A DNA stretch of 60,321 nt, the filler included, from Sphacelaria rigidula (Eukaryota): NCBI GenBank assembly GCA_964200075.2. It is 9 parts of 9 records of this genome, joined end to end, with 100 filler letters (N's around TTAATTAATTAA, not from the genome) between each part and the next. Parts side by side here need not be neighbours in the genome. Positions count along the whole stretch, not along the records: positions 26,857 to 33,470 come from CAXNAA020019060.1; 8 more parts are not named here. One strand, written 5' to 3'. The position numbers were made by a program, and so were the translations under genes. Numbering within the stretch: position 1 is the first letter of the stretch; each line of letters starts with the position of its first letter. Below are positions 1 through 60,321 of this stretch, in pieces. Under the pieces are notes generated by a model that saw only the letters and a program-made list of their open reading frames with translations, was not told where the DNA came from and ran no database searches.

Positions 1-13
1 CACGACCCATCGC

Positions 14-14
<1 letters not shown>

Positions 15-51
<37 letters not shown>

Positions 52-68
52 CTATCGTAGAAAGTGTC
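15..68. mobile_element. Right terminus of a GACAC-type MITE, preceded by a poly-G run
   Basis: GGGGCTATCGTAGAAAGTGTC closely matches the right TIR of the element at 4239-4491 and is the reverse complement of the terminus at 60241. Confidence 0.7.
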
Positions 69-159
69 CCTAGTCTACCATGTCATTCTGTTCGACTTTT
101 TTTGTTCCTTCTTTTTCTTCAGCGAGTGTTTCAACCTTAGTTTTGTGATGTCTTACGTA

Positions 160-353
160 CGTCTATCATGTGACCACGGGAGGGTCAGTTAATCCTTTTG
201 GAACCCATTGACGATTTTTGTTTCCGTGAATCGACATCGTTTCCAGTCATTTTCAAGTCAAAATGATGCCGATTTACAAAAACAAAAATCGTCAGTGGAT
301 TCCAAAAGGGTTAAAGTGCAACAATCAAATCAAATCAAATCAAATCAAATCAA
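160..353 (+). repeat. Non-LTR retroelement-type 3' tail with a (CAAAT)n end, interrupted by the MITE
   Basis: CATGTGACCACGG...GGGTCAGTTAAAGTGCAACAAT followed by CAAAT repeats. Related copies at about 905-965 (+) and about 23425-23485 (-). Confidence 0.55.
193..310. mobile_element. 118-bp piggyBac-like MITE
   Basis: TTAA at 189-192 and 311-314. Imperfect TIRs of about 50 bp (TCCTTTTGGAACCCATTGACGATTTTTGTTT... / ...AAACAAAAATCGTCAGTGGATTCCAAAAGGG). A paralogous empty site GGGTCAGTTAAAGTGC lies at 931-946. Confidence 0.85.
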
Positions 354-1204
354 TATTTCATCATCAGTGACTAAATAAACAGGAATATTTCGGTTTTGGG
401 GTTGGGGTTGGGGTTGGGATTGGTTGGGGTTGAATTATAATTTATTGGAAAAAGGGAAAAGGTTTCCGCAAGGCCTCGAGCAACGTGCTCAGCTTATGAG
501 CTAGCTAGCTGCTGCTACGGCTTTGCCAAACTGCGCCATGTACCATTACGCAACGCACATGAGTATCAGCAGCGGTGCCCATGTATCTCGCCTGTCTTGT
601 GTATGTGTGTATATATATATATGCTGGATTATTTTTTGGGAGAAGGGAACACCATTTTCAATAATATATATATAATGTACTACGTATATTTAATTCAATT
701 TGACCTCTAATTTTAATTCGATCTGTTAGTTGTTTGAGAGTTGTTGGGGTTGTTGGGGGTGGATGATTTTTTTAATGGTCACTTGTTTGTTGTTCGGGAG
801 TTACTGGGGTTGCTGGGGGTGGGTTATTCCTTTTTTGGAAAAGGGTAGACAATATATACTATATACTCTATATACTATATATATATATATATATGTTCAC
901 TCCTCATGAGACCACGGCTGGACCCCTGGGGGGTCAGTTAAAGTGCGACAATCACTCCATCAATAAAAAAATCCTCCCCTTTCTCGGGACGAGTCCGTGG
1001 TCTCAGGGGACCGACCCATCTCTCCTCCGGTACGGTGCACACACGACATTTTGGTGTCACGGATTGGATCATGACCATCTACCATAGGCACTCCCGCACC
1101 GCGTCAACTCTCGTCCAACAAACGGAGCCGAACAGACTTTCGTCGCTACTCACGTACGCCGTCACGCTTTCTACAATAGCGGAGATAAAAAATATAAATA
1201 AATC

Positions 1205-1317
1205 AGATACTTTTGAAGAAGAAACAAAAATCCAAACTACATCTGTCCGGAATCGAACCCACGTTTTCACCGCCCTAATCGTGTAAGTTGTAAACAACTA
1301 TTGGATCAACGGAGCGC
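1205..1317 (-). mobile_element. Degenerate tRNA-derived SINE head
   Basis: B-box-like GGGTTCGATTCC on the minus strand at about 1249-1260; no complete cloverleaf. Confidence 0.45.
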
Positions 1318-1355
1318 AGATACATGAACTATTTGGATGTGTCATTTTCCATCAC

Positions 1356-1515
1356 CTCGTAGACTTCGCCCACTCCTCGTTCCTCCTCAGCGCGCGCAGG
1401 TTCCTCCGCTTCTGCGGCACGTCTGCCCTTGGCCGAGGCGGCGACTTTCGCTTCGCTTCGATCGCTTCCAAAGCTGCCGCCCGTATCGACCGTAAGCTCT
1501 TCAGCCCTCCCGTTC
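1356..1515 (-). CDS. Possible isolated exon encoding a basic peptide; product unknown
   Basis: GC-rich open stretch (GGLKSLRSIRAAALEAIEAKRKSPPRPR...EEWAKST) bounded by a TAG acceptor and a GTGATG donor on the minus strand. No recognisable homology. Confidence 0.3.
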
Positions 1516-2534
1516 TACATGTATATATATATATATATGGTTGGTCATGATTCATTGGAAGGATCCCAGGACGCAGCGGCGGTGACAGCAGGGTGCGGCG
1601 TCACGTAACATCATCGATCGAGCAAGCGATCGCTTGATTAATTATCAGTAGTTGGTTCATTGATTGACTAATAATAAAATGATTAATTAATTGATTGATG
1701 AGTTGGTAGAATGATTAATTAATATTAAGTAATTTGATTGATCGATTGATTGATCGATTGATTGAAAATGGAAAGTCTCGCCGGAAAAAAAAAAAAAATC
1801 GAAGGTAAAAGAAAAAAAGAAAAAATAGCAAGAAAAAGGAAATAAGAACAATAACAACAGCTCCTTCCAATATATTGAAGAAAAAAAACGGATCACCCCC
1901 AGAACGCCCAGGGCGGCTCATCTGTAGTGTACAATCGGTGTCATGCTCCACCGGAGGATACAAACGAATGCCTTACGCAGAGAATCGAGAGAAGCGTTCG
2001 ATACATCTACAGGAGCTCCAAGGACTGCTCAAGTTAGAACCTTCAAGACGCAAACAAGCAAGACTGTGAGGCATTTGGAGGTTGACTCTTCGATGCGGAT
2101 GCATTAACTATGCATGATAGACTCGAAAAGCACGAAAAAAAAGCCAAGATCGTCTGCGCTCATGGGACACGAATTCTTCATTCGATAACGATGTTTTGAT
2201 AATCACAGGTGTCTTGTTGGTGGGAATGGGGCTTGAGTGTCTTTGTTCATTTTCCAACCAATACCGTGTATGATAAACCTGTCTTTTTCGTTTGTTTCGG
2301 TCTGGAAGGGATACAGTGCAGTACAACAGGCTGTGGATGGACAGAAACTGGCGCGGATAAGACATAACCCCTCCCAACCCAAAAAACACACAGCAACGAT
2401 GGTTGTAAATGGAAGAAAAACAAATATAGCAACATATGTGATGACTATGACGTAACACCACTTCACAATGGTCGAGTCGCAGTTGTCTACCGTATAATCT
2501 ACGAGTGGGAGACAAACGCCTAGTGGAATATCGA

Positions 2535-2860
2535 CAAAACTAACTTACAACTAGTACGCACGACCTTACAACTGGCACACACAACCATACAACTGGGACA
2601 CACAACCATACAACTGGGACACACAACCATATAACTGGGACACAAAACCTTACAAATGGGAAACACAACCTCAAAATTGGGGAACACAGCCTTACAACTG
2701 GCACACACAACCATACAACTGGGACACACAACCATACAACTGGGACACACAACCATATAACTGGGACACACAACCTTACAAATGGGAAACACAACCTCAA
2801 AATTGGGAAACACAGCCTTACAACTGAAACACACAACCTGACAACTGAAACACCCAAACA
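2535..2860. repeat. 21-bp minisatellite array (CACAACCATACAACTGGGACA-like)
   Basis: Clear 21-bp period, with a higher-order duplication of about 126 bp. It produces the Cys/Val-repetitive ORFs in the track. Confidence 0.9.
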
Positions 2861-3169
2861 CAAACAACAAAGTTTTCGTCAGATTGAGAGTAGAATGCTG
2901 ATAGAGAGTGGCTTTAATCATTCGCTTCAATTTAGCCAATTTTTCATTCCGTGTGTGCTTTTCTTTGTCTTCATCATTAGTGTGTGCTTACAGCTACACG
3001 TCGATATCCTACTCAGGGATATTAAGGGCCTCAGTGGCGAGCTACTAAATAAAGCATATTGGGCCTCACGGAGGTGCATTTCGGAACTGAAACGATTCAG
3101 TCACTAATTGACTGCTTTTCACTCTCAATCGTATCCTCTACTCTCAATCTCACGAAAACATTGTTAAAC

Positions 3170-3965
3170 CTGGTACACTCAACCTTACAACTGACACACT
3201 CGACTTCAAAACTTGCACGCTCAACCTTATACTGGAATACCCAACCGTACGAATGGAACACCCCACCTCGAACATGGTACATCCAACCTTCTAACTAGCA
3301 CACACGACCTTTCAACTAGCACACACACCCTTCCAAGGGTCGGACGAATTGATGATTTGTCTGGAAATTACTTGATTCTAGTGTCATTGGTTCGTACCGT
3401 ATGAATCAATCCTCAGGCTTTGTTTTCAGCATTGCAACCCAGGTACGCGCAGCCCAGGCACGTGGGATGGCATGGCGCAAAAATTGCGTGGAGATTTTTT
3501 TTCAACAGCGGTCAACGTTTTTTTCCTTTTCGAAGAATCAGGCCTGAAAAATCGTGGATTTGGTGATTCGAATCGGCAACTGATTTGTCCGAACCGTGCA
3601 ACCTTCTAACTACTATTAATAGCACACCCAACCTTACAACTTGTACATCCAACCTTGTAACTGGAACATCCAACCTCAAATTGGTACACACAACCTTAAA
3701 ATTAGCACACACAACCTTAAAACTAGCACACACAGCCTTATAACTAGCACACACACAACCTTACAACTTATACATCCAACCTTGTAACTGGAACATCCAA
3801 CCTTAAAACTAGCACACACAACCTTAAAACTAGCACACACAGCCTTATAACTAGCACACAAAGCCTTATAACTAGCACACACAGCCTCATATCTAGCACA
3901 CACACAACCTTACAACTTGTACATCCAACCTTGTAACTGGCACACTAGACCTCACAGCTGGCACA
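3170..3965. repeat. Further arrays of the same ~21-bp minisatellite family
   Basis: Degenerate units at 3170-3330 and clearer units (CACAACCTTAAAACTAGCACA) at 3620-3965, in the same orientation as 2535-2860. Confidence 0.8.
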
Positions 3966-4238
3966 GCGGGAAACCCACCTGTAAATACCATCGATGCTGA
4001 AAGCTGGGTGTGGAGAATGACGCCATGTCATGCGCGTCTCCTCGGGCTTTGGTATATACCGAAAGTTCTGCGGTCGTCGAGCAAGCCAGGGAGGCGGGGA
4101 ACGTCATACGTCATACACGGGGATATTATCGGGGGATAATAAAACGCACGATGATAAACCACCTTGCTTTGTTTGCTTTGCTTGCTTTGTTTTTTGCTTC
4201 GCTGTTGTCGATTGACTTGAGCATTCGCTTCTTCGGCT

Positions 4239-4491
4239 GACACTTTCAACGATAGCCCCGCCCCCCCCCGAAAAGTGCCTGGTTTGGGGAGGTAAAATCT
4301 CAACGTAAATCGAAATGGAACAAGCGGAGCACAACAAGCAGCTGAGAATCCCCACGCTTGGGTTCGTTCTCGCCAATGCTGCCCATATGAGGCGCTTCAT
4401 GCAGCCTGAACCCAAACATCAGGCGCTGTATGACCATTTTTTCGTGAGACTTCTGGGCTGGTTTTTGGCGGGGGCTATCGTAAAAAGTGTC
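4239..4491. mobile_element. ~253-bp MITE with GACAC-type TIR (Sola2-like group)
   Basis: TIRs GACACTTTCAACGATAGCCCC / GGGGCTATCGTAAAAAGTGTC. Flanks GGCT/GGCG match at 3 of 4 bases. The internal sequence is homologous to 28967-29224 and 60241-60321. Confidence 0.8.
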
Positions 4492-6324
4492 GGCGGGGAA
4501 AACACCACCTTGCTTTGCTTGCTCTGCTTGGGGAAAGAAGAAAATCTTGCTTTTCTTGTTTTGCTCGTGTTGTGTAGTAAAGAGCAAGCGGCTGTATAAC
4601 GCAAGGACACAGCTTGCAACCCAAGGCACAAGCTTGCCAGGCAAGTGTACAACCGTCAGACTGTTACAACTTGCAGATGCCGCATACCCTGCTCAATATC
4701 CAATATTAGCCGAGGTTCACGCATTAGGTTCTTGGACTTCTCTCTTAGTTATCGTGATTCTAACTCCGATACCACTCAATCAATCGAACCCAGACCAGCC
4801 AATATCTCTCACCGATGGTAAGACTTCCTTTTGCTGGCTAGCAGATGGGAGCAGTTGATAGTATTCATGAGAGGGGTTTGTTCGTGGCTACAGTGAACAA
4901 AGCCCGTATCATTCCTGTGATTATACAGGTTCACATTCGTATCCGACCAACTTTGAACGGACCTGTAGTCTCCGGAACAAAAGCACGCCATGGCTAGAAT
5001 CGACAACGGGTCTGAAGCAGCATCAACAGACTAATATGCGTTCGCTTGTTTTGATTGCTTTGCTCGATTGGAGGGGGGAAACACCTTGCTTTGCCTACTT
5101 GCTTTGCCTACTTGCTTTGCCTACTTGCTTTGCTCGCTTTGCTTGTACACATGCCGGTGTTGTCTTGCAAAGGAAAATGAAGACGTCTCGCATACAAGAC
5201 CTTTCTGACACTGCCTCAAGAATACCAAATCAATCCGGTGCTTCTTGAGTACGGTTGATGAAGGCCGCGGAACATCACCTCCCCCACCCCCCCCTGGGCA
5301 GGGCACGACTGCAGGCCGCCCTTTATCGGAACGTCCAGCCTTTATCCGGGGTTCGTTGGGCGTACGTTCGAGATTCTCTAGTGATGCGGAGGCATGGTGG
5401 ATCCAACTGAACCCTTTGACCACGAGCACAGGTAATCTGTTAAATCAGGACATTGTCCACTCGAAAAAATACTGCATGATCAGATGAGCTACCCTCGTGG
5501 CCAAAGGGAAATGAGGGGTTTACGAGTGTATCCACGCAAGGAAAACCGCTCCTACCTCGTCATTTTTCGTGACGAGCGATATTTATCGCTCTCAACTCCC
5601 GAATGTTCTTACCTCGAGCACTCTTGACTCGGGGAACCCACTGCATTATCATCGTTCGTTACTCCCTCACTCGTAAGTCGCCAATCCGGGAAACTAACCA
5701 GGTGCTAGAGGTGGATTATCTCAATAGCAATGTACACATGTATAAGACAGGCCTGCGGACAGCGGGCGTGACTCATCTAACCCGGACTGCGGGTGTATGT
5801 AGGTCGCAGCTCCTCACTCGGTGAAAGGCTACGGAGCGTGTAGAGACGCAACGTGGACTTAAACAGGACGGGCTTTGCAAAGCAGGGCTTAGGGTTGGAT
5901 CTCAGAGTGACCGAGGCGTGGAACCCGGACGGAGTGCCTCCCAGACGAGGAGTACGACGAGCCCAGACTAAGGATTGGATAATGACGATCCCCGGGTGAC
6001 GGACCCAGGATGATGGTCCGGGTTGACCACTCGTAGCCCCGATTCATCAGTAAGCGGGTCGGGTCATACAGAGGTCACAATCACACATGTACCAAGAGGT
6101 GTTATGCCCCGGGGATGGGGGACACGAAACACCGCTGATAAATTTACCGCTCAGATCTGCGATCCGAACAATTCCACACACTGTCAAGGGTGTAAAATAA
6201 TCACAGATGACTATCGTTTCTGCGATCAGACTGGAGACCTAAGGTCTCAGATAGTCATCAATCTATGATACGGCCCTGAGAAGATGTAGTAAACACCTCT
6301 CAACCCCATGACAGAACTTGAAAC

Positions 6325-6327
<3 letters not shown>

Positions 6328-6380
<53 letters not shown>
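6328..6380. repeat. (CA)n microsatellite
   Basis: Perfect AC dinucleotide run. Confidence 0.95.
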
Positions 6381-6381
<1 letters not shown>

Positions 6382-6614
6382 CACCTTGACACAAAACAAC
6401 ACCCAGCATGCGGTTCTTTCATCCGAATGGGTTAAGCGTGCGGTCGGCGCGCATGTGCACATCAGTAAGTCATCATCCATCTGGATATACCTGAAACGCA
6501 AAAAAATAAAGAACCGCATGATCCATACGTCCCGTTTGCCGTTGGTCCCCCCCAGTCCCGGTTCCACACCCGTAGGGTCACCTCTGCCCTTCATCGCCGG
6601 ACACCCCATGCATC

Positions 6615-6714
6615 NNNNNNNNNNNNNNNNNNNNNNNNNNNNNNNNNNNNNNNNNNNNTTAATTAATTAANNNNNNNNNNNNNNNNNNNNNNNNNNNNNN
6701 NNNNNNNNNNNNNN
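6615..6714. other. Artificial contig-joining spacer (first of 8)
   Basis: 44 N + TTAATTAATTAA (stops in all six frames) + 44 N. Identical copies at 13329-13428, 20043-20142, 26757-26856, 33471-33570, 40184-40283, 46897-46996 and 53610-53709. The segments are 6614, 6614, 6614, 6614, 6614, 6613, 6613, 6613 and 6612 bp, i.e. sorted by size. Confidence 0.98.
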
Positions 6715-7930
6715 AGATAAGAAAAATCCGGTTGAGTTCAAATATAAGTGGGGAGAAGGGGAACTAGCGATCGTAGATCAGTGTACATACCTTGGCGTAG
6801 AGATCTCAAGAACCTGTTCTTGGGATGCACACATAAACAAAGTAATAGAAAAGGGTAAGACACAGATAGGCAAGTTGGACGTGATCCTCGGAGACCCGCG
6901 CCTAGACAGTAGGATTAAGAGATGTATCCTGATGAACGTGATCATACCAAAGCTGGAATATGCACGATACGTATGGGAGGGGAGCGTGAAGGTAGTGGAG
7001 AGGTTAGAAACAGCGTAGATGACAGCAGCTAAGAAAACACTTGGATGCTCATAAACGACGAGTAGTACAGCTTTGAGAGCAGAGTTGGGAATGCACTCAC
7101 TTAAAACAGAAACATGAGGAAATTGAGATGGTAATATAGTGTAAAGAACATGCAGAGAAAGAGATTGCCGGCTAGAGTTGATGGGGCTGTATGGAAGAAA
7201 AGTACGATAGGGCGTGCGATAAGGTGGGATAAAGAAGTCGAGAAAATATTGAAGGAGATGGGCGTAAACCAAGACGAAGTTGTGTCCATAGGTGAAGACG
7301 CGGGGTACAAGGCAAACGTGAGAGATATTATCGAAATAAGGGAAAAAGGAGCCCTCAGACGCAAAGGAGACGAGGAAGAACACCTGGAGATATACGGGTG
7401 GTTGAGAGAGGGGATAGATATGAAAGCATATTTTCATGGCCCAATGGACGCTGCGAACAAAATGAAACTGCGATCTCGGGTGGGGTATCTAGACCTACCA
7501 GAAAGAAGAAATAGATAAACCAGTCGTCGAAAGGAGGAGGGGGTATATGGACAGAACTGCCTCTGTGGCGAAGGAAAAGAGAGCAGAGCTCGTATAGTAG
7601 CAGAATGTGAACTATACAAGGAGAAACGGGACGTGCTAGAGGGGGAAATGCGGGACGTGAACAAAGATGGCATGAAATCATTTGATGCATTAGAGAGGAG
7701 GGAGAAAACGATTACTACACTAGGAGATAGATGGTGGCCAAAGACGGCGAAACAGGACGGGGATAAGATATGTAAAAGGTTTTTGTGTGATGTATGAAAG
7801 AAACGCAACGAGCTGCGGAAGAAACGTAATGAGCGCCGGAATGTTGGAGATGTATCTATAAGCAGTAAGAACGGTGCTCCGTCTAGAAAAAGATGCGCGG
7901 TCAATCGTCCCACGACTAAGGCAACCAACG
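6715..7930 (+). pseudogene. Decayed LINE (non-LTR retrotransposon) ORF2: RT thumb and C-terminal region
   Basis: Translation ...IVDQCTYLGVEISRTCSWDAHINKVIEKG...VIIPKLEYARYVW...TALRAELG contains the YLG box and LEY/ELG motifs typical of CR1/L2/RTE-like ORF2. It has in-frame stops and frameshifts. Confidence 0.85.
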
Positions 7931-7983
7931 AATCAGTACGCCCCTCCCCTATCGTAGCATGACTCCCGTTTCAAGTATAATAT

Positions 7984-8403
7984 TGTTGGAATAGGCGTGC
8001 TGCCTTGATTTGGCACAGAAATATACCCGCGTGTCATATTGCAGTCAATCTAAACTGAGAGCTGGCAAGGCTATCGCGTCAGCAGGAGTGTGGTAGTTGA
8101 ACGCGGCGGTATAGCTTCGTTGGACGTACATGTGCAGGGTTGGGTTTGTTTGAGGAAGTGGCAAGCATTGAGGCTTGATTCCGATTGCCACCGCTTTCTC
8201 TCTCCCAAGCTTACCAAGTTTTGCCTCCAGCTCTCTGCGTGCAGAAGAGGCTGTTTGATTTCATTTCAGCCAGAAGCGCCACGGAAAATCATCCGACTTT
8301 TCGTCTTCCTCGCTGCACATCGCGAGAGAGCTTAACAAATATTGTGCAAGCCTCTGCTATTTTGCCTAGTGAGACAGTGCTACACGAGCCAATATTTCCA
8401 ACA
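7984..8403 (+). repeat. 5' LTR of the Copia element (420 bp)
   Basis: Perfect 8-bp terminal inverted repeat TGTTGGAA/TTCCAACA, immediately followed by the PBS-like sequence. Confidence 0.75.
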
Positions 8404-11298
8404 GGTTCTGAGCCTCGACTCGCGACCACGTAGGTCATCAGGTCATCAGCCTTCGATTCGAGATTACGTCGAATAGCACGGGCGAGGAGACGTCACTCCA
8501 AGGTTGTCTCAGCATCGACAGTCAGAAGGTCAAGAAAACCAGATCTCTTCAAAACGATCTACAGGTGGGAAAAGGAAGTTTCACGAATAACCTGAGGCAG
8601 ATTATCTCGGGAGAGCCATCTGCAACTCAGCTAATCAAGAGCATGAATAAGTCTGACGGAACGAAGAGCGTAGTGGACGCGCTCTACGCACGCCACCGTT
8701 TCTTTGATTCATCCGTGGATTTCTGATATCATCAACGGGGTGGAACGTCCAACGGAATTTAGGAAGCTTTCTCTGAGGTAGACGTGCCACAAGCAGCTGC
8801 CAGGTTGACATCGAGATTACGACCCAGTGAGACTCATTCCAGCAGCCGCCAGCAGCCGCCAGCAGCCGTCCGGTCGTACGCGTTTATCATCGGTGGCAGC
8901 AACCGGGGCAAAAGCAGCGGCGGGTGAGACTGAAACTACAGATCAAGTCCAGAATCCTGCGCCAGGAGTGGCTGGTCATCCCAGCGTGGCGTCACATGTG
9001 AGGCAAATCTTGAACACGCGTGACGTAGAAAACTGAGACCGTTCTCACGAACAGTTGTTCCACGTTTTATATCAGTCGACAACTGGTTCAGCGGCGAGTT
9101 TTTTTGTGCGTTTTCAGCCAAAGGGTTCAGAGAAACCAAACGGCGAACGAGGGTGGAAATGTCTGGTTGTCAAGTATCAGAATTTATTCAAACAGAGACG
9201 TCTTATTTTCATGAGACAGCTGGACAAAATCATCATGTCACCAGGGCAGGATCCGGATGTCTTTCGCGCGAATGTATATCAGCTCCGAGACGAGCTCGTC
9301 TACATAGGCGAAGTTATCTCGGAGGAGAGATTAAGTGACATAGTAATCGAAGGTCTAACCAGCTATTATGATCTGAAATCAAGTACAACGCTGAACGTGA
9401 CCCGGACTTCAGCATCGAGGACATAGGAACAACAATGCGCAACACGTGTGATAATTGCATGGCGTGCAAAATCACCGCTAAAAACTCGCACGGCCGTGAA
9501 TCAGCAATTTTGGTGGCATCAATGCCGAATTCTTCGAATCCATCCTCGAAAGTTCATGGGAAATGCTACTCCCGTGGGAAACCAGGCCACCATATGCGTG
9601 GCTGTCGTTCTAGAAGGCAGTCCAACAAGGGGAACAGGCCTGTAAAAAGGTACAGTCTCCACCAAACTGACAAGCACGACGACTCCGAGTGTAGAAATCA
9701 ATTGAACAGCGGGAACGTGAGCAGAAGCTCCGGAAACAACAATAATTCTTACCGTCGTAGCAACCCCCGTAATCGCAGCAGCAACCGCGGAACAACAGCA
9801 GCGGCAGCAGAAGCAATGGCAACAACGACAACAGCAACATCATCGACAGCAACATTAGCACCAACAACTTCGACGAACATCAAGGCCAAGCTAATAGTGC
9901 CATTGCCGATCCAACTTCTACGACTGAACACCATCGAGCAACCATGGTCAACGTATTTCAACAACTTCAGCTTCACCAGTGACCGATACATATCGACCAC
10001 CAAACGGCATAGGGTTTTGCTTGCTTTCCGGTTCACATCTCACTGACAACCGTTGTACATCCGACCAAAATTATTTCAAGATGTCAGTTGACAGTTGCTC
10101 AAGCGGGCATTTCATAGACAATCAGTTGTTGCTAAGTATCGAACGAAAAATGGTCGATTCTGTGAAGCTTGATCCACCCGTGAGTATCCTTGCTGCTGGA
10201 CGTCATCTACTGCATTGTACGGGAAGAGGCGTAGTCACCACCGTCACTAATACTGAAGGGAACCAGCGCTCTGTTCGGCTGCCTGCCGTGATTTTTCAAT
10301 TTCTGCGGAAACATCGATTCTCGCCGGTAGAAGCGCTGACGAAGGGTGTTTTCACCATTTTTTCTAGCAAATCCCACGTACAGTTTTGGAAACTTCAATG
10401 ATACACCTCACTGCATCCACTTGAAGATTTTACAGAAACCGGGGACCATCAACTACAGCTCGGCACTGACAGCCACAGTTATGTCGGGGGGACTTATGGC
10501 CATCGGTACTGTTCTTGTAGCAGAAACAGTTCAAGGCATGACTGAAGACTCAACAGCTTTGTCAACCATGATGGGAACAGAGGTATGGCACAAACGGTTC
10601 GGACATCCCATAAAACAGGTCATGCGCGATGTACGGAATATTCCCGAATCAGGTGTACATTTCAAAGGCTCGCTGTCACCTTGCGAAACCTGCAAAAATG
10701 ATCAGAGCGTACAGCAGGGTCATCCCAAGACCATTGATTCCATCAATATTTCGGAGCGACTGCAACTGGTCAGCGCTGATCTGTCAGGACCCATTTCACC
10801 TGCTGCATTGGAGGGCTATCACTATATAGCGAAGTTGGCGGATCACTACACGCGGTTTAAGGTGGTTTGCTCCATCAACAAAGGACGAAACCCTTAGTGC
10901 GCTCTGCCGGTTCATCCGAGATCTGGCTTTCCCTCTAGGGCCCCGCGTACATCGCATATGGTCAGGCCGGGGTTGAATATGTTGTAGACTACTTTGGAAG
11001 ATACTGCGATAACAACGGTTATTCTCCGAGAGTTAACAGCCTTTTACACACCTCAACAAAATAGCATTCCCAAGCGAGACGGGAGAACTATCCTGAATAT
11101 TACACGCTGTCTTCATAATGAAACGAGTCTGCCGAAGATTCTTTGGGGAGAAATTACAGCATTTGCGGCTTTTTGATCAACCGCTTGCCGCACACAAGCA
11201 TTGATGGAGACACCCCATACCATCGGATGTTTCTCAAGCACAAAACCGTTATTTTTGCGAACCATCGGTTCGAGGGCGTTTATGCACAAGGAGCGGCA

Positions 11299-11545
11299 GA
11301 GTGATGCTGCGATAGGGTCTGCACTTTTGGGGCCAAAACCGGCCTAAGAGTCACGAGAGTAATGTTCCATCGAGAACATTGTGACCTCCGCCCGAACCTC
11401 AGACTGGAATTATCTCATGGTTCATGGATGCATGTTCCACCCTTAGGCTCTAAGAACTGTGGTGAGAGTCAAAGGTGATTCGACGTGCCTAAATCCCGAT
11501 TTCCTCTCAGGCCGCAAAAGCGCAGACCCTATCGCAGCATCACTC
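11299..11545. mobile_element. 247-bp MITE with GAG...CTC termini and 4-bp TSD (Sola2-like), inserted in the Copia integrase
   Basis: Perfect 24-bp TIR GAGTGATGCTGCGATAGGGTCTGC; TSD GGCA on both sides. Removing the element and one TSD restores the Copia frame AFMHKERQQSKLEEKAWE. Confidence 0.9.
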
Positions 11546-12554
11546 GGCAGCAGAGTAAACTAGAAGAGAAAGCTTGGGAACGAGTGTTAATAGAATTACC
11601 CTAACCTTAACATATGCATGCCCGTCGCCCCCCTCCCCCCAATGACCACAACCTAAGTATATCGCCACGCTCGTGTTGCGGCGGGCTGCAGACACGATTA
11701 GGTGGTAAAACGACCTACAGCGTGAGAGAAACATGGCCATGGCGGCCGGACAGGCCTGTCCATCGGCGGATGCGGTGCTACCATCGGACGGAGAATTAGA
11801 CAACCACAGGGTAGCGGTGGGGAAACGACTGTTCGACCCAGAGAAGGCTATACCGTGCAGGGTCTACAGGAACCTGAACTCGGACGCCATGCGCATCGTT
11901 GACGACGGTAAGCCATCGTTTGCCTCTTGTTACACGTGAATCAGATGTTGTTTCACACCTTGCTCATACGCTAGGACGGGTCGTATCAGGAAACAGACTC
12001 ATCATGTCAACAATCGAGCACACGAAAGTCTTGTCTCTAAAATCGTTTCTTAACGTTCGCACTGTCTCCCGTTACGTGGCAAAAAACGAGGAGGAAAAAC
12101 AAGAAGGCGTCCTCGCGGTTCGTATTTTCACCACATGCCCGGGAAATCCGACGAGACGAGGAGAACTTTACGAGATGAGCCCTCCTGACAAACATAAACG
12201 ATCAACTCGTACTTTTCCGTCTTATTTTCTCATTCGAGGCGCGGCAAGATGAGCAACGCCCGCCACCGCTGAAGATGGCTCTACCCTCTTCATCTGCGAG
12301 GCTATCCTGACGGCAAAACGTATCAAACTACTGCGGATATATATAATTATACATATCGTTTCCGATGCTTCCCCCCCCCCCGCAATAAAATTAAAAAATA
12401 AGAAAAAAATGATTAAACAGACAAACGGTCGCAAACCAAACGGTCGTACAGCGCCCATTGTTTGGATTGGGCTGCGTGGAGGGCCTCGTATGACCGACAT
12501 TGGCGAAAATATACCCAATAAGCATGAAACCCCCAGCTGTTTGTTGCGCTCGGC

Positions 12555-13328
12555 TGTGGACATTTTGATGTACGTGTAGATTCAGCGTCCGGACTCCAGC
12601 CACATCTTGTCGTTATTGGGGGTGAGACCATCTTCCATGGCATTGAATCTCGATTTACTTACATTCAAATTCGCGAACTCCAAATTGAGGAGATAATTAC
12701 ACGGCACAGACAGTGTCGCAGATTCGTGAAACAGTTGTGTACACTGTGACGCTAGCAGGTTGCTAGTACTGCAGCGTCTGAATACTGTAGAGGGACTCCC
12801 CAGTTCCACTAGCCTCAAGGTCTCTGTTGTCAGCCTTCACAACACCTCATCATTACCGGAGTGAACACCTGCAACCCCGTACCATCAGGCCTGGGCTACA
12901 CAGCAAGGGTCATCATCCACAGGATGCCCTTGTCCCCTAGTTATCATCCAGGATCCACTAAATACTCAACCGTGACGGCGTGATTTCGCCACAGCACCCC
13001 CAAAGCGCGTTGGACGAGAATCGATCAACGAGCTTGATACTCAAAAATCTAACGCCAAAACGATTGAGCAAGTCACAACTGAATCCCAAACTCACGCGTA
13101 ATGCGAGCAGCAATGGAACGAGTCAATCGCACCTTACGTAACTCCTTCTTGAGAAATTCCGGAGCTGCCTCGAAAATATTTTTAAAAGGCTCCCACGTAC
13201 GCTCCTCAACTTTAAAACCTACCTAGCCGACTAATACGATCAATGTACGATCCTTTGCCTCTGCCACGCGAACAATCCCAGCCACCTGAAATTGCCCCAG
13301 GTTAAAAGCGTGCTGAAACACATCCTTC
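12555..13328 (-). mobile_element. 3' end of a chromodomain-bearing Ty3/Gypsy element
   Basis: 13327-13073 reads KDVFQHAFNLGQFQVAGIVRVAEAKDRTLIVLVG*VGFKVEERTWEPFKNIFEAAPEFLKKEL..., a chromodomain with the conserved Trp changed to TAG. A G-rich PPT-like tract follows, then an LTR starting TGTGG at 12993. The far LTR boundary (about 12555) is tentative. Confidence 0.8.
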
Positions 13329-13428
13329 NNNNNNNNNNNNNNNNNNNNNNNNNNNNNNNNNNNNNNNNNNNNTTAATTAATTAANNNNNNNNNNNNNNNN
13401 NNNNNNNNNNNNNNNNNNNNNNNNNNNN

Positions 13429-13520
13429 ACCCACATACACCGAAAGATGTAGACTGGTGCCCAGAATAGATGGGACGACAACACGACAACACACAAGTCG
13501 TCACTTGTAGGTGACGTGTG
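13429..13520 (+). repeat. 3' part of the SINE family also seen at 55340-55665
   Basis: CCCACATACACCGAAAGATGTAGACTGGTGCCCAGAATAGATGGGACGACAACA aligns with 55606-55660. Confidence 0.7.
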
Positions 13521-15593
13521 TATTTTCCATTGATATGATTCGTTGGATTACGGACCACTTCTGACGCATGTAGCGTTCAGCTTGCACTTTCTATGAATAT
13601 AGTACCCAAAATCGGCCTCCATTCCTTGACACTGTAGTAGTCTGCAGAGCACAACCTTGGAAAATAGAAAATTGTGTCAACGACAACAGCTCCAGCCACC
13701 TCCAGGCCGAAGCACAGGAAAAAGAGTGAATGCTGTAAGGGGCGGAAATCCGCTACGAGTACTGGCGTGGAACCCATTGTGAGATCAAGGAAACTTCACG
13801 TCATCATCTCATCCAGACAACGATACGTGGAGAGGTGAGGCCGATTGAAGCTCCTCCTTGTGTGGTAGTCTGGCGGGCGGTGGACACCATCACGTTCATG
13901 CGATGAAGGGCTCGGTTTTTTTTTACTTGGACCCTGCTTGGCCACGTGGTCTAACTATGGGATGTTGAAAATATTTGATCGATCTCGTTGGATGAAAAAA
14001 CCTTGGTGGTGTAGTGTAAGACCCGTCTTCTCGAGGAAAACGAGGATCGACAAGGCCACCCCCGATGAAGGGGGTGGTATATCCCGTTATTTGTTATTTG
14101 TTGTTCTTGCCACATGCAGGGTTTTCCGCGAAGACAAGAACAGTGCAGGATAGGACAATGCCCTCTGCGAAGAGTGGCCGATGCCTCCTGATGTGGTAAT
14201 AGACAGTGCTGCGCTCGAATACAAGTGGTTTTCACGGGCTACATGGTTGATCTCCGAGTGACTCTGGCCTGTACCTACGTGCAACCTTGCCTATGTTGCA
14301 TGCTCCACAGCAAGCTCTACTCGTGCTGTCAACATTTTTGCGCCAAAATATGAAATAATAATTTCTTTTGGAGCAGGATCTGACCACTTTCCCTCTAGTC
14401 CGCCCTGCTGGAGTGCACAACACCAGATATAGCGACGGGGAACTAGTGGCTGTGGTTAGCATTACATATGACAGAAGTTTAGCGCCTTGCAGCAGCTACA
14501 GCGTGCGTAGGGCCATGCGTCATGAACTAACCACCTCAACAGACTTCACGCCGACCGGTACACCACCAGTGGTCATGATCCAGAAAGGGTCGCAGTGCAC
14601 ACCCGTGTTAGTTTGCTACTACATCGGCCGCCCCGCTGCTCAAGATGCCGCAGTTAGTGGATCTGCGCGTGCATATATGTATTCACCTCCAATACACGAA
14701 GTCTGGACTGCGGGGTAGCCGCTTTGAGGGCGCATCGACGGCATTTCCCGAAATTGCCTGAGGCCGTGTTTTGTAATTTGTGCGGAGCCCAATCGAACAG
14801 GCACTTGGCGTATAGGTTGCCCGTGTTGTGTCCGACTAGTTCGCGCACGTTCATGACAGAACGCGAGGTCGCAGGCGAGAAATCCACAACGAAAGTCGCT
14901 CTGAAAATTGGGAGTTCACTGTAGGAATAAACATGAGATGCGCTTACGTAGCATGACGGTACGGGTATTGTATTACAGTACTGTCGAATGCAGTACAGGC
15001 ACTACATTGCACCAGCAATTATACTGCAGTTCATCATGGTCATGACGGACGTTTCAAATTTAAAAACCACCAGCTGCGCCGCCAGGCGTGCATGCAAACG
15101 ATCATGCCACTCTCATTTGTGCTGAAAGCAATTGAATTGCTTCTTTTACAGGCGGATTGCACACTCTATATACCACACCCATGCCGTGGTGACGAGCGGG
15201 AACGCGAACCGTGGCCACCAACTATCGGCGTACCATGGAGCCCGCAATGCACCCGTACCGAGCAACACCATGCAAACAACCGGATGCGGGGCATGATCAC
15301 ATTTTCAGCCTGGAACTTGCGCCGACGATCTAGCCACAAACATGGCTTTACAGATGTGCCGCGTGTTGGGCCGCAGATGCTTCCCAGGGAGCTCCTCGTT
15401 CGTGTGGATTATACCTACTCTAGGGATGCTCTACGCTCTTGTTTTAGACGATGACTCTTACCTGCATACATTTTTCTTTCTTTTTTTCTTTTGGTGCAAC
15501 ACTGTAAGGGCCTGTCTTCTCACTTTTTTTTCGATCGAAAAAGTGCGGTCGATTTTTTTTTGACGATCTCATAGGTCCACCGCATTGATGTTC

Positions 15594-15800
15594 CTCGAAG
15601 GCTTCAACTCAAGATTATAATTAGCGGCGCGCGGAGAAGACTGCAACAAGAGAAACAACACTTTTTTTCGATCGAAAACATGCAGTCAAAAGGCACAAAG
15701 CGGCACTTGACTCCTATCTTTCAGACCACCACGCCAAATAACACCTGTTCACATGACCATGCACACTCCATCCAACTCCTTCTCAGCTACCACCACAACC
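15594..15800 (+). repeat. Dispersed repeat, likely a non-autonomous DNA transposon segment
   Basis: Homologous to 42195-42420 (GAAGGCTTCAACTCAA...GGCGCGCGGAGAA...GACTCCTATCTT.CAGACCACC...TTCTCAGCTACCAC). TTTTCGATCGAAAA-like motifs recur nearby. Confidence 0.7.
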
Positions 15801-17773
15801 CTGCAGCATTGAGCACAAGTTGAGCACAGGGATAAAAACACAGCAGTGATCGGGTGTGCTTTGTTTATTTTCTGTTGGCAAAAACTTGCACATCTCTCAT
15901 GGTAGAGATCAGCGACGGAACTGCGTCGTACGGTGGGCAACCGAGTTGCGTTCACGCTCATGGACAATGCTTGCAGTACAAAGCTGCACGTTGCTGAAAT
16001 CAACTTTACATCGCATTGTAAGCAGAGAGAAATGATGGTCCTAGGCTATCTGCACTGCACGTTGTCTGCTTCTCCTTTATATCTTCCGGCACGAGACACA
16101 CACACGCACTCAACACACCCTGCTTGGAAGCACTGCAGACAGTACAGACTGTGTGTACCGAACACGAGTGACAACGTGCCGTTTCACGCTTTTCAGTGTA
16201 TTTTTTGGATCGAAAGCTCGAAAATTTGTCCGGACCCAACTGCATCAAAACAAAACGAGAAAATTTCGCTCAGATCGATTCCATCGCCCCATTTTTTCGA
16301 TCGAGAAAAGAAGTGCTAAGACAGGTCCTAAGCTCTTCAACCACCAGCTTGTCCCCGTCGATGGATAATGTTATTGCCTTCAGTCTTCCAGCCTGACAGT
16401 GACAGCCCGCCACTACCGTCTGTCTTGGTCGTTGCCGAGGTGTGAAGCGAACAGCAGAATCGTGTGTACGAGCTGTTGTTGCGGGCTGTACCTTCTTGTG
16501 GCATATATATGTATATACTAATAGTGCGTAGGTGAAGCACAACTGAGCACGGTGTGGCGGAATGATACGGGTCGTTCATCTTGTGCCAGGCTACCGTGGC
16601 CCAGAATCATGGAACACAGCGATCAACCATTCGAAGGTAGTGTAACGGACCCTACCATCTCCACATCTTAGCTTACTATTCTGACCAATCAAAGCTCTCA
16701 AAATGGTCACCCCGCTTTCCGCGGGCCTCTTTCCTGGCTTCGAGTTTTCCGCTGTAAAATTCCAAACATGCTGTGACGATCGATAACATCCCCTGGTGAA
16801 TGAGGTCCCTATTCCCCATCATCCCGATATCACCAACTCGAGGGTTGTGTCCTGAGCGCGACGTGCTTATTTTCCCAATCCCTGTTGGGACTTGTGAGTG
16901 CTGAGGCCACTTCTTATGGATAAAAAAGACAGTGTATAAAAAGGAGGCGACTTGGAGTTTTGGTGGTATATTAATGGTTGATTTTGTCAAACAGACTAAC
17001 GATATCGCCAACCCTAACCCCGATTCCGAAGTGCACCGTACAGCACAGTACAATCAGTACAGTTATGCCCGTGAATGGGGCCCGATTTTGGGCCCGATAT
17101 ACCCTGAAAATGGACTGACCAACTCCACAGTCAGTTGAATGCGGAAGAAATGAAACCTACATGAGTCAATCAGCATCAATCACAAGTACACGCGTCATTC
17201 GAAATGATGACGGCGCTGATACAAAATGTACTATTACTACAGTACATTCTACAACACATCTGTGACTGACGTTGCTCTACACCTGTACACAGGAGTATGG
17301 TAACAGGAGGATAGAAGCTGCTGCTCGTGTCGTTGATGTTCCCTTCTTGTTGCAGTTTGTTGTTGTGCTTATCTTTCAACGCTATTTTCTCGGCAACGAC
17401 GCAGAGGATTGGACTGCGGTTTGATGCGCGCGCTTCCCACACACCACAACGAGTGAATTTGAATTGGTTTCCATACGCGTGCCGCGGGTGAGGCCGTATG
17501 CGTGCTTCGGAGGACGCAGCACTTTGCAAACCGCTGCACCAAACACAGACTGTACTACAAAACGCGTTCGCTGCAACGTCCTGGGGTTTTTCGGATCCAC
17601 TGTGGCAATTTAGCAACTCCGCTTTTCAAAATCACCACGTCTAGTGTGTGTGCGGGGGACTGTGAAGTTCCAGAGGCCGGCTTGTTTCCTGTCTCGAGAT
17701 GATGGCGATGAAGAATCTACAGCCGTCACATACTAAACCTAGATAACTTGGGATGAAGCGTGTGTCATGTTCA

Positions 17774-18888
17774 GCAGAGTTTCGGCACAGGCCAGACGAG
17801 TCTATGACCTCTTCAATGCGTCTTCAATATCCGCCCGCGTTCATTATATTTTTGTGGGCAACGGATTCATGCTCGGTAAGGTCTTCATTCACAGGCCCAA
17901 CAGGACAATGTTATTTTCTCTGTGCCCCCCGCCGCATTCCTCCCTTCCGTCTGTGGGTATCGTCGAGTATCGGATTACTCCGCTGGAGAGCATCACTCTT
18001 TCCTCCCGCTCCCGTGAAAGTGACGCTTGATCGCCAGGGTGCTGTCTTGTGTTCATTTTTCACGTCAACATCTCTAGAGACGGTCGCCTCTTCCTTTCTA
18101 CCATAATAACCGGCCCTGAAGTTGAACTCTCCGACCGCTTTTTGGGTCATGTGGACTTTTCATTCGTTTTTCAAGTGAAAAGTATGCCGATACAACATAT
18201 GCCCGACCCTGGGGTGAATGAAGGGTGAGTGACACCTGTCCGTGTATTCACGACATACAAGCTCAAGTTGCAGAAGACGGATGGTGTAGAGGCGGTACGG
18301 CGAACATGGCGGTACCAGTGTAATCAACACCACAGACGAAGAGGAGAGCACAATTCGGTCACCATGATGTTGTCTATCCCAGTACACGCCATGCTCTTAA
18401 CCTTGGCGTCCTTGTGTGGCTGTGTACAAAAGCCGCGGAGTTCTCCTCAACAGAAAAATGTCTGAGTGTATCATGTTTGCACATGCGCACGCACCGAACA
18501 AAAGTTACTTCGCGACCGATTGAGACCCGCCCCTCGACGTTTCCCTCGCCCCTCGACGTTTCCCTCGGAGCCCCTTTTGGCTGTGATTATTTTTCACTCG
18601 TACTTATTGGGGTACACCATCAAGGGGTAGGTTTGATTGGTACACCATCGAGGGGTAGGTTTGATCGGTACACCATCGAGGGGTGGGTTTGATCCGGGCG
18701 GTTCTCCACGGTTACGTGCGCGATTCGAGCGCCGGTTGTTGCGTTGGGTGCTCACGACCCCAACGCAATGCACTGCAGCGCCCATTTCAGGGCACGTCCC
18801 GCGGTCAGACCAGTAAGCCGGAATTATACGTACTCAAATTATACGTTTTTTCAGGTTTGAGGTGTACGCCTTCAAAGCTGGAAGATAA
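17774..18888 (+). CDS. Possible terminal exons of an unidentified gene
   Basis: Exon-like ...ARRVYDLFNASSISARVHYIFVGNGFML|GTAAG (about 17774-17875), and a TTTTTTCAG acceptor followed by FEVYAFKAGR* (about 18855-18888). No family recognised and the linkage is unverified. Confidence 0.3.
18611..18694. repeat. 28-bp tandem repeat, 3 copies
   Basis: GGTACACCATC(A/G)AGGGGT(A/G)GGTTTGAT(T/C) x3. Confidence 0.9.
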
Positions 18889-20142
18889 GGCCGCGACCAT
18901 GGGCTGTGTGTGGATGGCCAGCAACAGGATGTAGGGTGTGAACAGGGAGGGTGTTGCCGGCGCGCGCGATCAACCCGTCAAGAGATTGGATTGTAAAGCA
19001 AGTGTATTTGGGCGGAGCATCTCGGGACGAAAAAGGAGAAGGACAATTTCTTTCTGTGGTCGTTATGTTTTCCTCGAACAGCGCAGTCACTTTTGTTCCC
19101 CCGATCAGCACCCCTAACTGTACTGTATTGTTATGCCCGTGAATGAAGGCCTTGGACCCACTTTCATGGCAAGCACGAATCTCGATTTTTTCGAAATCGG
19201 GGGGGAAAAACCGGGAAACGCATTGTATGGACACGGATTTGGACCAAATCAGGAACGAAAAAAATCGGGGGGTCACAATGTCGGAACGGTTTTTACCGAT
19301 CTTTCGAAAAAATCGGGGAAAATCGTTCCGAAATCGTGACTTCCTCCGAATTTTTTGAGGTGACGTACGTGCATTGACGTACACTGCCAGGGTACGAGGC
19401 GTTTGATATTTTTGCAGCAGCAGCTGAAAATAGTCTCGTGACAGCACAGGGCATGCCTACTGCCTGCCGCAGCTGCTGAAGCAACCTCACACGGGGTTCG
19501 ACAAGCGGATAATCAGTGCTGACGCTGTACCCTGCAGCGATGGTAATATTTAATGCTGCGCTGAGCTGCCATGTGTATCACTATGGCGAACGCTACTGTA
19601 CTCTCCTAGCTGTTGTCGCTGTGCTTGAGGGGTGATGTACAGCACTGCACTGCCGAAGTCTGCTCGCGCACTTTGTTCTCCGTTCTCGCAATACCGACTG
19701 TGCCATCATGTACTACCACACGGTATGATCATGTACTGTACTGATGAAGTGTCCTACACTGTATTACCCTAGTGTGGTGAGCCAAGCTCTTGGAGGCTTT
19801 TTGGTCTTGAACTGAACCAGTTCTAGTTTGAAAATATGAACGTATGCATCGGGGAATCGGGATAAAACATGATAAAATAATCCTTGTCCGGGGTACAAAG
19901 AAGGTTTTTGTGGCGTGTGAAGGCTTAGCGGACATTATTCCGGCTACGGGCAATGAGCACGCTGACGTATTCTATGTTGAAGTGGTAAAAGTAAGGAAAA
20001 CTTGCGTTCCGGATCGGAAGGTCAGAGCAGAAGGGGTATCTTNNNNNNNNNNNNNNNNNNNNNNNNNNNNNNNNNNNNNNNNNNNNTTAATTAATTAANN
20101 NNNNNNNNNNNNNNNNNNNNNNNNNNNNNNNNNNNNNNNNNN

Positions 20143-20335
20143 ATCTCGCCGTACCAACAAGACCGTTCATGGCCTTCGTCGGAGGACGGGGAACGGAGGT
20201 ATATACCGACAATATGGTCGCTCTCCACTGTTGGGCATGATTTGAGAAAAGCATCCCAGATCATGTGACTTCATCGAGATTCGAACCCGCGTCCCAACCG
20301 TCAGAGGGGTTCGAGGTTACCGACTGAGCCACCGG
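20143..20335 (-). mobile_element. tRNA-derived SINE, 5' part
   Basis: Minus-strand A box TGGCTCAGTCGG (20331-20320) and B box GGTTCGAATCT, followed by a body (CAGTGGAGAGCGAC...) shared with 55340-55665. Confidence 0.8.
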
Positions 20336-20713
20336 TGTGACCGGTGCATCCTGTGCAGACAGTAATTACTGTGTGGTATAGTACACCGTTCCACACGTTG
20401 GATTACGGCAACGTGATGCGCTCTTCTTCCGCGGAACTGGCAGTCGACAACATGTTACCGAAAACGGGCCTCGCGCGTAAAAGGCCTAACCTTGATTAAC
20501 CCTTTGACAGTTAGGTTAGGCCATCTACTGAACACACATCTCGTTCGCTTGAAAAACTAGTAAACCACTCAGATACCTACCCTGGCCTGTGGCGGTCAAC
20601 GGGATAAGACACGACCTGAACACAACGAGACAAGGGGCGCAGTTGGTTTTCGAAGATTTCATTTCACCAAAAATCGTGCACCTTGAGACGCCTGTTTTGT
20701 ACGCTGCTATCGA

Positions 20714-21183
20714 CCTCACCACCACCCCGCACTGACAAGGGGGTCACACTTGAGTGTTTCTCCCGTCCTGAGTAATAACCCAATGGGTTGTTGGTCTTCT
20801 GCTCTCCGTCTCTCTCTGTAGATATCATGGGCTGACCGAATGTGGGGTAGTACAGCAACGCTACATGACATCGGACCGGAAGATACTGTATAATAGTAGA
20901 GATCATCATTCACACCGAACCGGAATATCTCGTAATACCTGGTAAGTACTTGCTCCAGCTCGTTCATAGACGGAATTTGGGGCATCTCTGATCGGGGAGG
21001 CAATCTCACGCGTGCTTCTTCGGATACTGCTGCTGTGCCCGTAGCAGCTAGATGCAAGAAATCGCTCGTTCCCCGATGTCGCCAGCCCATTACACTACGT
21101 GCCCTGAAGCTGTTGCTACCGAAGGGGGTGGTATTCATCACGCAGCCAGCTGCCGCCGCTGCAGCTAGGCTTTGCAAACGCAT
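20714..21183 (-). CDS. Possible 5' exon(s) of a gene with an N-terminal targeting-like peptide
   Basis: MRLQSLAAAAAAGCVMNTTPFGSNSFRARS... is Ala/Ser/Arg-rich like a transit peptide. A downstream exon-like stretch ends ...PLSVRGGGE|GT. Splice sites are ambiguous. Confidence 0.3.
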
Positions 21184-22914
21184 GATATCGCAATGTGTTT
21201 TTGGCTTTACTGTGAAACGTGGAAAACTGTAGCTTGTACAGTGAAGGAGGAGTGCACGAATGCTCGCTACGGTTCCATGTTCATGAACAGTGAAGAAGGC
21301 AAGCGTTGCAAAGTACGTGTACATTGGAGTATGACGTGGGAGAATGTTGCCATTACAGATCATGATAGTGAGTGCTCATGAAACAGCAGCGGTAGTGGCG
21401 ATATCCAACGCTCGCTGGTACGTAGCCGCAGTCTGACCATTCTGGCGCACCCGCCACCAACTGTGGTAGTCAAGATCAGAATATAATCGCTATGTGAAGA
21501 ATATGGCACGGTCATTTGGGGATATAGAGTAGCATAAGGGCACAGGCCAGGCCAGGACTGTACTGCAGCGTTCATGATCTTTTGATTTTTCACACCGATT
21601 GTACCAGTTCAGAGAGTAGGGTGCAGTGCACGTGTGCACAGCAGCTCGGCAGCAGCGAGAGCTACCCGCACACCACCGCGCGTAGTACGTGAGGCGACAG
21701 CCTGCCCATAAAAATACTGTATGGTCTATGACTAGCGTATCGCTTGCATCAGCGAAGAGGGTACATTCCCATGTCGTATAAATACGCAAGAAACATGCGT
21801 TGAACACAAGGTCGTTCGTCGGTTTTATATACTCTGCAAGTATTTCCGAGCGAAAACCAAGGTTGAATTATGATGTGAGTCCTTTCATCGCCTGGAGATG
21901 GGACAACTATTTTAACTCTGTCGACCTTATCTAGAAGGTGAAAATGGTGCCGACCCAATAGATGGACATGCGGGGCACTGAATTGGTGGAAATTTATGGC
22001 ACGTCTACCCTATTATACATGCCGTGTCTGTGCGCCATATCAGCAACGCAGCGTCCGACATCATGATCACAACGGCGCAGTCGTACGATTTCTCATACAC
22101 AGTAATTCATGATCTCTCAACGAAAACAGTTCATCTTGCGCTGTACAGCAAAGATTCATATAGCTATCCTGTAACGATACATGTCAGTGCTGTGGCAACA
22201 TACCCTTGTCGTAAATTCATAGTCGGGAATGAGGACGAAACCATGACCGGTGACTATTTCACTCCAGTACAGTGTTTGCTAAGGCTGTGAACATCATTTT
22301 AGCGTGAAACGACGGCTACTACCAAGTGCCGGGTGCATGTACAAAGGTGCTGCACCGGGTTCCGTACGGAGGGAGTTATTTTCGATCGCGTATCGGAAGG
22401 GCAACGCAGAAAACGAGGCTTCTTGCAAATAATCTAACATCTGGTGGTGGCGCTTTCGAAGAGACACTCATCGCCGATTCGCGCGCTGCACTTGGTGGAA
22501 TCGAGCCCGAGTTGGAATAGAGCCCAACTTCGTTGAAGAAATACCTCCACAGATTATTTACACATATGTTTGTCCAAGACACGCTGTGTATGAGCGTAAT
22601 GAAGACCTAGCCCGACGGTAACATGAGTGAGCGGCCCCGAAACGTTCACGCCTGTACAGACGAATCTATGGTACCCTAGGCAGCGATATTACGGTGTCAA
22701 GAGCTCACGACAACAGAACCACTGTAATACCTCGGGAAGACGCTCTGTGTTCTTTTTATCAAGGGAGAAATACGCCTCATTTTGGGGAACCTTCAGCAGC
22801 AGGACTAAAATAGCGACCTTCCTCAGAAGGCGCGGGAGATTACCTCCTTCACCGGCCGCAAAAATCACCACCCCGAAAAACCCTACCAAAGACCTATCGC
22901 CATCGGTAACAAAC

Positions 22915-23350
22915 ACGGGATGTTACAAATTGGGGATGGACTGTTTGATTGAGGATGAGAACCTGGAGAATTTCAATCTTCGTATCCACACCAAATCTTC
23001 GGAATATAGTTCCATTCCTTCACCTACTGGTAGCTATTGACAACTACCACACGCCATACAACTTTGGATCCTGATAACCGGCATATTGGGGTCCTAGGTG
23101 AAGAAACGATTTTGGAGAATAAACATGATCCGATCAGATCGCCAAATTTCCTCGAAAAAGTTTTTCACCTAGGAACCCAACATTTCGGTTATCGAAATCC
23201 AAATATGTATGGCGTGTAGTAGTTGTCAATAGCGACCAGCAAGTGAAGAAATGGAACCATACTTTAAAGATTTGGCGTGGATACGAAGATCTTAGTTCTC
23301 CGGGATTCTCATCCGCAGTAAAAATCCATCCCCAATCCGTGAAATCCCGT
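22915..23350. repeat. ~440-bp fold-back (long imperfect inverted repeat)
   Basis: Arms of about 200 bp are reverse-complementary around a centre near 23135, e.g. GCTATTGACAACTACCACACGCCATACA vs TGTATGGCGTGTAGTAGTTGTCAATAGC. Confidence 0.85.
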
Positions 23351-25477
23351 CTCAACACCAATTCGAAAAGAACTCACGCGTTTCCGCGGGTGTTAGTATC
23401 AGATTACAAAGTGTCGGGTTGAACGATGCCATTGTTCGTCACCCATTGACTGATCCCCCGCGATCCCGCCGTAGTCATGGATTAGACGAACCCAAGATAA
23501 ACTAAACGAGAACACGTGCGAAGGGAAGCGAAAAATGACAACACTAAAAGAAGAAGAGCCAGTAAAAACAAAACAGGAAAAAGAAAAGAAGAGAAAGAAA
23601 AGAAAGAAAAGAAAAGGAGAAGAACAAGGGAAAAGAAAAAGAAAGCCAAAAAGAAAAAGAAAGCCCGTTCCAATGTAATATAGCCATACAACCAGAAATC
23701 GCCGGCCCCTGCCGCACGACTTCAGGAATAAAATGCCGGGCGCAAACCACACACAGCCATACGCAAAACGAAGCAAAATGCCGTGGGAGCAGACTGCGGT
23801 TCAACTACACTATTTGAGTATGACTTCTCACCCACGAGCCGTATGGAAGTAAGGCACAAGCTCGGCTGCTCTGTTACACTGAAACGTGGGGAGAGGAAAC
23901 AAACGCAAGAGAGATGGAGATACAAGAGGGACAATAGAGGAAGATACGGAAGCGATGAAAACCGAGGGCAAATTAGAACATGTACAGGATGTTAAAAATG
24001 AAGAACGGTGGCACCGTCCTCAAGAAATACTAGGACACGTTCCTCGGACGACACGCTCCTCCACGTGCTGCCACCGTATATTGGTGATCACATGCTTGGT
24101 CGACTTTGTCAACTCCGTCACGTGTTGTTTTTTAGCATATGTTACCGACGATGACCATATCGCAGGCTACTCACCTCTCGTGTAAAGTGCGCACCATAAT
24201 TGCTGACGTTTGTCATGATGTGTTGGTTCATGTCATAATCCGAAGACCACACGCAAGACGTAAACACGTGAAAAACAGGTCAAACCATGACGATAACACC
24301 ATAAGGCGTGAGCGAAAACACCATACCATGACGATATCGACCCAGCGCAAGTTTGTTGTATTGCACGGGCGATTGGGTATCTCACTAGGTCACAGATGAT
24401 GATGTTGAGCATGTTATGTCTGCGGGGAGCATTTCGTGTTTTTCGTTGTAAACGTCACGAGTATTCTTGGTTGGGTCGGTGATCTCACTCAACCTGGGCG
24501 GGATTTCGCGGCCAACAGAGGAAGTACTAACAGTCGCGTGTCTCCGACCCGTAGATAAAAGCCTTGGCAACTCACTGTGACAGTTTGAACCCGTGCCGGC
24601 AAACCCCCCACCGCTTGTGCGTCCGTATCGGAGGTATACGCATATTCCGGGGTCGCGTGGCTTGGCGTCAGCGAAACGCACACATCTCCATCAACCCCAG
24701 ACGATGTAGAAACCATACATTATCTCGATGTTGCTCTTCAGGTTGATTATTGTTGGCTATCACATGATTATGACTATTATAGAAGAAAAACGCTACGGAG
24801 AAGGCAGCATGACGGGAGTAGGGGTCAAACCCTCCGGCCAACTCCTGTGTAAGCTGCTCATACTAGCGATGTAGCGACGATGTTGGGAGGCCTGGAGATT
24901 CGAGCTAGTGACGTAAGAATATCTCTCATGACTACGAAATGCACAATAACAAGTCCACAGTGGAAATACGTATTTCACGAGCTCTGCTGTCGCATACCAC
25001 GCGCTCGAAATTGATGACAGGACGTGCGGGTTTGTCAACTTTCCATCTTGAACCGAGCAGAGTGAAACAAAGCAAAGGAAAGCAGAGCAGAGCAGAAATC
25101 ATGCTATAGACACCTGAGCACTTTTCAAGTGGATTCGTTGCCATATATGTCTTGCAATTTGGTATCACCGAGTGGATCGTGACCATCAGTACTCCCGCGC
25201 CGCGTGGACTCTTGTCAAACACCTTCTTTTTGCTACCCGTGTCCGCGCGTTTTCAACGACGGAGGATTTATCAAAAACACGACACGCATCTGTCTGGACT
25301 CCAACCCATCTTTTCCCGATATATATATAGTATAATGGTGAAGTTTCAACACTAGACCACCGCGGCGCGGGGGTCAGTCGATCGGTAAGCTCGTATCTTC
25401 TCGGGATTACGAATGTTCCTGTTAGGATTAAGAATGTTCCTGTTAGGATTAAGAATGTTCCTCTTGAAATCAGTTCG

Positions 25478-25732
25478 CTATTCATGGTCTGTGTGATCAG
25501 CAGCTGCTATACTAACTCCCAAGGAGAATGCCGAGAAATCGTTTTGCGCAATTACATAAGCAGCTGGCTCGGATGAGAACATGAACATAGCAACTATAGG
25601 GGCGTATGCAGAGATGCTAAACACAACCCAGTTCAACACCACATGGGCCTGATAGTCCCACCGCCCGTAGCTAAGCATGATGTAACTCAAGACGTAGCTG
25701 TCATTGACCAAATGAAGCAGGGTGTGCTTTGT
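25478..25732 (-). CDS. Putative terminal exon or decayed ORF of an unknown hydrophobic protein
   Basis: After a CAG acceptor-like site: TKHTLLHLVNDSYVLSYIMLSYGRWDYQAHVVLNWVVFSISAYAPIVAMFMFSSEP...DHE*. Protein-like composition, no family recognised. Confidence 0.35.
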   Translation of the reverse strand, partial: TKHTLLHLVNDSYVLSYIMLSYGRWDYQAHVVLNWVVFSISAYAPIVAMFMFSSEPAAYVIAQNDFSAFSLGVSIAAADHTDHE

Positions 25733-26389
25733 CTGAATCGAAGCTTGTTTGTTTGCTTGTTCAGAGTTGAATGACAGACGATACTTGGTGTCATGCGCGT
25801 TCCAAAATTGTCCATACATGAAGTCGGCACAGCAGCAGTACGTTGTCAGCTGTCAAATTAATCCAGCGCGGGCACCCTTCCTCCAATAGAACGACTTTCC
25901 GCAATAAACTGCTGTCTGTCGATTTGCGGGGTTCCGCAACAGAGCTAAGGCGCGTGTACATCGGATGTCTGTCCGCGTTATTTTGGAGCTTGGTGTACGT
26001 GTTGTGATTTGTCGTCGTGCTGCTTTTTGTACTAGTACAGATATGCTGAATCAATAACTACTACAGGTGACACTCCATCTTCGCACTTGTTTCCAGATCC
26101 ACGCAACCACATTGTTTTCGATGTGAGTGAAACGTGATCGTTATGGGCACAAATACGGACCAAGACCCATTCTTGATGGGCGAGTTGGTTGATCGGTTGC
26201 GACACTGACGGACCCACTACGAATTCAGTAGCGGTGCTGTTGGACTTTCCCAAGGTAAGTGAAAGGAAACCAAAGTTCTGGCTAGAGGATACTTGAGGGA
26301 TAAGGAAGATGACAATACAGAGCGAGAAAAAAGAAAGAAAGCCTGGGGAGCAAAGAAGAAAACAGAAAACGTTATGGACACCAAAATTT

Positions 26390-26756
26390 GCGTTTCAATA
26401 AGAAGGCAGACCCTGATTAACTGGAACCCATGACAGCAGCTGCAGACCGAAATGGCAAGGTGGCAAGTGACCGAGAGGTTCCTACATAACCTCGCCGAAC
26501 AAGAATACCGACCGATCACCACCGCACCGGCGGCCGCAAAAGTGTTTACTGAAGCTATCCTCGAAGCAGCGCAGACAGTCCTCCCGGAAGAGGCACGGAT
26601 ACCACGTATGCCGGAATGGTGTGAAACCCCCGGCACGAGAGCAGCAGTGGACGCAGCGCTCGCCAAACGACGGGAGGCACGCCAACTGATGAAGCATCAC
26701 CGGACTACAGCATCGTGGAAAGCACTCAGAACCGCGTGTAAGAACGTGCGTACAGC
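26390..26756 (+). pseudogene. LINE ORF2 fragment (endonuclease-RT linker, RTE-like)
   Basis: FTEAILEAAQTVLP...PEWCETP...AALAKRREARQ...WKALRTACKNVR has the typical helical linker pattern of LINE ORF2. An in-frame stop lies upstream; cut by the contig end. Confidence 0.7.
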
Positions 26757-28051
26757 NNNNNNNNNNNNNNNNNNNNNNNNNNNNNNNNNNNNNNNNNNNN
26801 TTAATTAATTAANNNNNNNNNNNNNNNNNNNNNNNNNNNNNNNNNNNNNNNNNNNNATACAAGGGTACGCTATCGACGGTGGCGTGGTGATGGCACCGGG
26901 TGCAGGAGAACGAGCGCTACTCTTGCCACTATCACAAGCGATGCACAGATGTGGGGGTAAATATCCGCACACGCGGAAGCCTCTAGGGGTTTGGTCAAAG
27001 GTTCAATTCTACACCTACCTGCCGAACATTCCACACATGTGATGTATCAACCATCTCCAGTATCAAGAGTCATCCATGAGTGTAATGTATTCTGAGGCCG
27101 TCGGACAGGGGTGACGTGTTCGCATGTCGTGAAAACCGGCGAGGGTTGGAGGTGCTCGATTACGCTCGTAGCCCAAACGGTTACTCCAATTACTCATCGT
27201 CAAGGCCATCGATTGGCATCCATTTTTTTGAATCAATCGGCCGCCAAGACGGCAGCTAAAAACTCGGTCAACATTTTTTTTTTATCTCATCGGGATTCGA
27301 GTTTTATAACAAATGAAGTGAAAAAACACATGAGTTTTTTGCTATTTTCTCGATCACCACAACTCCTTTGGTTCTACAATCTTTCCAGATTGTAGCTTGG
27401 ACACATACACGCTCGTGAGTAGCCTAGGTACGTCGTGGTTTGTAGCCCGGGACTACGAAAATGGGAAATCGTCAAGTGGAAACCCCACTCAAATGATAAG
27501 TACTTGGGGGCATTTTACGGCGTGCATAATCAGGGGATGAACGAGATCTTCGGTCTGTTCGTGCTTTTGGTCGGTGACACTTTTTTGGCTCATTTGGGGG
27601 GGTCAGGCGCACCCATAGCAGTGGCAAGCGAAAGATCCTAAGAAAATCGCCAGTTACGAAGAAACAACAAAATGAACAGTTCATGCGCCCAGTACGGTAC
27701 GGTCTACAATACTCCCTCGACAAACGGGTTTTTACCTCGTATTGTTCTGACATTACAAACTTGGGGAAATCTGTCCTGAGCAAGACCTACTTTTTTTCCC
27801 AACACCTACCGCGTCAAACTTGTGTGTGAAACTGAAGAGTTGTCTGCGAGAAATCCTGACCGAGTGAAAATACGAAATTTGAACTTGTACAGTAGAAACC
27901 CCACCACGCGACCGACAGTGACACCTTGAGAGCGAGGCAATTGCGGATATACTCTACATCACGCAAGACGCTGTGCACACCCGCTTATCAGGCGTGAACA
28001 CGGGCTCTCCAAGATAAGAATCAACTGCCTGTACATCAAGTTTCAACTCAC

Positions 28052-28303
28052 CCTTTCCGCTTGCCTAATACTAGCGTTTTCCCGCTGCAGAGAGTACAAC
28101 ACCTCCAGCGTCCGCACATGCTTTGCAAGAAGGGCCGATGCGCCCTTCCCTGCCTGCGGCGCACCAGCCGTACTGCTGGTGGCAACTGCTAAGTTGGAGA
28201 CCGAGCTGTTATTGGAAATATCACAGACATCCATTCCATCACCACTGGCACATTTTTGTGTTCTTCCTGACCCTGGCGCCGCCCCTTTGTTATCATGCTG
28301 CAT
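28052..28303 (-). CDS. Probable first exon of a divergent gene (coiled-coil-like, product unknown)
   Basis: MQHDNKGAAPG...LLAKHVRTLEVLYSLQRENASIRQAER followed by a consensus donor AGG|GTGAGT. The start codon is uncertain. Confidence 0.5.
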
Positions 28304-28618
28304 GGGTCTGGGTTCATGTGCAGCACCGGCTAGGGATATCGTGGATTGCGGAGGGATTACAGTTATTGCGCCGCACAAAACGTTGCTGCGGCGAAATTTA
28401 CACCGTTTGGAGACATATAATGCCAAGTACGTATCTGAGCATCTAAGCTGCAGTGGGGGGGGGGGGGGTGCTGTGCTACTGCTGCCGGGTAGATATGTGA
28501 TCTAGACTACATACATAGGCAACAGCGTCAGTCAACAGGGAGGTGATTGTATTTTGTAAGTTGCTGCTCCTGTCTAAGAGGCATATCGTCGTTTTGGCAC
28601 CTTGGTCGCAGGATCAAG

Positions 28619-31600
28619 ATGAGGGATGTCGAGGACAGGGGTGGTAGTGGTGGCTATTCCCATTCGCATGATCGGCAGCAGCAGCAGCAGCAGCAGCAGC
28701 AGAAAGGGTCCATGCAACTTTTCGTAGCAACTCCCGAGGGGAAGGTAAGAAAGAGCACTAGAAATCTCACCACCGCGCGGTAGTCTGCTGCCGTTTGGAG
28801 TCACCACACCCACGTCGGCAGCAACTCATTTGCCTTTATAGACCAAGTGCCGGTCTGCTCGCACTACTGTGTAGGCCATACGCATTACGTGAGTGGATAT
28901 ATCTATATTTATCTGGATAAACCACGTGCTGGCCTGCTTGCACCGGGCCATATTATTTCCATGAATGGGAATTTCTACGATCGCCCCCCCCCCCAAAGTG
29001 ACTGATTCGGGAAGGCAAAATCTACACGCAAATCGAAAAAAGAAAAGCCGAGTGCAACGAGAAGCTGGGAATTCCCACGCTTGGGTTCGTTTTCGTCGAT
29101 GTCGCTCATACGAGGCACTTCATGCAGCTTGAAACCAAATATCAAGCGCTGTGTGGCCATTCTCTTCGTGACAGTTATGGGCATTTTTTATTTCGTGTGT
29201 GGGGGGGGTATCGTAAAAATACTCTAACAGGACAGGCATGTTTATCCGAAAGCAGAGGAGAAGCTACAGGCCCAACACGGAAACAGCAACTGACTGAGTG
29301 CATTGAGGGAGTAAAAAGAGTCACGATGACGTGTCCACGATACCGCCCTTTTCCCTGTATGTGCGTTCTCGGCGAAATAGATCGACCGTATTATTGCCGC
29401 TAAGAGCGCCTAACCCGTTCATTCTATTTTCCCTATATTATTCCTCTTGTGACGGGTGCTGCGGCAGTCCCTCGTTGTGAGAGATGTCGACTTATCCGCG
29501 GACGTCTCCCAACTACGTCGGACATGGGAAGCTTCTTCATTAATCCCCGCCACAGCGTTCACTACGGGGAGTAGGAAACGCCCTTCATTAGGAAGAGAGG
29601 GGAGTCGTCACCAGACAGGGAGTCCGGGGGGGAGGCGGAGGGCAGAGGCAGGAAATAGCGGCACACCATCAGAGCAAGATTTCCGTCTCGTGTTTGCCGG
29701 GAAAGATTTACTCCCTGGTAAGCCTTTGAGAGAGTATGGATTGGGTCGGGACAGCACCATCCATTTGCTTGAGAGGCTCAAAGGCGGGGCTCAGCTGGGC
29801 AAGGTTGTCAAGGGAAGAAGCCAGGTAGGTGGAAGGGCGTCTTTTCAGCAGTACCTGCTTTGTACATAACTACAGGGAATTCGCGCTTGGGTTTTTCATG
29901 TATTTACGGGGACGCACAAGTCGCGTCGCATCCCCGAACTCTGCTCTGTCTTCTATTCCGCGTTCCGCGTCACTGAATTGTTAAATGTGAAAAACAGAAT
30001 GCGATTGACTTTTTCTACGGTCGGATTCACTTCTTAACGCGTCACTTTTCTACTGCGTTCAGGGGAGACGCTACCGATAAGCGTCACCTTCCAAAGTGTG
30101 AATGAAAGTACATGCAGCGAGGTGCTATTTTCTAGCAACCTATTTTCATTTTTCGAGTCTTGATCGCCCGTTTGAATGTCGGTTGAAGTCATTCAGACCG
30201 TGTTTTGCCGACTGCTACGTTCTCTGGGTGGTCTCAACTCGGAGGGAAGTGTGGCGGAGGAAGTCTTTCTTTCGGCCCCGACCATCGTGGAATCCCCCAG
30301 TTTGTTGCAGTACCGCCGTGCTATCTGCTAGAGAGTAACACTCGTTGTGTCTGATCACCGTTGAATCGACCAGAACACGAACTGTCCTCAACATCCCTAC
30401 GGAAATGGGTCCTAGCATCCTATGCGAACGAAATGATCAGAACTACAGAACGAGAGAGTGATTCTACGGTAGGGATTCACATTTTTTTCTGAGGCTCTGC
30501 ACGGTCGGAGCCTCTGGATGACAAACATCTGGGCATTTTAGTGTGTAGCCTCCGAAACATTTTGGGCTAAGAAGTGCAGCCCTACCGTAGCATTCCTCGA
30601 GGGAGCTTTTACGTGAAGGTGGTAGTATGCACGTTCAAGAGGCTTCGCCTTAGCCAAGGTTCTGACGGTGGGCGCGTTCTTCGCCGCTCTCAGGTTAAGA
30701 AGAAGGGAGCCGAAAAGCCGAAGGAGTATGCAGAGCTGCAGGCCAAGTACGCCAAGATGCAGGAAATGGATATGGCGAGGTGACAGTGGAGTGTACCTTG
30801 CACATTCAGCCTGTGCACGATTGCCAAAAATTGAGATTTTCAGCGGTATTACAGCAAAGCGCACTCCCTCCTCGACGTCCGGCGACACCGAAAACAAAAC
30901 TGCAACTGCATTTGACGTGGGCATATGCTAGGTCGAGAACGGTTACTCGACCCCGTTTTTTTATCAGTTGGGGCGAGCGCTGAATTCCTTACCTTCAGAA
31001 AAATACGTATGGTATATGTAGCTCCAGTTGGTTACCGTGGTATTGTCGTGCAAAACTGCGCGGTAATCTGCAAGCATTGTACATCCTGCAGCCATCCGGA
31101 CCCCGCGGTGCGGACCGTTGCTTGCCATAGCTTTTCGCTCTCACTTTTTGTTTCCCCGCGTGAGTGACTGACTCAACTCAGCTCCCCCTCGGCTGTATAG
31201 GAAAATGACTGACATTGTCCGGGGAGGTGAGTCAACCAGGGTTCGCGTAGCTTGTCGGCAATAAGTGTCGGCGAAATTAGATACCTTATTAGGCTGTTGG
31301 GAGGGGGAGGATAAGCAAAAAATTCCGTCGTTTGTACACCTGTTCTATCTCGCTAAGACACGAAATCCACGGACATCGCAATCTCGTTGGTATCGCGCAT
31401 TGCAGTACTTGACACCACACACACGTACACGCACGCGCGACCCCTCCCCACACACAAGCATCCAACTCAAAAGTAACATAAATACATACATGTCTATGTA
31501 TATTTACCACGTCACGCATACCCGCCCTCCTGCACGCGATAGAGACGACCACTCTCCCCCAATCGATATGGTTCGATGTGTCAGGCAACAAGCCACGGCG

Positions 31601-32756
31601 GCCAAGGCTGAGCTCAAACGTCGAATCGAACAGGAAGAGAAGAACAGCAAAATGAATCGTCTTAAGATCCAGAACCAGTGGCGGAAGATCATGCGCCTGG
31701 CCAAGGTAAGCTGCTTACTGCAAAATTGCATGGGTCGCCCTCGCTGCTTGCATCGGGAGACAAAAACAGGAGGAAAAGGGTTAGTCATGCGTTCATCGCT
31801 GGCCAACATTTCAGAACGATTAAAAGAGGAGCAGAGGTAGCCGCTTGGGATACAGGGGAGAAGCAGATTTTGCCACTGAGAATAGGGTCAGTGGCAGCGT
31901 ACAGACAAATATTTGCACGATACCCAGCAATTCTGATTCCATGATTTCATCAGAGATGGCAACAGACGGGAGTTGTTCTATTTTCCTGAACGCTTTCTCT
32001 GCTTTCTCACAGGAGGATTGGTATGTCTCATTGTGTCCATCACTAGTACTCTACTGGGATATTCCAGTACGGCACCTGACGTTTTGGCGTAGGCTGCATC
32101 TCCAACTACTGTACCGCACAACGTTGCGGCCATTTTCGGATCGAGGGCGTGTAGATACCCTGAAGATATTCAAGGAGATGGAGAGACTGAGCAGGAGAAC
32201 GAAGCGCTCAACTTGCTTGCCTGTACGCAAAATGGCGACAAACCGGTGCAAATGATGGGAAATAAATATTTCACAGGATATCGTTGGCAATTCCCATATG
32301 GTGGGCCCGGAGGAGGGGCGCACCAAACCACGTTGCACTTCCATTTTGGGCTTCTTGAGTCGAACGCGGGCAAATCTTTCCACATGACTGTCGCTATGAA
32401 TTAGTCGTTGTCTCGGACAATGCATAAACGAATCTGCTGCTTGTTATCCCTTGCTCTTTGCCCCATTTCTTCTCCCCCTTGTTTTCGCCTTGTTTTCCAT
32501 CTTGTCTTTTTCCAATCTTGTTTACTTGTTTTGTGTCTTCTTCTCGTACTCGTTCTCGTCCTTGTTGTTCTTCATCTTGTCTTTTCCTCAATCTCGTCCC
32601 TTCGTATGCTGTCGCTCTTTTCGTCGCGCGTGCATTTTATTGTCTTGGAAGGTGGAAAGCCTGCGCAAAGATATCGAGGTGTTGTCCCAGAACCACGAGC
32701 GAGATGTGGACCGGAAGGATGCTATTATCCAGATGTTGGACCGTGATCTTGAAGAG
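28619..32756 (+). CDS. DRC2: Dynein regulatory complex subunit 2 (CCDC65/NYD-SP28 family) with an N-terminal ubiquitin-like domain; 5 exons, 3'-incomplete
   Basis: Exons 28619-28744, 29468-29824, 30694-30779, 31585-31705, 32652-32756; all GT-AG with phases 0, 0, 2, 0 consistent. Exons 4-5 ([59 protein letters not shown]) match the conserved DRC2/CCDC65 N-terminal region. DRC2 identity is high confidence; the join to exons 1-2 is somewhat less certain. Confidence 0.85.
28712..29788 (+). other. Ubiquitin-like domain split over exons 1-2, ending in Gly-Gly
   Basis: [18 protein letters not shown]...[36 protein letters not shown] aligns with ubiquitin MQIFVKTLTGK...[36 protein letters not shown]. 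The GG codons are at 29783-29788. Confidence 0.9.
28967..29224. mobile_element. Diverged copy of the 4239-4491 MITE, in intron 1 of UBL-DRC2
   Basis: Internal homology (CCCACGCTTGGGTTCGTT...CTTCATGCAGC.TGAA) and degenerate TIRs (TTTCTACGAT.GCCCC / GGGGTATCGTAAAAA). Confidence 0.75.
30456..30598. mobile_element. 143-bp Sola2-like MITE in intron 2 of UBL-DRC2
   Basis: Termini GAGTGATTCTACGGTAGGG / CCCTACCGTAGCATTCCTC; flanks GAGA/GAGG. Confidence 0.65.
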
Positions 32757-34129
32757 GTGAAGGGTAGCGCTGCTTCGCGCAGATGAACGGGAAAAGAGCC
32801 AGCGCGAGCAGTATTGCCTATGTGTATCGAAATTAATTTTCAAAGCAAAAGGGCAACCACAAAAACGCGCAGACGAGTCTGTTTGAGTCGCACGGTGCGT
32901 TAGTGTGTAACCCGAGCTCATTTTCTGCAGAGAACCAGCTGTTACATGTCGAATAATAATTCAGTTATTCATTGCGGGTGTTTTCGCGTTAGCCACGAAC
33001 AGTACAAAGTTAGGTGCTGCAATGACTCAAGAGTTGTGCTCGACATGGCTGGAGACAGTGAAGACGCTCGTGGTCAGTTACTGGTTGCGGTACACAGACA
33101 GTGGGTGAACGCATATATTCCCGGTGAAGTTTCATCATATTCTCGTACCGTTTGCTCCCGGCAATCGTGGATGCCTCGCTGCTGAAATTTTCTGCTGCTG
33201 TTGCAGTACTTTTCCAAACTGTTCGTGAGGCAAGTGCGACGGTGCCACTGTGGTGCACATATTTTTGTTTTCGATTGTAACACATCAAGCGACCCCCGAG
33301 AAATCTAGCCACGGTCATTGTCTACAACATTAACGTGCCTGAGGTAAACAATGCAAAAACACGCACTAAAGAACCCCCCCCCCCCCCCCCCCCCCCCCCC
33401 ACCCACATCAGACACAGCAACCGAAAGCACGACCAACAAAGAACGACAACCCACCACACACGCGCAACTCNNNNNNNNNNNNNNNNNNNNNNNNNNNNNN
33501 NNNNNNNNNNNNNNTTAATTAATTAANNNNNNNNNNNNNNNNNNNNNNNNNNNNNNNNNNNNNNNNNNNNATTCCATCTCCTCCGTACTTTATAAACTTA
33601 TTCGCTATTCCGTCTGCCCCTGCTGCCTTTCTGTTCTTGACTTAAAGTGGGCGGGCATCTCGACATTAGTCTTGTGCGCAAAAAGTGCACCCCAACCGTA
33701 GCATTGCTCCTACGCAGGTAGCATGTGCATGCATATCCATCGCACGCTGCAGTGTGTCTTCTAGGTACGACGGTTCGTCCACTATTTATCGGAGTTCAGT
33801 TTTAGCATAACATGAACGTCATTAATAACGTGAGGAACATCGTACGTGGTAGGTATGTGCCAAGTGTGGCGGGCTCACCTCCCAAGATTTACATGGAAAG
33901 TTAATTCACCGGGGCGCTTCGTGACTGTGCGCCTTCGCGGTAGTACCGTAAAAATTCGCAAAAAAAACACTAAAATACAGTACAATCCCGCGGTATCACG
34001 AGGTCGTATATTTTCACTCACCGTGGAGACCCGCCCCGGGAACCTCTGGTATCACGCATTTCATACATGGCACATTACTGGTATACCACATCGTACCGTG
34101 CCGTATATCGCGACAACTGCAAGGCAAGA

Positions 34130-34398
34130 GAGAGATGCTACGATAGGGTCTGCACTTTTGGGGCCAAAACCGGCCTGAGAGCCACGAGAGTAATGTTCCA
34201 TCGNNNNNNNNNNGTTCCATCGAGAACATTGTGACCTCCGCCCGAACCTCAGACTGGAATTATCTCATGGGTCATGGAATGCATCTTCCACCCTGAGGCT
34301 CTATAAGAACTGTGGTGGGAGTCAAAGGTAATTCGACATGCCTAGATCCTGATTTCCTCTCAGGCCGCAAAAGCGCAGACGCTATCGCAGCATCACTC
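34130..34398. mobile_element. Second full copy of the 11299-11545 MITE
   Basis: Highly similar along its whole length; perfect 4-bp TSD AAGA; contains a 10-N scaffold gap. Confidence 0.9.
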
Positions 34399-36232
34399 AA
34401 GAGTAACGTAAATCTCTCCTGCTGATCTAACCGCTATGCCTCAACCGTAATATCCATCGCATGGCATACAACCATCGTTTCTTCTCCACAGCTCCGGTGT
34501 ATTTCCGTGTATCGTAGTTTTGCAGTTACCCAGTCAATTCGGATTGACGGTTGCAGCTTTCATGATTCGCCGTATGTTTTGCAATGCATGTCGCAATTTC
34601 ATACGACACGAGTGCTTCTTTAGTTTACTTCCACCCTTTGATTTCATATTCGAGTTGTCGTTAGTTTCAAGAGAAGCACTGTAATAAGCTGAACCGGCCA
34701 AGAAAACGGAGTTTTCCAGCACCACCACGCTGAGCTCAATTTGTCGAGTTTGGACCTGAAACTTTGACCCGTGATTGACGAGGAACTTGCTGCTGACACA
34801 TTCTCCGGGTGCGCTCTGCTTGTAATATTCCCTGTCCCCACTCACCTTGGAGTTTTCATCCATTGAAATCCTCCAGTTGGTCGTACTCGGCAAAAAGGGG
34901 GATGGAATTGCGGTACGTGTCGGCGAACTCCTTGCAAATCATGTGTCGAAATTCCTGGCCTCAACTCGTGAAACTGAGCACAGCATGACCACGTTTGCAA
35001 ACATTTGCACCAAGTTCGTTCTTCAAATAAACTTACACTCAAAAGAGTAACCGAATACTCGCAGTGGTATACGATACTCGCAACAGGGTTTTCGGGTTTC
35101 AGCTATAACCTTCTAACGACGATGAAGCACGGAATGAAGCGTTGGCCACGTTGTTCTCGCCTCGGGAGGTACACGCTCAAAACGTTTGGGCAAAGTTGAA
35201 AAAATCTCGTATTGAACCATTTCTGAAAAGCCGACATAAAAGACGAACACGATCACAGTTCAAACACGGATACGCGAGTTTCACGACACCAAGTTGGCGC
35301 GTTTCACCAGGTCGCCGTTGATTCACTCACTTACAACGCGCACATGAACGCAGACAGTTGGGGGGTTGTTTGCACACGGTCCAGTATTGGCGTACACTAC
35401 CCGGGCTCTTCCATTTCAACGGGCAGTTGCACATAAAACTCCACGTTTTTGCGATTTCCATACACCAATTCTGAGTCGGCCATGGTCAAAAGGCATCTTA
35501 TTACCGAAGCACATACACTTCTACATCGGGCATGCCGACAACGACAACCGCGATTCACCGCGGTAGGGTACCAAGGTATTACCGTGGCGACCTCAATAAT
35601 TTGATTTCACCGAGTCGGTACCACAGTCGTTCATCCCCATACCGCACCATACAGCGTTTTGGATAAGCCAGATACCGCGGTGCCGAGCGATACCATGATA
35701 ACAAAATGCAAGCCCGTGTCGCACTGTACCCCACTTGACATGTGCCGTACGCCCCGTACAGCAGTAACACCGCGATAGTCAGCTATCCTACTGTGCAACT
35801 ACTTCTCAAATGTACGTACCCAGGCAAACCCTGCACAGTTTGCCCCCATGTATAGGTATGTGATTCCGGCATTACATTTCCTTAGCTTGGTAGAGTTGGG
35901 CCTACAAAAACACCAAGCTGTGGAGATGACGTTACTATAAGATACCCCAATGTTTTACAACATGTACCCTCATCCACAGCCTCGCATGTTATGTGTCGTA
36001 CTAATTATGACGTCATGATTTTTTGTCAATGTTAGCTCACATGGAGCGGTGACTCAGTCAGGTCGTAGCTGGGTTCTTCGCCTCATCCCCCCTACTCGGT
36101 CAATTTGGACCATAAGCCCAACATATACGATGAGAGCTCGACACCTTGTCCCTCAGGGAAAGAACTTGACCTCGATGTCCGTTCATCGCGGATCCGTGAG
36201 CCGTTACGGTAGACTGCTACAGCTTCATCATT

Positions 36233-39129
36233 TTACTGCTCCACGTAAACAGCGGTGGCGGGCGGCACCTGCCGGTGCGTTCTCAACAGCGCGACAATCC
36301 TGCACACGTCACTATTGCCGCTGTGACCCACAAACAAAGCTGCCCTGGACATCAGTAGCAGATCAGCCATCTCCCTTACTATCCGCTCGTATTCCTGTAG
36401 ATGGATTTTCGGCGAGCACGCGGTAGCGGTGGGGGGAGGCTGACGTTGAGGGGAAAAGTTCCTGTAAAATGGACAACAGACCGTGGTTTTGTCGCAAAAC
36501 ACGACAAGCACTCTGGTTGGAGTACATGGAAGCACAGTACAGCGGTAACGTTTGTGCCCACTCGGCCAGCTTGAAAGTCTTTGATTCTGGTATTTCGATA
36601 TATTCAACTGCATAGGCCAGCGGCGACTCTCCAATCCGGAACACAATCTGCAGCGAGCCCACGCGGACACAGACAGACACTTCTGCAGCAGCAAAATATT
36701 CGCAGCTTCTTGTTTTTCAATCCTCACCGGGCTTGAAGCTACAGCATTATTCGGCAGGCCTCCCTCATCCCATTCGCTCCGTCCCAATGAGATCCAGCCG
36801 ACTTGATCGGGGCCCACCGCCGGGAAGTATCGTTGCACCAGATCCTTCACCTCTTCAGTAGCTGTGCCGTCGCTAGAACTGACCCAAACCCCTCGTACAT
36901 CTTCCGCGCGTATTTCAGTCGAAGACGCCAAGCTTGACTTCGCAAGGGCGAGGTACAGCTGCAGCGAACGTAGACCAAGAGCGCGGAAAGGGTGGGAGGA
37001 CATTATCCATGTATGATGTATAATACATGAATAATTGACCCGTGTGCAGACAGTATTTGAACAAAAGAAGTGATGGCTGGAATATGGCACGGGGAAGAAG
37101 TATCACTGATCGACTCAACTCGTGGCGGAAGGAAGACCCATCAAAACGGCATTAATATGAATACTAGCGGAGGTGTTGAGTAGTTGTCCGACTGAGACAA
37201 CCTACAGAGCCCAGATCACCTCTTGGAGTGTATTTTGTTTTCGTGAAAGTTTGGACCTCTGTTTTGTCTGACTGTGCCGTCCGTGAAAGGCGTGCCTATA
37301 TATCCTCGCCCGGTGGAGTCAATTACGACAAGCTGTCCTCGCGACAACCGTGCTCCCACGTGAATACAAGAGTTCGTTCATTCTGTTCGAGCTGCCCTGA
37401 AATAGACTGCCCAACGAGATAGTATCAATCGTGACAGAAAAAGCGTCTCCCGACTCACCTTGCAGGCCACAGCGATATTGAGTACCCGAAAAGGCAAAGG
37501 GGTCTTCCAACAGAGGGAGTAGTACAATAGTGCGCACTTTAGGCATGACCCCAAACGTGAAACCGCACTTGCAAAAAAACATTACCAGCATTCACCCCAA
37601 ACAGCACTAGCAGCAGAATGAGAACAAACCGACAACGGTAGAAGCAGAAGCAGCAGCGGCAGCAACACCAACAACATGTCAAAAACGCCGGGCAGTAAAC
37701 AGCATGGCATCATGCAGTCACCAGGCTCACCTCAACCTCGATAAGCCAGAAGTCGTCTTCTGCTTCTCCCCCTCTTTTGGCCGCCCCGTCTATCTGGAGG
37801 GCCAAAAATGGGCCCTTCTTTACCCCTCGGGGTTGCGACGCCAGGACCGCCTTCATGTCCTCTTTCAACCACAGCTGAACCCGATTCCACAAAAACACCT
37901 TCGATAGCACCTGCGCAACAATACACAGAACAGGATGTGTGAGAATTGAGAGGGGGCTGTAGGGGTGCGACGCGTGGTAAAATCTGCAGAATATGCTCAA
38001 TAACAAAACAAACAAACAAAAGATTGTGAGATTGAAGCATGTGATGTTATTTTCAATCACAGAAGAACTTTGGGGGGACCCCGAATACTATCACAAGGGA
38101 TGGCATCGAACAACGAAAAGGATTGAACGCGCACGGGTTCAGCATCTCTGCGTATCCTGCAAGATCATATGTTGCATTGAATCTGAGGAACGGAACAACA
38201 AACCATCAAAACTTGAAAAGCTGTCGAGGAGCAGCACCCGATCAATGTTTTCGCTGAAAAAAGAATGCTCGTGGTGATGCCATTTCTCACGGCAAACAAG
38301 AAAAATCTTCCGTAGAAATGATTTTTCGGTCCTTCTTCGTTGTTTTACACCCTGAAAGAGAGCTAGGTGGAGTTTGACACCTTGGAATGATTTGCTCTAC
38401 TCGCGAAGACGGTTGCAGGACATCTTTGCGTTTTCCGGTACCCGCAGTTTGTTTTTCACAAACAAGCATTTTTGTCCAACAGCGGTCAAGAACGATCAAA
38501 TCTGGGAAGAACTGCAATCTTCCTCCGGACTTGGCCGTCTCTAGACAAAAACGCTCGTTTGGCCAACAAAGAAACTGCGGCCGCCGGAAAACGCGAAAAT
38601 GCCTGGGAATCGTCTCACCGAGTCGAGCAAGTCGTCCCAAGGTGTCAAATCCGCCGAGCCCTCTTTGAGAGTGTAGAACGACGCAGAAGGACCAAAAACA
38701 CATTTTTACAGCATTTTTTTTGTTCCCAACAAGAAGCGGCCTGACAGATGCTTCGCAAATCTCAACACGCCACGACGGACAGGATACATGCGTTGTAATG
38801 GTTTGTGCTCGCTTTGGGACCACCCTCTACAGTTACCACGCGCTGAGTACCTAGAAGCAACGGTTCGCGTTCAACGTGTCTGGCACTACATGTTGGGTGT
38901 CACACTTCGGATACTCGATTCTTCCCACCGCGGGGAATGATGAAAGGACCGATGCGACGGCTACAAGACAGCATACCTCATAGGCGGTGGCTTGGCTCGT
39001 GCCCATATCTCGAAGCCAGTCCGCGGAGCGGTGGAGGGCAGCCTGGTGCACCTCGTCAAAGGTTATTGCCGTCGAGGACTGTACGTCTAGGTCGCTGGCT
39101 CCGCGCTCCGTCATGAACCCTCCCCATGC
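36233..39129 (-). CDS. GT23-family alpha-1,6-fucosyltransferase-like protein (FUT8/NodZ-like), last 4 exons, degenerate motif I
   Basis: Exons 39129-38977, 37910-37731, 36958-36728, 36394-36233; all phase 0 with CAG/GT sites. Motif II-like RGVWVSSSD and motif III-like ADLLLMSRAALFVGHSGNSDVCRIVALLR. The motif I position reads PFLALQIDGAAK. Confidence 0.75.
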
Positions 39130-40015
39130 CTGCCACAAAAAAATGAGATTCGGGATATTCGGCAGCGCTTTTGGCCCTCAGGACAGGAGATATTCCCCCA
39201 CCTCATGTCTCATACACGATATACTACTTGTATGCATGACCTTACTGACAAGAGTTCCCCCACCTCCGGTTCACTCACCACAGGGCTCCGAGGGGGTCGC
39301 ACACCGTCATTCGCCAAGAAGCACAACTGGACATGCAAGATGTAAAGGATGTCCTTCACATTTTTTGCATGATATCTTCATCGTGTTTCGGTGCCCTCAT
39401 CACCTTCGCAAGATTCGTACATCGTGTTTCACAATGTTTTTCACGCCCATAGTTGGAATTGTAGCAAAGCGACCGTTTACGAGAACTACTTTTGGAGCCT
39501 AGCGAAAGCGGCCTGATACTGACTGTAGATGGCTTCGGGAACCGTTCTTCTGTACTTTTTGGGCGGTCATATTCCTCAGTTTATGTATCTATCTCATCAG
39601 CTGTGTATCTTCGGAATCCCATATCTTCTTCTCTTCAACAGGTGAGGAAGTCATGATCCTAAGGATATGGAAACGAGCTTTCGAAACTAAACAATTCCTG
39701 CGATATTTCGCACTGATAAAGGTCATGTGGGGAAAAAAGAAAAACAAAAGATTTCCGAAAGTGTGTAATAGCTCACACGTCGGACAAATTATGAGCTACC
39801 TCAAATAACCACCCGAAGCGGACTCTCAGACCCGCTGTTCAAGAGCACAAAATAGGTGACAGGAAGGTCCGAGAAGTCAAAGCGCTACCTTTGCGCTACT
39901 CCGCGTGCCCGGCATTCAGCGCTGTAGGGATCAAGTATGGGAAAAGGGGCCAAATGAGCTAGCTCATGATCCGGATCATTACACTAATGAGGAGTAACAT
40001 TTAGGTAGATCAAGA

Positions 40016-40139
40016 AATAATGATGATGATAATAATGATGATGATAATAATGATGATGATAATAATAATAATAACAATCATAATAATCATAATAATCATA
40101 ATAATCATAATAATCATAATAATCATAATAATGATGATG

Positions 40140-40183
<44 letters not shown>
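40016..40183. repeat. Compound (AAT/GAT/CAT)n microsatellite
   Basis: Trinucleotide runs extending to the contig end. Confidence 0.95.
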
Positions 40184-42194
40184 NNNNNNNNNNNNNNNNN
40201 NNNNNNNNNNNNNNNNNNNNNNNNNNNTTAATTAATTAANNNNNNNNNNNNNNNNNNNNNNNNNNNNNNNNNNNNNNNNNNNNCCCCCCCCCCCCCCCCT
40301 CCCTCCCTTTCCCTTTGCGGCGTTGTAGCCCCCCACTGGGTTATGGTGCCGTGTCCCTTTGTGCTGAGTTCGCCCTCTTGGTGACTGCGTTTTTAGTAGC
40401 CGTGGTCACGTTTCTTGTCGCTGTCGTATTTATGTCCGTGTCTCCTGAGCATTCAGTGTTTTTTCTTGTCTTGGAGGTTTTTTACGCGATGAGAGGACTG
40501 CAGATGTAGCCCAGCCTCCCACATGTTGAGAATTTTGATTACTTGTTTTCCGGATGTGTTTGTTGTTGTCACTGCTCAACCCCCTGCCGCCAGCCAAGAG
40601 AGCTCGCCGCACGGGTTCTCCCTTACATCGTCTTGTTGCACGGGTCCTTGGCTACAATGTGTGTACTGCTAACTATACCGCCCTTGTAAGCCGTGTTTAT
40701 GCCCGACGACTGTTTTAGGTCGAGATGAGATACTGTATTTCGACAATTCATCTGGATGTATTCGTTTGTTTGTTCTACCCCTATCTCGTGGCGCAGCCTG
40801 GTCAGCTGGCGACACGGGTGCGTTCTCTTGTGTCGTTCCGTTGCTCGTGGTCCAGTGTTCCCCCGGGAATGACCAATCGTACCACCCTTGTTGTAGGCCG
40901 TATTTCCGCCGGACGATTGCTTTGAGTTGGGTACTGCGTTCTGACGAAGGCTCTTTCTAATTGACACCAAGGTTTTGCTCATAAACACGCGATAGTTGAT
41001 TCGCCGCGCTGAACGAAGAGTTCTCAGCAACAACCTTGGCTTTTGACCCTGAGTGTCTTCTTGGATGGGCTCGTGCCCACTCCCGCAAGATTTTGAATTT
41101 CGCACTTCGGGCACACCAAACCTGAACTTCGGCTGCATCCCCACTTTTATCTCCCTGTTGCTACGTAGTTCCCTCCCCCCCCCCCTCCTTATCGCATTGT
41201 ACTTCACGCTGAACGCCTTTTTCAAGGCAGGTTTGATACTTCAAACGCCCTGCCACGCTATACGCGACGGATGTGTCGGGACGAAGTCGGACAAAGACGT
41301 GGAGCTCACTTGGATCTGCGTCCGACTAGAGAGTTGCCGCGATGATATGCCGCACTGCCTTTTCCCTCCCCTCTTCCCGGGTTGTCTGGCATTCCCTCGG
41401 TTTTCCGTTGGTGAATAAAGCCCACGCGTGCGTACCATTCAGTGCTTTACTTTGTAGATGGACTTGCGTGTGTGTTGTCTTGTTCAACATAGATCGTGAG
41501 TGTCGCGTAGATACAACGTTTTCCTTCTTGTGGATTGAACGTTTGATGTGTCGGATCGCAGCGATGCTCGCCTATGAGAGGTGTGGGAGAGTAATTTTTT
41601 TTTTTTCGCTTCATGCTTTTGTACGAGTGTAGTGTGGAAGAGCCCTTTCTCGCAGAATTTTCAAGTTCCTCGGCAAAATTACATTTTGCCGAGGTGATCA
41701 TGATTCAACTGCATACATGGACTCGTCTAGGATGGGCTAGTGTGATGAAGCTCGGAGGCGTTGTAAGATATACGCTGTGCGGGTCTGCCCGTAGACCCTG
41801 AGTTCCGTGACGCGTTGTTACCGCGTTTGCTACTGTCATTAGTTAGGATTGTTCGGGAGCAGCCAGAGGCTGCCACGAGCCACCTCGATCAGTTACTGCC
41901 TTGCCTTAGTCTACCCTGGGCCATCACTACGCTCTGCTCCTATGGCTGCGCCGCGGCTGTACTGAGTAAGAGAACTGCTTATATAACATGATGCTATCAA
42001 CACGTGAGTTCCCGATCAGCAGTATACATGAATGAACCTGCGTGTATTATGCTTTGGTGAATAGCTAGATCTGTGTGATATTGCCACGTGGGCGCTTGGT
42101 GGGTTGGCACCATGGTATCCCCTGGCACTCATACTGAGAGACCCCAGCCAGTGCATTAGCTATCCCATCATTATGACAATGTGCTGAGACAGGC

Positions 42195-42420
42195 CCTCCG
42201 AAGGCTTCAACTCAAACTTGAAATAAGTGGCGCGCGGAGAAAAACCACAAAACATTAAAGCTGCGCTTTTTCGGTCCAAAATATGCGATCGAAAAGCACG
42301 AAGCGGCACTAGACTCCTATCTTACAGACCACCATGCCAGATAGCACCCGTTCACCACACCATGGAAACTCCACCCCACTCATTCTCAGCTACCACGAAA
42401 GTTATGAGCCGTGCACGAGA
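42195..42420 (+). repeat. Dispersed repeat, paralog of 15594-15800
   Basis: Direct alignment over about 200 bp. Confidence 0.7.
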
Positions 42421-44119
42421 TCCAAGAGGCGCGAGATGCCCATTCTGACCAATCACGATCGTCAAAATGAGCACGTTCTTCCAGTTCGGGTGGACCATAT
42501 TTATTTGTCTAAATCGCTACCGACCCCCACCACTAATTTTGGTCGTGGGAAATCAACCATAGATTACATGGGTAGAGTTTCTTTTTTGTATCATTCTCGT
42601 GGTCTACGCCGCCTGCCTGACCCCCCATGTGCTGCCGGCATAGCTTCACACTATCTGTAGTGTCGATGTTCAGCACGGGGCTCAGGCATCAGTAGCAGGC
42701 AGTAAATTGTGTTCGGTGGAGAGCGATGGCACACTTTCATTATCCTCTCTCTTGCCATGGTATCCGGTAAAGACATACAACACACATCCATACCGACTCT
42801 GCACGCAGTTGACTGCAGGGTCAAAACAGGTCTGGGGTTCTGCGAGACTATTTTCTATATAAATGACAAATATCCACATGGATCTTTCTCAAAGATCCAT
42901 TTGGAGAATCCTCGATGCCATTTCGGGATCTCCGTTAAGTTATCTCAAACTCGTGATCCAGGACTTCCTGAACTATTCGTCCAATGAAGCAGGATCGCCG
43001 AGTTTGATATACCTCTTGTAGGATGACCTCACCTGGCGGTGAAAGGGTCTCATCATCTGATGAATCACGATCGCTTTCACTTGAAAAATACACAACAAAA
43101 CAAACCAGGAGACGGTCAACCGACGTTGACATACATCTAACACGCGTCTTCCAGTAACGGCACGTCATCTGTTGAATCGGCATCAGTTTAACCTAAAAAA
43201 AAAGGAAAAAGATCAAGGTAGAAAATCATGGCGGCCTATGGGTTAACCCTTTTAACGCAAGGGTCGACCACCCGCTGAAACGGCATCAACGCTCACGTGA
43301 AAAAAGTAAGCATGCTCGAGATCGGCTACCCGCATCGCGGTCTAAGGATTGGAACCCCGTTTCAAGCTTTTATTTCAGCGAAAACATGCGCACGTTATGC
43401 GTACTCGGCATTGCAGCGTCTCCCAAAGTGATATTCGAACCTTTGGCCTCTCTACGGGCTACGCACAAGGTGCTAGCTACAAGCTAGCGATCCTGCCCCA
43501 CCCATCCTCTATCAGAGGCTGATATCTCGACTCTTGTACAACTGCGAAAATTTGACTTACTCTGGCGGCGTGTTATCGTCACGATCGCGTAACCCCTCCC
43601 GACCCCTTACTAGTGGTGCTGTCAACGTATGCGAACTGAGGGGGGGGAATGCGGCGGCGGCGTTTGAGCCACTGTCTAGCCCCAACGCCTCGCGACGTGC
43701 CCTCTCTATGTGTCGCAAGCCCCGCCCCTTCTCCTCCAGAACAACATGCATGCGTTTAGCCCGTGACGAGTCCACGGACCACACTGCGGCAGGGGTTTTA
43801 TATTTTGTTCATGGGGCTACTGGTAACACAAATATATGGATCTTCCCGTGAAACCCAAATCACCGGGGACCTGACTCGCAGAAACAAGTTGTTTGCAAGC
43901 AGGGACCATTTCGTGATCCCCCATCATTTTCACTACTTTATCATGTCAAAATGATACCGAATAACCGAATAGTGCGTCCAACAACTAGAGCAACCCCGAC
44001 AAAAATCACGGGACAAAAATGCAACCCCTACCCTTGCATCTCTCCCTCCTATATCCTGTAGACGCCCATTACCCATCGGGCATGTAGCGACATGTGGGTG
44101 AATATAGACCACGAAATGG

Positions 44120-44345
44120 GCATACACGTGACGTTTGATCTCTGGACCGCGTTGCGGATAGTCCATCTGTGTCACAACGTTTTTTTCAAGTGAAACTGAT
44201 GCCGATTCAGCAGGTGACCTACCGTCGCGGTCACAGGGTCAACCCTTAGACCGCGGTGCGGGTAGTCCATCTGGATCACGCATTCTTTTTTCAAGCGTAT
44301 ATGTTGATGCCGAGTCAGCAGGTGACCCACCATCATCGCGGTCCA
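44120..44345. repeat. Tandem ~105-bp units with inverted copies elsewhere in the contig
   Basis: TTTTTTCAAG...TGATGCCGA(T/G)TCAGCAGGTGACC occurs twice. Reverse-complement copies lie at about 43160-43200 and 46828-46896. Confidence 0.7.
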
Positions 44346-44401
44346 ACGGTTCAATGTGATAACAGACATTGATATGCCACATGCAGCCAAAGCCACCCCT
44401 G

Positions 44402-44739
44402 TTTATAAAATGAGGTTGATCAATGGAATGAGGTTTGGGGAGGGTAGCCAGTATGCGACAAAAACCCGAGGGAAGTACCGTCCGCAAGTGCCTTCGATCA
44501 TTTCCGGGAGGGTGGGGCGTACTCGTTTGTTGCTTGCCTCAGTCGTTTGACCATTGACCACGCCCCGTCTCGAAAGGTCGATAGTCAGACGACTAAGGCA
44601 AGCAACAAATGAGTACCCCCCGCCCCCCCCCGCCCGAAAATGATCGAAGGCACTTGCGGATGGTACATCCCTCGGGTTTTTGTCGCATACTGGCTAGCCT
44701 CATCAAACCCCATTTCATTGGTTAACCTCATTTTATAGA
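44402..44739. repeat. Inverted repeat with ~150-bp arms and a ~32-bp loop
   Basis: 44402-44551 is reverse-complementary to 44584-44739 (the ORF track shows SQYATKTRG...QVPSII on both strands). The arm end and loop recur at about 53730-53805. Confidence 0.85.
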
Positions 44740-45309
44740 ATCGCCTGTTTATTGCAGAAATGAAGACAACACCCCCATTAAAGATCAGGATTTGTGTGAA
44801 CAAGAAAGTGAAATTGAAATGAACTGACAACAGTAGGTCAGAAGTGCTCCCCCTAAAACGCCGCGACTCTCGGTAACACGTAGCAGGGGGGAGATTCGCT
44901 GGGGCGCTGTCAGGGGAAGGAGCACCAAAACATGACACGGCATCGTACAGGAGGGTCACAGAATGGACAATTCCGGCGTCAGCGCTCAATCTCGAGTGAA
45001 CACGACCGGAGCCACCGCCGCGCCACCGATCGGGTTATTCACTCTACCTGCCTATACCATGGCGTACAGTATCAACAATGCTCCGCTATGGCCAGGTGGT
45101 AGATGCCATGGTTACAATACGAACGTGCTCGGCTGTCCGCAGCGGCTGCTAAACATCACGCGGACATGAAGCGAGGAAGGGAGACTATCGGAGTCGATGG
45201 CTTCAATCCTACTATGCCCGAGTCACCGTCATTTTGGCACACCGCAACGTTTCCTGGATACGTTCATCCGCGTGGCGCGAACCCACGTCAAGGCTGGCAA
45301 CGGGGCAGC

Positions 45310-46771
45310 AGGTGATGAGGTACGTACTACAAGCTAAACGAGTGCCGAGGTTTCTGTCGCTCTTACCCTTAGTCGCGAGCTTCACACAATCCATGTAAAA
45401 TATTATACTTTCATAGATGAGTACACACCGCCGCCGTGAAGGGCAAAGCGTCACACACGGATCGCCCAACGTGCCGCACACTGACGATCACGAAGTGCTC
45501 ATGTCCCCAACCGCCCACCCCAATTGTGCCGAAAATGCGTTCTGATCAGAGTCACCTCCACACGCAAGCGCTGGAGGCGTTCGAAGAGGCCATCAAGCCG
45601 CTACTGGAGAGCAGCACGGCGTCATGGGCGGACGTTATGAACTGTACTATGTGGGTGAGATAAAGTATCCGGATGGGCAACTACACGAGGTCGTCAGCAC
45701 GCGGTATATGTAGCCCTTTTTCATATCGCATATCGAGGTTGGATGCGATGGTGAAGTAGCCTCCGCCGATGGCTTCACTCCAAGACGGGGCTGCATGACG
45801 TGAGCACGACTTGAATGATTGCAACACATGAAAAAACACCACTGCGGGTTCATCATCCGCACACTGAACGGGATACATGTTTTTGTTGCGGGCGCACATA
45901 ATCACAGGACCACGATCGGTTCGGCACCCCGCCAAAGACATCCATGGAAAAAAAGCCGTCGTTTGTCTCCATCCAAGGCCAGACACGGAGCGCCTTGTTT
46001 ATGATGGTCTACAGCAACGACTCTAACCTCCCGCAGCGATGCACCGGAGTCCTCGACAATACTACTCCACCGAGCACGACAGGTATGCAAATGTATTCGT
46101 GAGGGAGTGTGGCGCGCATCGCAACCGTGTCACAGAGAACAGATGGCCACCCATATGTCACATCTGATTCATTTGAGAGTATGTACACATATGTTCGCGT
46201 GCACCCACCCACCCGCGCGTGCCCGACGGAGTCAGAAATGGACGAGTTGAGACCAATCATGGAGAAGACGGCCCAACACCACCAGGGAATATCCGTGAGG
46301 GTTTACGACGTCATGAACCACGACGGAGCCAGGCGTGAAGTCCACGAGCAGCACGCCGCCGAGGAGCTGTCAAACGTGACGTTTGCGAATAATCACCCGC
46401 TCAAAATTCAGATTCGCGATCATGCACACATTTTCGGCTGGTGGTTGCAGTCACAAGTAGTCGTTGGTGGAGATATTATGCAACGGAAACATACCCGGAT
46501 TTTTACGACAGAGAAAAGATCCAAATATCAAAACTCCGACGCCACTGCAATACGCTCGAGCAGCAAGCAGTGGCCTCGTCACCATATCAATTTCGGAACA
46601 AGTCAAACACACGGTTGGAACCCCGCGGCAGATGTTCATCCACATCTTCATAACAACGATGGAACACATATGACGATTCAACAAATAACAGCCGATTGTA
46701 AATTCGGGGTTGAAACAAAAAATGAGGTTGAAGTCGCATTTCTCTATTGCAGGGAAGATAAGGAAGAGTAA
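45310..46771 (+). pseudogene. Decayed intronless coding region of unknown family
   Basis: Successive same-strand protein-like ORFs (45436, 45819, and 46109-46771 of 220 aa) broken by stops and frameshifts. No family recognised. Confidence 0.35.
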
Positions 46772-49700
46772 CACAGAGCGAAAGTATCTTCCTCCCCAAA
46801 CCTCCGCAGCAGGAGTTAGCCGTTAGATCGCGACAGAAGGTCACCTGCTGAATCGGCATCAATATTCACTTGAAAAAAGTACACGTGGTCCAGATGNNNN
46901 NNNNNNNNNNNNNNNNNNNNNNNNNNNNNNNNNNNNNNNNTTAATTAATTAANNNNNNNNNNNNNNNNNNNNNNNNNNNNNNNNNNNNNNNNNNNNAAAA
47001 CGACGTAAAAGCTCCAAAAAGACATTTTTCCGGGTTTTTATTTTTGTCTATTATAGGAAGCGGCCTAAGACACCCCATGAAATATCTTTGCATGCAGTGT
47101 GCAGATCTGGGGTTCGATCTAGACAAAAAGTGCTCGGCGAAAAAGTGGCCGTTGCGAGGGCGATCACTTTCCAGGAGTAAACTTTTGAAGAGTGATACGT
47201 ACTCGTAGTCATCTCCGATAAGAACCCGCCTTATCTCTTTGACGGCCAGGTAAGGTCATCTGGGTCATACATACATGTGTCTGAAAGTAATGATGCTGAT
47301 CCAATAGATGATGATCTACCCTGGCGGTCAAAGTGTAAAGGCGTCAAAGATAGCCGAAGGTTGTAACCCTGGGGTGTTTGATTCAGAGGGTGGTATACAA
47401 CGGAAGGGTGAAGTACGTTGTGTTCCATAACACATTAGCGTTCGCCACAGGCCAAGGCTTGAACGCACCTGCTCTCGAAGGTTACGAGCGACGAAGCCGC
47501 TCCTGGCGTGACGGCCGTGGTGTACGAGGCCCTTCAGAGTGGCATGTACGGGTTCTCTAGCTACGTGGTCTTGCAGAAGGTGAAGCAGCTGCTGGCCGGC
47601 TTGCCCTCCGGTTGTGGCATGGATCGTGCGCTCCAACAGCGACATGCTGACCACGATACAGTTCTTGGTCGTCCCGATCTATTCTTGTGGGCACAGTGAG
47701 CAGCTCTGCCACTGACTGTACCGTACCGCACGATAGTGTGCCGCTGCAATGGATTATGTCTTGTCGAGATGACACCACCTGGCCTCGTATAGAGCTCTGG
47801 CTTATGACCCAGCTCCTGCGCTTAGTTGTCGGCGTTCCAACCTGTGGCCTCCAAACAAACCAGCCTGCGCTGAACCTGTTGTATAAGTTTACCCGCAATG
47901 CAAATGCGCAACCGTTGCGCACACCAGTCTTGTCGAAAGGATGCCAGACGACTGAGGACTCCTCACCTGCTGGTAGCAGCCCAGCGACGAACGAGTAAAT
48001 TCAGAGTATCACCGTGTGGATGCAGGTACTGACCTCACCGCCACCTTCGCTGAGCTCCTCTCCACCACGGAGTACTCATTCAGTTGCCGATATTCCCATA
48101 TAACTTCATGTGCACTTTTCGTCCTAATGTTGTATTTGCTTGTTCAGACCCGCGATCGTAGAACCGATGGGTGCCCGGGTAGTCTACTACTCGTCTTCGC
48201 ACTACAATTATGTGCATGTAGATTTTTAGTGGATGCTATTTCAATGAAATTCTGGCAGTATAGGGAAATTAATTTTTTTTCAAGTAATTGTGCATGACGC
48301 AAGCCCTTCTTTTGACTTAAAGTTGGAGTACATTCGTCGGCCAGCGGGTCTGACTACTCGATCCAAAATCGAGTATATGCACAGGTACGTTCATCATGGC
48401 CGCTACGACTTGCTACAACAGTACCTTGCAGCAGCAGCCGAGACGGCGGTTGATCCAGTCGACATTGGAAAGGTAACTGAGGAGAGCATATAGCTGGAAT
48501 TACGTATCACTGAGCTTCTTGTTTCCAATGCTCCATTGTGTTCGCGTTGGAAAGAGGATAGATGCTGCTTTGACGTACCTAGGCGATTCGTTGAAGGAGT
48601 GAAGACCCGGCGCGCTTCGCGTGCATCCCAAAGTACTGCTGTGCACTCGTAGATACACCAATAGCAGCACGCTCTCTAGATATAAATCATGCCGCCTGAG
48701 CAGTGCAGCATGTGGTTGTGTCTATATAATCGAGGGTAATTATACAATAGTACATACAGTAAGTACCTTTGATACGGTGTTTGAACACTCGGTTTTGAAA
48801 AAAATAGTTTATCCGCTACTTCGTCTGAATTAGTGTTGCGTTATATATCACCCCCGAGGGAAGACGAAAGAGGGTTCGCGATCTCAATGACGCATATGAT
48901 AACGGAGCGCTTCTGCAATATCTCATCCTTTTTCAACCCCGAATCTTTCCCCCGTGCGGTCACGCCCACCTACTACGAACGGTAGATTGGGCGACAATCA
49001 TGTCGTCTTCGTCGACATACCGGCAGTTGATCCTGCGACTGCCAGACGGATTGAAGGAGAACATGCGACATAAGGTTGCCGCGGACGAGCGTTTGGATGG
49101 TGTAGACTTCACACCGGTCAAGAAGGGCAGTCGCAAGTGAGTATCGTAGACGACAGTGTATACCACGGGTATGTTGTATATCACCCCCCGAACGACACCG
49201 TCGGATGATGATTTTTTCATTTTTTTTGGCGCCATATTTGTATCTAAACAAAAGAGGTAGTCTATGGTTTTAGGACACAACCGAAGCATACCGCCAGCGG
49301 TTTATGAGCCCTCGCCTCTCTGAGACAGCAGAGTGCTCTGTCAACTAAGCTATGACGGTGCGTTGAGGACAGACAATGGTCAGGAGAGCTGACGGTGAAG
49401 ATCCCAGAAGTGGACTGCGACGTGCAGTGAGAGACGGGGGGCGAGCGGTACAAGCTCGCACCGTGTCTCGGACAAAAGACAAGCCACAAGCCAGTGAAGT
49501 TCACGGAAGATGCTTGTGGTGTGGTGTACAGTCAAGCTCACAAAATGTGAGCTTGATGGCATCGTGTGCGTTGGCTTAGATCTTGGAGCGTACATATTGC
49601 TCGATGGCTCCCAAGGTACGTAGGCATTAGCTCCGTAAGCGCGCTTCAAGGTTCAGCTTAATTTGGGGTTCTCGGGCTTTCGAAAACCTTAAAGAGAGCT

Positions 49701-49994
49701 TAAAATGTTTGAAAAGCTTATAATGTGCTCGAAACGCTCATAAAACTGCAATGCTTTTCCATGCGCCTCCTGCAGCCAGTGTATCAGCTGCTTGAAAGTG
49801 CTCCCCATGACCTATGGTGTGACTCGTTACTAGCTACTCGTCACCAGACAGGCTTCAATATTCTATACTTTAAACTGCCATGGTTGCGGGTCTGATCCGA
49901 AAAACGTTTCTGGTTGTGTTTCATATATCTTGTGCCATGGGGCCATTGTACATTGTACAGCGTACAACCTACAATGTTAGCTCATCGACTTCGT

Positions 49995-50350
49995 GTATAT
50001 TAAGCAGCACACAGGCTACACCGGGGAGGAGGTCCGCCAGCTTGCTGTTTTCCCCTTCGTGATCCCCGAGGTCATGGCGGGCCTTTTGTCCGAGAAGGAT
50101 AACTTTTTGGTCGCGGCCTCGGGCGCGCTCTCAAGTTACGGTTTGCTGTCGTTTGGGGACGATAACAAAACAAGGCTTCCCACTTGGTATCTCGTGGCGA
50201 TGGATACCGTACTTATTCAGCCATTGTCCGCGTTTATCGAGCGAGTGTTTTCCATTTTGAGGGAGGGAGTGTTTGGACTCCCGCCAAGAGAGGGCGTTGG
50301 GTGACCGGATCGAAGCCGCGGTTATGCTCAAGTACAATCGGAGCCGGAAG
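49995..50350 (+). pseudogene. hAT transposase C-terminal dimerisation domain remnant
   Basis: LPTWYLVAMDTVLIQPLSAFIERVFSIL, then after a frameshift CLDSRQERALGDRIEAAVMLKYN. This matches the hATC P.SSA..ER.FS pattern. Confidence 0.8.
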
Positions 50351-50414
50351 TTTGACACGATTGCAAATGTCGACTGATGGTAGATGATGGGGGGGGCGGG
50401 GGCGATAGCTTGTA

Positions 50415-51350
50415 CAGTGGTGGACTCTCAGTAGTGCCGGTATGTGCCCACCACGGACACCGGCACTACTCAGAGAGCCCGGCACTACTCTGAAAAGTGC
50501 CAAAACAGGTGCAATTGAGGGCTCTGGATACCTCAGTAGTGCCGGTTCTGGCACTGCTGACGACCATCCGTACGTACAGTGCTACGCTTGCCCTTTGTGG
50601 GACCACCGGAAGCACAAAACGGACGAGGACCTTTGTTTCAAGGGGTTTCGATAGGATACGTCACGTAAGGTTTCGGGGTAGCAGAACTAAACCCGATGTT
50701 TATTTGTTCTTCACATTCAACTTGAATGATCCTGTTCACAGGTTGATCATTTCCTTCCCCACTAGCACAACAGCAGCAGTACGGCCACAAAAGTTGCTCA
50801 TGCCGAAAGACCTTCCCGACAAGAAAAACAAGGACACACCTGCACCCAATACAACTATGAAGGTGCGGCATCTGGTGTGGAAAAAAACTCACGAAAGAGT
50901 ACACCGCCCACCAAAAGGAGTGAGCGAGAAAGAATGAACCACACCCCTTTTCACTTCCTACCGGCTACCGAGACAAGGAGAGAGAGAAACAAACGACCTC
51001 GAAAAAGAAACACACCGATGCAGCAAACTAGACACGACTCCTCCCGTGGCTGTGCTCGGGCGTAGATGCTACGGGCTACCCGATAGAAAACAACATCAGT
51101 AAAGCAACCACCAGCACGTACCCTGCTGTACCCCTACTGGTGCTTGGTTGGTGGGGGGTAAGGCGTGCGTGAGTGTGTCCGGAACCGGCACTGTTGGGGG
51201 TAAAAAGCCGTTTAAGCCGGCACCACTGAGGGTCATCTGTCAGTAGTGCCGGACGGCACTACTGCGAGCTCTGTCTGTGCCCGGAGATTTTACCAGCATT
51301 ATATAGGTTGTTGGCACTATTCAACCGGCACTACTGAGAGCCTTCTACTG
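50415..51350. mobile_element. 936-bp non-autonomous Tc1/mariner (pogo-like) element
   Basis: TA|CAGTGGTGGACTCTCAGTAGTGCCGGT ... ACCGGCACTACTGAGAGCCTTCTACTG|TA. The CAGTAGTGCCGG motif is reiterated subterminally in both orientations. Confidence 0.75.
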
Positions 51351-54109
51351 TAGCTTGAAGCTTGCCGGGCGAGGAGCCAAAAGCTGCAGTACCCTGTGTC
51401 CAGAGGCTGCAATGCATCATATATCATGAGTGTACGTATATTAGTGCGGATACGTTTTTCGACAGGTGGTTGGGGGTGGCATTCAAATTCAATGATGAAA
51501 GAAACCTCCTAGTTTTGAATTAAAAACAAGTTTCAAAACTTCGAATACCCAAATTGTCGTCTTCCCCTCATGCTAGAAGGCGCGCCTCGTGAGGGGATAC
51601 TGCCACAACGCCACAACAAGGATGCAAAGAGGTCGCATAAAGTACGCATATTTTCGCTGAAAAAAGCTTCAAATGGGGCATGAAACAAGGGGGCAAAGCC
51701 TATGTATATTTTTTTTAAACGGGGCCTAGTTTTTGTTTTAAACGGGCTTACGGAGCTAATGCCTGAAGGTACACGGACAGGTCGACAAGTCTCCTAGAGC
51801 GGTATAGCCGACACCCGAGGAACCTTCCTCGTGGCTAGAAGTTTCCTACGGACAAGACCCGTAGGTCTGGTTCTACTTAGAACCATGAGTCATGTTGGTT
51901 TCGCATAGCTGGGACCCACAGAGGCTGGTAATTTTTCTAGGAGCCGTACCCTTCCCCCCCTCCCCCCTTGCCCTCTCCTCCCTCCGACTTTTTCGAGAAA
52001 ATTCCGGATTTCCAACATTCATTCCCAGCCCACATGCGGCTGTTTCGCTGCCGTTTCAAGCCAAGTACGGATTCCTCAGTCCAGGTAGCGCACAAGCATA
52101 ATACGGCACACATGTAAAAAGTTTCCACAGTTGTTTGCGCGCTACATATGGATTTCTCACGGTCTACGCAAGTGTCTCCGGCGCAACTCTCTCCTCCATT
52201 CTGGATAGAGAGTTAACTTTATAAGAGTCGGACGAAAAATTATTCGTCTGGAAATGACTGGCCTTCATTATAGTGTCATCCATTCGTACCGTATAAAATA
52301 ATCGTTAGGCCTTGTTTTCAGCGTGGCACCCCAGGTTTGCGCCCCTCACGCATGCAGAATAGCGCAACATTTGCGTAGAAATGTTCTTGACCCGTGGTCA
52401 ACTTTTTTCTCTTTGTCGAGCAATCAGATCTCAGAAATGGTAGATTTGGTGACTGGAACCAGCGATGATTCATCCGACCGTTGGAAAGTTAGTACAACTG
52501 CGATATGGCGGAGAACAAAAGAGTAGCATAGGTAGTACCGTAATTGTGCGATGACTCGCATAATTACGGGTAGTACCCCCACTTCCCTCCGCCCCCTTTT
52601 TTCCCGATATGGGGGTTTCCGGGGTATGGCCCGCGGGGTATATTGTGCAAGGGTACGTCGTATATGACCCCCCTTGGGCCGTGTCTTGTTGAAACAAGGA
52701 GAAGCAATAAACGAAACAAGCGTCCAAAGCTGTACGTTGATTGGTCGCCGGGCGAGTCTGCGGTTGCGGTGGCCAATCGACATGCTACTTTTGGACGCTT
52801 GTTTCGTTCTTCGCTTCTTTTTTTTTGTCCAGGTGAGACACGCACGGCCTTACGCCCTAAATATGCTACCCCTGAGTGATGATTTTTCGCTTCCCAGCAC
52901 CTACCCGCTAGTGCGAGAAAGGTCCGAAGTGGGCGCACACGCAAACAGTAGTAACGTGGGAACAAATTGATGTCTCTTCAGTCAAGAGTACAGTATATAT
53001 ACGTTTATATTCAACAACTCCCACATATGCCAGTGCGGGCGTGTGACTTGAATTTTGATGTATCGTGAAAAATGCTACTTCCTGCAGTAAAAACAAACCC
53101 TCAAAATTATTTGCACTCAAACTTTATTCGTAAATGTATGTATATATATATAAACACGTAAATAAGGACCCTCACCGGCCTGTCGGCCGACTGCGGTCCC
53201 TTTATTTGCGTATTGCTAAGCGTCTTTCCTCCTTGTCGGTCCCTCATTATTTTCTTGTTTTATTAGCTCGTTATAGACAGCCAAGCCCTCGTGCTAGAAA
53301 AGCGACTCGGGTGGGGGCTTTTTCTCTCCTGTTCACTTGACATAATTCTTACTGTTTTCTCGTTTTATTTTTTTATTTCATGTATAGATATATGTATCGA
53401 ACTTGTCTGCGGTTTCTTTCTTGAAAGTTACCATTAAAATGGAGGGGGGAAGGGGGGGGGGGGAAGGCATGATGTCTCGCTGTATATTTCGACTTATCTT
53501 AACCCTTTTGGGACTGGGCCTCCAGAACGACCAATGAGGCTGGTCAGAATGAGGTGTCTGGCGTCTGGACGAAACAGTAGCGTGTTGCTGAAAATCCGCG
53601 TATGTAACCNNNNNNNNNNNNNNNNNNNNNNNNNNNNNNNNNNNNNNNNNNNNTTAATTAATTAANNNNNNNNNNNNNNNNNNNNNNNNNNNNNNNNNNN
53701 NNNNNNNNNAGCCCTGTGTACAGGGCAGGTGTGGGGGGGGGGGGCGTACGCATTTGTTGCTTGCCTTAGTCATTTGACCATTGACCACGCATCCCTTTCG
53801 AGACGGAGAGGGCAGGTGTGGGGGGGGGGAACATTTTTCCAAAATGCCAGCCACCCCGAATGCCAACTGGCACAACCGTAGGTCCCTGCCCGCCAACCTC
53901 GAGGACAGCCTTGAGTACCCACTCTCATGCTATGTATTACATGATGAATAATAGGTCTAACACATACAGACGGGACAACGTTGAGAACGTCTGTGGTTCT
54001 TGTGTCCCCCCCCCCCCTCTTCTTTTCGAAATGGAAAGGGTCAAGAGCGAAAAAACTCTCTCTGCCGAAAGCGAGATTACGCTAGAATGATCCTGGCAAT
54101 TGCACGTAC

Positions 54110-54570
54110 TTCTAATCGTGGCAAGACTTTGGGCCCATCATCAGATATTTCTTCTCGTGGATGAGGCACGATATAGTTATATATATTGCGACCGAGGAAT
54201 AAGACATGTCTTCCCGTGGATGAGGCATTATACATATGTATACATGAAGAGGCCCTAGACATCTCTTTTCACGCATGAGGCATTACATATTTTCTCTTGG
54301 AGGAGGCAACACACATTTTGTCTCGTGGATGAGGCAACAGATTTCTTCTCGCGAAAGAGGCATTAGGCATCTCTTTTCGCGCATGAGGCATTACATCTCT
54401 TCCCGTGGAGGAGGCATCAGATATTTCGTCTCGTAGATGAGGCAACATAGCTCTTCTCGCTAAAGAGTCATTAGACATCTCTTTTCACGCATGAGGCATT
54501 ACATCTCTTCTCGTGGAGGAGGCATCAGATATTTCGTCTCGTGGATGAGGCAACTCACCGAGTGGAGGCA
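54110..54570. repeat. ~27-bp minisatellite with a 108-bp higher-order period
   Basis: GAGGCA core roughly every 27 bp. AG(A/G)CATCTCTTTTC recurs at 54257, 54365 and 54473. Confidence 0.85.
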
Positions 54571-55339
54571 GTGATCATATCTCTACACGATGACACCCTT
54601 CGAAAGCAAAGGGTGGGCGGGTAGGGAAACGATGCGATTCCTCTCCGACTGCTCACAGCGCAAAGTACGTGTTCCGGGTGTACCACCTTCAACACTCGAG
54701 CTGCCTGCAATCGAACAGTAAGATGACTGGATGTTCAGGCCGCCGTTCTGCACGCCTGCTACTACGTCTGCCTATCTCTCTCCCAACGTGTTGAATTGCA
54801 ATCGCTTCTATGCTCGATATCAGCTATACAGACGTCCTGAGCCCTGATCCGTTCTGTTTCTGTTCGGTGCTCGTCATTTCACATGTATCATGATTCATGT
54901 GTGATTCAATTAAATTCAATGATGCGATTGGAAATTATTCCGCTCCCACGAAACACATATTCCCTTTATTGTGAAAATCGTTTTTGACACGCACGCGGCC
55001 GCCATTCGTCTGATACAGAACGAACTTCCGTCAAACAAAGACTGCCGCGTGTAGACTAGCAAGGGCTAGCAGTGAAACAAATGCGCGTGAGTGATGGGTG
55101 TCTGTGCGTGTTTTTCCAGGGCTGGGTCTGTATGTGTTGTGTTGCCTTGTTGCATCTTGTCTGCAGCATTACACAGACCNNNNNNNNNNCTTCCAGACCC
55201 GCCGCATTTCTCAACCTGCGTGCAGATCTGGGTTCCAATCTGTAAAAAACTGCTTGTCGATAGGACCGGGACTGGTCGTTATGGGGCCAATCCCCTGTCA
55301 AAAGGGGATTGTGAAAAAGGGGATAATCCCCTTCGTTAA

Positions 55340-55665
55340 AAAGGGCCCTGATGGTTGGGTCGTGTGTTCGAATGTCGGAGCGATCTTGGATTTTTTCTCG
55401 CACAACGCCCACCAGTGGAGAGCGACTATGTCGTGGGTACACAAAATTCGATTTAGTGGTCGACGAGGGAAAGGGATTGCGAAGCCCCTCTCGCGATAAA
55501 AAGTAAAGGCAAGCACCGCCGAAGGAAGGTGGCGGAGTACTAAAAACAAACGAAAACAAAGAACTCCTGTGTTGGCCTTCCTTCTGTGTGACCACGGCTG
55601 GTGCGCCCACGTACACTGGAAGGCGTAGACCGGCGTCCAGAAATAGATGGGACGACAACAACTGG
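55340..55665 (+). mobile_element. tRNA-derived SINE, near full length
   Basis: B-box-like GTTCGAAT; body shared with 20143-20335; 3' region shared with 13429-13520; ends in ACAACAAC. Confidence 0.75.
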
Positions 55666-56884
55666 GAATCAAACCCGCGTATTTTCCCTTCTAGCAGTGC
55701 CAGTAGTACGATTAGACCATCGGGGTGCGGTACTTTCACTGTTCGAGTAATCCCATGATACGCGGGAAGGTGTTTGATTTGAAAGAAAAACAGTGCCAAA
55801 TATTGGTGAGTCAGACGACCCAACACACTCGTAGTGCGCGTGTAATCGGGTGACGACGGTGTCAAGCGGCATGAACTGGTGTATCTTCTTGGTACTAAGC
55901 GCGTCCGAACAAATGCTGCTTTTAACGACATGTGGTGGCATTTTGGTGGAAGAAATGACCCGAAATATCCCCCCCATCGTAGGAGAACACGTTTAGCCAA
56001 ATTTCTCTTCTGTTATCCTTCGCGGCTGTAAAAGAGACCAATAGAGGGCTTTTCTTCGTGGGGAATTTCGCAGTGTTCCTTCTCTCTGGCGTGGGCTGAG
56101 GACGCGTCCGTCGCACGTATCCGTTGGAATAATTGTCGAGGTATAACATGGTACGGTGCAGTATCGCGGGTGCTCTAGACATAACAATACGGCTGTAGAG
56201 TTAGGCGTGTCTCGGAGCCAGCACGCGAGTCTTTTGCCTGATGTCATATACGACTTTCCCCGGCAAACGGTAGATGCAGGTACATCTAGGCATATCTCCG
56301 CACAATTCAGGTACGAAGTGTACGGGTAGCACAGGCCGGTCGGATTTCCAGCCATGTGCTTGACCGAAGCCCGCCGCCTGCCTGTTTCTGACGGGAAACG
56401 CGACAAGCACACCTGAAGTTTTTGGTCATTTCTCCAGAACTTACACCTGAATTTTGGAAAGTATCTAAATCTGGCGAATTGAGACGGGATGAACTGCCGT
56501 GTTCCAGCCCTTCCAACAGTGACGTAAGAACGATGACCGTACACTTTCGAGCTCTTCCCACAAGGTATAATAATCCAAACGTGAAACGTGTGTTCCGATT
56601 CCCGAAGGGAGTCCGACCCTTGGGTGCGGAGGTTCGGCTACGCAGTTTTACACCCGATGAATAACCCATCCATGCAGGGACAAACAGAATCGCGCTCAAC
56701 AAGTGCCACCACGTATAGTGATGCATCCGAACGCCCTACAAGAGCCGCTCACGCAAAAACCTCACCACTGATGGGAACCCATCGAGGCGGGAAAGCAGAC
56801 CGTAAAATTGCAGGGGTCAAAGAAGTCCAACTGCGGGAACTTGGGGCTGGACTCTTACCCGCAATGTCATCATTCTTCGAATAT

Positions 56885-57125
56885 CGCCGTAGGAGTCGGC
56901 TTCTAGTTGTCGCCATTCCCCGAATTTAGCCGTAGGAGTCGAGCGTCAGTCGTCGCCATTTTTCAAATGCAGTCGTAGGAGTCGATTGTGAGTCATCGCA
57001 ATTACTCGAGTTCAGTCGTAGGAGTCGATTCCTCAATCGTGGCCATTTCTCGAATTTCGTCGTACTAGTCGACTATTAGTCCTCATCATTTTCCGAATTT
57101 CGTCGAAGGAGTCAACTATTTGTCG
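56885..57125. repeat. 43-bp tandem repeat, about 6 diverged units
   Basis: CGTAGGAGTCG-like core at 56888, 56931, 56974, 57017, 57061 and 57104. Confidence 0.85.
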
Positions 57126-57888
57126 TTCCTCGTTTCGCAAAGTCAATTACATGGCTCTAGTTCCAGTAGTGCCTTGCTACTACTGTAGTGTGCGAAACAA
57201 GTATTACTTGAACCACATGTATTTTGTAACTTTAGTTTCGCAAAATAAAAAAACGTGCGAAAGACCCCATGTTGATTCTATAAGAACATGAATCCATTTT
57301 ACTTGTCCACGCATCTCCACATTCCTGTTGTTGAGTGACGCGGGTACCTCTGAGTAAACGGCGAGTACCCCATTTCCGTTTGAGAACGCGCGTGCAGTAC
57401 GGTTATTGCAATATGACACTCTCAACACATGTGCCGACTGTCTTACAATCAGTTCAATACATGAACTGACTGTCTTACGGTACAGTGCAGTAGTAGTCCG
57501 TCAACTACTGACAGTGGAGACGACACCTTATGGTGTACTCTTATTACAGTGTCCCGTGTGTGCGCCACTGCCTGATGTACTGCAACGCACTGTGCGTATG
57601 GTCTGCGTACGGGCGTATGCGTATGCATGTTGTACTCTTGCTGTACAAGCCCCTGTCATCGACGAGGTCAAGACTTTTGTGTGCAGGTTGTCAATCAAGT
57701 AACGAGAAAACCGTAGGCCAATGCCGTTGGAAGGTTAAGCAGGCCGAAACGCACGCGGGCGTACACCTACTATTCCGTTCATGTCGACGACAATGAGCGT
57801 CGCGTTGGCTGGATATGATTCTCTGATGCGCACGTTTGTCCTGCATGCTTCTTTCGTCACCTCTTACGCTTCACTGATCCATACTTAG

Positions 57889-60166
57889 GCTATTGGCTTG
57901 AGGAGGCCGCGGCTCCATACTGTATTTTTACCGATGCGGGTCACGATGTGGACATTGCTTCCCCCGCGGGTGGCACGCCTCCGTGCGACAAGGGATCTCT
58001 GGTATGTGTGCTTCGACCGGGAAGCGAGGTTTGCTTTGGCTAGTTCGAAATTTCCAAACGTGATGAGGGTAGGGCACGGGTACTGATACGGCTCTGTATT
58101 TCAGTGCTTCGGCAAAATAGGGTACTCGAAGTCTGGAACACTCTGAAAATATCATGTACTGTAGGGTGCGGTACCCATAGGTAACCTTCACTTGACTGTG
58201 GGCGTTGGAGACCCCGGTATAGATGAGGAAGTCGAGCCTACCGCAGACTGATGACGACAGTATTCGCCGCGAGGCTATTTAGTATAGAGTCTCAACGTGA
58301 ACCGCATTTTTCCAATTGTGCTTCAGCTTGAGTGCTTCGACCAAGGCACGATTCGGAATCTTGTGCAGCCTAAGTTCCCTCACCCAGTCGTGCCACCTCG
58401 GTAGCATGAGGTTATTTTGACTCGCTCAGGAATACAAAGAGTAGCCACGTATCATTGCTTCGAACGCGCTACCTGGGCGATACACAAGGGCAAGCTTATT
58501 AATTCACCATAACAGGAAGGCGCTAGGACGCGGCAATGATGCAAGTTTTTGAACGATCGGGGTTTGACTTTCCTCCAGGCGGACGATTACTTGACGGATC
58601 ACACTCGCCGCTTCAGCGCGGATGAAGCTGCACAGGCCAAGCTAAAGTCCTCGATGAAGCTTTCCGATGTCGACCCAAGCTCTTACCGCGCGGTGTTTTG
58701 CTCCGGAGGCCACGGAACCTGCGTCGACTTTGACGACAACCCGGACGTGCAGGGTGTGCTAGAGAAGGTCAGTCGAACGGCTACAACATGAGTGACTTTC
58801 GGGAGAGAGGATGCGAGACATGTTGGTTGTGTGTGGGCGGACCTGATGATTTTGTTCTACTCACCAAGTGCGGACCTGATACTCTTCCAGCACCAAAACG
58901 TCGAGATTAGAGACCACGAACACGATTGTTCCGTGAACTTACTTTTCCCCAGTTTTTTGCCGGGGAAAATATTGGAAATGCGTGCTTTTTGGGCATAGCA
59001 CATGTTGAGTCAAGTCGGTGTGTTTCAGGTGCCGCGCGATTTGCTTGCTGCATCCCATGTTGTCAAGCCCAATTCGAGCAGTTTTCCATCGAACTGTCTC
59101 TGCTGCGAAGCCGCAATTCTGCTTCCTTTCTCGCTTGCATGTCGTCATTTCCTACCCCAAAGTGTGGTCACGTGTTCCCGTCGCCCATGAAAAAATATTC
59201 GAACATCTTTCGAGGCCCGGGTCCCGAAGAGGACAGCAACCGCATTTTTTGGTACTGCAGCTTGTAACGTTGCACAGAATCCCCGCCTAGCCACACACTA
59301 TGGGTACATGAGTATCGTGCGATGTGCAAGAAATGTTGCGGTTTCCTCTACCCCCCGCCCGCCCCCCAGCAGACAACAGCACGCTTCCCAGACACAGATA
59401 CCCATAATCTAGTACACAATCGGCACATCGATATCACACAACACGTGAGGAATGAAAGTGGGGTGCACGTGCCATGTATGCTCCTTATTCTATGATACAC
59501 ACCATCCCCGGCTTTTTGTACGGCACTCTCCGTACCTCACCGTAGTACTGTAATGCGCATCATGCGGAGAGTAAGTGTGTCCATCCCTTCCTTGTTTTCT
59601 GCGCAGGTCGTGCACAGTACAACGTTCTGCTCGTATAATGTTCATAACATCAGATTGTAGCAGAGTCTGTACTGGTTGATATAAACGATATGCTGCCGTG
59701 TGTGTCACCTTGCACAAAGTCCCGGCCTAGCGCCAGCGCCGCTTTGTTACTGCTCTGTGTTGAATATATATGACGGTACAGTACAACAATCGATACTGAA
59801 CTGCCACCCGCGAAAAATTATCGGGAAGTGTAAACTGCGGAAGAACAGATGGTCACGTAGCCGCTTTCATGGCTTTCTACAAAAACTATCCGAAAGCTGC
59901 TGCACAAGCTAGCAGTTTGATTATCCTCTGCCGTGCTACTCAAACGGTAGTAGTGAAACCAGTCAGATGCTTTGTTGCCTCGTTGCGATGATATCGATGC
60001 TCTCATGCTAAGCGATTACGTTGTGCTTCAGGTGCACGTGAATGGCGGTGTCGTTTCGGCGGTCTGCCACGGTCCGACGTGCTTCGTCGGCGCTAAGTCC
60101 CCGGATGGTACGCCGTTTGTCTCCGGCAAGAAGATTACAGGATTCACTGACGCGGAGGAGGATCAG
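57889..60166 (+). CDS. DJ-1/PfpI family protein, Hsp31/glyoxalase III-like; 3 internal exons
   Basis: Exons 57889-58001 ([29 protein letters not shown]), 58579-58767 ([16 protein letters not shown]) and 60032-60166 (VSAVCHGP...[12 protein letters not shown]). Phases are consistent and the catalytic Glu and Cys-His are present. First and last exons were not located. Confidence 0.92.
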
Positions 60167-60240
60167 GTGCATGGGGGTAGATTTAGACTGTCGAAGTCGA
60201 TGATCTTGTTTTGTTGGCGTGATCTGATTCGTGCGCTCAT

Positions 60241-60321
60241 GACACTTTCTACGATAGCCCCCCCCCAGAAAGTGCATGGTTTTGGGAGGCCAAATCTTCA
60301 CGTAAATCGAAATGGGAAAAG
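60241..60321. mobile_element. Left end of a GACAC-type MITE in an intron of the DJ-1/PfpI gene
   Basis: GACACTTTCTACGATAGCCCC...AAATCTTCACGTAAATCGAAATGG aligns with 4239-4320. Confidence 0.8.

Follow-up and report, generated by a model that had tools for sequence, protein, structure and literature searches.

A ubiquitin-like domain ending in Gly-Gly is encoded in one reading frame with the axonemal protein DRC2 in Sphacelaria rigidula and is a candidate removable leader

DRC2 (CCDC65/FAP250) is a scaffold subunit of the axoneme's N-DRC (nexin-dynein regulatory complex), and N-terminal ubiquitin or ubiquitin-like (UBL) leaders are known mainly on ribosomal proteins and in a few special cases. 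The question raised by a locus of Sphacelaria rigidula (positions 28619 to 32756, plus strand) is whether DRC2 is made here behind such a leader and, if so, whether the leader is removed. Positions are those of the window, the whole stretch of 60,321 nt that was analysed.

Translation confirmed the arrangement proposed from the sequence alone, namely, five exons with canonical GT..AG splice sites joined in a single frame, with a UBL ending LERLKGG placed directly before the DRC2/CCDC65 core; the joined exons amount to 795 nt, or 265 codons, and contain no stops. Exon 1 (28619 to 28744; 42 codons, phase 0, GT donor at 28745) starts with an ATG and encodes a variable N-terminal extension of 31 residues followed by the first UBL strand (11 residues, from 28712). 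The stop-to-stop reading frame begins at 28547, and an in-frame stop is, therefore, located just 5′ of the ATG. Nine CAG codons within the extension (28676 to 28702) are translated into a poly-Gln tract that is absent from the aligned Ectocarpus and Undaria orthologs; the segment from 28666 to 28710 was left out of read placement as a repeat. Intron 1 (28745 to 29467; GT..AG, 723 nt) contains a short multicopy piece at about 29044 to 29093. Exon 2 (29468 to 29824) encodes the remainder of the UBL and the first 12 DRC2 codons in 119 uninterrupted codons. Alignments delimit within this exon a Ser/Gly/Arg-rich stretch of about 48 codons (approximate bounds, 29534 to 29677), which is transcribed unspliced. 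The UBL ends with two Gly codons, GGC GGG (29783 to 29788), with the putative cleavage site between 29788 and 29789, and the 12-residue DRC2 N-terminal motif that follows (29789 to 29824) is homologous to residues 2 to 13 of unfused DRC2. Intron 2 (29825 to 30693; GT..AG, 869 nt) lies between this exon and exon 3 (30694 to 30779; 86 nt), which encodes the basic N-terminal arm of DRC2, while exons 4 (31585 to 31705; 121 nt) and 5 (32652 to 32756; 105 nt, 35 residues) encode DRC2 core. As had also been claimed, no Met follows the GG until ...AKMQEMDM late in exon 3, and unspliced read-through of exon 2 reaches a stop at 29867 to 29869. No DRC2 exons 3′ of 32756 were found within the window; the gene does not end at this position, as transcript contigs extend beyond it.

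Transcript evidence came from contigs of four runs (X1 to X4), which are only presumed to be RNA and whose contigs cannot exclude rare isoforms. The sequence-only reading had singled out the junction 29824/30694, and this joint was bridged by spliced contigs in all four runs, with no mismatches and with the shorter flank measuring 87 nt or more. Introns 3 and 4 were also skipped (joints 30779/31585 and 31705/32652) in contigs of 4/4 runs with no other letters, and intron 1 was skipped (joint 28744/29468) in a contig of one of the four runs (X1; side of 32 nt), again with no other letters. A 2,050-nt X1 contig spans exons 1 to 5 and continues to about 1.3 kb past exon 5, its letters being unlike the window from 32757 onward, and X1 contig record 5 covers 29466 to 29821 without gaps. 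Intron 2 had no depth in runs X1 to X4 at 29980 to 30419, and none directly 5′ of 30694 beyond the share of exon 3; its sole covered part was a multicopy piece of about 40 nt (approximately 30488 to 30532) with loose ends on both sides. The UBL and DRC2 are one expressed gene, transcribed into one mRNA.

Were the fusion an annotation or assembly artefact, a UBL gene would end at 29869 and the first exon of DRC2 would lie within 29825 to 30693. The stop reached by read-through of exon 2 and the split public models P0117 (UBL only) and P0020 (starting at MQEMDM) could be taken in this way, but the splicing from 29824 to 30694 in every run, the lack of depth within intron 2 and the absence of any Met that could start DRC2 before late exon 3 all argue against it. 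Furthermore, the 12 post-GG residues share an exon with the UBL and are identical in 11/11 brown-algal and PX-clade rows (P0005 to P0014 and P0117), despite a UBL identity of about 50% in these rows, and complete transcript ORFs of other species contain the fusion. An artefact is, on this evidence, largely refuted and almost certainly not the explanation.

The UBL is a fast-evolving ubiquitin-fold domain. Exon 2 alone matched positions 35 to 71 of the Pfam ubiquitin profile PF00240 with 26.6 bits (gathering cut-off, 25.4 bits; E = 5e-6), and the 11 residues at the end of exon 1 aligned with ubiquitin strand 1. Compared with the loop that joins helix 1 to strand 3 in ubiquitin, the Ser/Gly/Arg-rich stretch is an insert of about 40 to 45 residues that occurs in brown-algal proteins only. 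An AF2 model of ortholog P0011 exhibited a beta-grasp at residues 1 to 72 (pLDDT of about 88 to 92), whose elements (E2-7, E13-18, H24-34, E42-46 and E67-72) correspond to the beta-beta-alpha-beta-beta fold of ubiquitin, as modelled for this ortholog only; residues 76 to 95, including the GG, had a pLDDT of <50, indicative of a predicted disordered junction, and a helix begins at residue 96. Among 17 fused proteins, no UBL column before the GG was invariant, and the mean pairwise identity was 0.29 for the UBL versus 0.65 for DRC2 (136 pairs).

Conservation was scored by residue class in 43 nonredundant UBLs, with a threshold of at least 75%. Eighteen positions passed (ubiquitin positions 1 to 5, 15, 17, 23, 26, 30, 43, 47, 48, 50, 56, 61, 67 and 69), while the positions of the Ile44 patch fell below this threshold in the same set. 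In the tail, R or K was present at position 72 in 91%, a hydrophobic residue at 73 in 100%, G75 in 100% (43/43) and G76 in 84%. The conserved positions are mostly hydrophobic-core sites of ubiquitin, with the exception of Q2, G47 and K48, and only Q2 and K48 among them are surface exposed. This pattern fits conservation of "fold plus tail."

The partner of this domain is an ordinary DRC2. Exon 4 matched positions 13 to 51 of the NYD-SP28 profile PF14772 (22.3 bits; cut-off, 22.1 bits), and the match of exon 5 was consecutive to it (positions 53 to 86; 29.4 bits). The DRC2 of the window differed from Undaria P0006 at 5 of 116 aligned residues. Ortholog P0012 matched PDB 7ju4_2, "Dynein regulatory complex subunit 2," over residues 81 to 602 with an E value of 1.1e-120, as opposed to only 2e-20 for DRC1, and full-length orthologs, with the family's length of about 500 to 600 residues, carry both PF14772 and PF14775 (C-terminal NYD-SP28_assoc). 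From AQLGK onward, the fusion is like canonical DRC2/CCDC65/FAP250 (PDB 7ju4_2, 8glv, 8tek_B and 8j07_2); the solved and model-organism proteins begin at Met, whereas in the fusion the UBL replaces that Met.

Unfused DRC2 begins M-x-x-[LVA]-G-K-x-V-K-G in Volvox (M-VKAGKKVKG), Cyanophora (M-ARVGKAVKG), a bicosoecid (Bicosoecida sp., M-AKLGKNVKG) and PDB chains, and residue 2 onward of chain 8tek_B (ALLGKTLKGRS) aligns to the Ala directly after the GG. As this start motif aligns after the GG, the UBL-GG occupies the exact place of the initiator Met; the proposal that the Lys/Gly-rich segment behind the GG is the native DRC2 N terminus was thereby borne out. The same replacement was detected for a second type of N terminus (LRLRGG-GPKKK in P0045 versus M-GPKKK in P0030). 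Residues A, L, G, K, K, G and S of the post-GG motif were invariant in the 17 fused proteins, and DRC2 N termini at large vary among M-A, M-V, M-P and M-K. In Tetrahymena, the basic N-terminal arm of DRC2 sits uppermost in the nexin linker, in contact with DRC8 and oriented toward the adjacent doublet.

All seven protein matches of exon 2 were UBL-DRC2 proteins. Gene models or transcripts with the fusion came from Ectocarpus, Undaria, Tribonema, Chrysoparadoxa, three pelagophytes, Florenciella and the bigyran Incisomonas, some of these being complete ORFs from MMETSP/EukProt transcriptomes. The search for an upstream UBL in orthologs suggested by the sequence-only reading was, therefore, successful well beyond brown algae, in Ochrophyta and Bigyra, but yielded only a stump in oomycetes. 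All 13 oomycete-type rows had an exact LRLRGG followed by AQLGK, with only 12 to 53 residues upstream, no Pfam ubiquitin match and no foldable UBL. A sister clade begins MG[RKF]GG-AQLGK (e.g., MGRGG-AQLGK) without a UBL, and secondarily UBL-less lineages nested among the fused ones have new starts (M-VRLGK, M-AVLGK or MKFGK). The UBL has undergone loss or reduction on several occasions. Given its presence in Ochrophyta and Bigyra and the oomycete stump, the fusion probably originated in early stramenopiles. The 49 ortholog rows with a full UBL ended in GG (42 rows), GS (6 rows, including Incisomonas marina, ending ...RLLGS) or GA (1 cluster, Florenciella parvula, ending ...RLPGA). The UBLs without the second Gly were intact, and one of them, P0206, scored 73 bits on PF00240. 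Loss of the GG in orthologs, named beforehand as evidence against cleavage, was thus detected in 7/49 full-UBL rows, but the GG was kept in every brown-algal row, with no loss seen among them.

We put the probability that the UBL is cleaved after the GG at about one-half, the comparative evidence being mixed. In brown algae, the UBL would be a removable leader: a cytosolic deubiquitinase (DUB) of the USP/UCH type would cut after the Gly-Gly during or soon after translation, giving a free UBL and a DRC2 beginning Ala-Gln-Leu-Gly-Lys, a mature end that would equal that of unfused DRC2 after Met excision. The leader would most likely help the very basic N-terminal arm to be made or to stay soluble, or would mask this arm until assembly, comparable to the ubiquitin carried by eS31 and eL40, which are basic ribosomal proteins, and to the FUBI carried by eS30. 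The folding aid or proteolytic gate put forward in the sequence-only reading is likewise a hypothetical role. DUB processing of UBL-GG fusions is established for FUBI-eS30 and SDE2 (excerpts of PMC8354635 and PMC13572447). Conservation of the fold core and tail, the predicted disorder of the junction and the exact replacement of the initiator Met are points for cleavage, as are the nested UBL-less lineages with new starts and the parallel of a ubiquitin fused to DRC4/GAS8; the missing second Gly in seven rows and the persistence of the tail without a UBL in oomycete stumps and the MGRGG-AQLGK clade are points against it. As a fold-dependent DUB should not cut the oomycete stumps, the LRLRGG tail may have a function within mature DRC2.

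These opposing points are also those that favour retention, to which we would give slightly less than even odds; DRC2 would then permanently carry the UBL as an N-terminal domain, uppermost in the nexin linker and near DRC8 and the neighbouring B-tubule. RLRGG-AQLGK-x-VKG-R/K-S-K would then be a conserved basic, flexible arm and not a protease site, consistent with GS and GA tails beside intact UBLs, an LRLRGG that is invariant in 13/13 stumps unable to fold as ubiquitin and a clade with the tail alone. IQUB is an axonemal protein with an uncleaved UBL domain, and retention would have a precedent there. According to excerpts of PMC4294676, the N terminus of Chlamydomonas DRC2 lies on the linker side and DRC2 with an N-terminal BCCP tag confers wild-type motility, indicating that a free N terminus is not obligatory in Chlamydomonas. 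A docked domain should, however, conserve a larger interface than two surface sites (Q2 and K48), and the UBL tolerates an insert of about 45 residues in brown algae and has undergone several losses or reductions. Retention is also at odds with the way the GG abuts, with no linker, what is residue 2 of unfused DRC2 and with the kept R-L-x-G-G tail, which integral UBL domains, to our knowledge, generally do not have.

Processing could also be lineage specific or regulated, with the released GG-ended UBL perhaps acting as a modifier or an N-DRC-associated subunit; we regard this as highly unlikely. Cleavage would occur either where R-hydrophobic-x-G-G is present (brown algae, xanthophytes and pelagophytes) and not where there is GS, GA or a stump, or only at a particular step, e.g., cytoplasmic preassembly or flagellar entry. 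The mixture of tail states between clades points in this direction, as do a "ubiquitin-like protein" that MS/MS revealed in N-DRC purified from Chlamydomonas (excerpts of PMC4294676) and the precedent of SDE2, whose UBL cleavage acts as a switch (excerpts of PMC13572447), but the argument is purely inferential, and conservation of the UBL surface is limited to the two sites mentioned above.

Whether cut or not, the UBL has the layout of an N-terminal fusion precursor: it is N-terminal, in frame and on one mRNA, and its GG adjoins the mature DRC2 N terminus. As in Ub-eS31 (RPS27A) and Ub-eL40 (UBA52), an N-terminal ubiquitin fold ending ...RLRGG abuts a very basic assembly partner without a linker or Met, and PDB chains of the eS31 and eL40 precursors match the UBL part of P0012 (E = 1e-6 to 1e-8). 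Those precursors have a canonical, invariant ubiquitin, proven cleavage and a ribosomal partner, whereas the DRC2 fusion has a divergent UBL (mean pairwise identity of 29%), putative cleavage and an axonemal coiled-coil partner. FUBI-eS30 (FAU) likewise has as its N-terminal leader a divergent UBL whose C terminus is GG, and removal of FUBI by USP36 is needed for assembly maturation (excerpts of PMC8354635 and PMC10611586); it differs in its partner and holozoan lineage and in that some UBL-DRC2 orthologs are without the GG. SDE2 likewise has a UBL-GG directly N-terminal to its partner, which is released in active form on cutting by USP5 (excerpts of PMC13572447), but it is a nuclear splicing/replication factor for whose turnover the N-terminal residue exposed by cutting is important, whereas the N termini of DRC2 vary. 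A relative within the N-DRC was detected in P0261 (one cluster, 2 members), in which ubiquitin (112 bits on PF00240) is fused to DRC4/GAS8 as LRLRGG-GKKKKKGKK. The Lys-rich N terminus of an N-DRC scaffold subunit again lies directly behind ...LRLRGG, although the ubiquitin is canonical and the subunit a different one.

A leader on a core N-DRC scaffold would extend the concept of ubiquitin as a built-in chaperone or assembly gate to cilia. In a wider reading, which as a whole is unlikely, ubiquitin-type leaders would be an ancient means, used repeatedly, of constructing nexin links, with removal by DUBs acting as licensing. Stramenopiles would use a UBL in cis with DRC2 and at least one other lineage canonical ubiquitin with DRC4, and removal would free the arm for DRC8 and the doublet; the GG-ended UBL, produced in a 1:1 ratio to DRC2, might remain in the complex as an as yet unassigned N-DRC subunit, echoing the Chlamydomonas protein, and the oomycete LRLRGG stump would be a relic with a retained binding role. 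If retained on DRC2, the UBL would give stramenopile flagella an additional globular module where the tip of the nexin link faces the microtubule, visible to cryo-ET. The fusion, kept from Bigyra to brown algae, offers a testable system with a single junction and a single diagnostic peptide. It can also serve as a marker in stramenopile phylogeny, in which its states of decay (intact, loop-expanded, GS/GA, stump and lost) are informative.

No description of a UBL-DRC2 fusion was found in a literature search. Sibbald et al. 2019 (PMC6332867) reported unusual N-terminal ubiquitin fusions in protist genomes (Ub-NiSOD etc.), often missed by automated annotation; the main text of that paper has no occurrence of flagell-, dynein, CCDC65 or NYD-SP28 and does not mention DRC2. 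Missed annotation of this kind is exemplified in kelps, where the UBL-DRC2 gene is split or truncated in public annotations, a practical lesson for users of these models: P0117 is a UBL-only model of 161 aa, and the Laminaria model P0020, of 495 aa, starts from the internal MQEMDM.

The gene model of the sequence-only reading, with five exons at 28619-32756 on the plus strand, was confirmed by reading of the sequence between 28000 and 33500 and by translation of the exons. These exons, each with GT..AG flanks and all on the plus strand, are located at 28619-28744 (E1), 29468-29824 (E2), 30694-30779 (E3), 31585-31705 (E4) and 32652-32756 (E5) and, when joined, comprise 795 nt, or 265 codons, with no stops. 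E1 starts at the first ATG downstream of an in-frame stop; its product opens with an extension of 31 residues, nine of them Gln encoded by CAG, and continues with a segment matching strand 1 of ubiquitin. The remainder of the ubiquitin-like domain (UBL), with a Ser/Gly/Arg-rich loop insert of ~45 residues and ending in GG, is encoded by E2, as are the first 12 DRC2 residues after the GG, such that both sides of the junction lie in the same exon; the next DRC2 residues and the DRC2 core are encoded by E3 to E5. Translation through an unspliced E2 leads to a stop at 29867-29869, as the sequence-only reading had indicated. Pfam analysis of the window's own DNA detected both halves, with E2 scoring 26.6 bits on PF00240 (cut-off, 25.4) and E4 and E5 scoring 22.3 and 29.4 bits on consecutive parts of PF14772 (NYD-SP28; cut-off, 22.1).

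Contigs from four sequencing runs of one study (X1 to X4), whose type was guessed as RNA, were compared with positions 26900-33470. Of the words sampled, 9 to 14% were present in these runs, broadly comparable with the fraction of this stretch that is exonic (0.19). Of the DNA-type runs from this organism, three contained 88 to 99% and a fourth contained 37%, indicating that the introns are genomic. The X1 to X4 contigs skipped the introns exactly and matched with no differing letters. Junction 29824/30694, set as a test beforehand, was spliced in all four runs, and the shorter flank of the match measured at least 87 nt. Junctions 30779/31585 and 31705/32652 were also spliced in all four runs and junction 28744/29468 in one (X1), a 2,050-nt contig of which extended from the tail of E1 through E2, E3, E4 and E5 and continued beyond. 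These spliced contigs are direct evidence that a processed transcript links the UBL exon to DRC2, although rare isoforms could escape the contigs.

Other transcript structures were considered and rejected. A separate first exon for DRC2 within intron 2 was rejected since the sole covered piece was ~40 nt long (~30488-30532), multi-copy and loose at both ends. Retention of intron 2 was rejected as the depth over 29760-29979 was explained by the E2 share alone, although rare forms could hide in the contigs. A piece of intron 1 (~29044-29093) exhibited the same multi-copy pattern, with unlike sequence on both sides, and was not accepted as an exon. Both intronic pieces (~40 to 50 nt) were matched by very abundant contigs, with bin depths of 1600 to 3300 in intron 1 and 49 to 154 in the covered bin of intron 2 (30420-30639), and probably derive from an expressed element that is present in many copies; a search of 26857-33470 against Rfam gave no matches at E<=0.1. 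Upstream of the gene, 26900-27780 was matched by many short abundant contigs with 95 to 99% identity and with differences in common, which points to transcribed sequence that is repeated or multi-copy.

The DRC2 gene is incomplete in the window, and transcript contigs run beyond 32756. A tblastn search of the window with the Undaria protein P0006 (P-numbers denote related proteins collected from sequence databases) detected no exon past residue 241 at E<=1, and a 17-mer from the transcript continuation had no match in the window with up to two mismatches allowed. Downstream of E5 there are a poly-C run (~33378-33400), N blocks (33471-33570) and a 10-N gap (34204-34213), and the window sequence across 32757-34213 may be non-contiguous. 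Paired 44-N blocks situated 12 bases apart recur with an exact 6714-base period (for example, at 6615-6714, 13329-13428, 26757-26856, 33471-33570) and look like masking rather than biology.

When E2 was used as a query against longer proteins, all seven matches had a UBL joined to DRC2: four Ectocarpus species, Undaria, one EukProt model and one JGI protein named 'Sperm tail/Ubiquitin family'. The set of relatives was widened by two word-index searches and an exhaustive phmmer search (best 150 of 3437 matches, E<=1e-3). Full-UBL fusions were present in Chrysoparadoxa australica (PX clade), Tribonema minus (UniRef name, 'Dynein regulatory complex subunit 2'), Chrysophaeum taylorii, Pelagophyceae sp. 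CCMP2097, Aureococcus anophagefferens, Florenciella parvula (Dictyochophyceae) and Incisomonas marina (Bigyra; placements from NCBI taxonomy), and several of the fusion proteins were complete ORFs from transcriptomes. The plain start, MAKLGKNVKGK, was seen in DRC2 of Bicosoecida sp. A search of the ESM Atlas with residues 1-200 of P0018 gave no usable match. Public kelp annotations have this gene split or shortened: model P0117 (161 aa) contains only the UBL and stops just past ...GRSQVRR, and the Laminaria digitata model P0020 (495 aa) begins DRC2 at an internal MQEMDM.

Unfused DRC2 proteins start with M-x-x-[LVA]-G-K-x-V-K-G, examples being Volvox (MVKAGKKVKG), Cyanophora (MARVGKAVKG), Bicosoecida sp. 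(MAKLGKNVKG) and many unnamed sequences. PDB chain 8tek_B aligns from residue 2 onward (ALLGKTLKGRS) to the Ala right behind the GG, and 7ju4_2 aligns from residue 4. Alignment of the unfused starts behind the GG places the UBL-GG at the exact position of the initiator Met, and the proposal that AQLGK... is the native DRC2 N-terminus was thus correct. The same replacement of Met was observed for a second type of N-terminus, with LRLRGG-GPKKK in P0045 versus M-GPKKK in P0030.

Oomycete DRC2 proteins (Phytophthora ramorum, P. capsici, Lagenidium giganteum and Pythium brassicae) have merely 12 to 53 upstream residues, in which Pfam detected no ubiquitin domain. These stumps end in ...FH[LV]SLRLRGG-AQLGK or M[LH]LELTLRLRGG-AQLGK, in which ubiquitin's last strand and its tail persist as a relic. 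The tail (...LxLxLRLRGG) before AQLGK was kept, without the fold, in all 13 stump rows (P0212, P0214, P0216, P0218-P0221, P0223, P0226, P0227, P0230, P0231 and P0236) that passed a regex filter, which also removed some divergent DRC2 proteins. A quick LG+G4 tree was generated from the DRC2 part of 83 rows, leaving out near-duplicates and rows of <480 or >720 aa, and rooted on Cyanophora and Volvox. Every full-UBL and stump row, plus some plain-start rows, fell within one 63-row clade (SH-aLRT 99), in which the sister of the oomycete stumps was a full-UBL protein, P0205 (SH-aLRT 99), and the rows with a GS ending formed a single clade (SH-aLRT 99). The sister of the 63-row clade was a seven-member monophyletic group (SH-aLRT 100; P0036, P0061, P0069, P0072, P0053, P0070, P0075 and relatives) without a UBL, whose proteins start with MG[RKF]GG-AQLGK or MGKGxG[RK]GG-AQLGK. 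Such a start might predate the fusion or be another remnant of a UBL that was lost. Given the quick tree method and its unresolved deep forks, a single early gain of the fusion followed by several losses is the economical reading, not a demonstrated one.

The evidence on whether the UBL is cleaved off or kept was mixed, and cleavage in brown algae would be about an even bet (probability, ∼0.5). In an alignment of 17 fusion proteins, the invariant columns around the junction were G, G, A, L, G, K, K, G and S, and the UBL before the GG had none; mean pairwise identity was 0.29 for the UBL versus 0.65 for the DRC2 part. A wider comparison utilized 43 non-redundant UBLs of 48, including one stump-like row (P0223) and leaving out P0099, P0117, P0014, P0008 and P0010 (truncated or with non-UBL sequence upstream). 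Residue class was conserved in at least 75% of these 43 UBLs at ubiquitin positions 1-5, 15, 17, 23, 26, 30, 43, 47, 48, 50, 56, 61, 67 and 69, most of which are hydrophobic-core sites, exceptions being Q2, G47 and K48; Ile44-patch positions fell below this threshold. Tail conservation in the same set was 91% for R/K72, 100% for a hydrophobic residue at 73, 100% for G75 and 84% for G76. Conservation of fold and tail is what one would expect if a leader has to fold and to show a ubiquitin-type tail. AF2 analysis of an ortholog, P0011, gave a confident beta-grasp at 1-72 and disorder at 76-95, with the GG within, and UBL-less lineages nested among the fused ones had new starts (M-VRLGK, M-AVLGK and MKFGK). 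The low invariance of the UBL, the fold and tail pattern, the disorder at the junction and these restarts were all counted for cleavage.

Permanent retention of the UBL on DRC2 is a serious possibility, at somewhat under even odds, and several observations count against cleavage. Among 49 full-UBL rows passing the regex filter, with near-duplicates counted, seven lacked the GG (GG, 42; GS, 6; GA, 1). The stumps keep LRLRGG without a fold, and GG is kept in the MGRGG clade, where there is no UBL. Chlamydomonas DRC2 tolerates a BCCP tag at its N-terminus, with motility staying wild type (PMC4294676). Conservation of the GG was dropped as stand-alone proof of a DUB site, since GG-AQLGK also opens UBL-less proteins. 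The conserved oomycete stump without a foldable UBL is explained by neither cleavage nor retention.

The mechanistically nearest known cases are Ub-eS31 and Ub-eL40, FUBI-eS30 with USP36, SDE2 with USP5 and the algal ubiquitin fusions described in PMC6332867, the text of which makes no mention of flagella, dynein or CCDC65. A full-text literature search found no description of the UBL-DRC2 fusion, which is also not named in the domain-fusion passages of the Phaeoexplorer preprint. Hence, the sequence itself is known (public gene models and one UniRef name), while observation of the fusion appears to be undescribed.

A second scaffold subunit of the N-DRC (nexin-dynein regulatory complex) was found with a ubiquitin leader. 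In the 553-aa proteins P0261/P0278 (ENA, JGI), DRC4/GAS8 (PF13851, 228 bits) directly follows canonical ubiquitin (PF00240, 112 bits), with the junction ...LRLRGG-GKKKKKGKKGKK. In their section 'Purification of N-DRC', Oda et al. 2015 (PMC4294676) report that MS/MS of the purified Chlamydomonas complex revealed a 'ubiquitin-like protein'. The DRC4 fusion and this protein give added weight to the UBL-DRC2 finding. Other N-terminal ubiquitin fusions that surfaced incidentally among the matches listed were P0241-P0246, P0250, P0262, P0269, P0273 and P0276, with partners, from precomputed Pfam assignments only, that included adenylosuccinate synthetase (Closterium), a KH domain, thioredoxin-like domains and pyruvate kinase.
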